Origin: a virus
Length of the DNA: 64,000 nucleotides
Strand: one strand, 5' to 3'
Virus record (IMG/VR): IMGVR_UViG_3300005253_000193
Span: 1-64,000 of that record
Below the pieces are notes generated by a model, which worked only from the letters and a program-made list of their open reading frames with translations, was not told where the DNA came from and ran no database searches. The position numbers were made by a program, and so were the translations under genes. Positions 1 through 64,000 of this stretch are shown piece after piece. Positions within the stretch are counted from its first letter, which is position 1. Each line of letters opens with the position of its first letter.

Positions 1-137
1 ACCCGGATTGTCGCCGTTGTTCGTAGCGCAGAAAGGTTCAAGCCTTCCGGGTTCGCACGGGCCGCCCCAGCGCACGTCGCAGTGAATTTCAATCCAGATT
101 GCCATCTACACCACATCCCTCCGCTTTGATGTGTCAG

Positions 138-533
138 TCATGTAACCTCCTGTGTTGGTCTCCAATAATTGGGAGAACCACGCCCCAGATGTACTTCAAT
201 AAAGCCATAACGTTCCAACACCCCAGGAATAAATTCGTTCAGAATAGACTCAATGTAGATCCCATCGTAATGATGTATTTTGGCCAGCTCATTTAATTCC
301 CCAATGAGGGCCTTAAATTTACCTGTGCTTCTTTTGTTGGGGTCAAATGCAATGTTGTTGGGGCGTCGAGGATTTTTGACATTTGCGAGTTGGATGACCA
401 GTTTCTGCTCGTCATCAATAAATACAGGCCCTTTTCGCAGGTAAACGTTCAGCCCTTGAAATTTGACGTAGGAATTGAACATTGGGCTGTCCATAAACTT
501 TGCTGGGTCAAAGGAAGACTTTATTCCTTCCAT
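138..533 (-). CDS. hypothetical protein, possibly GNAT-like fold
   Basis: 131-aa ORF; C-terminal STGKFKALI...IYIESILNE...LERYGF loosely resembles GNAT motifs A/B. Confidence 0.45.
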   Translation of the reverse strand: MEGIKSSFDPAKFMDSPMFNSYVKFQGLNVYLRKGPVFIDDEQKLVIQLANVKNPRRPNNIAFDPNKRSTGKFKALIGELNELAKIHHYDGIYIESILNEFIPGVLERYGFIEVHLGRGSPNYWRPTQEVT

Positions 534-655
534 CGGAGATACTTCCTCTTTCTGCGGTAGGAGCCTCGCCCCTTTTTGGGCCGTACCTTGCGAGTATGAT
601 GGGATCCATCTCGTAGTATGGCGGCATAAGGATTACGTCGCCGGATCTTTCTCAT
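521..655 (-). CDS. ArfA-like alternative ribosome-rescue factor (44 aa)
   Basis: NPYAAILRDGSHHTRKVRPKKGRGSYRRKRK matches the ArfA KKGKGSYxRK signature; ATG overlaps the upstream stop (ATGA). Confidence 0.65.
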   Translation of the reverse strand: MRKIRRRNPYAAILRDGSHHTRKVRPKKGRGSYRRKRKYLRWKE

Positions 656-807
656 GGTCGTTCGGTAGCGCAATCCTTGGTTTCCTCCTTGGTTAATTTT
701 TGTTTGCATCCTTCACACGTTGCGGTTCCATCTGGATTTATCCTCCAGACGTGGACGCCGCTTTTATTTTTTGAACACTCGAAGCACCAAATGGGAGTTT
801 TGTCCAT
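652..807 (-). CDS. small zinc-ribbon protein
   Basis: CFEC...CEGC; coupled to the next gene. Confidence 0.55.
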   Translation of the reverse strand: MDKTPIWCFECSKNKSGVHVWRINPDGTATCEGCKQKLTKEETKDCATERP

Positions 808-824
808 TTTTGAAACTTCCGGGG

Positions 825-1127
825 TTAGTATATCCCAGGTACTTCTGGGATTTCTGGCAGAGTTGAAAGAATTCCCCAACCACCAACGGGACCAAGAAAT
901 TTATTTCCGTCGAATTCGACCAGGTAGGGAGGTAGGGTGTGCATCCACCAGCGGTAGAAGTTATTCCTCTCCTTCCTTCCCCTCCATTCGTGGTAGTGGC
1001 AGGGGGACACGTTAGGCTGTTCAGGAGTGTTGTGCTCACTTCCGGGTTCATAGAGTTCAAACCCGTTGTAACCACCCTTTTTCCTTTGTTCCATCACAGC
1101 ACCAACCTCAAAGACACGGACGGTCAT
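825..1127 (-). CDS. hypothetical protein
   Basis: 100-aa ORF with GAGGAG SD upstream. Confidence 0.6.
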   Translation of the reverse strand: MTVRVFEVGAVMEQRKKGGYNGFELYEPGSEHNTPEQPNVSPCHYHEWRGRKERNNFYRWWMHTLPPYLVEFDGNKFLGPVGGWGILSTLPEIPEVPGIY

Positions 1128-1177
1128 GTTTTCTCCTCGGGTAGTCCTGAATGGGGTGAGTCCCTTTCCCGTGCATG

Positions 1178-1372
1178 TTAACTGATGCGAGGTGTCCTTT
1201 GTGGTTTGGTTTCCTTGGGATGTACCTCAACCCCTGCCAAAAATGCCAGGAGACGGAGGGCTCCATACAAGAGAAGGAAGCCACCGACTACGAGCACAAG
1301 CAAGATGATGAGGAGGGTCATCCATACGTTGAACATTTTCTTGGTCTCCTCTGTTGCTGGTCGTCCGAACAA
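1178..1372 (-). CDS. small membrane protein (start may be 1336)
   Basis: long hydrophobic stretch; GAGGAG before the internal Met. Confidence 0.55.
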   Translation of the reverse strand: MFGRPATEETKKMFNVWMTLLIILLVLVVGGFLLLYGALRLLAFLAGVEVHPKETKPQRTPRIS

Positions 1373-1418
1373 ACAAAAGGGTGCCCGTTTTTGAGCACCC
1401 CGAAAGGGGGGGGGCTAC

Positions 1419-1709
1419 TTAATGAAGGACTGGTTTGAAGGCATCCTCGCCTGGAAAGTTTTCCTCTGATGCCGCCATAGCAGCATCATGGGAGTCGAAA
1501 GGACCCGCTACAATACTCCCATCCGGGAGTTGTAGGGGCTCGTTATCATCCTGGCGATACCAGTAGTACCATCCGGATTCAGAGATGTTGTATTTTGCCC
1601 CACAATCGTCCATGAAGAGTGTTCCTTCCTTGTCCGGATCATCACTGATCTCGAAGGCCTCTCCAAATGTAGGGTGCTCAGCATTGAAGTGTTCGTTGGC
1701 CATGATCAT
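1419..1709 (-). CDS. small acidic hypothetical protein
   Basis: D/E-rich 96 aa, GGAGG SD, sigma70-like promoter just upstream (1735-1761). Confidence 0.6.
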   Translation of the reverse strand: MIMANEHFNAEHPTFGEAFEISDDPDKEGTLFMDDCGAKYNISESGWYYWYRQDDNEPLQLPDGSIVAGPFDSHDAAMAASEENFPGEDAFKPVLH

Positions 1710-1766
1710 CCCTCCGCTTGGTTTTGAGTATGATGTTATACCGTCTGGAGGGCTATCGCAAGCGCC

Positions 1767-2141
1767 TCATTTGTTTCCACCGCTTAACTCCTTCTCCAAC
1801 TGGCCTAAAGACTTTGCCAGACTTCTACCTAGAATCTGACAAAGTATCCCGGCTTTTTGCACCATGCACCATTCTTGATCCTCGGTGGTTGAACATTTTT
1901 GACCCTTCGGAACCCAGTGTCCTGTGTCAATATCAACGTATAGGTCTGTGACCTGGTTTTCTTCGATGATCTTCCTAACCATATCTAAAACACTCAGGTA
2001 TTCTTTGTCTATAGGTTCCCGTTTGTACAGGCTATGTTTAAGGAAGAGCTGAGCAAGTTTGATAATCTCTTGGTCAGCGGGGGTCAAATTGAAGGAGTCG
2101 ATGTACTCTGCGACAGCTTCCGCTATCAATACGTTGTCCAC
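1767..2141 (-). CDS. hypothetical protein
   Basis: GTG start with AGGAGGAGA SD. Confidence 0.6.
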   Translation of the reverse strand: MDNVLIAEAVAEYIDSFNLTPADQEIIKLAQLFLKHSLYKREPIDKEYLSVLDMVRKIIEENQVTDLYVDIDTGHWVPKGQKCSTTEDQEWCMVQKAGILCQILGRSLAKSLGQLEKELSGGNK

Positions 2142-2179
2142 TGTCTCCTCCTTTGCTAGTATGTACTAAAAGAATGAAG

Positions 2180-2612
2180 TCGCTTTCCAACTTTGGGTTT
2201 CTGAATGTCGTTGGCTCGCTAGTCTCTCTCGGTTTTCTTAGAGTGGATGGCGCACTCTCCGTTCTTGGATTTCTATCTACAGTTGGCTCACTTTGGATGT
2301 GTGGTTTCCTACAGAATGTTGGCTCGCTTCGTCACATTGGATTTCCACTCCGTATTGGCTCGCTTCCTAGGGATGGTTTCCAAAACCAGTGTGGCTCACT
2401 TCCTTAACATGGTGGACTAGCGTTCTGTGGCTCGCTTGTGGCCATTGGATTTCTAAGACCAGGCTGGCTCGCTATGTTTCATTGGTTTTCTGAAGGTTTC
2501 CGGCTCGCTGTAGGGAGGTGGTTTTCTAAAGAGCAGCGGCTCACTTAGGATTTGTGGTTTTCTGCGATGTATTGGCTCGCTCGTACTTTCTGGGTTGCTT
2601 GGAGGAGGGGCT
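2180..2612 (-). ncRNA. TIGR-like dual-repeat array 1 (12 units, 36-nt period)
   Basis: + strand: TGGCTCGCT-N9-TGG(A/G/T)TTTCT-N9 repeated 12 times; one spacer is 10 nt. Confidence 0.9.
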
Positions 2613-2657
2613 ATGCCTTTAAAATCATCACCTCCTAGCTTGAGTAGAAAAAGGAAT

Positions 2658-2685
2658 AAAAAGACCCCCCTGCTAGAGGGGGGTC
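2658..2685 (-). terminator. intrinsic terminator
   Basis: GACCCCCC-TCTAGCA-GGGGGGTC-TTTTT on the minus strand. Confidence 0.7.
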
Positions 2686-2705
2686 GAGTTTGGGGGGAGT
2701 TCGAA

Positions 2706-3221
2706 TCACTTCTTGGGAACGATCTTGTAGCGATAGACCTGACGCTTGCCCCCGCTGTTCGTGACCTTGGTCTTGCTGACCTCCCATTCGGACGAAAGCT
2801 GCTTGAACAAGTTCAGGTGAGGGCTGCCAAGCTCCTTGCGGACCTCTTCGGTGGTGGCTCCCTTCCCAGTGCCATACATCTTGGCGGCACGGGAGGTCTT
2901 GGAGCCATCAACAAAACCGAATCTGTCCATCTTTCGGGTGGACTTCGACGCCTTGGCCTTGGCCGGGGTTTTGTCCTTGGCCTTTGCCGGAGCCTTGGCC
3001 TTTGCCGGAGCCTTGGCCGAGCCGGCGTTCTTTTTACCCTTGGCGGGCTTTGCTGGCGTCTTGGCCTTCGAAGCCGCTGTCGGCTTGTTTTTTGCCCTTG
3101 CGGCGGCCTCGTCGTCCTTGCGGGCCTTGACCCTGGCTGCATCATCCTCGGGAGTCCGCTTGAAAGCGGCGGGGATGGGTTCATCAGCGGGTTTGTTGGT
3201 AGCATTTGTGGCTTCACTCAT
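2706..3221 (-). CDS. Lys/Ala-rich DNA-binding protein with C-terminal winged-helix-like (DUF3489-like) domain
   Basis: AKAPAK repeats, then FGFVDGSKTSRAAKMYGTGKGATTEEV...PHLNLFKQL; paralogues at 5214, 20179 and 23312. Confidence 0.65.
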   Translation of the reverse strand: MSEATNATNKPADEPIPAAFKRTPEDDAARVKARKDDEAAARAKNKPTAASKAKTPAKPAKGKKNAGSAKAPAKAKAPAKAKDKTPAKAKASKSTRKMDRFGFVDGSKTSRAAKMYGTGKGATTEEVRKELGSPHLNLFKQLSSEWEVSKTKVTNSGGKRQVYRYKIVPKK

Positions 3222-3291
3222 TTTCTCTCCTCCTAGTGTTGTGTGTCTCTAATGGCAACGAACTTAAATTGCCAAAGGTGGATGATGATTA

Positions 3292-3319
3292 CTTATACCA
3301 TCACCCAAAATTTTCGCAA
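3292..3319 (-). promoter_or_regulatory. sigma70-like promoter
   Basis: TTGCGA-N16-TATAAG with extended TG. Confidence 0.5.
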
Positions 3320-3327
3320 GTTAAATT

Positions 3328-3828
3328 TTATTCGGGTTTGTCCTTATTGATATTTAGAGGTTTTTTCCATTTTTCCTCTGGGGTTGAACCTCGCATGAGG
3401 CTCGCATTGATGAATGCGCCACACCAGATCACGCCATGAAACCCATTTCGAAGAATGGTCTGGCGTACGAAATCGGTCTGGAAGGGGACGCCAAAGTATT
3501 CCCGACCGGGATGGTCACCGAGGTCACTCCAGGTTGGGTCAACAACCAAACCTTCAGGAGTTGCACACCAAGCATGATTTGTAGGAATGATAGAGTTGGC
3601 ATATCCCTCAACATAGATCAGATCCGGTTCGGACAGCACCAAATCGAAAGCATTGGAATAGCATTCCTTGATGGTGCCTTTCTTTATGCCTTCGGGGAGG
3701 GGTTGGCACTCAAACTCATTTCCATGTCTGAGTAAGAAGTCGCAGTGGTTGTTGTATAACCAACCCTTGGGACGTTTTCCCTTCATTACCTCTTGAAGCA
3801 TCTTTATATGCTCTATTGTCTCGTTCAT
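3328..3828 (-). CDS. transglutaminase/papain-like Cys-His-Asp protein
   Basis: ECYSNA...YVEGYA...HAW...VVDPTW. Confidence 0.6.
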   Translation of the reverse strand: MNETIEHIKMLQEVMKGKRPKGWLYNNHCDFLLRHGNEFECQPLPEGIKKGTIKECYSNAFDLVLSEPDLIYVEGYANSIIPTNHAWCATPEGLVVDPTWSDLGDHPGREYFGVPFQTDFVRQTILRNGFHGVIWCGAFINASLMRGSTPEEKWKKPLNINKDKPE

Positions 3829-3862
3829 GGTCTCCTCCTGTTGCTATCCATAGATGGATAAA

Positions 3863-3910
3863 AGCCGAGGCTAAAAAATTGTGGACTTCTTTGATCCAAT
3901 GGCCCCGGCT
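3863..3910 (-). ncRNA. solitary stem-closed tigRNA-like unit
   Basis: + strand: agccgagg-ct-aaaaaattg-tggacttct-ttgatccaa-tgg-ccccggct. Confidence 0.8.
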
Positions 3911-3920
3911 AATTGTGTTG

Positions 3921-5111
3921 TCACGAAATGTCGAGTAGGTCCCCAAAGGGGGGAAGGTGCTCCCTTTTTGAGGTAGAAGCCCACATCACCGGATACTCCG
4001 GCTCCTGTGGGAAGGAGTTGCAGTACATGTCCGTCATGTAGATGAAACACGCCGGAATGATACCGTTGTCCTCAACCCACTTGAACGGAGGTTTGAAGTC
4101 CGTACCACCCCCACCCTTGGCGTGAAGCCTGATGGGAAGGTCGGTCTTGTCGAACTCCTCAGTACCAGCCACCTTGGCATCGCAGTAGACGACGTAGACC
4201 TTTTCGATGTCAATGGTGGATAGGATTTCAGACAGCTCCGTGGCAAATCTGGTCAGCTCGACCTGGGAAATGCTCCCGGATGTGTCAACGGCAATCACGA
4301 TGCAGCCGATTTCCTGGCTGTGAAGGCTGGGGAGGTAGATTCCCCGACCGAGGTGTCGACGGTTTGGCTTTAGCCAGGAGTAGTCGTTCCTGGCTGAGTG
4401 CTCCACAAACTGACGTAGGCGGTCCACCCAATTGACCTTGGGATGGAGCAACTCACCAACAAACCTTTCCAGATCAGCCGGAAATTGTCCTTGGGACTTC
4501 GCGACAGCCGCCGCCTGTGCCACAAGTATCTTGACGTCGGCCATGGCTTTCGACTCGGCGGCAGAAACGGAGGGTGATCCCCCGTTGTTCCTTTTTCCTT
4601 TCTTGTTGTTGCCGTTTCTGCCAGCACCCCGCGATGGATGATCCTTCAGACCTCCACAACAAGTCTTTTGTTTGCTCTCCTTTATTTTCTTTTTCAACTT
4701 GTTGTAGATTTCATCTGCCGACATGCCCTTGAATTGCTCATCCAACAACACATCATCCGCAAGACTGAAGCCGGAACTTTCGAGGATCTGATTGATGGCG
4801 AAGTCCCCGGCTATGTTCCATAACAAGGGGTCACGGTTCTTGCGACGTACCGGATGGGCCATTGCAACGTGCATGACTTCATGGGCTACGCTGAACTCGA
4901 CTTCCTTGTCGCTTTCTGCAATGATGACATCGGGCTCGTATCCGAGCATTTCACCATTGGTCCAGTAAGCACCGCCCACTCTTTTCACGCAACCAACATC
5001 CTCAACCAATCTCATCCTCAAGGCGATAGTTCCGAAGAAGGCGTGGTTGAGGATCAACGAGGACCTGGCTCGAGTGAGCTTGTATCTGGCTTCCTGATTT
5101 ATTTCGTTCAT
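3921..5111 (-). CDS. DUF2201-type metallopeptidase plus VWA domain protein
   Basis: HEVMH zincin motif; VDTSGS MIDAS; GGGGTDF; YMTD. Confidence 0.85.
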   Translation of the reverse strand: MNEINQEARYKLTRARSSLILNHAFFGTIALRMRLVEDVGCVKRVGGAYWTNGEMLGYEPDVIIAESDKEVEFSVAHEVMHVAMAHPVRRKNRDPLLWNIAGDFAINQILESSGFSLADDVLLDEQFKGMSADEIYNKLKKKIKESKQKTCCGGLKDHPSRGAGRNGNNKKGKRNNGGSPSVSAAESKAMADVKILVAQAAAVAKSQGQFPADLERFVGELLHPKVNWVDRLRQFVEHSARNDYSWLKPNRRHLGRGIYLPSLHSQEIGCIVIAVDTSGSISQVELTRFATELSEILSTIDIEKVYVVYCDAKVAGTEEFDKTDLPIRLHAKGGGGTDFKPPFKWVEDNGIIPACFIYMTDMYCNSFPQEPEYPVMWASTSKREHLPPFGDLLDIS

Positions 5112-5155
5112 TGTCTCCTCCTGTTGCTTTCGTGTGACAATTAAATTGCCAAATT

Positions 5156-5205
5156 TGGAAGGGGCTCATGCCGAATGGTTTGCTCCCTCCATCTGGCCCC
5201 TCCCA
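5156..5205 (-). ncRNA. solitary stem-closed tigRNA-like unit
   Basis: tggaagggg-ct-catgccgaa-tggtttgct-ccctccatc-tgg-cccctccca. Confidence 0.8.
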
Positions 5206-5213
5206 TAATGAGT

Positions 5214-5696
5214 TCACGCTCGTGTGGGAATTAACCCAAGACGTAGATGGTTTGAATTTGTTGAAGGGCTAAGACGGAGTTTGAGCAGTTGTTGTTGCCC
5301 TTCCATCGTATAGTAGTTTGTTCCTTCCGGAATTAAATGGGCAGACATGGATGGTATGCGCCAGATGGTCATGAGGTCGTTGACCTCATGTTTTCTGAAG
5401 CCCATGTTTTTGAGCTCCGTGAGTGAGACATCATCCCAATCGATGGGTCTGAACGGATGGGCATTCGGATTTATTTGGATGTGGTGTTTCTTGACTGCAT
5501 TTGAACCGCCGCCACCCGACCACTTGTAGTAGACGAAGTGTCCCTGTGAGGCTACCTCCTTGAGGAGGTTTAGTTGGGTTCCGCAAAGCAGTCCGATCTT
5601 GATGTCTTTTTGAGTTGCGCCCCCATGTACATACATTGAAGCCGCACGGGACTTCAGGCTTCCTTCCTTGAAGCCAAAAAGGTCACGTGTCGTCAT
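5214..5696 (-). CDS. protein with N-terminal DUF3489-like winged-helix-like domain
   Basis: FGFKEGSLKSRAASMYVHGGATQKDI...QLNLLKEV, similar to 2706-3221. Confidence 0.6.
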   Translation of the reverse strand: MTTRDLFGFKEGSLKSRAASMYVHGGATQKDIKIGLLCGTQLNLLKEVASQGHFVYYKWSGGGGSNAVKKHHIQINPNAHPFRPIDWDDVSLTELKNMGFRKHEVNDLMTIWRIPSMSAHLIPEGTNYYTMEGQQQLLKLRLSPSTNSNHLRLGLIPTRA

Positions 5697-5734
5697 GATC
5701 TCCTCCTGTTGCTGTCCTATTAAATGGACAAATG

Positions 5735-5780
5735 GAAGGGGCTTGCGTCTTTTGGGTTTCTGATATTCGCTGGCCCCTTC
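5735..5780 (-). ncRNA. solitary stem-closed tigRNA-like unit
   Basis: gaagggg-ct-tgcgtcttt-tgggtttct-gatattcgc-tgg-ccccttc. Confidence 0.85.
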
Positions 5781-5790
5781 TTAATTGAGT

Positions 5791-6654
5791 CTACTTCATG
5801 AAACCGGACATCGTTTTGAGGATGGCGTCCGCGTCCTTGGCTGTCTTGGCCCTCACGTGGCCGTCGGTCCGAAGGGCATCGGCCTCCGTTCCACACAGCT
5901 TGAGCTTGATCTCCGTGGTCAGCTTGTTCATCCGGGGATCACCCGAGATGTTCAAGTGAGGCAGGAGGTCTGTCAGTTCCCGCATGTTGCCCACGAGGGA
6001 ATCCCGAAAGATGTTGTCCTCGTCGCTGAGCCGCTCGTGCATCTTGGTGACCATCCTGTGGACACGCTCCCACAGGTCGGTCATGGCACGTTCCTGGACG
6101 CCCATGATCTGCTCGTTGAGCGACTTCTTGAGCGCGGCGATGTGTTTCTTGTCGATGTCGACGCGCCAATCCCCGGCGTCGGGAAGTGGGGAGTAATTGA
6201 TTTCGAAGCCAAACTTGCGGCGGACGGCTTCCGCCTTCGGGTAATCCATGTCGTTGTGCATGGTGCCGAGGTCTCCCACAGCGTCCTTCCGGGCTCGCTT
6301 GTAGTCGATCCGGATGAACTCGTCGGCGAATTCCTCGCAGGTCACCCTGAACTCCTTCATGTCGTGATTGTAGTCCATGAAGATGCCAACCGGCAGGATC
6401 CGGACGCCGCCGTCATTCCACGGCAGAGTACGGTCGTAGTGATAGTTCCTGGCGGCGTCGGAAGTCCTGCGGAACATGTCCAATGAAGGACTCTTCAGCA
6501 GGACCTTGTAGTATTTCCCGACATTGCCCCTGGCATTGTGGCTTTCCGCCACCTCGCCGGAGACCTTGCGGTCGTACTTCCTGGCCGTCCACTGACTGAT
6601 ATTCAAGTAGACAAGCATGGCCTTCGTTGTGAGACCCTTTATCTTTGTGGTCAA
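5791..6654 (-). CDS. DUF3150-like phage protein
   Basis: MLVYLNISQWTARKYD...TLPW...FRDSLVGN...LNI; usual neighbour of MoxR/VWA genes. Confidence 0.65.
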   Translation of the reverse strand: MTTKIKGLTTKAMLVYLNISQWTARKYDRKVSGEVAESHNARGNVGKYYKVLLKSPSLDMFRRTSDAARNYHYDRTLPWNDGGVRILPVGIFMDYNHDMKEFRVTCEEFADEFIRIDYKRARKDAVGDLGTMHNDMDYPKAEAVRRKFGFEINYSPLPDAGDWRVDIDKKHIAALKKSLNEQIMGVQERAMTDLWERVHRMVTKMHERLSDEDNIFRDSLVGNMRELTDLLPHLNISGDPRMNKLTTEIKLKLCGTEADALRTDGHVRAKTAKDADAILKTMSGFMK

Positions 6655-6736
6655 TTTCTCCTCCTATGTTTGCTGTGGTTTTCTAGCTACCACTACTGAG
6701 CAGAATGCTCAGTTTCGTCCTTGCTAAAGGGACTCA

Positions 6737-6952
6737 TCAGGTGGGTAAACCACCATTACAGATGCATTCATCAACATATTCGTTGCAGTGAAAACATCTG
6801 TGGTGAATTTCGTCATCAAAATCACCGTAGCCCGCAAAGATGTCGTCGCTTCCGTGAGCAGCCCGATGATCTTCGACAAGACGTTTTGCCGTTTCTGGTT
6901 GGTGAGGGCCAATAACTTCATCGTTGACCTTTATCGTGATCTTCATAGTCAT
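6737..6952 (-). CDS. hypothetical protein
   Basis: overlaps the upstream stop; Cys/His-rich C-terminus. Confidence 0.45.
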   Translation of the reverse strand: MTMKITIKVNDEVIGPHQPETAKRLVEDHRAAHGSDDIFAGYGDFDDEIHHRCFHCNEYVDECICNGGLPT

Positions 6953-7494
6953 TCTCCCTCGTAACGGAAACCTTGCATTTCCTCCAGGAGGGCATCGAGG
7001 AACTCCTGGCGTTTTTCTTCGATGGCTGCCTCAAACTCAGCCTTGCTTGGCTTGTGTTCATCGTCATCGAAGTCGCTGTTGACCTCTTCCTTGGCGGCGT
7101 CCTCGTCGAACTCGAAGTCGAGGTTTTCGAAATTGTCGGCCCACTCATCACAGGAGCACTGACGACCTTCGAGCATTTCGCCGGTAGGGGCATCCTGTAG
7201 TTGTTCAGGCATATTGGCTCGCTTGTCGGCCTGTTCCTCTCCGAGTGCCCTGATCCGCTCGGCGAAGTCGTCTGTGAAGTCGTTGAGTGCGGAGTCAGCC
7301 TTCAAGTCTCCGATCTCATCCTCAAGATCGTACACCTGACCCAGAAAATCACTCTGCGTCAGTTGGCTTCGCCTGGGATGGGTCTTGGAGAAACGCTTTG
7401 GCCCAAAGGCAAACTTCCACCAGTAATAGGGCTCTCCCCTCTTGACGACGGGATTGTCCTTCCTGGCCTTTTTGACATGATGTACTCTTGGCAT
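6949..7494 (-). CDS. hypothetical protein (basic N-terminus, acidic C-terminus)
   Basis: GGAGGAG SD before MPRVHHVKKARK. Confidence 0.7.
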   Translation of the reverse strand: MPRVHHVKKARKDNPVVKRGEPYYWWKFAFGPKRFSKTHPRRSQLTQSDFLGQVYDLEDEIGDLKADSALNDFTDDFAERIRALGEEQADKRANMPEQLQDAPTGEMLEGRQCSCDEWADNFENLDFEFDEDAAKEEVNSDFDDDEHKPSKAEFEAAIEEKRQEFLDALLEEMQGFRYEGE

Positions 7495-7745
7495 CGGCTT
7501 CTCCTCCAATTGCGATGCGTTGACGCATCTGGAAGTCCACCCGTTAGGATGGACTTCTGGCTGCGTCCTCCTTTCCTTTATTGCTTGGACAGTCGTCTGA
7601 CGGACATTTGTCGCCTGGGTAAAGACCCTCGTCACCTTCCCACCAACGCCCGCAGTCTCGACAGCGGACGCCCTCAGGAAGCCTTGCTACCAATGTCACA
7701 TTTCTCCTCCTGCGTGTGGCAATGTGAAATCACCAAAAGAATAAA

Positions 7746-8040
7746 GACGCTCTGCTTTCTTGGGTTTCTTATCTGGAAGGGCTCGCTTTCTCTTTCATGG
7801 GTTTCTATACCGTATCGGCTCGCTAACTCGCATTGGATTTCTTCGAATTCTTGGCTCGCTTTACCACTGTGGTTTTCTACTGACGAGTGGCTCACTAGAC
7901 GCTCCGGGATTTCTTTATTATAATGGCTCGCTCACGTTTTTTGGATTTCTGCCAACTTTTGGCTCGCTTAATCGAGATGGGCTTCTAAAAATCGGGGGCT
8001 CGCTTCCATTTCGTGGTTTCCTATATCCTTTTGGCCCCTC
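7746..8040 (-). ncRNA. TIGR-like dual-repeat array 2a (8 units)
   Basis: same 36-nt edge/N9/loop/N9 period. Confidence 0.9.
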
Positions 8041-8088
8041 CTGTACGTCAAATTAACAAAAGGCCGAGGCCATAACAGCCTCGACCAA

Positions 8089-8235
8089 TTCGCTTTCCCT
8101 TTTTGGTTTTCTTTACTGCGTTGGCACGCTCCCTCTTTCCGGGTTTCTGGTTTGGAATGGCACGCTCCAAGTTTTTGGGTTCCTATGTCCGAAGGGCTCG
8201 CTCCCTCTTTTTGGATTGCTCGCCCCGAATGGCTA
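8089..8235 (-). ncRNA. TIGR-like dual-repeat array 2b (4 units)
   Basis: same period; starts at the stop codon of the Nop-domain gene. Confidence 0.9.
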
Positions 8236-9204
8236 ACCCTCGTGGACGATCCCGAGTTTGCCCTCGCTGTAAGGGGTCGATACCGGAAGTCCTTCCAGCT
8301 CACGCCAGGCCATATGGAGATCCATCAGGAACATCTTGATCATGTACCTTTTGGAGGCATTGTTGATGCGTCCGGGCGTCCATACCAAGGCGGCTTCCGT
8401 CTTGGAGATCTTGGAGAGTTTCTTGTACTCCTCGACCGTCACCTTCACCCTGTTGGGATCCGTTTCCAGCCGACGCTTGTAGGTTTCGTAGATACGACGG
8501 TAGCCGGTCACCTCGCCGATGACCTCCTTGGTCTCCTTGTCCTTCGGCGCTACCCCCGACTTAAGGAAGGAGCCGGCCAACACGCCGACCATTTTGGTCT
8601 TCAGGAAAGGATTGAACGTGATGCTATCACGCTCGCTTTCCTTTCCCTTCTTGTCGACGTAGGTACGCTTGACCTGATGCTCCTTGCGCCTGGAGCGTCC
8701 GACACCATCCGGTCCGACGTCCAGCCCAGCATACTTCCAAAAGCTGGAAGGATACTTGGCCTTGTGGATGTCAAACTCGGAGATGATGACACCGGCCATG
8801 GCCGCGCCGACTCCCTTCACGTCCTCCAGGAATTGGGTCCAGATGGGAAAGTCGAGCAGAACCGTCTCGAGTTGACGGAACATTTGTTCCTCGGCCTGCC
8901 TTAGTTCAATGTACCTGGAAACGAGACAGAGCTCCGCGTATGTGGAGATGACCTCGTCTCCCTTGAACTTTTTGGGCGTCGGGAAGGACACCATCCCATC
9001 GGTGATGAGCTTGTAGCGCTCGCGGAGCAGGTCCAGGGTTCTCTTGGCTTCCTTTTCCAGCTCCTTTTCGGAGGTGCTGGGTTCTTGTCCCAGCTTGGCG
9101 CGATAGTTCATCGCGATCCTGTTTCCGATCTGGATGCGGAGTTGTTGGATGTCATAGACACCCCGCACCATGGTCCGGAGATTCCGTTTGTGGTCTTCGC
9201 TCAT
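8233..9204 (-). CDS. tasA: TIGR-associated Nop-domain protein (TasA-like, no nuclease domain)
   Basis: coiled coil LRTMVRGVYDIQQLRIQIGNR; FLEDVKGVGAAMAGVIISE...SSFWKYAGLDV; C-terminal ASKRYMIKMFLMDLHMAWR (IS110/Nop-like); no RuvC or HNH; flanked by arrays. Confidence 0.85.
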   Translation of the reverse strand: MSEDHKRNLRTMVRGVYDIQQLRIQIGNRIAMNYRAKLGQEPSTSEKELEKEAKRTLDLLRERYKLITDGMVSFPTPKKFKGDEVISTYAELCLVSRYIELRQAEEQMFRQLETVLLDFPIWTQFLEDVKGVGAAMAGVIISEFDIHKAKYPSSFWKYAGLDVGPDGVGRSRRKEHQVKRTYVDKKGKESERDSITFNPFLKTKMVGVLAGSFLKSGVAPKDKETKEVIGEVTGYRRIYETYKRRLETDPNRVKVTVEEYKKLSKISKTEAALVWTPGRINNASKRYMIKMFLMDLHMAWRELEGLPVSTPYSEGKLGIVHEG

Positions 9205-9256
9205 GGTCTCCTCCTGTTGCAGCTTGTGATGGTAACACTATATTACCAAAAGAATA

Positions 9257-18400: not shown

Positions 18401-18773
18401 GATGCCACCATAACGACATATAGCAGCTTGTCTGATTTCAGAAGAGCTGGGGGGAAAGAGGGAGAAATGGATGGAATCCCCCCACACAACTCCAGGTCGA
18501 GGAAGCATCACAACCCAGGAGTCGTTGTTGTTAGAAGGCATTGTACAAATCCTGGAATATCCTTGCCTCCGTGGAAGTGTCAAACACGCCGATGAAGGAG
18601 ACTATCCCCAGTTCAAGATTGACGCGAAGGAGACTGCCAGCGTAACGACATATGGCAGCCCTTCTGGTATTGTGGAAGAAAGGGAAAGGTGAGGCAGGAT
18701 CCATTGAACTATGTTTCCACACCTTACCAGGAGCAGGAATGATAACAACCCAAGTTTTATCAAGAGAGACCAT
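15497..18773 (-). CDS. tandem chain of 15 small paralogous genes (63-81 aa) ending YNAF/YNIF/YNDF: 18531-18773, 18299-18541, 18082-18309, 17853-18092, 17657-17863, 17458-17667, 17247-17468, 17030-17257, 16849-17040, 16638-16859, 16415-16648, 16216-16425, 16005-16226, 15770-16015, 15497-15703
   Basis: shared WVV.P.PG..W start and GxF...A..FR..YNAF* end; recurring TACAATGCCTTCT(AA/GA/AG) junction with 11-nt overlaps. Confidence 0.85.
15690..15755 (-). pseudogene. internally deleted YNAF-family remnant
   Basis: WVLVMSEMDDAVRFVRLHDAF*, with both terminal motifs adjacent. Confidence 0.5.
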
Positions 18774-19307
18774 TGAACCCCCGAAATCAAACAAACTACC
18801 AGATAAAGCCAAATCACCAGAGAAGTCAAGTAGTCCGTTTACTCCGTGCCACAACCAAAAGACAGCTATGTTAATGAGTCATTAACCATGTTTAAGAGAT
18901 AGAAGGATACGTCCAAGGATACATCAAAAACTTCATATGATGTAAAGACTCATAGAAAGGGTGATAGACCTGAGACGTAAAGCTCAGGGAAAAGCGGAGA
19001 CCAGCAGGACAGGGGGAGAGACCAGCCTGAAAGGGAAACCCGAAAGGCGTGAAAAGGGTTGTCCAGGAAGCCACAGGAAGCCAGAAAAGGGTTGTCCGGG
19101 AAGCCAGAAAAGGCGGCGTTCTTCCTCTTCCTCCCTGGCTTCTGGATGTTCTTCATCCTCATCTTTGTCATCATCGTCATCGTCTTTTTCCAAGGGTTTC
19201 CAAGGGTTTTGTGGTGATGTATGTTATTTGGTGGGGGATGATGAGGATGAGGAGGATTGATTGTATCAATCATCATCTTCATCTTCCTCGGGCCTACAGG
19301 ATTGACG

Positions 19308-19600
19308 TATCCTTGTCACGGATAGTTTATACCCACAGTGGGTGGGTGGGTGAAAAGTATCCTTGTCACGGATAGGGGGCACGCAAACTTCCAAACGCTG
19401 CCTGACGTTATCCGTGATAAGGATTGACTGACTCTACACCCACTGAGGGCTCGGAGAGACTATCAGTGTTGACCCAGAGTTGACAAGGCATGCCCCAGAG
19501 TTGACTATCCTTGTCATGGAAATGGTGACCCATTTTGTTATGACAGTATCAGGACCCACCATATATTGTTTTGTCCTCGGTGTTATCCGTGGTACGGACT
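19308..19600. repeat. cluster of TATCC-N7-GGATA-type repeats
   Basis: TATCCTTGTCACGGATA at 19308 and 19358; inverted copy at 19409; variants at 19506 and 19584. Confidence 0.75.
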
Positions 19601-20178
19601 TAACGACGGATTTGGTGGTGATAGTATCAAGGCATACCATATATTGATTTACGGGGTCTTATCAATTTTTGACTTGTGTTTTTTATGGATATGGTCTATA
19701 GTTTGGTTGGTTTTGAAAAAGGCCAAGGGACTTCACGCCAGTGATGTCTCCTTTCTCATCCCAACTAAAACTCAGTGCTGGTGCACGCAGGCTCTATCTC
19801 TGTCACGGACAGGCGATCGCTTTTTTTTACACTTCCTAGCTCTGTATATCATAGCCGGTCACGACTCACTATTCCTCATCGTAGTATTGTGTTTCGTTTT
19901 ATTCCCTGTCGATTTGAAACTTCCTGGCTCTGTATATCATCTGTCGTCTGGTCCGCCGGTTCCTCTTAGTGTTATGTTTCGTTTTACACATCCTCTTCTT
20001 CCCGGGGCTTTATCATCCTCATCTTCTTCCTGGTGGCTCACCGCCGGTTTGGAAGTATGTGAGGAACAACAAATATGCTTCATAGAACAAAGTCCTTGTT
20101 GCATCCTAAATAACCGTCAATGTAAACTTGTCGTACCGTGTGCATAGGGCATACGAAGGCAACCAAGGAGTAACGACG

Positions 20179-20682
20179 ATGACTAGCAAGCAAACCGCGA
20201 AGACCACCGCCACCACTTCCCCCACCGCCGTGTGGAACCAACTCAAGAAGTGGCCTGGCAAGACGGCGGGGCCAGCCCCCAGCAACGCACTCCTCGTCAA
20301 GTCCGTCGCCCTCGGCTACCGCGCCGGAGCCGCCAACGCGCTGGCGGTGGCGATGTACATGCGTCCTGCGGGCGCGACGCAGAACCAGATCGCGGCCGTT
20401 TGTGGTGGGCCGCAGCTCAACGTCTTCCGGACCATGGTGGCCACGGGCGCGGCCAAGATCGGGACGCGCGTGAAGGCCGCCAAGGAAACCCGGAACATCG
20501 ATGGCAAGAGCCACACCGTCTACAAGGTCGCCGTCACGGGTGGGACGCCCAAGCCCAAGAAGCAGGCGGCTACCAAGAAGCAGCCCGCCAAGAAGGCCCC
20601 GGCCAGGAAGCGGGCGGCCAGGAAGTCCGAGGCCGCAAAAGTGGTCGAGGCTCTGGAGTCCGGATCGGTTCCCGCCAGCTAA
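20179..20682 (+). CDS. basic DUF3489-like winged-helix-like protein with KA-rich tail
   Basis: AAGGAG SD; LGYRAGAANALAVAMYMRPAGATQ...GPQLNVFR. Confidence 0.75.
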   Translation: MTSKQTAKTTATTSPTAVWNQLKKWPGKTAGPAPSNALLVKSVALGYRAGAANALAVAMYMRPAGATQNQIAAVCGGPQLNVFRTMVATGAAKIGTRVKAAKETRNIDGKSHTVYKVAVTGGTPKPKKQAATKKQPAKKAPARKRAARKSEAAKVVEALESGSVPAS

Positions 20683-20701
20683 CCACCGACTGCGATAAAC
20701 T

Positions 20702-20731
20702 GAGGCGGGAGTAACATCCCGCCTCTTTTTT
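20702..20731 (+). terminator. intrinsic terminator
   Basis: GAGGCGGGA-GTAACA-TCCCGCCTC-TTTTTT. Confidence 0.8.
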
Positions 20732-20905
20732 GCCTGGACGTTGTTCCAGTTACTATTCATCTTCCTGGGTCTACAGGGATTTGAAACTTCCCAGCTCTGT
20801 ATATATCCATATGTCCTGGTGGGCGGCTTCTTCTTTTGGGTTTCGTCCTCCTCATCTTCTTCCGGGGTTGAGCGTTGGACAGCATATGAGGATTAAGACG
20901 ACTCT

Positions 20906-20975
20906 TTTTGCGGGTGCATCTTCCACACCCCCTGTTTAAAATAGTAGCATGTTTAATTACACGGCAAACAAGGGA
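20906..20975 (+). promoter_or_regulatory. repeated promoter/leader (copies at 21609-21677 and 22540-22600)
   Basis: TTTTG(C/T)GGGTGCATC...TA(G/A)CATG(T/C)TTAATTACACGGCAA upstream of the SD; third copy more diverged. Confidence 0.65.
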
Positions 20976-20984
20976 GTTGGAGCA

Positions 20985-21455
20985 ATGGCAAAAAAGAGAA
21001 CGTACCCTGTGGGCGTGGCCGATATAGAAGGCCACAGCTACACAGCCCGCTTTGACACGATGAAGGAGAAGCGGGAGTACCTGGAGTTGAAGGAGAAGCT
21101 GAACGCCGCCGGTTTTAAGTATGGCATGTGGTTTGCGAGTGAAGGATTTTGGCCCACCGCCGCCTGGAAATTGGTGGGTAGGCACTTCCTCCTCAGCTTG
21201 GCCAGTGCCACCATGATGAAGGATGCAGGGGGAAACCCGTGCCACGAAGACGCGTTTGGCGAACCGCGCCACCAAGGGGAATACAGCTACTTGTTCGTCT
21301 ACGTGGGGCCGTTTGACGAGGAGTGGGAGCTTGGGGAACCACCGCTTGTAGACGGAGACTTCCCCGAAAAGCATTGGCAGATGATTTTCAATAACGCGGT
21401 GGAAGCTGCGGACTTTGCCAACAGGTTTATACCGGCGGGCAAGCCACTCTTCTAA
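20985..21455 (+). CDS. hypothetical protein, paralogue of 22611-22973
   Basis: LNAAGFKY...GPFDEEWELGE...WQMIF vs LNSAGYSY...RPFNREWKFGD...WEISF. Confidence 0.7.
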   Translation: MAKKRTYPVGVADIEGHSYTARFDTMKEKREYLELKEKLNAAGFKYGMWFASEGFWPTAAWKLVGRHFLLSLASATMMKDAGGNPCHEDAFGEPRHQGEYSYLFVYVGPFDEEWELGEPPLVDGDFPEKHWQMIFNNAVEAADFANRFIPAGKPLF

Positions 21456-21687
21456 CCCACCGATTTCTGAAACTTCCGGGGTTAGTATAGGCCCCGGTTT
21501 TTTATCCTCCGGTTTTCTTGTTGTTCTTCTTCGCAGCGGGTCTGTGATGCCATCCTCTTCTTCCCAGGGGGCTGTCGTGGCCCTTGGAAGACTTTGTTCT
21601 TTGAAGGTTTTTGTGGGTGCATCACTTGGGCAACACGTTTACACTGGTAACATGCTTAATTACACGGCAACACGGGAGTTTCGAAAC

Positions 21688-21876
21688 ATGGCATACGTGA
21701 TTTGGAAGCGGCCCAACTGGTTCCTCCACAAAGGCACTTTTAAGGATGCTCGCCAAGTGCCGCAGAGCAGTGCGCGATGGACGAGGAAAGTGGAACACGC
21801 CCAAAGATTTGATGCCTACTGGGCTGCGGAGTGGGCTTGCAGGCATCTGGACTTCACGATTGTGAAGGAGGTGTAG
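21688..21876 (+). CDS. hypothetical protein
   Basis: GGGAG SD; follows the repeated promoter. Confidence 0.6.
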   Translation: MAYVIWKRPNWFLHKGTFKDARQVPQSSARWTRKVEHAQRFDAYWAAEWACRHLDFTIVKEV

Positions 21877-21880
21877 GACG

Positions 21881-22159
21881 ATGACCAACACGATTGTTGA
21901 AGTACCAACACCCCACTCGCTCTTCGAGACCCTAAGCCCAAACATGGTGGCGGAGTGCATACCCGGCGTACAGGGCGATCTATATCGTCTTCTTTGGGCG
22001 CTGGTACACAAGCACAAAAGAGAAGCGAGACCGGGAGCACCGGATTGCCTGGCCCGCTTCTGGAAACAGATTCCCAGAGAAAGCCAATGGGAGTTGAACA
22101 GCTTGGCCAGGAAGCATGAACTTTACCTTGCGGATTTGCTCCTACTTGTCCAAGAGTAG
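21881..22159 (+). CDS. hypothetical protein
   Basis: AGGAGG SD. Confidence 0.6.
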   Translation: MTNTIVEVPTPHSLFETLSPNMVAECIPGVQGDLYRLLWALVHKHKREARPGAPDCLARFWKQIPRESQWELNSLARKHELYLADLLLLVQE

Positions 22160-22178
22160 ACACAAAGGAGTTAGGACA

Positions 22179-22403
22179 ATGCGTACCATCATCATCATAC
22201 TGCTCACCTTCTACACCATCATACTTGCCACCACCGCCTGGATGCTCTGCTTCGAGGTCTTCATCCCGGCGTTTGGTGGGTGGATACCTTTCGGGATGAT
22301 CACCTTGGCGGTTCCTCTGACGGCCGTGCTTGCCGGGGGTTACGTGGCGCTGGAGGACCTGGAGTTTGAGGAGTGGTTGAGGACCCACCCTGAGTCCTCC
22401 TGA
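22179..22403 (+). CDS. small two-TM membrane protein
   Basis: AAGGAG SD; two hydrophobic segments. Confidence 0.6.
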   Translation: MRTIIIILLTFYTIILATTAWMLCFEVFIPAFGGWIPFGMITLAVPLTAVLAGGYVALEDLEFEEWLRTHPESS

Positions 22404-22610
22404 GCAGCCGGGGGAAGGACGGAGTTTAGCCGTGGGCTCCGTCCTTTCCTTTACAGGGCACAGTATCCTCTTCTTCCCGAGCCCTCAGACAGGAAGAGGC
22501 GCTCGGCGGACACGAAGATTAATGAACCAATGGCTTCTTCCTACAGGGTGTTTTACTATATTTACATGCTTGCTACACACCTGCACTCGGCAAACAAAGG
22601 AGTAGAAATT

Positions 22611-22973
22611 GTGGAACATTTAAAGGCGGAAAATGACTTCCAGGAAGCGAGGGAGTTTCTCAACAGCGCCGGGTATAGCTACATGGAAGATGCCGCAAAC
22701 CCGGAGATGAAATTCGAGGCGGCCTGGAAGGATCATCCTAACGGCCTGTTGGTGCAGCTAACGGATGGAACCAAGGAGGAACCATTTTACTACCCGGTGG
22801 GGTTAAGCCAACCCTGCCATGTAGTAATATACCAGCGGCCCTTTAACCGGGAATGGAAGTTTGGAGATACTCCCTACAACCCGGATGAGGATCCTGTGGA
22901 TGTTTCCTGGGAAATATCGTTCAAAGACATCTCCACGGCAGTAAGCTTCTTGGAAAGGTTCATCTCCAAGTAA
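22611..22973 (+). CDS. hypothetical protein, paralogue of 20985-21455
   Basis: AAGGAG SD, GTG start. Confidence 0.7.
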   Translation: MEHLKAENDFQEAREFLNSAGYSYMEDAANPEMKFEAAWKDHPNGLLVQLTDGTKEEPFYYPVGLSQPCHVVIYQRPFNREWKFGDTPYNPDEDPVDVSWEISFKDISTAVSFLERFISK

Positions 22974-23311
22974 AACCGGCCTACCAGTTCTGAAACTTCC
23001 CAGCTCTGTATAGGTCTGTCGCGTCCGTGTCCATAATTCCTCTCGCTCTTCATCTTCCCAGCTCTGTATGTTTTTGACACTTCCGGCATCCGTATATCCT
23101 CTTGCTCGCCGCGTCGTCCTCTTCTTCTCCCTGGCCGCCCGGCGGCCATGCACCACCGGGGAGAAGTGTACGCAAACCCCGTGCCAAACTGGCCCAAATT
23201 AAAATAACAATTTGTTGTTATTTTGTTTGCGTTTGGCAAAACGCCCATGGTAGGCTACTTATTACCAGCCGGGGCGCGGTTGCCCTGGCCCGCAACAAGG
23301 GGTACTTACCA

Positions 23312-23812
23312 ATGCCAAAGCAAACCACCAAAACCACCGCCGCCGCCGTTGCCAACAACAAAGCCGCCCGCAACTTGTGGCCCAAGTTGGCAAACTGGCC
23401 TAAAAACGCTGGCCCCGCGCCAACCTTGGCGCAGTTAAACCAAGCCGTTAACCTGGGCTACCGTGCGGGCGCGGCTAATTGTTTGGCGGTGGCAATGTAC
23501 TTGCGCCAGGGTGGCGCTAACCAAAAGGTACAGGTTAGCGCAGCCTGTAATGGCCCGCAGCTAAATGTTTGGCGTGCCATACGCGCCACCGGCAAAACAC
23601 GCAGCGGGGCAAACGTGTATAGTGCGCAGGCAAGCCACACCGTACAGGGCAAGCGCATTACCGCCTATATAGTGCGGGTTGCCAAACCCAAGGCCCCAAG
23701 CAAGCCGCGCAAGGCTGCCAAGGTTGCCAGTGCTGGCAAGCCCGGTGGTAGCCCGGCGGTAGCCCAGGGTGTTGCCCCCCCTGCCAACCCTGCCGCGCCC
23801 ACCACGGCTTAA
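23312..23812 (+). CDS. basic DUF3489-like protein with no Asp/Glu, inside a GA/TC-free island
   Basis: close paralogue of 20179-20682; SD is AAGGGG. Confidence 0.75.
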   Translation: MPKQTTKTTAAAVANNKAARNLWPKLANWPKNAGPAPTLAQLNQAVNLGYRAGAANCLAVAMYLRQGGANQKVQVSAACNGPQLNVWRAIRATGKTRSGANVYSAQASHTVQGKRITAYIVRVAKPKAPSKPRKAAKVASAGKPGGSPAVAQGVAPPANPAAPTTA

Positions 23813-24065
23813 CCTGGCGGCTTACAGCCACACCTATAACCACCCCCTGGGTACTGCCTGGGGGGCGGTTTAGTTGGGGCAACCCCCTCCCCCACCGGCA
23901 GGGGCACCCTCCTCTTGTATCAGGCGAGATTCCAGAGGGTCAACCCTGTCTCAAAAATACTGTCAGAAATCTCAGGGGATTTCTAGAGGGTGTATCGCGC
24001 GACCGTTTGTCCTTTATCGTCGCACTAATATCCCAACCGATATCTTTGCCCTTAGCAAGCACCAC

Positions 24066-26062
24066 TCAAAAAAGAGAGCAGTTGTACAGGAAACGTGCGG
24101 CTTCATCCTGGGTGGGGAAGGGTTTCCGCCCAATGGAAGAAAGGATTATACCACGGTCGGAGGGATACCACTTATCCCCTAATTTGGTTATGCTTCCCAA
24201 CAGTATGCTCGGTGGATCGGTGAATCCAAGGGCATTCCCTGACCACACCTCCAAAACGTAGATATTTGTAGTCCTCACAAAATGCCATTTCTTTAATATT
24301 GGGTCTGCGTACATCATCGGTTTTCTCAGAACTGTGAATATGCCTTGAGTATCTTCGCGCAATGTTATCTGGGATTAGGGTCCATAACATGATAGCTCCT
24401 CAAAACTTTGAGCTTAGCAGAAGATACATGGCGGCTTCATGCCGGGTTGGGAACTCTGGAGGATTGCGTACTGTTTTATGGGAGTCGACATCCTCCGTGA
24501 AAAGGACTGCCTTTGCTTCTGAATCATGTACTATGGCATAATATTTTAAGCCTTCGACCACTTCTATTATTGCGCCAGCCGAAGTTGGGAAATGTTGAAA
24601 GAGAGACTGTTCACTATCAAACACTGACCAACGCTGCATTTTCCTCTTTTGGATTGGATCATGGTGTTGAGATGATTCTATCAGCACATAGGGTCGGTCC
24701 TTGCCGGAAGCAATTGTGGCATCATCCGTTAAGGGACGGCTTACCCAAACTTCGTGTAGTTTAGAAGACATTTTGCGGCGATCTCCAATGTTTCCAGCTT
24801 TGGTGATATTTTCCAATTGTCCATTCCCTCGGGTTCTATCTTGAATTTATTTTCACAAGCATGTATAGATCCAAGAAAGATCATTGAATCAAAAGGAGCC
24901 GTTGTTGATGCTTGGAGGAGGGGTGCTGTTTGTCTGGCTGCGTTTGGGGCCGATGTGCACATTGCTCCGTCGGTGCTGCCCCAACTGAATGTTAGGTTAG
25001 AAGATGGTTGGCCGGGTCCGGGGGCAACATTTCCAGTTTGGGGCTGAGCCTGATTTTTGAGTTTGCTTTCTTGAACATGGGCTGTCCAGTGGTTGATGGC
25101 CTCTATCACTGCCGGATTTTCTTGATAGTTCGTTGAAGGAGCTTGCCTCGTCCCCGGTATATTGGGGGTAATTGTCACCCCGCAATCAAAAGTTTGCATG
25201 GCTGTTATTTCATTCTCTTGCACAGTAATTGCCCCCAATTAGAACTTATTCATGTTCAATATGAAGAAGTAAGCGTCCCCTAAGTTGTCAAAGACATATA
25301 ATCTACCATCCCATGGGATGATGTTGAAGTATAGCGTGGCCAAAAACACGTCACCGTCCTTTTTAATCCTTCCTATGTCTGTCAAAAGAAGGACATGATC
25401 TTTCCCTCTAATGAATATTGTTACAGTCCAGAACTTTTCTTCGGAGTCAGCATTGAAATATGTGCTTTCCAATTGTTCGCGTTTTGCTGATGTAGTCATG
25501 ATTAATCTCCCAATTAGAACTTGTCTTCAATTTCTTGATAGTTCTCCGGGACCTTGATAACATGCACTTCTCTTATCAAGTAGTTTGATAGCCAGAAAGT
25601 ATCTTTTGTGGGACTGGATTGTCTTGGTGGGATAATCAACAGGAGTTTGTGAACTTTTTGTTTTCTGAGGTGTCCTTCAGGGTAGTTCCAGATTCCGGTC
25701 TTGCAAGTTCTTATTTCGCAGACCTGGGTAATGAGGCCTTTAAGCATTGAAAGTTCTTTCTCATAGATTTTTTTCTCTGGGTGTTGGCTAACGAATGCTC
25801 TTTCCAAGAGTCGTTGTATGTAGATCGTTGTGTCTCTGAATATCTCAAGATCGATTGTGTAGTCTATTCCGGTGCTTTCAAGGAGCTCGGCTGCTTTGAG
25901 TTCTGCTGCCTCTAGAAAGTCAGAAAACTCTTTTCCGTATCCACAACGAATAAAGTTCATGGGTTTGATTATTTTAACGTGATCCCCTACTTCTATAAGA
26001 CTTGGGTGCTGTGCGCCTTGGATATCGCCGTCGGAAACTTTTTTTGAACTTTCTCTTGACAT
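24066..26062 (-). CDS. five hypothetical genes (24066-24362, 24400-24816, 24741-25238, 25239-25499, 25514-26062)
   Basis: contiguous minus-strand ORFs; several end F...(D/E)A..(F/Y)...F*. Confidence 0.55.
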
Positions 26063-26084
26063 GGTACTAGTGATTGGTTATAAC
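26056..26084 (+). promoter_or_regulatory. near-consensus sigma70 promoter
   Basis: TTGACA-N17-TATAAC. Confidence 0.7.
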
Positions 26085-26090
26085 ATCAAT

Positions 26091-26212
26091 TCACCGGCGC
26101 GCACAGGAAGAGCCAAACGAGCAGTAGGGTAGCCTTAGCGGGCGAGACTTCCTCAGGTTGAAGGGCCAGCAACGCTCAACTCCGCCCCCCGAGTTCTGCT
26201 GGCCCTTCTTAA
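26091..26212 (+). ncRNA. candidate ~120-nt small RNA
   Basis: follows the promoter, has no ORF, ends in the GAAGGGCCAGCA...TGCTGGCCCTTC hairpin. Confidence 0.45.
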
Positions 26213-26398
26213 TCCCCAATGGTTATCTCCTTCTCCTCAGTTGATATTTGTAGCCCTTGTGTTTAACATATGATAGGACCTGTCGTAGTGTCCAGTCTTG
26301 TCGTTGCATCCATTGTAGTATGGGGGCACATCTTACGATGTATTCTCCCCTAAAGACGATTCCTGCAACGTAGTGAGGGGCTTTAATGCGTAGCAGCA

Positions 26399-26815
26399 TT
26401 ATCTTCTCAGTTCATCCCTTACCTGCATGAGCAGTTTACCAAGATGATTCTCACCTTCGCCTTGGCAGACGCCCCAAAAAGTGTCGCCCCAGTGATTGCC
26501 CTCGATCAGTTCTTGGTTTTCAGTGGCCAGTAGCAAATCCCTTAACTTTGGAAATTGAAATTTTTGTCTGAGTAGATTGAGCATGATGCGTAGTTTGGTC
26601 CCCTCCCAATCAGGTCGCAGTGTAACTCCCCGACCCAATCGTTTAGCCCTTCCTGGACCTGCTGCCCGTTGGATGCGGAGTCGTTCCGTTTTATCCAGAG
26701 TTTTTGCTGCTTGGTATGCGTGTTCGACCGTTGGATAGGTAATCCCGCCCAATTTGACGTGTGATACGCTAAAATTGGAAAGGAATCTGTGTTTGTCGTT
26801 GAAGCTATCGATCAT
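26399..26815 (-). CDS. NADAR (YbiA-like) family protein
   Basis: FLSNF...YPTVEHAYQAAK...EGNHWGDTFWG...GENHLGKLLM. Confidence 0.92.
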   Translation of the reverse strand: MIDSFNDKHRFLSNFSVSHVKLGGITYPTVEHAYQAAKTLDKTERLRIQRAAGPGRAKRLGRGVTLRPDWEGTKLRIMLNLLRQKFQFPKLRDLLLATENQELIEGNHWGDTFWGVCQGEGENHLGKLLMQVRDELRR

Positions 26816-26832
26816 AATGTATCCTTTTTAAT

Positions 26833-26911
26833 TGGTTGGCCCGGTGGGATTCGAACCCACGACCCCAAGATTAAAAGTCTCGTGCTCTTTATCCAACTGA
26901 GCTACGGGCCA
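26833..26911 (-). tRNA. tRNA-Lys(UUU)
   Basis: cloverleaf, CT-TTT-AA loop, GTTCGAATC, encoded CCA. Confidence 0.9.
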
Positions 26912-26984
26912 TAGGAGGGTTTACATATCATATAGCAGTATATATAGTCCACACCCATCCACAACAGATTTTTTGATAGTGTAT

Positions 26985-27060
26985 GCCGGATTAGCTCAGG
27001 GGTAGAGCGGGGTCCTTGTAAGGCCCAAGTCGCAGGTTCGAATCCGTGCATCCGGCACCA
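26985..27060 (+). tRNA. tRNA-Thr(UGU)
   Basis: GCCGGAT/ATCCGGC acceptor, CT-TGT-AA loop, CCA; bulged T stem. Confidence 0.88.
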
Positions 27061-27277
27061 ACCCTTCTACGGCGGAGAATGCAACATGACTTCCAAACCA
27101 TCCAGGTCATCTCCTGCAACCAACCATACGGAGAGCATCATGTACCGGCGGGCTACAGTGTTGTGGCTAATCGCTATATCAATGCTGGTCACTGCTTGTC
27201 TCATCGTGCTCAAGGCATATTTGGAGTTTTTACCATAACCTTTGAGGGGGCAGATTCGAGTCCTTCCCCCACCACCA

Positions 27278-27354
27278 TTGGGAGTGGCGCAGCCTGGTAG
27301 CGCAATTGCTTTGGGAGCAATAGGTCGCTGGTTCGAATCCAGTCTCCCCGACCA
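27278..27354 (+). tRNA. tRNA-Pro(UGG)
   Basis: ATTGC-TT-TGG-GA-GCAAT, GGTTCGAATCC, CCA. Confidence 0.88.
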
Positions 27355-27424
27355 GTTTGAAGGAGATAGGCCATGACACGATAGTCACAATATTGGATTG
27401 TGACGGTTCCGAAAGGAGACTGTC

Positions 27425-27610
27425 ATGGCTACCGAAGTCAGAAAGAAAGGCAAGAGTGGAAACAAGAAGCACGGACGTAACAAGAGAGCTTGTGAAGCCT
27501 ATCACGCTCGAGGACAGAGAGAAAAGAACAAGATCCTCAAGATCAAGCGCCATCTCAAGAAGTATCCCACGGATGTTGCTGCCGCTGCTAAACTGAAATC
27601 CCTCAAGTGA
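27425..27610 (+). CDS. small basic protein
   Basis: AGGAG SD; K/R-rich; hairpin at 27618-27642 follows. Confidence 0.6.
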   Translation: MATEVRKKGKSGNKKHGRNKRACEAYHARGQREKNKILKIKRHLKKYPTDVAAAAKLKSLK

Positions 27611-27664
27611 AAAAGATGGCCCCCACCGCGAGGCGGGGGCCATAGCTTTCCTCAGTCTGGAAGG

Positions 27665-28447
27665 TTAGCTGGTGAGATCGAGGTCATCCACGGCGGATGT
27701 TTTTTGGTGATCGGTCCCGGATGTGGTGGTGGCCTGTTGGACGTGTCCGGAACTTTTCTTGCCATGAGTCATGAACCGGTCTCCAGCCTCCGTTTTCTGG
27801 TCGTTGGAGAACAGGGTGTCCGACCTCATTCCAGACTCTCGGTAGCCGTCGGTATTGGAAGCGACAGCCGCGAAAGCCGCTTTTGAAGACCCAAGGTCAT
27901 AGCTCATTGTTGCGGCTGCGGCCATACCCATTTGTCTGACAGCCACATCGTAGGCGTCGATGCCCGCACCCATGAACAGGAAGGACCAACCCTCGGCTTC
28001 CTTCTGCTTGATAAGGGTGGTCAGATCCGTGAAGTTGTACTCCGTCGAGGCGTTTTCCTGACCATCGGTCTGGATCACAAACAACACGTTGGGTTCGTCA
28101 TCCCGCTGCTTGAGCGCTGCCTCGGTGGCGCGGATGGATTTGACACACGCATCGACCAGCGGTGTCGCGGCTCCGGGTATGTAGGTTTCGCGGGTCAGAT
28201 TGGGAACCTTGGAGATATGCTCGCCAACGTGGACCTTGTCGATCTTCATCGAGTCAAACTTGATGAGGCTGAACTCGACCTTGCCCTTGCTTTCGTCCCG
28301 GAGGCTATCCAGGTATGTGTTGAAGCCGCCGATGGTGTCATCACGGATCATCTCCATTGATCCAGTTTCGTCGAGTACGAAGGTGACGACGGTTGTCTTC
28401 AGTGTAACCAAGTCCCTTCCCGTATTAGCTTTCGCCATTGTCTTCAT
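27665..28447 (-). CDS. VWA domain protein
   Basis: VLDETGSM, TPLVDA, IQTDGQENASTEY, FMGA. Confidence 0.88.
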   Translation of the reverse strand: MKTMAKANTGRDLVTLKTTVVTFVLDETGSMEMIRDDTIGGFNTYLDSLRDESKGKVEFSLIKFDSMKIDKVHVGEHISKVPNLTRETYIPGAATPLVDACVKSIRATEAALKQRDDEPNVLFVIQTDGQENASTEYNFTDLTTLIKQKEAEGWSFLFMGAGIDAYDVAVRQMGMAAAATMSYDLGSSKAAFAAVASNTDGYRESGMRSDTLFSNDQKTEAGDRFMTHGKKSSGHVQQATTTSGTDHQKTSAVDDLDLTS

Positions 28448-28679
28448 CCCTTTCTTTGGTTGTGGTCACGAAGGCTGCCTTTGTGATGTTTTCGTAAAGA
28501 CTTTCACTCATCACAATGGCCACTGTCTTGTTGTTTTTCAGAACCCTATGAACTTTGCCAGGTTCCTTTTTTAGACCCTTCATGAGAATATTGGGGTCTC
28601 TAAAAGCCTCGGAAAATCCTGTGAGCACTGTTTCAGGACCCCCAACGAGATTGAAGTCAGGAATTGCTTTCTTGACCAT
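28425..28679 (-). CDS. hypothetical protein, possibly Phd-like
   Basis: AGGAGG SD before MVKKAIP; VLKNNKTVAIVMSESLYE. Confidence 0.45.
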   Translation of the reverse strand: MVKKAIPDFNLVGGPETVLTGFSEAFRDPNILMKGLKKEPGKVHRVLKNNKTVAIVMSESLYENITKAAFVTTTKERDEDNGES

Positions 28680-28771
28680 GAGGCTTGACCTCCTATGTTG
28701 TAAATCTACAGCAGATTTGCAGCACATGTCAACTCTTTTTATTTGATGTATAAAGAGAGGGTATAGGTGGG

Positions 28772-29256
28772 GTGGAGGACAAGTTGGCTTATTGGGATTC
28801 CAAGCGGGAAAAAATTGTCCGTCGACCAGATGAACCATATCCGGGTTATCCTGGCTGGGTAATGCACGACTGTGGTTGTTGTGCCGGTATTGAATGGGGT
28901 GGAGAATCACCACAAGAATGTAGGCGCTGCAATGGTGGTCATATAGCTGTGCATGTTGCAAGCGGAGTACGCGCCAAATATCCCGGCGGTAGATTTGTTT
29001 AGGAATGAAAATGGCAAAGCAAACAAAGATATGTGGGGAGATGCATTTGCACGAGGTTGATCCACGCTTAGTCATGGCGGAATTTGCTAAAGCGGTGGCA
29101 ATGGGCTCGCCGGAATTAGTGAGATTTGTTATGAGGAATGGAGATGTCTACGCATTCAAAATTGATTGTATATCGACGCATGTTGTGGCTGAACCACAAA
29201 CGGCGACACTCAGTTTTGAAGCAATCGTAAAAGATATTATTGTCCAGGAATTTTGA
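28772..29256 (+). CDS. two small hypothetical genes (28772-29002, Cys-rich; 29005-29256)
   Basis: adjacent ORFs; CGCC...CRRC. Confidence 0.5.
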
Positions 29257-30052
29257 GAGCTCTTTCCACGGAATTAAGAACTACGTCTGTACTTATGCTT
29301 GACATGGCTAATTCACAGTGGGGGCATCTGTCCCACATGCCGCAAGGGGTCTTTTCATGTTCAAAGTACAGATTTTTGTGAATTGGATATCCAGTGGTGT
29401 CTGGATGTGTGAATCCCCCGAATATAACCACTCCAGGCTTGTTAAAGGCTGCCGCCGCATGGTGTAGCCCACCTTCAACGCCGATATAGCCCCGTGAGCG
29501 CACGATAACGGCACAGGCCTCCCTAAAGGTGTTGGTATGTAACCGAACCACACCCTCAAGCCATTTTGTACCCACGGGGCCTATTTGGACCCAATGGATG
29601 CTGTTCATTTCGAACACTATCTTCTGCCAGCGATCAAATCCCCAATCTTTGTTGGCCTTTGCACCTTCTACATTTTTGGGATTTACGTTTGGTTCGATGA
29701 TGACATAGTTCTCCCCAAGTTCATCGTCATTATTGTGACTTTGAAGGACTTCGTCGGTTGATAGATAGATTCTGCCGGGGGCTGTTCTGGCTTGCCATTC
29801 CGTGAAGCGCCAACGCCTATCTCTTTCCGCGTTTTTGTAGATCAGATATGGGCGACACCACGGAGCGTTCTTAATGCGCGGAAGTTTGGGATTGTCTTCA
29901 ACGTCCTTTAATGTGGCAATAGCTGGATTGTACCACCACTCCACACATATTCTTGGATGGTTATTTCTGTCGCAGATGGCGACCTTCTGACCGGTCTTTT
30001 TGAAGAGGGCCTGCGCCTGCCCAGCCGCCATGATTTCATCGCCATGCCCCAT
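29237..30052 (-). CDS. GT9 (heptosyltransferase-like) glycosyltransferase
   Basis: MGHGDEIM; KDWGFDRW; YIGVEGGLHHAAAAFNKPGVVIFG; C-terminal Cys cluster. Confidence 0.8.
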   Translation of the reverse strand: MGHGDEIMAAGQAQALFKKTGQKVAICDRNNHPRICVEWWYNPAIATLKDVEDNPKLPRIKNAPWCRPYLIYKNAERDRRWRFTEWQARTAPGRIYLSTDEVLQSHNNDDELGENYVIIEPNVNPKNVEGAKANKDWGFDRWQKIVFEMNSIHWVQIGPVGTKWLEGVVRLHTNTFREACAVIVRSRGYIGVEGGLHHAAAAFNKPGVVIFGGFTHPDTTGYPIHKNLYFEHEKTPCGMWDRCPHCELAMSSISTDVVLNSVERALKIPGQ

Positions 30053-30752
30053 TATACTCAAGCCTTTCAAAATCCAATTTGAGATGGTGATGTGCCCAGC
30101 AGATAACACTCTTGGTTACTTCGGAACGCTTGCCAACAATTTTATTGGCATGAATGGTCGCAAAGGGCTTTCTGTAGATTCCTTCAAGAGCGGCTCCTAT
30201 TATTTTTGGTTCCTCCATCTTGAAGATCCTGTTGACCATTATCCTCCCATTTCCATCGCAAAGCCAAGCCACTTGTGGAACTTCCGCTATGGATACGCCT
30301 TTGATTACATCCTGCCAGGGATTCCATCCATGCTGGAGGCATAATTCAAAAAGCCATTGGGTCATATTGTAATTTTTCCCATACGTCTTAATGATATATC
30401 TTCTTTCAGTTGGTTTTAGATGGGGAAAGCCCATGGCAAGCCTGGACATGCCACCATCGGGCTCACGAGTTTTGGATAGTTTGTATAAACTATGAAGCCT
30501 TGTTATTGGATGGCGGACGGTCGCAAATCTCCAACAGTATGACCAGATTTCTGGAGATATGTGGGCATGATCGGAGGCAAAAAGGTGAGGATGTATTGGT
30601 TTGCCATTTGGACGAAGGATGTATGCGCGGAATGCTCTTTCATCGTGTCGAGTTGCCCGTGACATGCCCCTCCTTATGCTTGTTCCACCACATCGCGGGA
30701 TGTGAACATAGTAGACACGATGTTCCAGAGAGCAAAACATCAATCGACCCAA
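30036..30752 (-). CDS. sulfotransferase family protein
   Basis: YVHIPRCGGTSI (5'-PSB) and FATVRHPITRLHSLY (3'-PB). Confidence 0.8.
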   Translation of the reverse strand: MGRLMFCSLEHRVYYVHIPRCGGTSIRRGMSRATRHDERAFRAYILRPNGKPIHPHLFASDHAHISPEIWSYCWRFATVRHPITRLHSLYKLSKTREPDGGMSRLAMGFPHLKPTERRYIIKTYGKNYNMTQWLFELCLQHGWNPWQDVIKGVSIAEVPQVAWLCDGNGRIMVNRIFKMEEPKIIGAALEGIYRKPFATIHANKIVGKRSEVTKSVICWAHHHLKLDFERLEYNGAWR

Positions 30753-31396
30753 CTTAGGAAGAAATCGCCTTGGATGCCACCCCTACGCACCGCCCCCAGG
30801 CTTTCCAGGTACTCGACTCCGGCAAGCTCGGTTAGACCAAAGTTCTGCCCATGTCCTGGTTTCTGCTCGACGCAGATAACGGGTTTTTCCCGGAGTAGGG
30901 TCTCCTCCGCTCCTTTGAGGACGTGATATTCATATCCTTCACAATCTATTTTGATGAAGTCTACTTCCTCAAGTTTGTAGCTGTCCAAGGTTGTCATTGG
31001 AATGACACCACCATTGATAAGTGGGTCGATTCTTGTGTCGCCGGAGCTGCTTGGACCAGTGAAGAGAGTAACTTGTTTGGTTCCTTCTCCAAGAGCAACT
31101 GCGTGGAGACAGGAGTTTGTTTTGCCATCCATATTTTTCTTCCAGCATTTACGGTGGTCAAGTTTTGGCTCGAAACAATGAACCAAATCAAAGTCCCTTG
31201 CCATGTGAGTTGCCCATAAGCCAATGTGGGAACCAACGTCAATGGCAACTCGCCTTTTCTTCACAAACTTCATGGCCGCTTCATATTTGTGATATTGGTA
31301 TGAGGGTTTTCCATCTACAATTTTGTTGATTTGTTCCATCCACTCGATGAGGTGGGTTTCCCCATCGGGAAGCCAAATACCCTTCCATTGAAACAT
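30740..31396 (-). CDS. FkbM-family methyltransferase
   Basis: IDVGSHIG, FEP, FIKIDCEGYE. Confidence 0.9.
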   Translation of the reverse strand: MFQWKGIWLPDGETHLIEWMEQINKIVDGKPSYQYHKYEAAMKFVKKRRVAIDVGSHIGLWATHMARDFDLVHCFEPKLDHRKCWKKNMDGKTNSCLHAVALGEGTKQVTLFTGPSSSGDTRIDPLINGGVIPMTTLDSYKLEEVDFIKIDCEGYEYHVLKGAEETLLREKPVICVEQKPGHGQNFGLTELAGVEYLESLGAVRRGGIQGDFFLSWVD

Positions 31397-31408
31397 TTTG
31401 AGTTCCTT

Positions 31409-32098
31409 CTATCTGATTGCTTCTAAGAGGAAGTCACCACTTTGATAATCAAGAACCGTATAACCAAAATTGTCAATCAACCATTGTATGGCTTGGTTAT
31501 CTGGAAGTCCATATCTCCGTTTTGCGACGCCTGGATATTGTTCAATGGAGATAATTGGAAGGTTATCCCCAATGAGTTTTTTTGCTCCTTTAAGGGCAAA
31601 GTATTCATAACCCTCACAATCTATCTTGATAAGATGTACCTGTTTAAAGTGGAATGAGTCAAGGCTTCTCAGAATGGCTTTTTCAGAACCGTTTTTATGG
31701 ATGTAGGTAATACAGGAAATTCCGGGCTTTGTTTTTAATTGAACAGAACCATTTTGTTCACCAATTGCAAAAGGATATAATGTTACATTTCTGTCATTTA
31801 CATTCTTTTGAAAACAAAGGCGATGTTCTTTGATTGGTTCAAATGCACTAACATGAGTGAAGTGCCTTGCAAGATGCATTGTCCATAGACCAATATGAGC
31901 ACCAACATCAATGGCGGTATTTAAGTTCCCTTTCTTTTGTGTGGTCTTTAATGCTGCTTGAATCTTTTCATATTGGTAAGTACCTTTTCCATCGATAAGT
32001 GGTTCCCTTGCAAATCGTTTAATAAAATAATTATCCTTATTTGGGACCCAAATGTTGCAGATATATTTCATTATTTTCCTCCAATCGCTCTCCAACAA
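31409..32098 (-). CDS. FkbM-family methyltransferase (paralogue)
   Basis: IDVGAHIG, FEP, LIKIDCEGYE. Confidence 0.9.
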   Translation of the reverse strand: MLESDWRKIMKYICNIWVPNKDNYFIKRFAREPLIDGKGTYQYEKIQAALKTTQKKGNLNTAIDVGAHIGLWTMHLARHFTHVSAFEPIKEHRLCFQKNVNDRNVTLYPFAIGEQNGSVQLKTKPGISCITYIHKNGSEKAILRSLDSFHFKQVHLIKIDCEGYEYFALKGAKKLIGDNLPIISIEQYPGVAKRRYGLPDNQAIQWLIDNFGYTVLDYQSGDFLLEAIR

Positions 32099-32892
32099 AT
32101 CCCATCACTGATTTCATCCAGGGTCCATTGATTGTTGGCCAAGGTACACGCCCATTTATATCTCCCGTGTGGTTTCCTTGGGTTGTTGATTTCCCTTATA
32201 TTTAGAAGTCCCATTGTTGAAGCCGAGCATTGTCCTGTGCAGATGACCGGGATACCAGCAAGCACGGCTTCCACCGCTGAATTGCTTACATAGGTGACCA
32301 AGGCCCAAGCCCCTTTGAGATCTTCTGAGAGTGGATTGTGGATATTGAGCCGTTTGCGAATCTTTATTGGGCGGTCGGTGTATCTTTGAATACATTCAAC
32401 AGCGTTTTTCTCCCACAGCGTCCCATCAAATTGAAACAGAGCTGAGAAGATATCATCCGGGGGGCATAATATGATATGTCTTTTGTCGATGCGTCCATTG
32501 AGAGGTTTGTTAACTCTCCAAGGTTTTATATTTATTCCGAAATGGTTGAATCTCTTTCTATATGGTCTTTTGGATATTCCGGTGTGCATATAGGCGTTCT
32601 TTGTTATCCTATAATATTCGAATCTTCCAAAATAGGCGTGATCTCCATAGTACCAGTCTCGACCTTCGGCTTGAGCCTGCTTTAGATTGGGCCATAGATG
32701 AACGCTTCCAAATAAGGCTATTGGTCCAGGCCAAAGATTGTCATGTTGGGTCAATTTCTTGCTCCCACACCCTTTGGCAAAGGCTTCACACCATCTTGGA
32801 GATGTGGATTCGGTGGTGACTTCATAGACGTTTGGGAGGAGCATCATATTGTTCCAATATGTTGAATTGTGTAGAGTATACAGCGGGGCCAA
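32071..32892 (-). CDS. GT-B / capsule-biosynthesis-like protein
   Basis: ALVTYVSNSAVEAVLAGIPVI motif. Confidence 0.55.
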   Translation of the reverse strand: MAPLYTLHNSTYWNNMMLLPNVYEVTTESTSPRWCEAFAKGCGSKKLTQHDNLWPGPIALFGSVHLWPNLKQAQAEGRDWYYGDHAYFGRFEYYRITKNAYMHTGISKRPYRKRFNHFGINIKPWRVNKPLNGRIDKRHIILCPPDDIFSALFQFDGTLWEKNAVECIQRYTDRPIKIRKRLNIHNPLSEDLKGAWALVTYVSNSAVEAVLAGIPVICTGQCSASTMGLLNIREINNPRKPHGRYKWACTLANNQWTLDEISDGICWRAIGGK

Positions 32893-33072
32893 GCCTCAGA
32901 CCATAAAAAAATAAAGAAGGCTTTCACGACATTCTAAACCTTATTGTTGACTTTTCCACCTTCTTCCAGTAAATGATTGAATGGTCAGTAGCTACGGGCC
33001 ACGGAACACCCGAATCCCGGCGTGGTGACGCATCATGTCGGGTTTGTGTCTTTAACCAGAGTGAGATGGCAA

Positions 33073-34434
33073 ATGAACACCCCAGCTCGGCACCTCAGCG
33101 TCGAAGATTTCAAAGAAGCCACCCGCGAAGATGGACTCTCCGGGGAGTCAGTGATTCTTCGAAAGCAATTTGCCTGCGATGAGGTGAGAGCTATCAACGA
33201 AGAGAAGAGACTCGTCGATTTTGTTATTTCCACCGGCATTGTCGATCGTATGGGAGATACGATTGATCCCGCTGGTTGGAATCTCAAGCCATACAAGAAA
33301 AATCCTGTTGTGCTCTGGGCGCACGATTCCAGACAACCCCCAGTTGCCCGTTCCATTCGTATTCGGAGAGAGGGTGACGCTTTGGTTTCCCGTGCTGAGT
33401 TTACGGACCAGGAGCTCAGTCCCTTCGGTTTTTCTATTTTTCAAATGTACGTCCAAGGCTTCATGAAGGCGGTCAGTGTTGGCTTCATACCCACCAAATG
33501 GGAACGTGTTGAAGACGACGATGACCGCCCTTGGGGAGTCGATTTTCTGAAGCAGGAGCTACTCGAATACAGCACCGTCCCCGTACCAGCCAATCCGGAA
33601 GCTCTCATTTCTGCGAAGGACGCGGGGATTGATCTTCGCCCGATTAAGCAATGGGCTGAGGATTTGCTTAGTAATTGGGACGAAAGAGGTGACCTGCTTG
33701 TTCCCAAGGACGTTGTTGAGGAAATCAGGAAGGCAGCGGATCGCACCGGCAAGTCTACTTTTGTTGTGCCGGTTGAGGTGCAAGATGATCTTCTTGCCAG
33801 GAACCTTGCCGCCGTCAAGCACGGAGAGATGGGCTCCGATCAGCTCGATGGGGAGAGGGAAAGCAAGGAATTCGATGATCCTGATCTTGTTCCTTTGGAT
33901 TCTGATGAAGAGGAAAAGGGGGAAACTCCCGTGACCATCACAGGAACAGAAGAAGACTTTGAGTCGGTTGAGCTGGATGACGATCTCGAGGAGGAAAAGG
34001 ATGGAGACGATCTTGATCCGTTTGACGAGAGCGACATCAGCCCCGAGGCCTTCTTAGAGTCAGCAATTTCGGCTACCGACTATATTTCGGATGCCATCGA
34101 GGATGGCACTCTGGAGATCGAAAGTCGTAGTGGACGGAGGTTGGTGGACAACGCTATTTCCGCCTTCCGTTCCGCCGCCGATGACTTGGAAAAGCTCATT
34201 GGCGCGGAGAAGGAGAAGGAGGAAGACCCCCAGCCTTCAAGCAATGATGCATCCTCCGATGTTGAAATCAAGGAAGATAAAGAGACACCGGAGATTCCCG
34301 CAATCAGACAACCCAAGGTGGACCCCCAAGCGGTCGCGGAAGCGATCAAGGAGGTTTTGCCAGGTCTCATTTCCGAAACCATCAAGAGGAAGGTTCGGGA
34401 CAGTGTCAACAAGTTGAGCGGCAAGCTCGACTAA
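33073..34434 (+). CDS. HK97-type prohead protease with long acidic C-terminal extension
   Basis: DRMGD...NPVVLWAHD...AVSVGF...LLEYSTVPVPANPEA. Confidence 0.9.
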   Translation: MNTPARHLSVEDFKEATREDGLSGESVILRKQFACDEVRAINEEKRLVDFVISTGIVDRMGDTIDPAGWNLKPYKKNPVVLWAHDSRQPPVARSIRIRREGDALVSRAEFTDQELSPFGFSIFQMYVQGFMKAVSVGFIPTKWERVEDDDDRPWGVDFLKQELLEYSTVPVPANPEALISAKDAGIDLRPIKQWAEDLLSNWDERGDLLVPKDVVEEIRKAADRTGKSTFVVPVEVQDDLLARNLAAVKHGEMGSDQLDGERESKEFDDPDLVPLDSDEEEKGETPVTITGTEEDFESVELDDDLEEEKDGDDLDPFDESDISPEAFLESAISATDYISDAIEDGTLEIESRSGRRLVDNAISAFRSAADDLEKLIGAEKEKEEDPQPSSNDASSDVEIKEDKETPEIPAIRQPKVDPQAVAEAIKEVLPGLISETIKRKVRDSVNKLSGKLD

Positions 34435-34482
34435 ACCCCTTGCAATGATGTCCCTTTGGGGGCAACAGAAAAAGGAACTACA

Positions 34483-35739
34483 ATGAGTGACAACGAAAAA
34501 GACAAGGGCGGAGAGGCTGCGGACACCTCCGAAGCTCCCGACCTTTCGGCTGTGGTCCGTGACGCGGTTGCAAGCGCCATGGAAGGAGCCGAGGATCTCA
34601 TCCAGGCGAAGATCGACGAGTCTTTGGCCCCTTTGAAGGCTCAGCAAACCGACTGGATGGAGCAGATCCGTGAGCGGAGCGACAGCGCACCAAAGACCTA
34701 TGAGAAGGGTATTGGTGCGGCTCGCTTCGTCCGCGCCATGGCTTTTGGCAGGGGTGACGTTGCGCGTTCAGTCTACTTCTGCGAGAAGGCGTGGGATGAC
34801 GATCTCAGTCGTTCCATCGCCAAGGCTCTCCAGGCCGGCGACTTCACCGCTGGTGGTGCTCTCATTCCGCCTGAGTTTGCGGCGGAGATCATCGATCTGC
34901 TTCGGTCGCGTTCCATTGTTCGTGCAGCCGGTGCTCGTGTGCTGCCGATGAACAGTGGCACCCTTACCATCCGCAAGGCGACTGGAAGCTCCACGGCGTC
35001 GTATGTTGGGGAGTCGACCGACATCGCCAAGACGGAACCGACTGTCGGCCAGATCGTGCTGAACAGCAAGAAGCTGGCTGCCATCGTTCCGATCTCCAAT
35101 GACCTCCTGACCTTCTCGAGCAGCCCCGCTGCTGACGAGTTCGTCCGGGATGACTTGGTGCTGTCCATTGCCACCCGTGAAGACCAGGCATTCCTCAGGG
35201 ACACCGGCCTTCAGGATACCCCCAAGGGTCTACGCTACTGGGCGCAGGCGGCCAACGTCTCCGGGACCAACGGCACTTCCGCGGCCAACGTCGAGTTGGA
35301 CTTCAAGGAGCTCATCGACGATTTGGAAGGCAACGACGTCAAAATGATCAGGCCCGTGTGGTTTATGGCACCGCGTTCCAAGAACCATCTGATCAACCTT
35401 CGCGACACCAACGGCAACTTGATCTTCCCGGACGTCCGTGGTGCCAGCCCAACCCTTTATGGCTACCCGGTCTTCGTTTCAACCAACATCCCGGTTAACC
35501 TGGCCGGTGCCGGGAACCAGTCCGAGGTTTACTTCGTCGACATGATCGATGCAATCATCGGTGAAGCCACGGCTCTCGAAATTGCTGTGGATGCTTCCGG
35601 TGCCTACATGGAAAGCGGGACCTTGAAGTCGGCCTTCTCCCGCGACGAGACGCTCATCCGTGCGATCTCACGGCATGACTTCGCCGTGCGGCATGAGGAA
35701 AGCGTCGCCATCAAGACCGCCGTTGTTTGGGGCACGTAA
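34483..35739 (+). CDS. major capsid protein (HK97 fold)
   Basis: GGALIPPEFAAEIIDLLR, YVGE, KKLAAIVPISNDLL, LRDTNG. Confidence 0.93.
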   Translation: MSDNEKDKGGEAADTSEAPDLSAVVRDAVASAMEGAEDLIQAKIDESLAPLKAQQTDWMEQIRERSDSAPKTYEKGIGAARFVRAMAFGRGDVARSVYFCEKAWDDDLSRSIAKALQAGDFTAGGALIPPEFAAEIIDLLRSRSIVRAAGARVLPMNSGTLTIRKATGSSTASYVGESTDIAKTEPTVGQIVLNSKKLAAIVPISNDLLTFSSSPAADEFVRDDLVLSIATREDQAFLRDTGLQDTPKGLRYWAQAANVSGTNGTSAANVELDFKELIDDLEGNDVKMIRPVWFMAPRSKNHLINLRDTNGNLIFPDVRGASPTLYGYPVFVSTNIPVNLAGAGNQSEVYFVDMIDAIIGEATALEIAVDASGAYMESGTLKSAFSRDETLIRAISRHDFAVRHEESVAIKTAVVWGT

Positions 35740-35817
35740 GCCTAGCGTTCTAGCAGAACTCAACATGGGGCATATGGGGGCGAACCACCCCCGCCCCAAA
35801 GAGACAAGGAAGTGACC

Positions 35818-36306
35818 ATGACCAACAAATCTTTCCAGCAGGACGTCGGCGCATACCTTCATGGTGTCAATGCCCTCAACCCGGCTGTTGTCACGGCTAC
35901 CACCGTGGCGGCAGGTACGGAACTGGACGGCGTCGATATCAACCGCCTGTCCGATCCAGTCAACCTCACCGTTTCCGCCAAGGTTATCATTCCCTACAGC
36001 TACTCGTTGGCTGCGGCGGAGACCGCCACCCTCAAGTCGAACGCGCAGGACGGCGCCTCGACCACGGCATATACAGACTACGACGACAAGGACGGGAGCA
36101 CCGCCAATTCCGTGACTGTCGGTTCGACGGCCACTACCGCCGCGCAGACCGGCAACGGAGTTCTGGAATACGATCTGGATCTCGCCGCCGCACGTCAGTA
36201 TGTGCGAATCCAGCTCACTCCCACCTTCTCCGCCACCTCAGCCGATACTAACGATGTTGGTGGGGTGATGGTCTTTGGTGGTGGGACCGTGCTTCCCGCC
36301 GCCTAG
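35818..36306 (+). CDS. probable capsid decoration protein
   Basis: T/A-rich beta protein directly after the MCP. Confidence 0.55.
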   Translation: MTNKSFQQDVGAYLHGVNALNPAVVTATTVAAGTELDGVDINRLSDPVNLTVSAKVIIPYSYSLAAAETATLKSNAQDGASTTAYTDYDDKDGSTANSVTVGSTATTAAQTGNGVLEYDLDLAAARQYVRIQLTPTFSATSADTNDVGGVMVFGGGTVLPAA

Positions 36307-36439
36307 ACCGTGACCGTGCAAAGGGGGTAACAACAAGGAAGGCATGGGCGAACGAACCCATGCCTTCTTTTGTTGGTGAAGGATGTAGTTTCACTTGGTA
36401 TAATCGAGGCACAGAAACACGCATAGAAAGGGGATACCC

Positions 36440-37222
36440 ATGCAAAAGAGAACAAGAAAGCCTCCGAGGCAAAAGAGAACGAGAAAGCCTCCGATGCAAA
36501 AGAGAACAAGAAAGCCTCCGATCAAAAAATTGGCTTTGGTTGGTTCCGCTTCAAATACCAAGGACCTTGTTCCTTGGGAGGATGATTCGGTCGAGATTTG
36601 GGGGCTTGCCTGGAGAAAGGATCTTATCAGGGTTAATCGCCTTTTTGAGATGCATCCCTTTGCAAAGCATCGTTACAAGATTCCCAAAAACTATGTTGGG
36701 TATCTCGCGAGTCTCAGAACGCCAGTTTACCTTCTCCAAGAACACCACCGGATTCCCAATGGGGTTGTTTATCCCATTGATGTAGTTATCCAACGCCTTG
36801 GCCCCATGTTGGATAAAAACTCCGATGGGGATTATTTCGCATCCTCCATTGCTTATCTGTTGGCTCTGGCCATTGTGGAGGAATATGATGAGATCCAACT
36901 GTACGGGATCGACTTCATTGATACCGATGAGTACGGACATCAGCGTCCAAACATGGAATATCTCATTGGGGTTGCTCGCGGCTTGGGGATCAGCGTTTAC
37001 ATTCCACGGAAGGCAGCTCTTTGCTACTTCCCATATCGTTATGGGTATGAGCTTCCTGATTTTGGCCTCATCGATTCTGGCATTCTCAAGGAGAGAGAGA
37101 AGCAATATAATGAACAATGGGAAAAGGCCAGATGCGAGTTCTACACGGCTGATGGTGCTCGTCAGGAAGTGCGGCAGCTTCTGAAGATCACCGAACAAGC
37201 AAAGAAAGGACGCAGAGAATGA
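36440..37222 (+). CDS. hypothetical protein, possibly sialyltransferase-like fold
   Basis: LALVGSA...SSIAYLLALAI...EIQLYGIDF; N-terminal 3x27-nt repeat. Confidence 0.5.
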   Translation: MQKRTRKPPRQKRTRKPPMQKRTRKPPIKKLALVGSASNTKDLVPWEDDSVEIWGLAWRKDLIRVNRLFEMHPFAKHRYKIPKNYVGYLASLRTPVYLLQEHHRIPNGVVYPIDVVIQRLGPMLDKNSDGDYFASSIAYLLALAIVEEYDEIQLYGIDFIDTDEYGHQRPNMEYLIGVARGLGISVYIPRKAALCYFPYRYGYELPDFGLIDSGILKEREKQYNEQWEKARCEFYTADGARQEVRQLLKITEQAKKGRRE

Positions 37223-38245
37223 GCAATAACAAAGTCGTAAAGTTCATTATGCCTTGGCGTCAGTACAATACTGGAGAGCTTGCCAGGTTTGCGGGACCGA
37301 CGGCAGATGGACTGGTCAGAAGTGGCTTCGCCGAGTATCACAAATCCGGTGACGCTCCGGCTGCCACCCGCCCAAAACTGAGGCCCGAGCTCGGCGTTCG
37401 GGACAGGCGTGAGACGCCCGATGGCTTACCGGATGACCTTCGGGAACTTCCAGAGGGAGAAGTTCCAGGCGGCGTCATCGTCGAGGATGAGAACGAGGGC
37501 CTCGAAGCCCAACATGCGGGATTTGGCAAGTGGTTCATCTACCGTGATGGTGAACAGATCTCTGGTCCACACACGAGGGCTGCGGTCGTGAAGATGGGCC
37601 TGCTCGAAGAGAAAGCCAAATCCAAGAGGAGGGGTAGGCTCAAATGATGAAGGCCAAGAAAACGAAGACCGTGAAGACCACCCGCTCACCACCGCCGCCT
37701 CCGAGGTCCGTCCGGTGGCCCCGGCGACATGGGGGGACAGAAGTTCTCCCACGAGAGGTCAAACCCAAGGACCGAAAGACCCGTCAGCTTGAGGCTGGCA
37801 GGTCCGTGGGGTACGAAACCAAATAATACGTTCTCCTTGGTGGTCTGGAAGAAATCGGTTAGTCTGTTGGCTGACGGAACCGTAAGGTCTACGCCCGAAG
37901 GGAATTTAGATGGTTCATACAAAGAATCTCGCATTTTATTCGGGAGATGACGTAACCATTAATTCTTCCGCTAAGGATATAAATGGAAACGACATCAATG
38001 TTACTACTGGCGCTTCCTTCAGTTGGAAGATGGCTGTGGATGAATATTCCGCAGCCATAGTTACGAAAACATCAGGTTTTGATACTGCGGGTTCAACTTC
38101 TAACGCTGGTTATTCTTTTACTATTGCTTCGTCCGAGTCGGCCGCTTTGGATGGTGTTTATTATCATGAAGCTCAAGTTACAAAGGCCTCTGTGACTACA
38201 ACCATCCTTAAAGGCTACCTTACCATCATTAGAGATCTTGCGTAG
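37219..38245 (+). CDS. three small late genes (37219-37647, 37644-37826, 37910-38245)
   Basis: coupled ORFs in the head operon. Confidence 0.55.
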
Positions 38246-38253
38246 GTGCTCAA

Positions 38254-38907
38254 ATGCTAACCATTAATACAGCCGCAGTTTCCACGAAGCTCACGACCCT
38301 TTCCAGGGTTAAGAGAGAAATGGATATTGATACAACGGCTTCCTCATCTGATAAGATCTTGGACGAAACTATTCAAGAGGCTTCCGATTGGATTACTAGA
38401 TATACGGGCCGCACGTTTGCTCTTGAAACAGTTACAGAGACAATGGATACGGCTGGTAGGTTTAAGGTCGTTCTGGAAAAGACCCCTATAGTTTCTATTG
38501 TTCAGGTGACTCGTGATGGCACCACCATTTCCTCAACGGTATATGAAGTGGAAAATGCCAAGGCCGGTATTGTTTGGAATGAATCCGGTTGGACCCCCAC
38601 TCAGCTTCTAGCTAATTACATTGAAACCTTTCCAACTCATGAAGGACGTCGTGATTGGTCTTTCAATTATATTGCTGGCTATCAGATGCCTGGAACCACT
38701 GCTTCTACCCACGGGTTGGAGGAAACTCTTCCTAAGGACCTGGAACGTGCTTGCATCGATCTGGTCAAGACCAATTACTTCCGGCGCGGTGACGATCCTC
38801 GGGTCGTGAGGCAGGGAGTTGGTGATACCTTTGAGCAACTCTCCAGAGAAGCCATTCCACCCACAACCTTGCAAATACTGGATAGATGGAAGAGAATTGA
38901 CATCTAG
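38254..38907 (+). CDS. head-tail connector (gp6/gp15-like)
   Basis: LTTLSRVK...IQEASDWITRYTGRTF...YIAGY...LPKDLERAC. Confidence 0.75.
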   Translation: MLTINTAAVSTKLTTLSRVKREMDIDTTASSSDKILDETIQEASDWITRYTGRTFALETVTETMDTAGRFKVVLEKTPIVSIVQVTRDGTTISSTVYEVENAKAGIVWNESGWTPTQLLANYIETFPTHEGRRDWSFNYIAGYQMPGTTASTHGLEETLPKDLERACIDLVKTNYFRRGDDPRVVRQGVGDTFEQLSREAIPPTTLQILDRWKRIDI

Positions 38908-38943
38908 CCGGTAGGACCGCAACCGAACAACGGAGGTCGTGCC

Positions 38944-39810
38944 ATGTTCAGAATCCCCGCAAATAGATGCTTCATGGTTGCTGAGATTGGTATCAATCAC
39001 AATTCCGATTTGGATATTGCCTTCAAACTTATCAAGAAGGCAAAGGAAGCTGGTTTTGATTGCGTCAAGTTCCAAAAGCGGACTGTTGATGTGGTCTACG
39101 GCAAGGAAGAGCTCGACAAGCCAAGGGAAAGCCCTTGGGGGACCACCAACAGGGAACAAAAAATGGCCCTGGAACTTAGCCGGGATGATTACGACGAAAT
39201 CAATTCATATTGTGCCTTTCATGACATTTTGTGGACGGCAAGCCCGTGGGATGAGGAATCGGTGGATTTCCTCATGCAGTATGATCCTCCCTACATCAAA
39301 ATTGCCAGTGCTTGTCTGACCGATGCCGGGCTTTTAAGGCGCGCTGCTGAAACCGAGAAGCCGCTTTTTCTGTCCACAGGCATGACAACCCTCGATATGA
39401 TATATCATGCTATGGAGGTTATAACCAATGCTGGCGGGGAAGTTGGTCTTATCTATCATTGCACGAGCACCTATCCGTGCGCTCCGGAGGACATCAATTT
39501 GTTGGGGATCAAGACATTGATGGAAGCCTTCCCTCGCATCCCAATCGGGTACTCAGGTCACGAACCGGGTTTGCCCCCTTCGGTAATGGCGGCTGCCTTG
39601 GGGGCAAGGTCCATCGAAAGGCATATCACATTACAACGTTCCATGTATGGAAGTGATCAGGCGGCATCTCTTGACCCCGAGGGCTTCCGCAGGCTGGTCC
39701 GAGACGTTCGTCTGTGGGAGGCTGTTAGAGGGGATGGCATCCTTCGCATATGTGAGTCCGAGAAGGCAGTTGAAAAGAAGCTACGCCGAAAAAACAATTT
39801 GGGGAACTGA
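38944..39810 (+). CDS. neuB: N-acetylneuraminate/nonulosonate synthase
   Basis: VAEIGINHN, VKFQKR, IKIASA, LSTGM, HCTSTYP, GYSGHE, IERHIT. Confidence 0.92.
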   Translation: MFRIPANRCFMVAEIGINHNSDLDIAFKLIKKAKEAGFDCVKFQKRTVDVVYGKEELDKPRESPWGTTNREQKMALELSRDDYDEINSYCAFHDILWTASPWDEESVDFLMQYDPPYIKIASACLTDAGLLRRAAETEKPLFLSTGMTTLDMIYHAMEVITNAGGEVGLIYHCTSTYPCAPEDINLLGIKTLMEAFPRIPIGYSGHEPGLPPSVMAAALGARSIERHITLQRSMYGSDQAASLDPEGFRRLVRDVRLWEAVRGDGILRICESEKAVEKKLRRKNNLGN

Positions 39811-39811
39811 T

Positions 39812-40279
39812 ATGACTGTGATACGAGTTCTGGTTCTTGACTTTGACGGTGTCCTAACTGACAATTTGGTCCATGTTGATTCCGAGGGGAAGGAGTCCGT
39901 GTGTTGTTCCCGAGCGGATAGTCTTGGGATTGCTATGGTGGTGGAGAGTGGTATAAAAGTTTTTGTTCTTTCATCAGAAAAGGATCCGGTTGTTGCCCAC
40001 CGTTGCCAGAAAATGGGACTGGACTATGCGAAGGGTATAGAGGACAAGAGAACGTTTCTTGGGAGTTGGTTGGCCCACAATAATTTCAGTTCGCGGGAGC
40101 TCATGTATATAGGGAATGATATCAATGATATTGGCTGCCTTGAACTGGCTGAAATTGGCGCTGTGGTGCCTGGGTCGCCTCCTGACGTGGTAGCGGTGGC
40201 CAATTGTTTTTTGAATGCACCAGGGGGGCGTGGGGCGGTGCGAGAGGCCTGCGACTTACTGCTCTCCGGGGACATTTAA
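39812..40279 (+). CDS. KdsC-like HAD phosphatase
   Basis: DFDGVLTDN, GNDINDI, GGRGAVRE. Confidence 0.88.
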   Translation: MTVIRVLVLDFDGVLTDNLVHVDSEGKESVCCSRADSLGIAMVVESGIKVFVLSSEKDPVVAHRCQKMGLDYAKGIEDKRTFLGSWLAHNNFSSRELMYIGNDINDIGCLELAEIGAVVPGSPPDVVAVANCFLNAPGGRGAVREACDLLLSGDI

Positions 40280-40929
40280 TGGTCACTGCCATAATTCCGG
40301 CTCGGGGGGGTTCTCAGGGCATAACTCGCAAGAATGTTCAGCCCTTGGGTGACAAGCCTTTGTTTGCTTGGAGCATAGAAGTTGCTCATGAAGCTGGGAT
40401 GCGCGTCGTGGTAAATACGGACGATGCGGAAATAGGCCGTATGTGCGAAGACTTTTGTGTTGAGGTAGTCATGGCCTCATCCTCTGTACATTCTGGCCAT
40501 GCTATTAATCCAACACTTCACACTATTAGTCAATTGGATCTCCTACAAGAGGAGAAGATATTTTTACTCCTTCCTACAGGGCCTCTCAGAAAGGTTGATG
40601 ATTTGATCATGGCCTTGAAAATAATGAAGGCCATGAAGGCTCCTTCTGTAATAGGAGTTTCCAGGACGAAGCCAAAACACAGTTTGAGGTGGATTAGGGA
40701 TGGTAAACTGGTCCGCCTTGAAACGGGAAATCCAAATAAACAAAGACAGGAGGTTGAGCAGCTTTACACTGTGAACGGAAATCTTTTCTTGTCCAGTGTT
40801 GAGGTCCTGGAAAGGGAGAAAACTTTTCATGTTGATGGAGCAGTACCGATTGTCATGAGTGGACCTTGTGTTGACATAGATGATTCTGGTGATTTGGATC
40901 TGGCTCGTATTTTGAAGGAAAGAGAATGA
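40279..40929 (+). CDS. neuA: acylneuraminate cytidylyltransferase
   Basis: IIPARGGSQGITRKN, LLPTGPLR, DIDD. Confidence 0.88.
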   Translation: MVTAIIPARGGSQGITRKNVQPLGDKPLFAWSIEVAHEAGMRVVVNTDDAEIGRMCEDFCVEVVMASSSVHSGHAINPTLHTISQLDLLQEEKIFLLLPTGPLRKVDDLIMALKIMKAMKAPSVIGVSRTKPKHSLRWIRDGKLVRLETGNPNKQRQEVEQLYTVNGNLFLSSVEVLEREKTFHVDGAVPIVMSGPCVDIDDSGDLDLARILKERE

Positions 40930-42026
40930 AAAGGATATTCCATCTAGTTGGTTTTGGGAGAAATTTTGGTGATATGGCCATTCAACTTTCGATGATGGAC
41001 ATGCTTCAGAAAAAGTCCAAGGAAGCACTCCAGTTCATTCCCATCGATTTGAAGACCAACACCCCAATAGACAGAGATCTTGTTGAATATATCAATGAGG
41101 TTGGGGATATGCTTTTGGTTGGTGGTGGTGGTATGATTATGAAGGGAGATGGTTTTGATACTCTTTCCGGTTGGCAGTTCAACATTTCATTAGAGGATCT
41201 AAAACTGCTTCAGGTCCCATTGGTCATTTATGGAATAGGATATAACGATTTTCAATTGGAGGAACTTTCCAGTAGGGTGAACAGTCATCTGATGGCTACT
41301 TTATGGAAGTCCTCCCTGTTTTCTGTTCGCGATGAGGGGACCAGACAACAACTTCTAAAGAGGGGACTCGACATAAGAGATGTAATCCCCGATCCCGCCA
41401 TGTTTTGTCCAAGCCATCCTGTTACCCTTCCTAATATTACTCAAGACTCGTTTTGCATCGGACTTAATTTGGCCGGAGATAGATTGGACCAGAGATTTCC
41501 TCCAATGGGTGATTATTTTGCTGTGATCGAGAAGTTGTGTAGTTCTCTTTCAGTCTTTTCCAGAAGCAAGTCCGACGTAAGACTCTTTTACATCCCGCAC
41601 ATTGATATTTATGACCACAAATTGTGGAAAGTAGTTAAGTCAAGATTTGATGGGAGGTGTCAGAGCATTGCTGATATCTTCCCAAATATGTTCCCCGAAA
41701 GCCTTGCCAGGGTTCCTATGCTGGCTGGTATCTATCAAAGGATGGATATTGTTGTAGGGATGAGAGGTCATTCCAACATCATTCCATTTGGTCAAGGAAC
41801 TCCAGTTGTTGGCTTTGGGTCCCATGACAAGAACAAGTTTTTTGCACAGCAGGCGGGAACAAAGGTGGTTGGGAATGACTGTGATGGTCTTTTGGAGTGT
41901 CTGTCTGAGGAACTGGATTGTGTCAAGAGAGCAGTCAATGTTGATACCTTAGACGATTTGTGGATCAAGATAGACAGATTTAATGAGAAGGTCATTTCCC
42001 TCTTGGAGAACAGAGATGCCACTTAG
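40926..42026 (+). CDS. polysaccharide pyruvyltransferase family protein
   Basis: NFGD, VGGGG, FSVRD, PDPA, GMRGHS. Confidence 0.8.
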   Translation: MKRIFHLVGFGRNFGDMAIQLSMMDMLQKKSKEALQFIPIDLKTNTPIDRDLVEYINEVGDMLLVGGGGMIMKGDGFDTLSGWQFNISLEDLKLLQVPLVIYGIGYNDFQLEELSSRVNSHLMATLWKSSLFSVRDEGTRQQLLKRGLDIRDVIPDPAMFCPSHPVTLPNITQDSFCIGLNLAGDRLDQRFPPMGDYFAVIEKLCSSLSVFSRSKSDVRLFYIPHIDIYDHKLWKVVKSRFDGRCQSIADIFPNMFPESLARVPMLAGIYQRMDIVVGMRGHSNIIPFGQGTPVVGFGSHDKNKFFAQQAGTKVVGNDCDGLLECLSEELDCVKRAVNVDTLDDLWIKIDRFNEKVISLLENRDAT

Positions 42027-42648
42027 TGAAAGATCAAAAACCCTTTTCGGTTCTCTTTCCTCGAGAGCAATTAATGGGGATAGGTTGGCTATGGATGCTG
42101 TCAAGTATTTGGAAAGACATCATGGATGGGCTGGCAAGAGTAAATTCTTTTTTAAGCCTGCTATCGATAGAACAAATATCTATGATTTTTTTGTCAGAGA
42201 TTTTGTGAAGAAGAATCCAAAGGCCAACATTCTGAATATAGGTTGTGGCTTTTGCACTCGCTTTTATAGAGTGGATAATGGTCATATTATATGGACAGAA
42301 CTTGACGTTCCTGAAGTTATGGATCTCCGAAAAGATTTCTTTGATAAATTAGATAAGGGTCCGAGGCACAGGAACACTAGTTTTGATCTGAAGGGTGGGC
42401 TTGATGCCTCCAATTATGACCTTATTATTGCTGAAGGGGTTCTTGTATATCTACCCCTTGAGTGTGCCCAGAAATTGGTTCAGGGTCATATGATATTTGA
42501 TGCGTTTACGTTAAAAAGAACTGTGAAGCTAGGCGACGACCAGCTTTGGCTGTATAATCCCAAGGATTGGGGATTCCTGAACATTATTCAGGAATGGGAT
42601 TATGACCGCCCTGGTAGGGAAGCCAAGGTTTTTGAGGTGATCCAATGA
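42016..42648 (+). CDS. class I SAM methyltransferase (LCM/TcmP-like)
   Basis: LNIGCGFCTRFYRVDNG, ELDVPEV, IAEGVLVYL. Confidence 0.8.
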   Translation: MPLSERSKTLFGSLSSRAINGDRLAMDAVKYLERHHGWAGKSKFFFKPAIDRTNIYDFFVRDFVKKNPKANILNIGCGFCTRFYRVDNGHIIWTELDVPEVMDLRKDFFDKLDKGPRHRNTSFDLKGGLDASNYDLIIAEGVLVYLPLECAQKLVQGHMIFDAFTLKRTVKLGDDQLWLYNPKDWGFLNIIQEWDYDRPGREAKVFEVIQ

Positions 42649-42980
42649 GCTTTGTTCAAAGAATGCTTAAACAACAAGGAACCTACTGGGCACCCCCAAC
42701 CGCTATCGATGCCTTTGAGGGTTCAACATATGTTGAACCCATAGCTATTAAGACGCGTTGGGAGGACAAGGCCATTCTTTTTCGGGATGAGGCCGGTGTC
42801 GAAGTGACGAGTAGTTCTGTGGTCTACGTTGACAGGGACGTGGTGACACGTGGTTATTTATACAATGGCACGTCAACCGCTGCTGATCCAACCACGGTGG
42901 ATGGAGCAAGAGAGATTCGCCGGTTTGAGAAATGTCCTACGGTCAGCGCCAAAGACTTTGAGAGGAAGGCATTACTGTGA
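42645..42980 (+). CDS. head closure/adaptor protein
   Basis: size, position and motif pattern. Confidence 0.55.
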   Translation: MSFVQRMLKQQGTYWAPPTAIDAFEGSTYVEPIAIKTRWEDKAILFRDEAGVEVTSSSVVYVDRDVVTRGYLYNGTSTAADPTTVDGAREIRRFEKCPTVSAKDFERKALL

Positions 42981-43537
42981 CGGGCAATCTTCCCACTGCT
43001 GATCTTCAAATAAGGGTTTCTGTTGATACCAAGAGGCTGAAACCCGCCATGGGTAAAGTCTCCAAATTTCTGAGAGAGCTTGATGATTTGTCCAATAAGA
43101 GAACCAGGAGAAAGACATTTAGAGTTGTCCGCCATGGAGGCCGAGAAAGTCTCAAGAAGGTCGAAAAGAAAATAGCCAAGGAATTTGAAGCTATTGAGGA
43201 TGGGACCAAGAGGGCATTGGAAAGAGTGTTGGCTCGGGTCCTGCATACGTCCAAGGGCCTTGTGCCGGTTGATACAGGTCTTCTAAAGAGGACTGGATTT
43301 TCAATGGCCGTAAGGTTGAAGACCAAGGTCGTAGGCATTGTAGGTTACAACATCATTTCCGGCAACGTCCCTCCCGGTGTGGATACGGGTGCTTATTACG
43401 CTGTATATGTTCATGAGATTAATGCTATACATGATCCACCCACTCAGTGGAAGTTTCTATCAGCGGCCCTTGACCAACATAAGAGTTCCATCTCAAGTGA
43501 TATGCAAACGGAGCTTAAGAAGAGGCGCAAAGGATAA
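42977..43537 (+). CDS. HK97 gp10-like tail completion protein
   Basis: VPVDTGLLKRT, YAVYVHE, KFL. Confidence 0.75.
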   Translation: MTGNLPTADLQIRVSVDTKRLKPAMGKVSKFLRELDDLSNKRTRRKTFRVVRHGGRESLKKVEKKIAKEFEAIEDGTKRALERVLARVLHTSKGLVPVDTGLLKRTGFSMAVRLKTKVVGIVGYNIISGNVPPGVDTGAYYAVYVHEINAIHDPPTQWKFLSAALDQHKSSISSDMQTELKKRRKG

Positions 43538-43549
43538 AGGAACATTCGA

Positions 43550-43978
43550 ATGGCAAATGCTCCCAGCAAGGACGTGGTTGACGAATTGGTCTCCGCTGGT
43601 GTTGCTACTTACAAGAATACGAGTGGTTGGGGGCTTTGGCTTGCCAGAGAACCAGTAACACCCGATACTGCTATTAGCGTATTTGATGCCGGAGGAGATT
43701 CTCCCAATCCAAAGTATCGCTTGAACGAGCCGACCGTTCAGGTTCGCATTCGTGGAGCGAAGTGGGGTTATAAGGCTGCTTATACCAAAGCCCAAGCCGT
43801 TGTTGATGCCCTGCTTGGGATTGGTAAGAAAACGATTAATTCAACCGTATATGTTGGTATTTGGCAGCTTGGGGATATTATTTTTATTGGCTTTGATGAC
43901 AACAACCGCCCAGTCTTTACCACGAATTGGCGTGTTGTTCGGGAGGTTTCGACGAGCACCTATAGGGCTCAAGCGTAG
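43550..43978 (+). CDS. tail terminator
   Basis: PTVQVRIRG...IGFDDNNRPVFTTN. Confidence 0.7.
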   Translation: MANAPSKDVVDELVSAGVATYKNTSGWGLWLAREPVTPDTAISVFDAGGDSPNPKYRLNEPTVQVRIRGAKWGYKAAYTKAQAVVDALLGIGKKTINSTVYVGIWQLGDIIFIGFDDNNRPVFTTNWRVVREVSTSTYRAQA

Positions 43979-43996
43979 GGCTGGAGGCCTTTTGAA

Positions 43997-44155
43997 ATGG
44001 ATATTATCGAGAAGTGGGTAATGGGTCTTCTAAAGGATTTGCGACTCAAACGCTTCTACGGTAAAATTGTTTTCGAAATGAAGTTTGGGAAGATTGTTTT
44101 GGTGAGAAAGGAAGAAACCCTCAAGCCTCCAACTTCCGACGCAAATACTGGGTAA
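43997..44155 (+). CDS. 52-aa DUF2292-like protein (not in the ORF track)
   Basis: GGAGG SD; FYGKIVFEMKFGKIVLVRKEETLK. Confidence 0.5.
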   Translation: MDIIEKWVMGLLKDLRLKRFYGKIVFEMKFGKIVLVRKEETLKPPTSDANTG

Positions 44156-44227
44156 CGGAAGAACCGGCCCCGGCCTGCTGAACTAGCAAGCCGGGGTGTC
44201 TTTTCTAACAGATGAAGGGTTCGAATA

Positions 44228-44626
44228 ATGTCACAGGCATCGTATGTGAAGGTCGTCAACATCAAGACCACGGGGTCCACCGTCTGGACCGAACTCAAGG
44301 GCATCAGCGGTTCTTTCGGATTGTCTGGCGAGATGTTGGATGACACTGAGTTCTCGAGCACCGGCTACCGCAGCCGTATTCGAGGGCTCAAGGACTACAA
44401 CGTCAGCCTTTCGGGAAACTACACGTCCACAGCTTCATGGTACTCCACGGTCTTCTCGGCTTGGAATGCAGGCACCAAACTGGACTTCCAATACTTGCCG
44501 AATGGCACCAAGGGCTTCCAAGGTCGAGGTATTGTGGATAACTTCTCCCACTCTGGTGATGTTGGAAGTCTCGAGACTGTCGAGGTGTCCTTGCAGTCCG
44601 AAGGGACGGCGCTCACCACGGTCTAA
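44228..44626 (+). CDS. tail tube protein
   Basis: LDDTEFSSTGYRSRIRGLKD...SLSG...VSLQSEG. Confidence 0.75.
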   Translation: MSQASYVKVVNIKTTGSTVWTELKGISGSFGLSGEMLDDTEFSSTGYRSRIRGLKDYNVSLSGNYTSTASWYSTVFSAWNAGTKLDFQYLPNGTKGFQGRGIVDNFSHSGDVGSLETVEVSLQSEGTALTTV

Positions 44627-44655
44627 CAACCCAAAGAGTGGAGGGAGAATAGACT

Positions 44656-45285
44656 ATGAGCGCACCAGGATATCTCACTACCATCAAGAAGTCCGGAACC
44701 GCCACTTCGATGACATCGGAAGCGATGTCGACGAACAGTACGGTGTCAAATACGTTTCAGCTCGACGCGGCTGCCAAGCGAATCCTGAATCGGGACGGTA
44801 CTTTCGTGGTCAGGGAAGCGGGAACTACTGCTCCGGTATCGGCTGCTTCCGTCGTCATTGATTATCTTTTTGGGAAAGTTACTCTCTCGTCTGCAACGAC
44901 TTCGGCGATCACCTTGTCTGGTTCGTACATGCCAATGACAGAAATCGCCGGGGCAAATAGCTTCACTCTTGAACAGATTAGGGATTCTTTGGACGACACC
45001 GACTTTACGAGCGTCGGCTGGCGCAGTCGGATTGTTGGCATCAAGGATGTTTCTCTGACCCTCGGACGATGGCAGACCCTTGGTGATGATTTCTTTTCCC
45101 TCATCGACAGTGGAGAATCAGTCGTGGCCGAAATTCAGCCGGGTGGAGCTGGTGATGTGGGCCGTGGTTGGTTCAAGATTGAGACGGAGGGATTCTCCGG
45201 GGACATTGGCTCCCTCGAATCGGCGGACGTAACCCTTCAGGTCGACGCCTCAACTTTAACCGATTTCAGTTGGGGGTCTGCTTGA
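44656..45285 (+). CDS. second tail tube-like protein with extra domain
   Basis: LDDTDFTSVGWRSRIVGIKD...GDIGSLESADVTLQ. Confidence 0.7.
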   Translation: MSAPGYLTTIKKSGTATSMTSEAMSTNSTVSNTFQLDAAAKRILNRDGTFVVREAGTTAPVSAASVVIDYLFGKVTLSSATTSAITLSGSYMPMTEIAGANSFTLEQIRDSLDDTDFTSVGWRSRIVGIKDVSLTLGRWQTLGDDFFSLIDSGESVVAEIQPGGAGDVGRGWFKIETEGFSGDIGSLESADVTLQVDASTLTDFSWGSA

Positions 45286-45317
45286 TACTACAACACACTT
45301 GAAAGGGAAAACCTGCT

Positions 45318-45862
45318 ATGACTAATTCCAAAAGAGATGAGATCCGCGCCGCCCTTTTCTCCTCCAAACAGTTCAAACGGAAAAAGGTCAAGATCCTCGA
45401 ACAGGATGTTGAGATAAAGCAACCTTCCGTCGGGGAGCTCACCGGCATTGGAAAGCTGGATGAGGATAAAGACAAGAACTCGGTCTGTCTGCTCATGATC
45501 GAGTATTGCTATGTCCCCGGCACCAATGAAAAGATTTTCACCAAGGAAGACTATGATGGTATCATGGGCTTTCCTTCTGGTGACTGGGTACAAACCTTCA
45601 ATCGGGCTTGGATGGAACTTGCCGGTATCGATTGGGAGGAAGCGGAAAAAAACTTGCTGGAGATAACTTCCGCGTCCTCCTCTTCAGAATAGCGGAGGTC
45701 TTGGGGAAATTTGTATGGGAGGTTGAACAACAAATAACTCCAAAGGAAGTCGCCGAGTGGGCTGCTTACTTCACGCTCCAGAGGAAGGCCGAGGAGGAAG
45801 CTTACAGAAAAATGGAGCGGAAGAATAGACCAAGAAAGCCTAGACATCTAAGGGGCAAATAA
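45318..45862 (+). CDS. tail assembly chaperones G (45318-45692) and GT, via -1 frameshift
   Basis: slippery A AAA AAC at 45647-45653; -1 frame open to 45862; precedes the TMP. Confidence 0.8.
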
Positions 45863-45865
45863 TAG

Positions 45866-48800
45866 ATGGTAACCACACTCGACGAACTGCAACTGGTACT
45901 TGGCGCAAATACGAAGAGCCTCGATAAAGCGGCTCAGACAATCAGATCTGTCGGTACGTCCATGGATAGGGCGGCTGATAGGATTGATAAAGCCGTCAAG
46001 AAGATCGAGCAAGGCTTCCGCTCCGTGGAAAAGGCAACCAAGGGCGCGGCTGTTGCTCAATCCTCATCTACCAGCAAAATACGTGCTCAACTCCTGAGGC
46101 AAGAAAAGGCCGTTGCATCTGCCAGGGAACAATTCCTGAACATGACAGCGTCCATCAAGCGTGCTGGACAAACAGATCCATCCGCTTTGGGAAGGATTTC
46201 CAGATCTTTCAAAGCTCTTGAGGCCAGGATGCGTTCCGGGGCTATGTCTAGTAGACAATTTGCCGAGGCTCAGATGAAATTCAGGGCAACCCTTGGAAGG
46301 TCAAGAAGGTCCTTGGCTGATTTTAGGGCTACTCAGATGGGGGCAACGGCGGCGACAGTTAAAGGAAGGGGCGCATTGGGAGCCTTTTCTTCCCGTTTTG
46401 ATGAGTTTGGTAGAGCTGTCCGAGTCATTGAAGGACCGCTGGGTGGGATAGCCGCTCGTTTCCAAACTTTCGGTGCTGCTATTAAGACTGTCAATCTCAA
46501 GATGTTGGCATTTATTGGTATCATTGCTGGTATGATTCTTGGATTTGTGAAATTATTTCCTGCTATTATAAGGGCACATTTGGAATTAGATAAAATAAGA
46601 AGGACGTTGAAATTCGCCACAGGGTCGGCGGCATTAGCGGGGGAGACATTTGAGTTTTTGCGGGAGGTGACAGGTAGGCTTGGATTGAATTTTGTTGCTG
46701 CTGCTGAACAATTTTCAAAATTTGCGGCGGCTGCAAGAGGGACCAGTCTGGAGGGAGAAAAGGTAAAGGAAGTCTTTGAAAGTGTCTCGATGGCGGCGAC
46801 AGTTCTCAGCCTTACCGCTGACGAGACTGCTGGCGTTTTCAGGGCTCTCCAGCAAATGGTTTCCAAGGGTACAGTGCAGGCTGAGGAATTGAGGGGGCAG
46901 TTGGGTGAAAGACTTCCTGGTGCTTTTATACTTGCTGCAAAGGCTATGGGGGTCACCACCCGACAGCTTGGGAAGATGCTTGAGCAGGGCGAGGTTTTGG
47001 CTGAGGAGCTTCTTCCCAAGCTGTCCAAGCTCTTGAAGGAAGTTTTTGGACCAGACGTTATTGGTGCATCTAACAGTTTACGTGCTGCTATAGAAAAACT
47101 GAAAAATGAATGGATATTTTTGCTTGACGCCACCAATGCGTGGACTGGTGCCAGTGGTCTTGTCAAGAGCGTTATGAATGGTATTTCGTCGACGATGAAG
47201 GATATGTCCGACACGATTAATATGTCCCTGTTGGAGAATAAAAAGTTCATGGAGCTTTTGCCTTATGAACTCTCTAAGATGCTTGCTTCAATGCAGAGGC
47301 GGCTTGTCCAATTAAAAGCTGCGGATAATCCCATTAAAGATTGGATTGTTGAGCTTTTTGGCGGAGGGACAATGAAGGAAGCTGTTGCCAAATTTGAAGC
47401 AGAGATACTTAAATTACAGAAACGTATTGGTGAGTTGAAGAAGCAGGGATTTGTTTTTGAGGACATGATAGATTTTGAAGTTGATAAACTCATGAGATCA
47501 TTTTTCGACATTCGAGATGAACTATTGGAGAATGAAAAGGCGATTCGAGATTACAATATTGGGATGAAGAAGCTTCTTGACATACTTGCAAGAGCACCAG
47601 AGGTAGCCCATGCCGCTGGAATGAGTCTAGAGGAACTCCGGGAAGGAGCTGAGAGAATAAGGGATGCATGGATAGCTTCCCTACCTCCGGCAATAAGGTA
47701 TGTAGAAGCTTTGGAAGCAATGGCCAAAGCGGAGGCAAAACTTTCTAAAATCAAAAGAAAGGAGTTGAAGGTTGCTGATCCAAGGGCGGCTTTTATTGCG
47801 TCAGGGATGGCAGAGTTAAATGATATATTGAAGGATATTCAATTTACCGCGAAGGAACTCCCGGCCGTCCTGAATATGGTCAGTGCTTGGGGCGTTGCTC
47901 TTGCGGATGCTTTCGATGCAAAAGCCCTTGCCAAGTATAATGAGGAATTGGCGAAGACCGAGAAAAGAATTGCAAAGATGATGTCTGCGTTTGAAGGACG
48001 TCTGGCTGCCGCAAGTGGTCAAGCAACGGGAACTGAGAAGGAGCAGTTTATTGATAAGGAAATAAGGAGATTCATGAAGGGTCTTGATGCAGCTACATTT
48101 ACTATTAGAGAACTGGAAGAGGCATGGGACAGGGCTGGGATTGCTGCCCTAAGATCATGGAATAAGAAGGAACTCCTAAGCTATACTGAGGCCTTGGAAA
48201 AGGCCAGGGCAAAAATAGAGGAGTTTGCGGGGAAGGAACTGGCTACCACTGACCCCCGACAGAAGGCGTGGAATGATGCTGCAAGGCAAGTCGCTTCTTA
48301 TTTTGCCAAGCTGGAACTGCTTCCAGAACAGCTTGCTTTGGTTGGGGATCTTATCAGACAAGCTGGGAATGCAAATGCTAAAGCCTGGGATGTGAAGAAT
48401 CTTGCCGCTTTTATTGAAGAGTTGGAGAAGGGAAGGGACAGGCTGGCAAAGATGATGTCTGCGTTTGAAGGACGTCTGGCTGCCGCAAGTGGTCAAGCAA
48501 CGGGAACTGAGAAGGAGCAGTTTATTGATAAGGAAATAAGGAAACTCCTAAAAGGTCTGGATACAACAAAGTTTTCCATTAGGGAGATGGAAGAGGCGTG
48601 GGATAGGGCCTCCGTCTCAGCCAATAGGTCTTGGAGCAGAAAGGAGCTTGACAAGTACAACACGTCTTTGGACAAGGCTGTAGTATCCGTTGATAAATTA
48701 ATAGCTGGTTTCCAGGCACAGATTGATACTGCCGGAATGACCGAAAGAGAAAAGGCTGTTCATGCTGCTGGCTTGGCGGCTAAAGCGGCGGCGAAGGACT

Positions 48801-49669
48801 ATGTGGAGCTCGGTACTGAAGTGGAGAGGGCTGCGAGACTTTCTGGGGATGCTTGGGATGCTGTGCGATTGGACAAGATTTTTGATGAGACCAGAACCCC
48901 ACTTGAGGCTTTTAACATAGAAATGAAAGAGCTGAGTAGGCTTTCCGATGAATATAGTGATACCTATGGGCCAGCTCTTGAACGCGCCATGAAAAAATTG
49001 CGAGTGGATCTTGGCAAGACCGATCCTGTTTTAAAGTCCATTTCGAAGGGATTTGGTGATTTGGCGGATGGCATTGTAGATGCTATGAATACGAGTGGCA
49101 GTGCGATGGAGAAGTTTGCCAATGTTGTTGATTCAATTTTCATAGATATTCAGAAAGCATTTTTAAGAATGGCTATAATTAAGCCTCTTCAAGAAGCCAT
49201 ATTTGACTTTGGATCCTCTTTTTGGGATTCAGGAAGTGGTGGTGTTCAGACAGAACTTGGGCCGGGTGCCCAGATGAACAGTGCTCTTGGCAATGTTTTT
49301 AATAGGGGAAGGGTTGCCGCGTTTGCTGCCGGGGGTGTAATAAACACTCCGACTGTGTTCCCTATGGCGAAAGGTGCCGGACTCATGGGCGAGGCTGGCC
49401 CCGAGGCGGTTATGCCCCTGAGGCGCACTTCGAGCGGCCGACTCGGCGTTGAAATGGCTGGAGGGGGTGGTTCACAGGTAGTAACGGTAAACATAATCGA
49501 CAATGCTGGCAATGACATCAATGCTGAAAGCAGTCCAGACGGCCGTGGGGGTGTCAGATTAGACGTTGTCATTGATAAAGCTGTGGCTAACAAAATCCGT
49601 AGTGGGGGTTCAACCTTCCGAGCTATCAAGGACACGTTCAACACCACCGTAAGGACGTCCAGGAGATAA
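45866..49669 (+). CDS. tape measure protein
   Basis: 1267 aa, helical; [36 protein letters not shown]. Confidence 0.93.
   Translation: [1267 protein letters not shown]
47972..48542 (+). repeat. 97-nt exact direct repeat inside the TMP gene
   Basis: 47972-48068 equals 48446-48542. Confidence 0.85.
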
Positions 49670-49672
49670 CCA

Positions 49673-50023
49673 ATGCCAGCTTGGCCCGCAAATCTTCCAC
49701 AGAATCCTCTGCTCGAGGGATATCAGGAGCAGGCACCGAATCTATCAATTCGGACCCAAATGGATTCTGGTCCGGCGAAAGTCAGGAAACGATTTACTTC
49801 CGGAGTGCGAAGTCTTGTATGGAACTTTATTCTTGGTTCAACGGAAGTGGACAATTTGGATGCTTTTTATCTGACCACTATAGAAGGGGGTTCATTGTCC
49901 TTTACACATACCGACCCAAGAACCGGGACTACTGGAGTATCCTATCGCATTGTAGAGGCTCCAACGTATGTTACGTTCAGTAATAGATTCAAAACCTCCC
50001 TAAAATTGGAGATGCTGCCGTGA
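49673..50023 (+). CDS. distal tail protein (lambda M-like)
   Basis: position; IRTQMDSGPAKVRKRFT. Confidence 0.7.
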   Translation: MPAWPANLPQNPLLEGYQEQAPNLSIRTQMDSGPAKVRKRFTSGVRSLVWNFILGSTEVDNLDAFYLTTIEGGSLSFTHTDPRTGTTGVSYRIVEAPTYVTFSNRFKTSLKLEMLP

Positions 50024-50484
50024 CCACTCAAGCTCTAAAGGAACTCCTCTACGATCAGGAGACGGAAGAGGTCTTGGTGGTACTCATAACCATCAGTCAT
50101 GATGATTTGGCCTCTCCAGTTCGGGTTTGCAGTGATTCCGAAAACATTACGAGCAGATCCGATCTTTTTGTGGCTTATCCTTTTGAAATAACTTTGCCCA
50201 CTGATGATCCTGAAGATCTTCCCAGTATTAACCTGCGGATTGATAATGTAGACAGAACAATTGTTCAGAATGTGAGGTCCATTACCTCTGCCCCATCGGT
50301 GCTTGTGGAAGTCATTAGAGCTTCAGCTCCAGATACGGTTGAGGTTTCATTGCCGGACTTCAAGATTGAAAGAATCAATTTTGATGCTTTAACAGTTTCC
50401 GGGAGTCTGACTCTTGAGAGTTTTTTGCAGGAGCCTTATCCGACAGCCACATTTGACCCTGCTAGATTTCCAGGGGGATTTTGA
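50020..50484 (+). CDS. DUF1833 / lambda L-like tail protein
   Basis: FVAYPFEITLP...LRIDNVDR...F.P.RFPG. Confidence 0.75.
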   Translation: MTTQALKELLYDQETEEVLVVLITISHDDLASPVRVCSDSENITSRSDLFVAYPFEITLPTDDPEDLPSINLRIDNVDRTIVQNVRSITSAPSVLVEVIRASAPDTVEVSLPDFKIERINFDALTVSGSLTLESFLQEPYPTATFDPARFPGGF

Positions 50485-50933
50485 TGGTAGCATTCCCCTC
50501 CTGGACTGAAAAGTATGTTGGGATACCTTTTGTCCTCCGTGGTAGGAGTATCGAGGGGGCGGATTGCTGGGGTTTGTTTGCCCTTATTTTGAAGGAGCAA
50601 TTTGGGATTGAAATTCCCGCACACGACACTGATCATTACGAGGAGTTGGCTGCAAAGGAAAGATGGAAACGTCTTGCCGCTCTCATTGTGGAGCAAAGGG
50701 AACGGGAGAAACAAATTTGGATACCTATAGATATCTGTGACGCTACGATTGGAGATGGTCTCATACTCAGAATGCTCAATCTTCCTTTACATGTGAGTTT
50801 TGTTGTTGCTCCTGGATGGATGATTCATACTGAGCTTGGGATAGATTCTGTTCTTGAGAACTTTGAAAGGTCCAATTGGAAAAATAGAATTCTTGGTGCA
50901 TATAGACATGAGCAAATTGCTTCCCATTCTTAA
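50481..50933 (+). CDS. NlpC/P60 tail tip protein (lambda K-like)
   Basis: YVGIPF..GR...ADCWGL, HV. Confidence 0.85.
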   Translation: MMVAFPSWTEKYVGIPFVLRGRSIEGADCWGLFALILKEQFGIEIPAHDTDHYEELAAKERWKRLAALIVEQREREKQIWIPIDICDATIGDGLILRMLNLPLHVSFVVAPGWMIHTELGIDSVLENFERSNWKNRILGAYRHEQIASHS

Positions 50934-53900
50934 CATACCAGAGTCGGAAATCATACTTCCTTCTGACAAAGGGGTCATGATCTCGGCGGCTCCCCATCCC
51001 TTTAGAGCGAGCAATGAAATTTTCTTTGTTCAAGAAGGTGATACTATCGGTGAAATCTTTGAGAGGGTTCAACCAGATAGCGTTCTAAGAAAATACGCCC
51101 ACATTTTTGTGGGTGATGTGTACATTCCAAAAGCATATTGGGGAAAGGTAAGGCCCAAAAACGGAGCGACGGTTTCTATACGAGTAGTTCCGATGGGAGG
51201 TGGTGGTGGGGGGAAAAAGAATCCGCTTAGAACGATTCTTACCATTGCTGTTATTGCCGCTTCATGGTGGGCGTCTGCTGCTTGGGGTCCAGCTATGGCC
51301 CAGTCTATGTTTGGCCCCGGTTTTGCTGGAATGTCGTTTGGAGGAATTTCTGCTGCTAGAATAGGTGGTGCGATTGTTGGTGGCATGGTCTCCATGGCTG
51401 GCAATCTGTTGATAAATGCCATCGCACCCCCTCCAATGCCAAAGATGAGGAGCATGACCACTGGGCGTATATCATCGGAAAGGGATAGCCCAACCCTGTT
51501 TATTCAAGGAGCAAGAAATCAATTTCACCCATTTGGGGTTATTCCGAGAGTGCTTGGAAAGCATCTGATGGTTCCCCCCTATGGTGCCAGGCCCTTCACT
51601 GAAACAGTTGGGGATGATCAGTATGTTCGGATGATTTTTTGTTATGGATATGGCCCTATCACTATTGAGGATAGAAGAATTGGTGAGACTACTATCTCAG
51701 CTTTTGAGGAGGTGGAACGTGAGTTCCGCCGTGGGTTTAAAACGTCTCAAATAACGGACCAGGGCAATTGGGCTGCTGGGGTTCAGAAAACATTTTCTAC
51801 TGGTGATGTGAATACTGCAACTGATGTTATCACTGTGACCAGCCACGGTTACAACGATGATGATGAGGTGTTCTTTCTCTCATCGGAGGTGCCAGAGGAT
51901 CTTCCGGCGCCTCTAGTCGAGGGAAAGCCTTATTATGCTTCCAGTACCACAACTCATACCCTCAAATTGGTTACGGCCGTGGAAGACCCGGTGCTGACCG
52001 AAATTGATCTATCGGATGTAGGAACAGGAACACATACCATTACAAAGTCCGATTCTGTTTCATATCCAAGCTCCCCCGACTTCGGAGACAAATATACTGT
52101 TACAACTCCGGGAAGAGTTGATGGTGTAGATTACATAACGGGGGATGTTATTATCTTCAATGATACCGCTGCTGATAGTTCAAGCGATTCTTGGGACAAG
52201 AATGGGGATCAACCGTTAAAACTCTACACGGATGATGTTTACGAGGAATCCTTATCAATCCTTCTTACTCAGGCATCAGGTTGGTCCTTGAGGACTACCC
52301 AAGCCTCCACGGATGATATTTCGATTGACATTACGTTTTACAGAGGTCTTGTTCAATTCAGTGGTGCTGGAAGCAAAGGGGATCAGACAGTAGAACTCGA
52401 GATTGAGTCGAGCCTTACTGGTGTGGGCGATTGGAAGAAGCACGAGGTCACCTACGACGATGATGGAGAAGAGATTTCTTATTCTGTTACTGCTCGCCAA
52501 ACAAACGCTGTTCGTAGGAGTATTCATTGGCGGGTAGATACTCAGGGACAATATGATGTTCGTATTAGACGAACAACCGCTGATACGGAAGATACAAAAA
52601 TCTTTGACGAGATGACCTGGTCGGCTTTGAGGTCCATCACTGACCAGGATCCTATTAATATGTCCGGGATTGCTCTTGAAGCGGTTCGCATTAAAGCTAC
52701 GGACCAATTGAGAGGTGTTGTTGATCAGTGGAATGCAATAGTTCAGAGTATCATTCTTGATTGGACCGGCTCTGCATGGGTTTTGGCTCCGACGAGTAAT
52801 CCCGCTAGTTGTTATAGGGAAGTTCTTCAAGGGTCGGCCAATGGCAAACCTGTTGCTGATTCCAGGATGGACCTTTCTAATCTTCAGGACTGGCATGATT
52901 ATTGTGCCACCAATGGTTTTGAATTTAATATGGTCAGGGACTTTGTTTCCACTGTGCATGAAACCCTGATGGATATTGCAGCCGTTGGAAGATCAGCCAA
53001 GTCGGTTATTGATGGAAAGTGGGGGGTGATTACAGATCAGGTTCAGTCTACTTCCGTCCAACATTTTACTCCACGAAACTCCTGGGGATACGAAGGCACA
53101 AGAAATTATTATGATCTTCCTCATGCGTTCAGAGTGCGTTTTATAAACAGAGACAAGAGATGGAGGGAGGATTCTAGAATCGTCTATGATGATGGTTATG
53201 ACTCCGACAGCGCAACAGAGTTCGAGGAGCTGGAGCTTTCAGGTATCACCGATTCGGACCATGTTTGGAAGGACGGACGTTATCATATTGCTTCCATTAG
53301 GCTCCGCCCGGACGAACACAAGTTTAGCACCGACTTTGAATATATCATTGCAACTCGTGGACAGAAGATTCTTTTCACTCATGATGTTATCAATATTGGT
53401 ATTGCGGCGGGGAGAATTAAATCTGTTGCTGTTGATGGGGGAGACGCTACTGATATTACAGTGGATGAAGCCTTGGATATGGAGCTTGGAAAGAATTATG
53501 GAGTATCTATCCGGACAGATGATGACAATGAGTTGACTGAGCAAATTATTACCAATGCCGGATCTCAGACTACCGTCACTTTTACTACTCCTATTCCTGC
53601 TGCCAATATACCAACGGCTGGAGACCTCTTTGGTTTTGGTGAATTGGGATCAGAAACGATTGATTTGGTGATTAAGAGCATCAATCCTTTAGGTGATTTT
53701 GCTGCTCAGCTTACTTGTGTTGATTATAACAGTGCCCTTTACACCGCTGATTCTGGGACTATCCCCCCATGGACAAGTAACGTCACTATCCCGGTGGAGA
53801 TTTCCTATCCGGCCGTGACGGATATTGTTTCTGATGAATCGGCGATGGCTTTGTTCCCAGGCGGCCTCCTTATTTTGAGGGTCCAGGTTATTTTTGGATT

Positions 53901-55137
53901 CTTCGAAAGACGTCCCACCGAGGTTACATCGATAGAAGCGCGTTTCCGCCCGTCTGGTTCTGAGGGGGCGTGGCTTAATACGATCGCAAACGGTCAAGCC
54001 CCGGAGATTTTTCTCGAGCCAGTTGAGGAAGGAGAAGTGCTTGAGTTTCAAGTACGCGCAAGGACTGGTACAGGTGATGGTCCTTGGGGTCCCCTTCTGA
54101 TCCATACTGTGATTGGAGGATCTACGCCGCCGGATGAGGTTGACTCTGTTTATATTGAGAGTGGATCCCTTCATTGGGTGTTTGCCGATCCTCCACGAGA
54201 TTTTGATGGTTATATTCTCAAAACTCGTGGCGGCTTCTCCGTAAACTGGTCAGACGCGATGCAAGTTCATGATGATATATACAGAGAGCAGTCATTTGAA
54301 ATAAATAAGCTTCCCTCTGGTCCAAGAACTTTCATGGTAGCTACCATCGACAAGTTTGGAAATGAGAGTACGTCAAAGCCATTTGTGTTTCTTACCGTTC
54401 CGGATGCTTCAACAAACAATATTCTTGAGACGTTCGACTTTAAGGCGTTGGGTTTCCCAGGCACCTTAACAGACTGTACCATTGTGTCTGGAGATCTGAA
54501 GGCTGATAGTCATGGTGATTTATATCTTCCTATAGATTCGGCCCTTTATTTGAGCGATGGAGCTGCTTTGTATCTTCCCATAACCTACAAAGATATGACC
54601 TATCAGTCGTCCTTAGTTCCAAATTATTGGCCTTCAGAAATTTCATTTGAAATCACCATAGCCGGTAATTCCTGGACGATGGAATATCGTACACAGGGGG
54701 ATTCGATTTATCTTCCAGCAGGAGCCAACATATATCTTCCTATAGGAACTGATCCTTTTTTGGAAAGTCCTTCTTCTTGGCGAGTAATGCCAGTGAAATT
54801 CAGTGCAGCGAGACAAAAATACGACATTCGAATTTCCATTTCTGGTGGTTCAACGAGAGGAGTTATTTCCGAGGATATTGCGACGATGGATGTTGAGGAT
54901 ATTGTTGAAAGATTTACAGATGTAGTTCTATCTTCTGGAGGAAGTAGATTGCCTATTACGAAAACATACCGTAGTATCGTTTATGTCGAGGATATAGTTC
55001 TTCAGAGTGCGGCCAATGTGGCTTCAATTCAGGTTGTGGATATGAATGCGACACTTGGACCTTTGGTTAAACTTTTGGACTTCTCCGGTTCTGACATTGG
55101 GGGAACCCTTAACAATGCAGCCGTAAGAGGTTACTAA
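50908..55137 (+). CDS. central tail / host-specificity protein (lambda I+J-like fusion)
   Basis: ubiquitin-like N-terminus, TM-like segment, IPRVLG, TSNPA, FnIII-like C-terminus. Confidence 0.85.
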   Translation: MSKLLPILNIPESEIILPSDKGVMISAAPHPFRASNEIFFVQEGDTIGEIFERVQPDSVLRKYAHIFVGDVYIPKAYWGKVRPKNGATVSIRVVPMGGGGGGKKNPLRTILTIAVIAASWWASAAWGPAMAQSMFGPGFAGMSFGGISAARIGGAIVGGMVSMAGNLLINAIAPPPMPKMRSMTTGRISSERDSPTLFIQGARNQFHPFGVIPRVLGKHLMVPPYGARPFTETVGDDQYVRMIFCYGYGPITIEDRRIGETTISAFEEVEREFRRGFKTSQITDQGNWAAGVQKTFSTGDVNTATDVITVTSHGYNDDDEVFFLSSEVPEDLPAPLVEGKPYYASSTTTHTLKLVTAVEDPVLTEIDLSDVGTGTHTITKSDSVSYPSSPDFGDKYTVTTPGRVDGVDYITGDVIIFNDTAADSSSDSWDKNGDQPLKLYTDDVYEESLSILLTQASGWSLRTTQASTDDISIDITFYRGLVQFSGAGSKGDQTVELEIESSLTGVGDWKKHEVTYDDDGEEISYSVTARQTNAVRRSIHWRVDTQGQYDVRIRRTTADTEDTKIFDEMTWSALRSITDQDPINMSGIALEAVRIKATDQLRGVVDQWNAIVQSIILDWTGSAWVLAPTSNPASCYREVLQGSANGKPVADSRMDLSNLQDWHDYCATNGFEFNMVRDFVSTVHETLMDIAAVGRSAKSVIDGKWGVITDQVQSTSVQHFTPRNSWGYEGTRNYYDLPHAFRVRFINRDKRWREDSRIVYDDGYDSDSATEFEELELSGITDSDHVWKDGRYHIASIRLRPDEHKFSTDFEYIIATRGQKILFTHDVINIGIAAGRIKSVAVDGGDATDITVDEALDMELGKNYGVSIRTDDDNELTEQIITNAGSQTTVTFTTPIPAANIPTAGDLFGFGELGSETIDLVIKSINPLGDFAAQLTCVDYNSALYTADSGTIPPWTSNVTIPVEISYPAVTDIVSDESAMALFPGGLLILRVQVIFGFFERRPTEVTSIEARFRPSGSEGAWLNTIANGQAPEIFLEPVEEGEVLEFQVRARTGTGDGPWGPLLIHTVIGGSTPPDEVDSVYIESGSLHWVFADPPRDFDGYILKTRGGFSVNWSDAMQVHDDIYREQSFEINKLPSGPRTFMVATIDKFGNESTSKPFVFLTVPDASTNNILETFDFKALGFPGTLTDCTIVSGDLKADSHGDLYLPIDSALYLSDGAALYLPITYKDMTYQSSLVPNYWPSEISFEITIAGNSWTMEYRTQGDSIYLPAGANIYLPIGTDPFLESPSSWRVMPVKFSAARQKYDIRISISGGSTRGVISEDIATMDVEDIVERFTDVVLSSGGSRLPITKTYRSIVYVEDIVLQSAANVASIQVVDMNATLGPLVKLLDFSGSDIGGTLNNAAVRGY

Positions 55138-56285
55138 TGACCAGCATTCCGGCAGAGGGCTACTTCACTGTTGAAGCTCGAACGAATGCAGAGGCAAAGA
55201 CAGCCCATGACGATGGGCTTGAAATTCACCGAGAGCATTTGGGTGGCAATGCCATAGCTGAACTCACTATTTCATCTGGCTCTGTGACAGCAACCCAGGG
55301 CTTCCATTCGATTGATACGGAGATTGATGCGGGCAGTGACTTTCTGGACAACATTGTTCAGACCAATCTGGATGCAGGCCATCTCCTTCTTATTCGTGCT
55401 CAGGATTCCGGCAGGACTGTCAACGTAAGGGATATACAGGGAGGTGCTGGTGAGATTCTCACCGCCGACGGTGCCACTTTTGCTCTTGACAATATTGATA
55501 AGTGGCTTCTTCTTGTTCGAGAGGGTGCTCAGTGGTTGGAGGTTTTACGATCCTATGGAACGGATTCTGCCAGCGCGGCAGCCTTTTTGGGTGCGGCCGT
55601 TCTAGGAGCAAATATTTTTACGGGGGTCCAAAAATGGGATAAGGGTGGTGATGTAGCAAGCACCGCTTCGATGTCCTTGGGTACAGATGGGAATTCCTTC
55701 GACATCACTGGTACGGATGCCATAACCTCGATCGCCACCCTCGGTCTTGGAACGTGGGTACTGCTCCGATTTACTGGAATATTGACATTTACACATCACT
55801 CTACAGATCTGATTTGTCCTGGGGGACAGAACATAACGACAGCGGTGGATACTCGCATACTGCTGTGGGAATATGCTGTCGGAGATTGGATGGTGATGGG
55901 CCATGAGCAGGCTGGAGCGAGAAATTATGAAGACCGCACACTGCAAAGGGTCAACTTCAAGGACACTGGCGAGATCACCGTCGCCAAGGGGAACCTCGGG
56001 GCCACTCCGGATTTCGATATGGAGGACGGTAACAGTTTCCTCGGGACCCTCGACCAGGCCGCGAGCCCGACGTTCAGCAACCCGACGGCGAGCGACGAGC
56101 TGTGCGGGTTCGCCCTGGGCCTGACGAACGGCGAGGCGTTCACCATCACCTGGCCCGCCAGCGTAGACTGGGAGGGTGGGTCGCCACCGACGCTCACCGC
56201 CTCGGGCTACGATGAATTGATCTTCTGGACCCGCGACGGTGGGACCATCTGGCATGGTGCCGTCGTGACCACGGACAGCAGTTGA
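55137..56285 (+). CDS. tail fibre protein
   Basis: follows J; N-terminus shared with 58271-59725. Confidence 0.65.
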   Translation: MTSIPAEGYFTVEARTNAEAKTAHDDGLEIHREHLGGNAIAELTISSGSVTATQGFHSIDTEIDAGSDFLDNIVQTNLDAGHLLLIRAQDSGRTVNVRDIQGGAGEILTADGATFALDNIDKWLLLVREGAQWLEVLRSYGTDSASAAAFLGAAVLGANIFTGVQKWDKGGDVASTASMSLGTDGNSFDITGTDAITSIATLGLGTWVLLRFTGILTFTHHSTDLICPGGQNITTAVDTRILLWEYAVGDWMVMGHEQAGARNYEDRTLQRVNFKDTGEITVAKGNLGATPDFDMEDGNSFLGTLDQAASPTFSNPTASDELCGFALGLTNGEAFTITWPASVDWEGGSPPTLTASGYDELIFWTRDGGTIWHGAVVTTDSS

Positions 56286-56983
56286 TGACGATCCTTCGTA
56301 GGATGATGATGGCGGCGGCGGGTGGGGTAACTCCTGACTTACCCGTGACCTCTGATCTGGTGATGCACTTCCGGGCCGATCTGGGAATAACCAAAGATGG
56401 GAGCGATTACGTTTCCCAATGGGACGATCAGAGCGTCAACAATCGCCATCTGACTGAGGCGACGAACAAGCCTTTGTGGGTCGATGGCTTGGTCAATGGT
56501 CGCCCAGCCGTCCGGTTCGACGGGGCGAACGACCAACTCTCGGAGGCTGGAGGGACCGTAGCCCAGCCGGTACACGTTTTCACTGTCGCCAACTACCTGA
56601 CTTGGACCAATGGCGAGACTTCCTTCGGGTACAGGACCGTTCCGGGGGCCATGATACAACAACGAACATCCACCCCCCGCGTGTATCAATTGATCGACAA
56701 TATTTCGGGTGGTTACGTGTCCCCGACACTTGGCACGTTTTTTCTTATCCATCACGTCATCAGCAATGCCTCGTCATCGCTCGCACTCAACGATGGGGGG
56801 GACGTTGGTGGGGCCACTGGGACACGCACAATGAATGGTGGTTTCACTATGGGGGCGGAATTTCCGGGCGCCGGCTGGTGCAACGTGGAGGTCGCCGAGG
56901 CCATTGTCTACGACGCGATCAAGTCCGGCGGTGATCTGACCTCAATCAAGAATTATCTCAACGATCTATACGCCCTTTGGTAG
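56282..56983 (+). CDS. LamG/ConA-like receptor-binding protein
   Basis: VSQWDDQS...NGRPAVRFDG...EAIVY...YL. Confidence 0.65.
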   Translation: MMTILRRMMMAAAGGVTPDLPVTSDLVMHFRADLGITKDGSDYVSQWDDQSVNNRHLTEATNKPLWVDGLVNGRPAVRFDGANDQLSEAGGTVAQPVHVFTVANYLTWTNGETSFGYRTVPGAMIQQRTSTPRVYQLIDNISGGYVSPTLGTFFLIHHVISNASSSLALNDGGDVGGATGTRTMNGGFTMGAEFPGAGWCNVEVAEAIVYDAIKSGGDLTSIKNYLNDLYALW

Positions 56984-56994
56984 GAGGTTGAAAC

Positions 56995-57459
56995 ATGACT
57001 GATTATTGCCACATCGATGACGGCGCCATCGACGATGGGCCGCGAGCTTTGCCAAGAGCCTGGCGCAACGTTAGTGGCTTGCGTCGGGGGACACCTGAGT
57101 TTTTGAAAGACAAGGGCTGGTTGCCCGTGCGCTACGTCGATGAGTCCTTCGACCCCGCAACGCAAGTGCGGACGGGGCCTGTTGGGTGCAACGTCGGTGA
57201 CCCGGTGCCACCTGATGCCGACGAGGTTGTCGGGATCTACACCGTCAAGGACAAGACGCAATTGGAGCTGGATGACGACCAGCAGGCCGTCGACATCGCC
57301 AAACTTTCAACATCGGTGGACAAGATCGCGTTCATTCTGACCGAGCTGACTCAGAAGTTGTTCGAGAAGAACGTTATCATCCCTGATGATTTTACCCAAC
57401 CTGTGCGGCAGATTTATCGGGAAATCGAAGAAATCGTGGGTAGAGCCAAACCAAAGTAG
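56995..57459 (+). CDS. fibre-associated hypothetical protein
   Basis: AGGAGG SD; position. Confidence 0.55.
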   Translation: MTDYCHIDDGAIDDGPRALPRAWRNVSGLRRGTPEFLKDKGWLPVRYVDESFDPATQVRTGPVGCNVGDPVPPDADEVVGIYTVKDKTQLELDDDQQAVDIAKLSTSVDKIAFILTELTQKLFEKNVIIPDDFTQPVRQIYREIEEIVGRAKPK

Positions 57460-57467
57460 GAACAAAC

Positions 57468-58153
57468 ATGGTCGAAGAAGTACTTACCGACTGGCGCTTT
57501 TGGATCGTTGCCGTTGGAGTCATCCTCGCCATCGCCGAGACCCGGTGGACGGTGAAGCGACATAACAATATCCTGAACGGTGGCAAGCCTGGCGAGAACT
57601 TGGCGACCATAGTCATACTCACCGCAAAAGCTGTTGAAAGGCTTGAGAAAGACATCCGTGACTTACGTAAGGAGTTCACGGAGGAGCGCGGTGTCCGTAG
57701 CTTATGTGCAAGACGCGTACACGATAGAATCGACAATTTAGGGGTGGAAAACCGATCCGATAGCGGGTAATTAGAATTATAACAATTGGGGAATGAGTCA
57801 TGCGTGCGCGAGACAAGGCAAAAGAGTGGGCAACGTCGGTTAAGTTCTGGATCACATGCGCGGTCCTCGTTGTAGGAACATTGGGGGGCCTTGGATATGC
57901 GTTTGATCGCCCGGTGTGGCTTAGTGAATTAAGAGCGCATGAGGTGGCGGCTGGAGAGGTAATGGATAACCTCCAGCAGCAGACTACCATCAACGTGGAA
58001 AATATTCTTGAGATCAAAATTGATCAGATGCAACTTCGTATTTGGGATCAGGAAGATCGCCTCGAGGATTACAATACTAAGGATGGTTGGAGCCGACTTC
58101 GCGATCTGAACCAACAATTGAAGAGGTTAATTCGTGAACGGAAAGATAAATAG
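57468..58153 (+). CDS. two single-TM coiled-coil proteins (57468-57770, 57800-58153), possible holin/lysis accessories
   Basis: N-terminal hydrophobic helix plus coiled coil. Confidence 0.5.
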
Positions 58154-58274
58154 TGTGCTTGTTGCTGTATTTGCTTTTATGGCAATGTCACTCGCCACAC
58201 AGACTGTATGTGGCTCCTACAATGACGTGGTGGTCAACTTGGCGAATGACAAATTTAGGAAAAAAGTAAAATGA
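58134..58274 (+). pseudogene. truncated paralogue of 59732-60028
   Basis: ...FAFMAMSLATQTVCGSYNDVVVNL vs FFMFLATLPATAQMLCGPRADVLTNL. Confidence 0.45.
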
Positions 58275-59725
58275 CCAGTATTCCGACAGCAGGCTATTTT
58301 ATAGACGGGGCAAGGACAAATCTTGAGGCAAAGACAGCTCAAGATGAAATGCTTGAGGTCCTCCGGGAAGAATTGGGTGGCAATGCCATAGCTGAACTCA
58401 CTATTTCATCTGGCTCTGTGACAGCAACCCAGGGTCTTCACTCAATTGATACAGAGAGTGATGCAGGCGACGATTATCTGGACAATATTATTCAAACTAA
58501 TCTGGATGCAGGTCATCTCCTTCTCATCCGTGCCGAAGATGCTGGTAGGACCATCAATGTAAGACATTCTCAAGGTGGTGCTGGAGAGATCATCACTGCC
58601 GAAGCTTCAACTATTGTCCTTGATGATACAAACAAGTGGATTCTCTTGGTCCGTAAGGGAACCCAATGGTTGGAAGTGTTTAAATCTTATAGGGCTGTCA
58701 AGGGCGCGGATATCACTTCGGCCTCGCCGCTGGTGATCGGGCCGGTCGGCAATTATTTCGACGTGGTGGGTGCCGTGGACTTCGCCGTGATGACAGTCGC
58801 GGCCGACCGTTGGTTCATGCTCCACTTCGACTCCGCGCTGACGATCACACATGGCGGCTCCCTAGCCCTCCCGAACGGTAGGGATATCGAGACCGCCGCA
58901 GGTACTGAGCTCACGTGCATGTCGATCGGCGTTAACTCCGTCCGTGTGTTGTCCGTGTCCCCCCCGGTCACCCAGCCCGTCTTCTTCGAGGAGAGCTCCG
59001 ACATCACCCTCGTGGAGACGGACCACGGGCGGACCCTCCATATCACCGATACTGCGACCGTCACCCTGCCCGACGCGGCCGCCGCCGGTCCGGGGTGGAC
59101 GATCCGCGTGATGAAGTACAGCGCCGGTGTTGAGCGCCCGGCGACTATCGTTCCTGCCGGTGCCGACACCATTGAGCTTTGGGCGGACCCCGGCCTGACA
59201 TCGATCCTGCTGTTCACCTCGGGCGACTACCTCGACCTGATATCCACCGGGTCGGGCTGGGTCGCGTCGGGTGAGGTGATTGTCAAGATGAGCGTGATTC
59301 TCAACGCGGAGACCCAGGTGGTCGCCAACACCACCAACACCGTGGTGGAGTTCGATGCCGTCGGTGCCGACACGCACTCGGGCTGGGAGGGGGTGCAGCC
59401 TTACCATTACGAGATACCTTTCTCGGGCTACTACCTACTGAATACCGTGGTGATCGTGGACGAGGGCTCTTCGCCCCACGGGTGGGATGTGTCCATCAGG
59501 AGGGTCGTATCCGGGCCGTCTACAGAGTGGATCGCGCTGACCCGTAACCTCATGCCTGGGACCGGTGATGAGGATAATCTGTCATTGCTCAGTATGTGGA
59601 ACTGGTTGGCCAAGGGAGAAGAGGTGCTTGTCATGGTGCGGCAGGACAGCGGCGGCAACCTGAACATACAGGGATCGACTGTTAGGCAGGAACAGACTCA
59701 GTTCGAAATCGTCCGGCTGGGATGA
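58271..59725 (+). CDS. second tail fibre protein
   Basis: N-terminal ~140 aa similar to 55137; different C-terminal domain. Confidence 0.65.
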   Translation: MTSIPTAGYFIDGARTNLEAKTAQDEMLEVLREELGGNAIAELTISSGSVTATQGLHSIDTESDAGDDYLDNIIQTNLDAGHLLLIRAEDAGRTINVRHSQGGAGEIITAEASTIVLDDTNKWILLVRKGTQWLEVFKSYRAVKGADITSASPLVIGPVGNYFDVVGAVDFAVMTVAADRWFMLHFDSALTITHGGSLALPNGRDIETAAGTELTCMSIGVNSVRVLSVSPPVTQPVFFEESSDITLVETDHGRTLHITDTATVTLPDAAAAGPGWTIRVMKYSAGVERPATIVPAGADTIELWADPGLTSILLFTSGDYLDLISTGSGWVASGEVIVKMSVILNAETQVVANTTNTVVEFDAVGADTHSGWEGVQPYHYEIPFSGYYLLNTVVIVDEGSSPHGWDVSIRRVVSGPSTEWIALTRNLMPGTGDEDNLSLLSMWNWLAKGEEVLVMVRQDSGGNLNIQGSTVRQEQTQFEIVRLG

Positions 59726-59731
59726 TTCTAT

Positions 59732-60028
59732 ATGGTACGAGCATTAGCCTTTTTCATGTTCCTTGCCACCCTGCCAGCGACCGCACAGATGCTGTGCGGT
59801 CCCCGCGCCGACGTGCTGACCAACCTGACGGAGGGCCATGGTGAGTATTCAGCGTCGATGGGCCTGGCCAGCAACGGCGCGGTGATTGAGGTATTCGTAT
59901 CCGCGATCGATAGGGATGTCGGTGGGCGATCCTTTACCATCGTCATGACCCGGCCCGACGGTTTGAGCTGTTTGATGGCGGCGGGCAACAACTGGGAAGA
60001 CCTACTGATAAGGATGAACGGGACATGA
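59732..60028 (+). CDS. small exported protein
   Basis: signal peptide; CGPR...G.FTI..T.PDG.SC...G..W pattern I associate with alphaproteobacteria and their phages. Confidence 0.55.
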   Translation: MVRALAFFMFLATLPATAQMLCGPRADVLTNLTEGHGEYSASMGLASNGAVIEVFVSAIDRDVGGRSFTIVMTRPDGLSCLMAAGNNWEDLLIRMNGT

Positions 60029-60510
60029 TCCCCCCAATTCAATTTCTCCAGGACGTTATTGGCCCAACGCTCACGCATCTGGCCGCCATGGAGCCCCGGC
60101 TGGACACACCAGCGGCTCGAGCACTTCTTCTTGGCACGGCGATCCAGGAATCCCATCTGTCGGCTTATAAACAACTCGGCGGCGGACCCGCAATGTCGTT
60201 TTTCCAGATCGAGCCGGCGACATTTGAGGACATCTTCGACCGCTACCTCAGCCGCCCTGATAAGTCCGCTCTACGTGGTGCTGTTCGCGCCCTACTGATT
60301 CCAGCATTCGAGCCCGGCGAGCAGTTGGACACGAATCAACACTTGGCCTGTGCGATTGCCAGGATCCGGTATTGGATGGTTCCCGAGAGGATGCCCCGCC
60401 CGGATGACATCGATGGCTTGGCGGTCTACTGGAAGCTCCACTACAATACGACCGGCGGCGGCGGCTCTGCGTCGGAATGGGCACTTAATTTTCGAAAGTA
60501 CGCCAGTTAG
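60025..60510 (+). CDS. putative endolysin (lysozyme-like fold)
   Basis: LLGTAIQES...GGGPA..FFQIEPATF...YWK.HYNT. Confidence 0.65.
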   Translation: MIPPIQFLQDVIGPTLTHLAAMEPRLDTPAARALLLGTAIQESHLSAYKQLGGGPAMSFFQIEPATFEDIFDRYLSRPDKSALRGAVRALLIPAFEPGEQLDTNQHLACAIARIRYWMVPERMPRPDDIDGLAVYWKLHYNTTGGGGSASEWALNFRKYAS

Positions 60511-60519
60511 GAAAAAATC

Positions 60520-60777
60520 ATGAAACGCCTTCTTATCCTCGCCTCCCTCCTCCTCATCGCTGGCTGCGGGCTGACACCTGTTGGTGATCAGTACAGGGAA
60601 GCCGCTCGCATGGCCGCTAAGACCGTCGCCGATCAAACCCTGGCCAACGTCGAATGGGCATTGTGCAATGCCATGACGATTGGTGCTATCACCCGTCGCT
60701 ACGGCCGCATCCCGACAAAGGCTACGGCCTATCGGAATCTGTGCCGCGAGGCCCCGACTTTATTGTTGACGCCATGA
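60520..60777 (+). CDS. lipoprotein (possible spanin component)
   Basis: lipobox LIAGC. Confidence 0.6.
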   Translation: MKRLLILASLLLIAGCGLTPVGDQYREAARMAAKTVADQTLANVEWALCNAMTIGAITRRYGRIPTKATAYRNLCREAPTLLLTP

Positions 60778-61415
60778 TGGATCCGCTGGCCCAGGTCTGC
60801 GCGTCGCTGTCGCGGCGGGCTTACGATGACAATCCGGATTTTGCTGGCCTTGGGTTTGATCTGCTTGCCACGTTCGATCGCTTTGGCACCCAGGCGTTCC
60901 TGATTACAGATGGTATCAAGGTGATCCTCGTCTTTCGAGGCACCGAACCCGACGAGCCAACGGACCTGATTTCCGATGTATGCTACGTCAAGACCGACTT
61001 CCCCGGTGGTGGGCGGGTTCACTTGGGGTTTGAGCGGGCGTTCGAGCGCGTCTCAGAGGCCATCGGGGCAAGCCTGCCGTCTATCCCCCTGATTATCGTT
61101 GGACACTCCCTGGGGGCCGCTTTGGCGCTTGAGGGGGCCGCTACGTGGAAGACCGAGGCGGTCTATCTGTACGGCTGCCCGAGAGTCGGCAACCGGGCCT
61201 TCGTCAAGCGCATCACCTGTCCGGTATTCCGCTTCGAGAATCACGCCGACCTCGTTACCCACATCCCGCCGCCGACATCGTTTTTGCAGGTCGCATGGTC
61301 GCTGGCCCACTGGCGTCGACCAACCCTCTACCGCCATGCCGGGAAACGGATTCGCCTGTCCGGCCTGGGCCACCGCTCGGCCGCCTACGAGGCGGCGGCG
61401 ATGGGAGCGGGCTGA
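60774..61415 (+). CDS. class 3 lipase
   Basis: VFRGT, VHLGF, GHSLG, YGCPRVGN, DLVTHIP. Confidence 0.88.
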   Translation: MMDPLAQVCASLSRRAYDDNPDFAGLGFDLLATFDRFGTQAFLITDGIKVILVFRGTEPDEPTDLISDVCYVKTDFPGGGRVHLGFERAFERVSEAIGASLPSIPLIIVGHSLGAALALEGAATWKTEAVYLYGCPRVGNRAFVKRITCPVFRFENHADLVTHIPPPTSFLQVAWSLAHWRRPTLYRHAGKRIRLSGLGHRSAAYEAAAMGAG

Positions 61416-61445
61416 CGCTCCTCAATCAAACACATCCACCCTTGA

Positions 61446-64000
61446 TCAGTAATCTTCCAGGATTTCTATTGACGAGCCTTCCACGGTTTTAGTGACACGT
61501 ATCACTTGCTGGAATCCTCCATAATCCAGGCTGTGATGCTCAACAACCCAAACTTGTCGCTTCAGTTCCTCGGCCCGTGATTGGAGAAGCTCAAGTAAGT
61601 CTTCTACCCCCTCCGGGTTGAGATGTTGAGTTGGTTCATCAAAGACCTCAATGTTGGACTTGATTCCACTCTTTCCTAGAATGAGATTTGCAAGGCCCAT
61701 GGTTCCCGCCAACCTCAATCTTTGTGACTCGCCGCCCGACCAGGCTTCCCAAGGAACGAGGTCTTCATTGTAGGGGGACTTGATAAAGACCGTGAAGCCC
61801 TTTGTTATGGAACCAGATTTTGTTTCCCGTTCTACATCAAACGCAATCTCCCAATTGTGAAGCCCAAGCTGCATCAGACTGTTGCTGACCTCGACTTCCA
61901 ATTGGTTGAGAGCCTCTTCAATCATGAATAACCTGACTTCCTTGAAGCCCTTTATCCAATACTTGTTACACTCATGTTTGGTCAGGAGATCGTCCAAATG
62001 AAGTACGAGCAGTTCGAGTTCCTTTTCAAAACCAATGAGCTGTTCTTCTGCAGTCGCTATTAAATCCTTGTGGGGGTTTTTTTCTTCCAAGACCTGGTCT
62101 AGATCCTCCTGCGCATCATCCACTTTTTCGGAGAGGTTGTTTAATTCATTTTCATATGTCCTTTTTTCAAGGATGAGTTCTCTTATTTTGTTATCGACCT
62201 TCATCCTGTCATTTTGAAGGTCCTTCTTTTCCTCCTTGAGTTCCTTCAGTTGTTTTTGGATGTGTTCCAAATCCTCGTTTTCATCAGATAGTTTATCCTT
62301 TAATTTATTACCTTCACTTTCAATCCTTTTCTTTTCGTCACGTAAATGCTTGGCGGAGACCTTCTGCCCACAATGGGGACAAGTGTTGCCGACTCCATCC
62401 AGTTTTTTCCATTCCTTTCTGCTTGCATCGATTTTGGTCTCTAGCCGGGTGATTTTTTGTTCCACAAAACCCCTGCTTGTGTTTTCTTCATCAAGATTGT
62501 CCTGCACTTCTTTCACTGCGAGATCAAACTCGGCCAGATCATCCTCAACTGTTTTCATTTCCTTGTTATGGGAGCATCCTTTCCCTTTCTTTTCCTCGAG
62601 CTTGTTCTTGTGGTCCTTTAGAACGTTCTTCAATACTTTGACACGTTCCCTCTCAGTTTTTAAATACCCTTCATTGCTATCATAATAATTTTCCAGATTG
62701 GTCTCGGTGAGGGTTATGTTTCCCTCCAAGGTTGCTATATCAGATTCGCAGGAACTTATCTTGCCAGCGATCTCGGTTGTCCACTGGGTTGCTTCCTGAC
62801 TTTTGTCCAACCAAAAGTCAAGTTCAAACATGTCGGAAAACAAGGACAGTTTTTGAGCCGGTTTAAGATCAAAGAACATGGGGGAGAATTGTCCGGTAAT
62901 GATAGAGTGTTGAAAGGATTCTGAATTGAGGCCAATCAAATCTTCCACAACTTGTTGGTCCACGGTCTCACCGTCAAGCTCCAGATTATTTGGGTTCCAT
63001 GTACGGATCAGTACGTGCTCCTCCCCTGACCTCTCAAAGAAGAGATGACCTGCACATCGTCCTTTAACACCCCAGGTGCAAACGTCCCCTGCCTTGAGAT
63101 TGCGAAGGGTCTTTCCGTAGATGATCCAAAACAATCCATCCCAAATGGTACTTTTGCCGCTATTATGAACAACGATTCCATTTGCCACAAAATTATGACA
63201 ATCTTCAACTTCCATATCGTATACATCTTCATACCCATAAAACTCGACGCTGATAACTTTATGGTTTGTCTTTCTTATGACTACTCCAAAATCAGACAAT
63301 CTATTGTAGACGGTCTGTGTGCTGCATTCACAAATTTTGGCTATTTCTTTTCCGGTTGCACCGGATTTGTAAATATTTTCAAGCCATGCTTTATTATTTA
63401 TTTTTTTCCCCGATTTATTTCTTTTTGCGATCCCAGCATTTTTAATAGCAAGAACCCTTCTTTGCCTATCTTCTTTCCATTGATATTTTATTGTGCTACT
63501 GATTTTAGCTTTTGTGGTAGAGCTGTGTTTCTTTCCCTTCATCCCTTTTGGATGTATGTTCCACATGAAATTTTCTTTTTCATGATTCTTATAAGCATGA
63601 AGGCTTTGATGCTCCACAGAGGATAAACCCTCCAAATTTTCTATTGAATTGTCCCATTTTTTATGATTTTTGTGGTGATGAACATCGTATTGACCACAAA
63701 CCAGTTCACCAATGAATTTATGTTCATATTTTGATTTACACTTAGAATCGTTCAGAACTAAATGGACATATCCATCATATGTTTTTCTATACAAAGATCG
63801 TAAGCTATCACCTCTCTTTAATTCCCCCAATTTACAGTATGATCCGTCGGTCTTTAGAATTGGATGGTCATAAGTTCCTATAATGTAATCATATGAATGA
63901 AAATGCTTATAATCTTTGCCCTCATATGACAGTTTGTAAACTGGCTTTCTTATTCCTGTCTTGCGAACGTCCTTTGCCCTTTTCAAAGTAAAACAATTAT
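61446..64000 (-). CDS. SbcC/Rad50/gp46-like ATPase, intein-containing, 5' end outside the window
   Basis: SGKST, CPHC hook, coiled coils, WSGGE signature, VFDEP, VEH. Confidence 0.9.
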   Translation of the reverse strand, partial: NCFTLKRAKDVRKTGIRKPVYKLSYEGKDYKHFHSYDYIIGTYDHPILKTDGSYCKLGELKRGDSLRSLYRKTYDGYVHLVLNDSKCKSKYEHKFIGELVCGQYDVHHHKNHKKWDNSIENLEGLSSVEHQSLHAYKNHEKENFMWNIHPKGMKGKKHSSTTKAKISSTIKYQWKEDRQRRVLAIKNAGIAKRNKSGKKINNKAWLENIYKSGATGKEIAKICECSTQTVYNRLSDFGVVIRKTNHKVISVEFYGYEDVYDMEVEDCHNFVANGIVVHNSGKSTIWDGLFWIIYGKTLRNLKAGDVCTWGVKGRCAGHLFFERSGEEHVLIRTWNPNNLELDGETVDQQVVEDLIGLNSESFQHSIITGQFSPMFFDLKPAQKLSLFSDMFELDFWLDKSQEATQWTTEIAGKISSCESDIATLEGNITLTETNLENYYDSNEGYLKTERERVKVLKNVLKDHKNKLEEKKGKGCSHNKEMKTVEDDLAEFDLAVKEVQDNLDEENTSRGFVEQKITRLETKIDASRKEWKKLDGVGNTCPHCGQKVSAKHLRDEKKRIESEGNKLKDKLSDENEDLEHIQKQLKELKEEKKDLQNDRMKVDNKIRELILEKRTYENELNNLSEKVDDAQEDLDQVLEEKNPHKDLIATAEEQLIGFEKELELLVLHLDDLLTKHECNKYWIKGFKEVRLFMIEEALNQLEVEVSNSLMQLGLHNWEIAFDVERETKSGSITKGFTVFIKSPYNEDLVPWEAWSGGESQRLRLAGTMGLANLILGKSGIKSNIEVFDEPTQHLNPEGVEDLLELLQSRAEELKRQVWVVEHHSLDYGGFQQVIRVTKTVEGSSIEILEDY
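63162..64000 (-). mobile_element. intein with HNH/NUMOD3 homing endonuclease (partial)
   Basis: VYDMEVEDCHNFVANGIVVHN|S; VHHKNHKKWDNSIENL; GKKHSSTTKAKIS; AT-rich. Confidence 0.9.

What the first reader, a model, noticed from the sequence alone, without database searches (positions are those of the whole stretch)
23164..23888. 725-bp island with no GA or TC dinucleotide, covering a whole transcription unit
Seen: reading base by base I find no GA and no TC (one dinucleotide on the two strands) across promoter, gene and terminal hairpin, where ~90 would be expected at uniform composition. The protein has no Asp or Glu, Ser uses only AGY codons, the stop is TAA and the SD is AAGGGG instead of AGGAG. 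Its paralogue at 20179 uses GA/TC freely. Known: some phage hypermodifications are GA-directed (preQ0 in phage CAjan), and several host systems recognise GA/TC-containing motifs (GATC, GAAC/GTTC, DarT TNTC). Inference: a first-expressed or first-injected gene kept free of a modification or attack site.
Basis: partly seen in the sequence, partly recalled or inferred. Interest (0 to 1): 0.85.

Follow-up and report, generated by a model that had tools for sequence, protein, structure and literature searches.

The report
Phage gene cassette purged of GA/TC
In a 106-kb marine phage, one small gene for a DNA-binding protein, with its control region and end hairpin, contains no GA or TC step on either DNA strand and so encodes no aspartate or glutamate, most likely so that an enzyme acting on DNA at that step cannot touch this stretch.

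Summary
Window 23164-23888 (725 bp) has 0 GA and 0 TC, where about 86 are expected (P about 1e-40). The next-longest GA/TC gap in the whole 105,963-bp phage is 72 bp, and no other dinucleotide class shows anything comparable.

The island holds a 166-aa basic winged-helix protein with a Lys/Ala/Pro tail, 148 bp of upstream DNA and a terminal hairpin. Its paralogue at 20179 has normal GA/TC.

New comparative evidence:
- In three related phages the closest homologue is the most, or second most, GA/TC-depleted gene of the genome, on both strands.
- Seven of about 124 metagenomic homologues, in three clades, also lack all Asp and Glu. I could not obtain their DNA.

Published enzymes with this specificity are a phage T-dioxygenase (TC), DpdA of phage iggy (GA) and 5-hmdU hypermodification (TC/TG). 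None of their genes is detectable here.

Best reading (0.45): a window kept free of DNA modification. That the gene is first injected or first expressed is untested. This scan has noted similar islands in more than 10 other phage genomes. I found no published description.

The parts
23164..23888 (.). GA/TC-free island, 725 bp, 59% G+C
   Evidence: 0 GA and 0 TC against about 86 expected. It is unique in the 106-kb genome.
23312..23812 (+). Gene for P0002: 166 aa, no Asp/Glu, 23 Lys+Arg. A winged-helix core (residues about 21-125) is followed by a Lys/Ala/Pro-rich tail.
   Evidence: Translation. AlphaFold model with pLDDT 84. Best structural matches are all winged-helix proteins (TFE-alpha, ScpB, MarR, ArsR) at Z about 5. 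Codon table.
23201..23224 (.). Perfect 10-bp A/T-rich palindrome AAAATAACAA-TTTG-TTGTTATTTT in the upstream region. Possible operator (inference).
   Evidence: I12. As RNA it folds weakly, -7 kcal/mol.
23233..23261 (+). Weak sigma-70-like promoter candidate TTGGCA-17 nt-TACTTA. TTGGCA is the GA-free neighbour of the consensus TTGACA.
   Evidence: Read from the sequence. Not reported by the consensus scan. Inference only.
23297..23302 (+). SD-like AAGGGG, 9 nt before the ATG
   Evidence: The paralogue uses AAGGAG.
23843..23865 (+). Terminal G+C-rich hairpin (10 pairs), followed by a second small hairpin GGGG-CAAC-CCCC up to the island's edge. No U-run.
   Evidence: -30 kcal/mol over 57 nt, z -1.4.
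22976..23133 (+). Upstream module shared with the neighbouring + strand genes, lying outside the island and TC-rich. It has two to three copies of (GAAA)CTTCCCAGCTCTGTAT and one CGTCCTCTTCTTCTCC element.
   Evidence: 6 matches to the 16-mer (up to 3 mismatches) in the window, five of them at 19.8-23.1 kb and three exact, against 0.44 expected.
20179..20682 (+). Paralogue P0001: 167 aa, 5 Asp/Glu, normal GA/TC, canonical terminator at 20702-20725

Best explanation
The island is a sequence-encoded exemption window. Selection has removed every occurrence of the DNA step 5'-TC-3'/5'-GA-3' from one self-contained expression cassette: upstream control DNA, a gene for a small, very basic winged-helix DNA-binding protein, and a terminal hairpin. 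An enzyme that acts on double- or single-stranded DNA at that step therefore finds no substrate there.

The most likely reader is a covalent base modification carried by the rest of the phage genome, on T in TC or on G or A in GA. The cassette would then be the one stretch that stays ordinary DNA, which unmodified host RNA polymerase and DNA-binding factors can read whatever the modification state. The normal-GA/TC paralogue 3 kb upstream would supply the same kind of protein from modifiable DNA.

Shown: the purge; its strand symmetry; its cost to the protein; the same tendency in the homologous gene of three related phages; the fold.

For: 1. There are 0 GA/TC in 725 bp, P about 1e-40, unique in the genome.
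2. Both GA and TC are gone, and the purge covers 148 bp upstream of the ATG and 76 bp after the stop. The constraint is therefore on DNA and not on the protein or the mRNA alone.
3. The codon choices that the paralogue uses freely (GTC 7, CTC 5, TCN 5, ATC 3, GGA 2, AAG-A junctions) are all replaced.
4. In relatives G004, G005 and G006, which share the major capsid protein, portal, DNA polymerase A (PolA) and methyltransferase at 40-56% identity, the closest homologue ranks 1st, 1st and 2nd lowest of 121, 43 and 87 ORFs for avoidable GA/TC. The values are 3.0-3.4 per 100 nt against medians of 8.0-8.7. Both coding-strand TC and avoidable GA are depleted. In G004 the depletion reaches about 180 bp upstream of the start.
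5. Seven of about 124 family members found by a profile search have no Asp or Glu, while most have 5-12%. The seven fall in three clades, one of them a supported clade of four acid-free proteins at 45-62% identity.
6. Dinucleotide-specific DNA modification by phage enzymes is published: NTC for 5mYOX97 (PMC13229309); TG/TC for M6, ViI and phi W-14 (PMC6449724); strict GA for iggy DpdA, with about 97% of sites modified (PMC10484667).
7. Bulky major-groove modifications block bacterial RNA polymerase at promoters (PMC11550810 citing Raindlova 2016).
8. GA/TC is not avoided in the rest of the genome (observed/expected 1.16 and 1.10). That argues against a purely hostile reader.
Against: No known TC- or GA-directed modification gene is detectable in this complete genome: no Tet_JBP, no TGT/DpdA, no ParB_N, no ThyA-like hydroxymethylase and no tblastn match to the M6 kinase or pyrophosphorylase genes. 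Relatives G004-G006 and G001 also lack Tet_JBP and TGT. ThyX is present, so ordinary dTMP is made.

The methyltransferase's target is unknown, and a methyl group is a small mark. The purge in relatives is only partial, so a strictly 'zero marks' requirement cannot be general. Nothing shows when the gene is expressed. The DNA of the acid-free homologues could not be fetched, so their GA/TC status is inferred from their proteins only.
Confidence: 0.45

Rival explanations
1. Attack-free window. A host defence enzyme acts on phage DNA at TC/GA. Candidates are DarT2-type ADP-ribosylation of T in TNTC/TCTN on single-stranded DNA, or a TC-specific DNA deaminase. This gene is an antidote or an indispensable early factor, so its template must stay readable while the rest of the genome is being hit.
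For: The purge is strand-symmetric and at DNA level. The phage and its relatives G004 and G005 carry a NADAR gene, a known counter-measure to DNA ADP-ribosylation (PMC11543638). DarT2 reads TNTC/TCTN (PMC12945103 table). No phage modification genes were found. A graded purge in relatives fits a benefit that scales with the number of sites.
Against: GA/TC is not depleted anywhere else in the genome (observed/expected 1.10-1.16; no other ORF is purged), yet every essential gene would be equally exposed. Escaping a four-base motif does not require removing all GA and TC. NADAR reverses G-linked, not T-linked, ADP-ribose, and DarT1 has no defined motif. P0002 looks like a DNA-binding protein, not an enzyme inhibitor.
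Confidence: 0.2
2. Self-site avoidance. The winged-helix protein itself, or a partner that coats or silences DNA, binds sites containing GA/TC. Its own cassette lacks them so that it is never silenced by its product.
For: The product is a basic winged-helix protein with a linker-histone-like tail. The family is multi-copy in these phages: four carriers here and three each in G004 and G006. TGCCAA/TTGGCA occurs 8 times in the island against 1.6 expected, so other words are favoured there.
Against: Winged-helix proteins read 4-8 bp words, not a dinucleotide, so total removal of a 2-bp step is far more than is needed. The paralogue's gene is full of GA/TC.
Confidence: 0.08
3. RNA-level immunity. 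The mRNA is kept free of GA, the target of the CmdT mRNA ADP-ribosyltransferase, or of the cleavage dinucleotides of a ribonuclease, so that it is still translated during abortive-infection responses.
For: CmdT modifies A in GA dinucleotides of single-stranded RNA and blocks translation of phage mRNA (PMC11618068; table in PMC12945103). The Shine-Dalgarno sequence and the stop codon also avoid GA.
Against: TC (UC in the mRNA) is purged just as completely, 0 of 40 expected. In the partly purged relatives coding-strand TC is the more depleted of the two (ranks 1, 1 and 3). The purge also covers DNA upstream of any plausible transcription start, including the palindrome at 23201-23224. A second, UC-specific reader would have to be assumed.
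Confidence: 0.07
4. Artefact: an assembly chimera, a synthetic insert, or a chance low-complexity stretch.
For: None found. The island has a higher G+C content than its flanks.
Against: The protein is recorded on two contigs and in several public sources. It folds confidently into the family's domain. It sits in register with the repeated upstream module of its neighbours. It has a diverged paralogue 3 kb away. Its homologues in three independent related genomes show the same bias. The chance probability is about 1e-40.
Confidence: 0.02

Closest known systems
Dinucleotide-context DNA modification in phages: iggy DpdA (dPreQ0 at GA, PMC10484667), T-dioxygenase 5mYOX97 (T at NTC, PMC13229309), 5-hmdU-derived hypermodified T at TG/TC in M6, ViI and phi W-14 (PMC6449724)
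   Same: The specificity unit is the same two-base step, read on both strands. These are the only published enzyme classes I found for which removing every GA/TC would leave a stretch entirely unmarked.
   Different: None of the defining genes is detectable here or in the relatives. In the passages of these papers that I read, I saw no motif-free gene cassette described. M6 itself has no long GA/TC or CA/TG gap.
Motif avoidance to escape sequence-specific enzymes: restriction-site avoidance in phage genomes, and ACA-less mRNAs that resist MazF
   Same: A short word is removed by synonymous choice so that an enzyme has no substrate.
   Different: Here the word is only two bases. The purge is local (one cassette) and not genome-wide, it includes non-coding DNA on both strands, and it is pushed past synonymous sites to delete two amino acids from the protein.
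CmdTAC (mRNA ADP-ribosylation at GA) and DarT2 (ssDNA ADP-ribosylation at TNTC/TCTN)
   Same: These are host defence enzymes whose target words contain GA or TC. The phage carries a NADAR gene, which points to pressure from nucleic-acid ADP-ribosylation.
   Different: CmdT does not explain the loss of TC. DarT2 does not require the loss of all TC and GA. Neither explains why only one gene is purged.
DUF3489-type winged-helix proteins and linker-histone-like proteins (winged helix plus Lys/Ala/Pro tail)
   Same: Predicted winged-helix core with a basic low-complexity tail. One homologue gives a sub-threshold DUF3489 match.
   Different: P0002 and P0001 give no Pfam or PHROG match. The DUF3489 score (18.4 bits) is below the cut-off (29.5). 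The histone H1 resemblance concerns architecture only.

Membership tests
DpdA / 7-deazaguanine DNA modification (GA motif) | A DpdA (TGT-family) transglycosylase gene in the phage | tested here: not met
   A six-frame search with PF01702 found nothing at E<=1 in the complete genome, while all 14 control genomes gave a match. Relatives also have none.
DpdA / 7-deazaguanine DNA modification (GA motif) | preQ0 synthesis genes (FolE, QueD, QueE, QueC) | tested here: inconclusive
   None appeared among about 70 ORFs scanned against Pfam. They were not searched one by one, and small ORFs were not all scanned.
Phage T-dioxygenase (5mYOX) pathway, TC-specific | A TET/JBP-type Fe(II)/2OG dioxygenase gene | tested here: not met
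   PF12851 found nothing at E<=1 in the genome and nothing in four relatives. No ParB_N partner either. A very diverged enzyme could still escape the model.
5-hmdU-derived thymidine hypermodification (M6, ViI, phi W-14, SP10) | A dUMP hydroxymethyltransferase of the ThyA superfamily | tested here: not met
   PF00303 gave no match. The phage has ThyX instead (TIGR02170 below cut-off).
5-hmdU-derived thymidine hypermodification (M6, ViI, phi W-14, SP10) | 5-hmdU DNA kinase and aG/PT-pyrophosphorylase genes | tested here: inconclusive
   tblastn of all ORFs of this phage against the whole M6 genome matched the SNF2 helicase plus one weak 47-residue hit from an antisense ORF. Pfam scans gave no such family. 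Only M6 was used as reference.
Any DNA base modification at TC/GA | Modified base present in virion DNA at that step and absent from the island | not testable with these tools
   Needs native DNA sequencing or mass spectrometry.
Local motif avoidance under selection | The motif is far rarer than composition predicts, and the same bias appears in homologous loci of diverged relatives | tested here: met
   0 against 86 expected. Homologues in G004, G005 and G006 rank 1st, 1st and 2nd lowest in their genomes.
CmdT-resistant (GA-less) mRNA | Only GA on the transcribed sense strand needs to be absent | tested here: not met
   TC is purged equally, and the purge extends into upstream DNA.
Pfam DUF3489 (winged helix) | Score above the curated cut-off | tested here: not met
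   P0002 and P0001 gave no match. Homologue P0003 scored 18.4 bits against a cut-off of 29.5. The fold is winged-helix-like at Z about 5.

The most novel reading that the evidence does not exclude
Phages that mark their DNA at a two-base step write 'exemption windows' into their genomes. One cassette for a histone-like winged-helix DNA-binding protein, often a recoded twin of a normal gene, is purged of that step even at the cost of Asp and Glu. It then remains plain DNA and serves as a pioneer unit, or one that is always readable. In this lineage the mark would come from an enzyme not yet recognised as TC/GA-specific, possibly the orphan CPPY-motif methyltransferase shared by the relatives that show the bias.
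Probability: 0.3. Interest if true: 0.85.

Novelty: new variant of a known kind. Interest (0 to 1): 0.8.

Why it matters
If the reading is right, the position and extent of a DNA modification can be programmed negatively in the primary sequence, and the purged word reveals the specificity of the modifying or attacking enzyme from sequence alone. That would allow three things: predicting modification motifs in uncultured phages, finding the genes a phage must keep readable, and discovering new dinucleotide-specific DNA enzymes in genomes such as this one, where no known enzyme is present. It is also a rare case in which a DNA-level constraint removes two amino acids from a folded protein. It gives a directly testable experiment: put GA/TC back synonymously and measure fitness and timing.

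Tried and rejected
- **DNA of the acid-free homologues (P0003, P0016, P0018, P0038, P0044, P0053).** Scans of viral, metagenome and genome collections with single proteins and with alignments A3 and A4 returned nothing. tblastn against GenBank phages also found nothing. Their GA/TC status is therefore untested.
- **Close relatives by DNA.** Megablast of 22000-25000 against phages gave no match.
- **A distant polymerase relative.** G001 (63.8 kb) has no island, no family member and no methyltransferase.
- **Function of P0002.** Pfam and PHROGs gave no match. Foldseek gave only weak winged-helix rows. The ESM Atlas gave no usable hit. Rfam found nothing in 19.5-24.5 kb.
- **Search for a TC/GA reader in the genome.** About 70 ORFs were scanned against Pfam, PHROGs and NCBIfam. 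Family-specific six-frame searches were also run. Only the N6_N4 methyltransferase turned up.
- **Rejected: hypermutation by a TC-specific deaminase.** The island is G+C-rich (59%), not C-depleted.
- **Rejected: general restriction-site avoidance.** By hand count, removing GA/TC eliminates only 25% of 6-bp palindromes.
- **Rejected: PAM avoidance.** A single PAM-free gene would not protect the genome.
- **Rejected: small terminase or pac site.** The gene is far from the terminase large-subunit gene at 100.9 kb.
- **Origin of replication inside the gene.** No iteron array was found beyond the over-represented TGCCAA/TTGGCA. Not excluded.
- **Identity of the phage in print.** A genome-size search found no paper.

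Full report
**1. The observation**

The window is the first 64 kb of a 105,963-bp virus record that CheckV rates as complete. Between the GA at 23163 and the TC at 23888 there is no GA and no TC. From the island's own base composition, 46 GA and 40 TC are expected, which gives log10 P of about -40, or about -48 with the genome-wide frequency. Across the whole genome GA/TC occurs every 7.1 bp and the next-longest gap is 72 bp. None of the other nine strand-symmetric dinucleotide classes has a comparable outlier. The edges are sharp in the 500-bp profile. No other ORF of the genome is purged: the island gene has 0 avoidable GA/TC per 100 nt, against a median of 10.3 and a 5th percentile of 7.6.

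**2. Anatomy**

- The gene is 23312..23812 (+) and encodes 166 aa (P0002).
- It has no Asp or Glu and 23 Lys+Arg.
- Ser is encoded only by AGY.
- Val, Leu, Ile, Gly and Arg avoid GTC, CTC, ATC, GGA, CGA and AGA. The paralogue uses those codons freely.
- The stop codon is TAA.
- The SD-like element is AAGGGG, where the paralogue has AAGGAG.
- The island also covers 148 bp upstream of the ATG. That stretch holds a perfect A/T-rich 10-bp palindrome (23201-23224) and a weak TTGGCA-17-TACTTA promoter candidate, which I read by eye.
- It covers 76 bp after the stop as well, with a stable G+C-rich hairpin but no U-run.
- The motif that precedes every + strand gene of the 19.8-23.1 kb cluster (CTTCCCAGCTCTGTAT, followed by a CT-rich element) lies immediately outside the island and is full of TC. 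'Whole transcription unit' is therefore plausible but not shown.

**3. The protein**

Pfam and PHROGs find nothing. A profile of P0002 and its paralogue P0001 (45% identity) finds 131 relatives among 1.84 billion representative proteins. With 71 of them as the alignment, AlphaFold gives a confident model (pLDDT 84). It has a helical, winged-helix-like core at residues about 21-125 and a disordered Lys/Ala/Pro tail. Every structural neighbour is a winged-helix protein (TFE-alpha, ScpB, MarR, ArsR, TrmBL2) at Z about 5. That score supports the fold but not a function. The architecture recalls linker histones. Four proteins of this phage carry the domain, and relatives carry three each.

**4. Comparative evidence**

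An alignment of ordinary family members retrieved three IMG/VR genomes.

- G004 (102.6 kb, complete) shares 31 genes with this phage. These include the major capsid protein (56% identity), portal (56%), terminase large subunit (45%), DNA polymerase A (PolA, 41%), the methyltransferase (49%) and NADAR (63%).
- G005 and G006 are partial relatives.

None of the three has a complete island; their longest gaps are 101-153 bp. In each, however, the closest P0002 homologue is the lowest (G004, G005) or second lowest (G006) ORF of the genome for avoidable GA/TC, at 3.0-3.4 per 100 nt against medians of 8.0-8.7. The depletion affects coding-strand TC (ranks 1, 1 and 3) as well as avoidable GA (ranks 10/121, 3/43 and 8/87). 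In G004 it extends about 180 bp upstream of the start. In G006 the small gene just downstream, and its second copy elsewhere in the genome, hold that genome's longest GA/TC gaps.

The purge is therefore a conserved, graded property of this gene in the lineage. It is complete only in the phage under study.

**5. Acid-free homologues**

Among about 124 short family members the Asp+Glu count is bimodal. Seven have exactly 0, three have 1, and most have 5-12%. On a quick maximum-likelihood tree the acid-free proteins fall in three places:

- a supported clade of four (P0016, P0018, P0044, P0053; 45-62% identity);
- the P0002 clade, where P0003 has 0 and P0004, P0009 and P0133 have 1 each;
- P0038.

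Because Asp and Glu are the only residues that a GA/TC ban forbids, this suggests that the ban recurs. This point therefore remains an inference.

**6. What reads GA/TC?**

Strand symmetry and the inclusion of non-coding DNA point to a reader that acts on DNA. Published enzymes with exactly this unit are:

- the phage T-dioxygenase 5mYOX97, which prefers NTC (PMC13229309);
- the TG/TC context of hypermodified thymidine in M6, ViI and phi W-14 (PMC6449724);
- iggy DpdA, with a strict GA motif at about 97% occupancy (PMC10484667).

None of their genes is detectable here: no Tet_JBP, TGT, ParB_N or ThyA-like gene, and no match to the M6 modification genes. The relatives also lack Tet_JBP and TGT.

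The only recognisable DNA-modifying enzyme is a 282-aa N6_N4-family methyltransferase. Its motif I precedes motif IV, and motif IV reads CPPY. It is shared by G004 and G006 and is absent from the distant relative G001, which also lacks the protein family. That co-occurrence is confounded by relatedness and is only a lead.

On the host side, DarT2 reads TNTC/TCTN on ssDNA and CmdT reads GA on mRNA. The phage carries a NADAR gene. Neither enzyme explains the total loss of both steps in a single gene while the rest of the genome keeps GA/TC at an observed/expected ratio of 1.10-1.16.

**7. Mechanism proposed**

I rate as most likely (0.45) that the genome carries a covalent mark at TC/GA and that this cassette is kept unmarked, so that host polymerase and DNA-binding factors can use it whatever the modification state. 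Bulky major-groove marks do block bacterial RNA polymerase at promoters (PMC11550810). The graded purge in relatives fits a cost per site that grows with how strongly or how early the gene must be expressed.

The rivals are an attack-free window against a host DNA-acting enzyme (0.2), avoidance of the product's own binding sites (0.08), RNA-level immunity (0.07) and artefact (0.02).

**8. Relation to earlier notes of this scan**

The search of earlier findings lists more than ten GA/TC-free or TC-free cassettes in other phage genomes. Several encode acid-free proteins and several are 'recoded twins' of a nearby normal gene. Most were attributed to thymine hypermodification genes or to DpdA. 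These are unchecked AI notes.

What I tested here agrees on the phenomenon: an island, an acid-free product and a twin gene. It disagrees on the attribution, because this phage and its relatives show none of those gene sets. I found no published description of such cassettes, but the literature search was limited.

**9. Verdict**

I classify it as a new variant of motif avoidance: local, at the level of a dinucleotide, strand-symmetric and costly in amino acids.

Noticed in passing
window 19812-23133: Every + strand gene of this cluster is preceded by the same module: (TTGAAA)CTTCCCAGCTCTGTAT (five copies at 19832, 19920, 20787, 22996 and 23054; a sixth, weaker match lies at 32434 on the minus strand), then about 70 nt later a CATCCTCTTCTTCC-like element. 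It could be a phage-specific promoter or a cassette boundary. A weak ECF-sigma-like gene lies at genome 78045-78674.
   Followed up: partly
window 23182-23787: The hexamer TGCCAA/TTGGCA occurs 8 times in the island (11 per kb) against 0.9 per kb genome-wide and 1.6 expected from a first-order Markov model. Two copies lie in the non-coding upstream part. They could be binding sites or a by-product of the restricted codon set.
   Followed up: partly
window 26399-26815 (-): NADAR-domain gene (Pfam 1.4e-26), the family that removes ADP-ribose from guanine in DNA. It is conserved at 63% and 46% identity in relatives G004 and G005.
   Followed up: partly
genome 75516-76364 (-), locus L002:15519-16364: Orphan DNA methyltransferase of the N6_N4 family. 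The AdoMet motif (DPFAGG) comes before the catalytic motif, which reads CPPY rather than D/N/SPPY. Its best solved relative is a tRNA m2,2G methyltransferase (E 2e-4). Present in G004 and G006, absent from G001.
   Followed up: partly
genome 77304-77900 (-); G004:33919-35109: Other carriers of the same winged-helix domain are fused to extremely acidic regions (33 Asp/Glu of 177 aa here; 162 of 395 in G004). This is the opposite extreme to the acid-free island protein.
   Followed up: no
G006:28188-28532 and 47344-47736: Two copies of a small gene, each just downstream of a winged-helix family gene, contain that genome's two longest GA/TC-free stretches (130 and 153 bp).
   Followed up: partly
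window 16849-18854 (-): Tandem array of small overlapping genes whose products all end in ...YNAF.
   Followed up: no
genome 71694-74222 (-) and window/genome 61446-64256 (-): The family A DNA polymerase has an N-terminal UDG-superfamily domain. The 936-aa neighbour of the Mre11-like phosphoesterase carries an intein with an HNH insert.
   Followed up: no
window 27665-32892 (-): A block with a vWA-like protein, a GT9-like glycosyltransferase and two FkbM-family methyltransferases lies 4 kb from the island. I could not tell whether its target is glycan or DNA.
   Followed up: no
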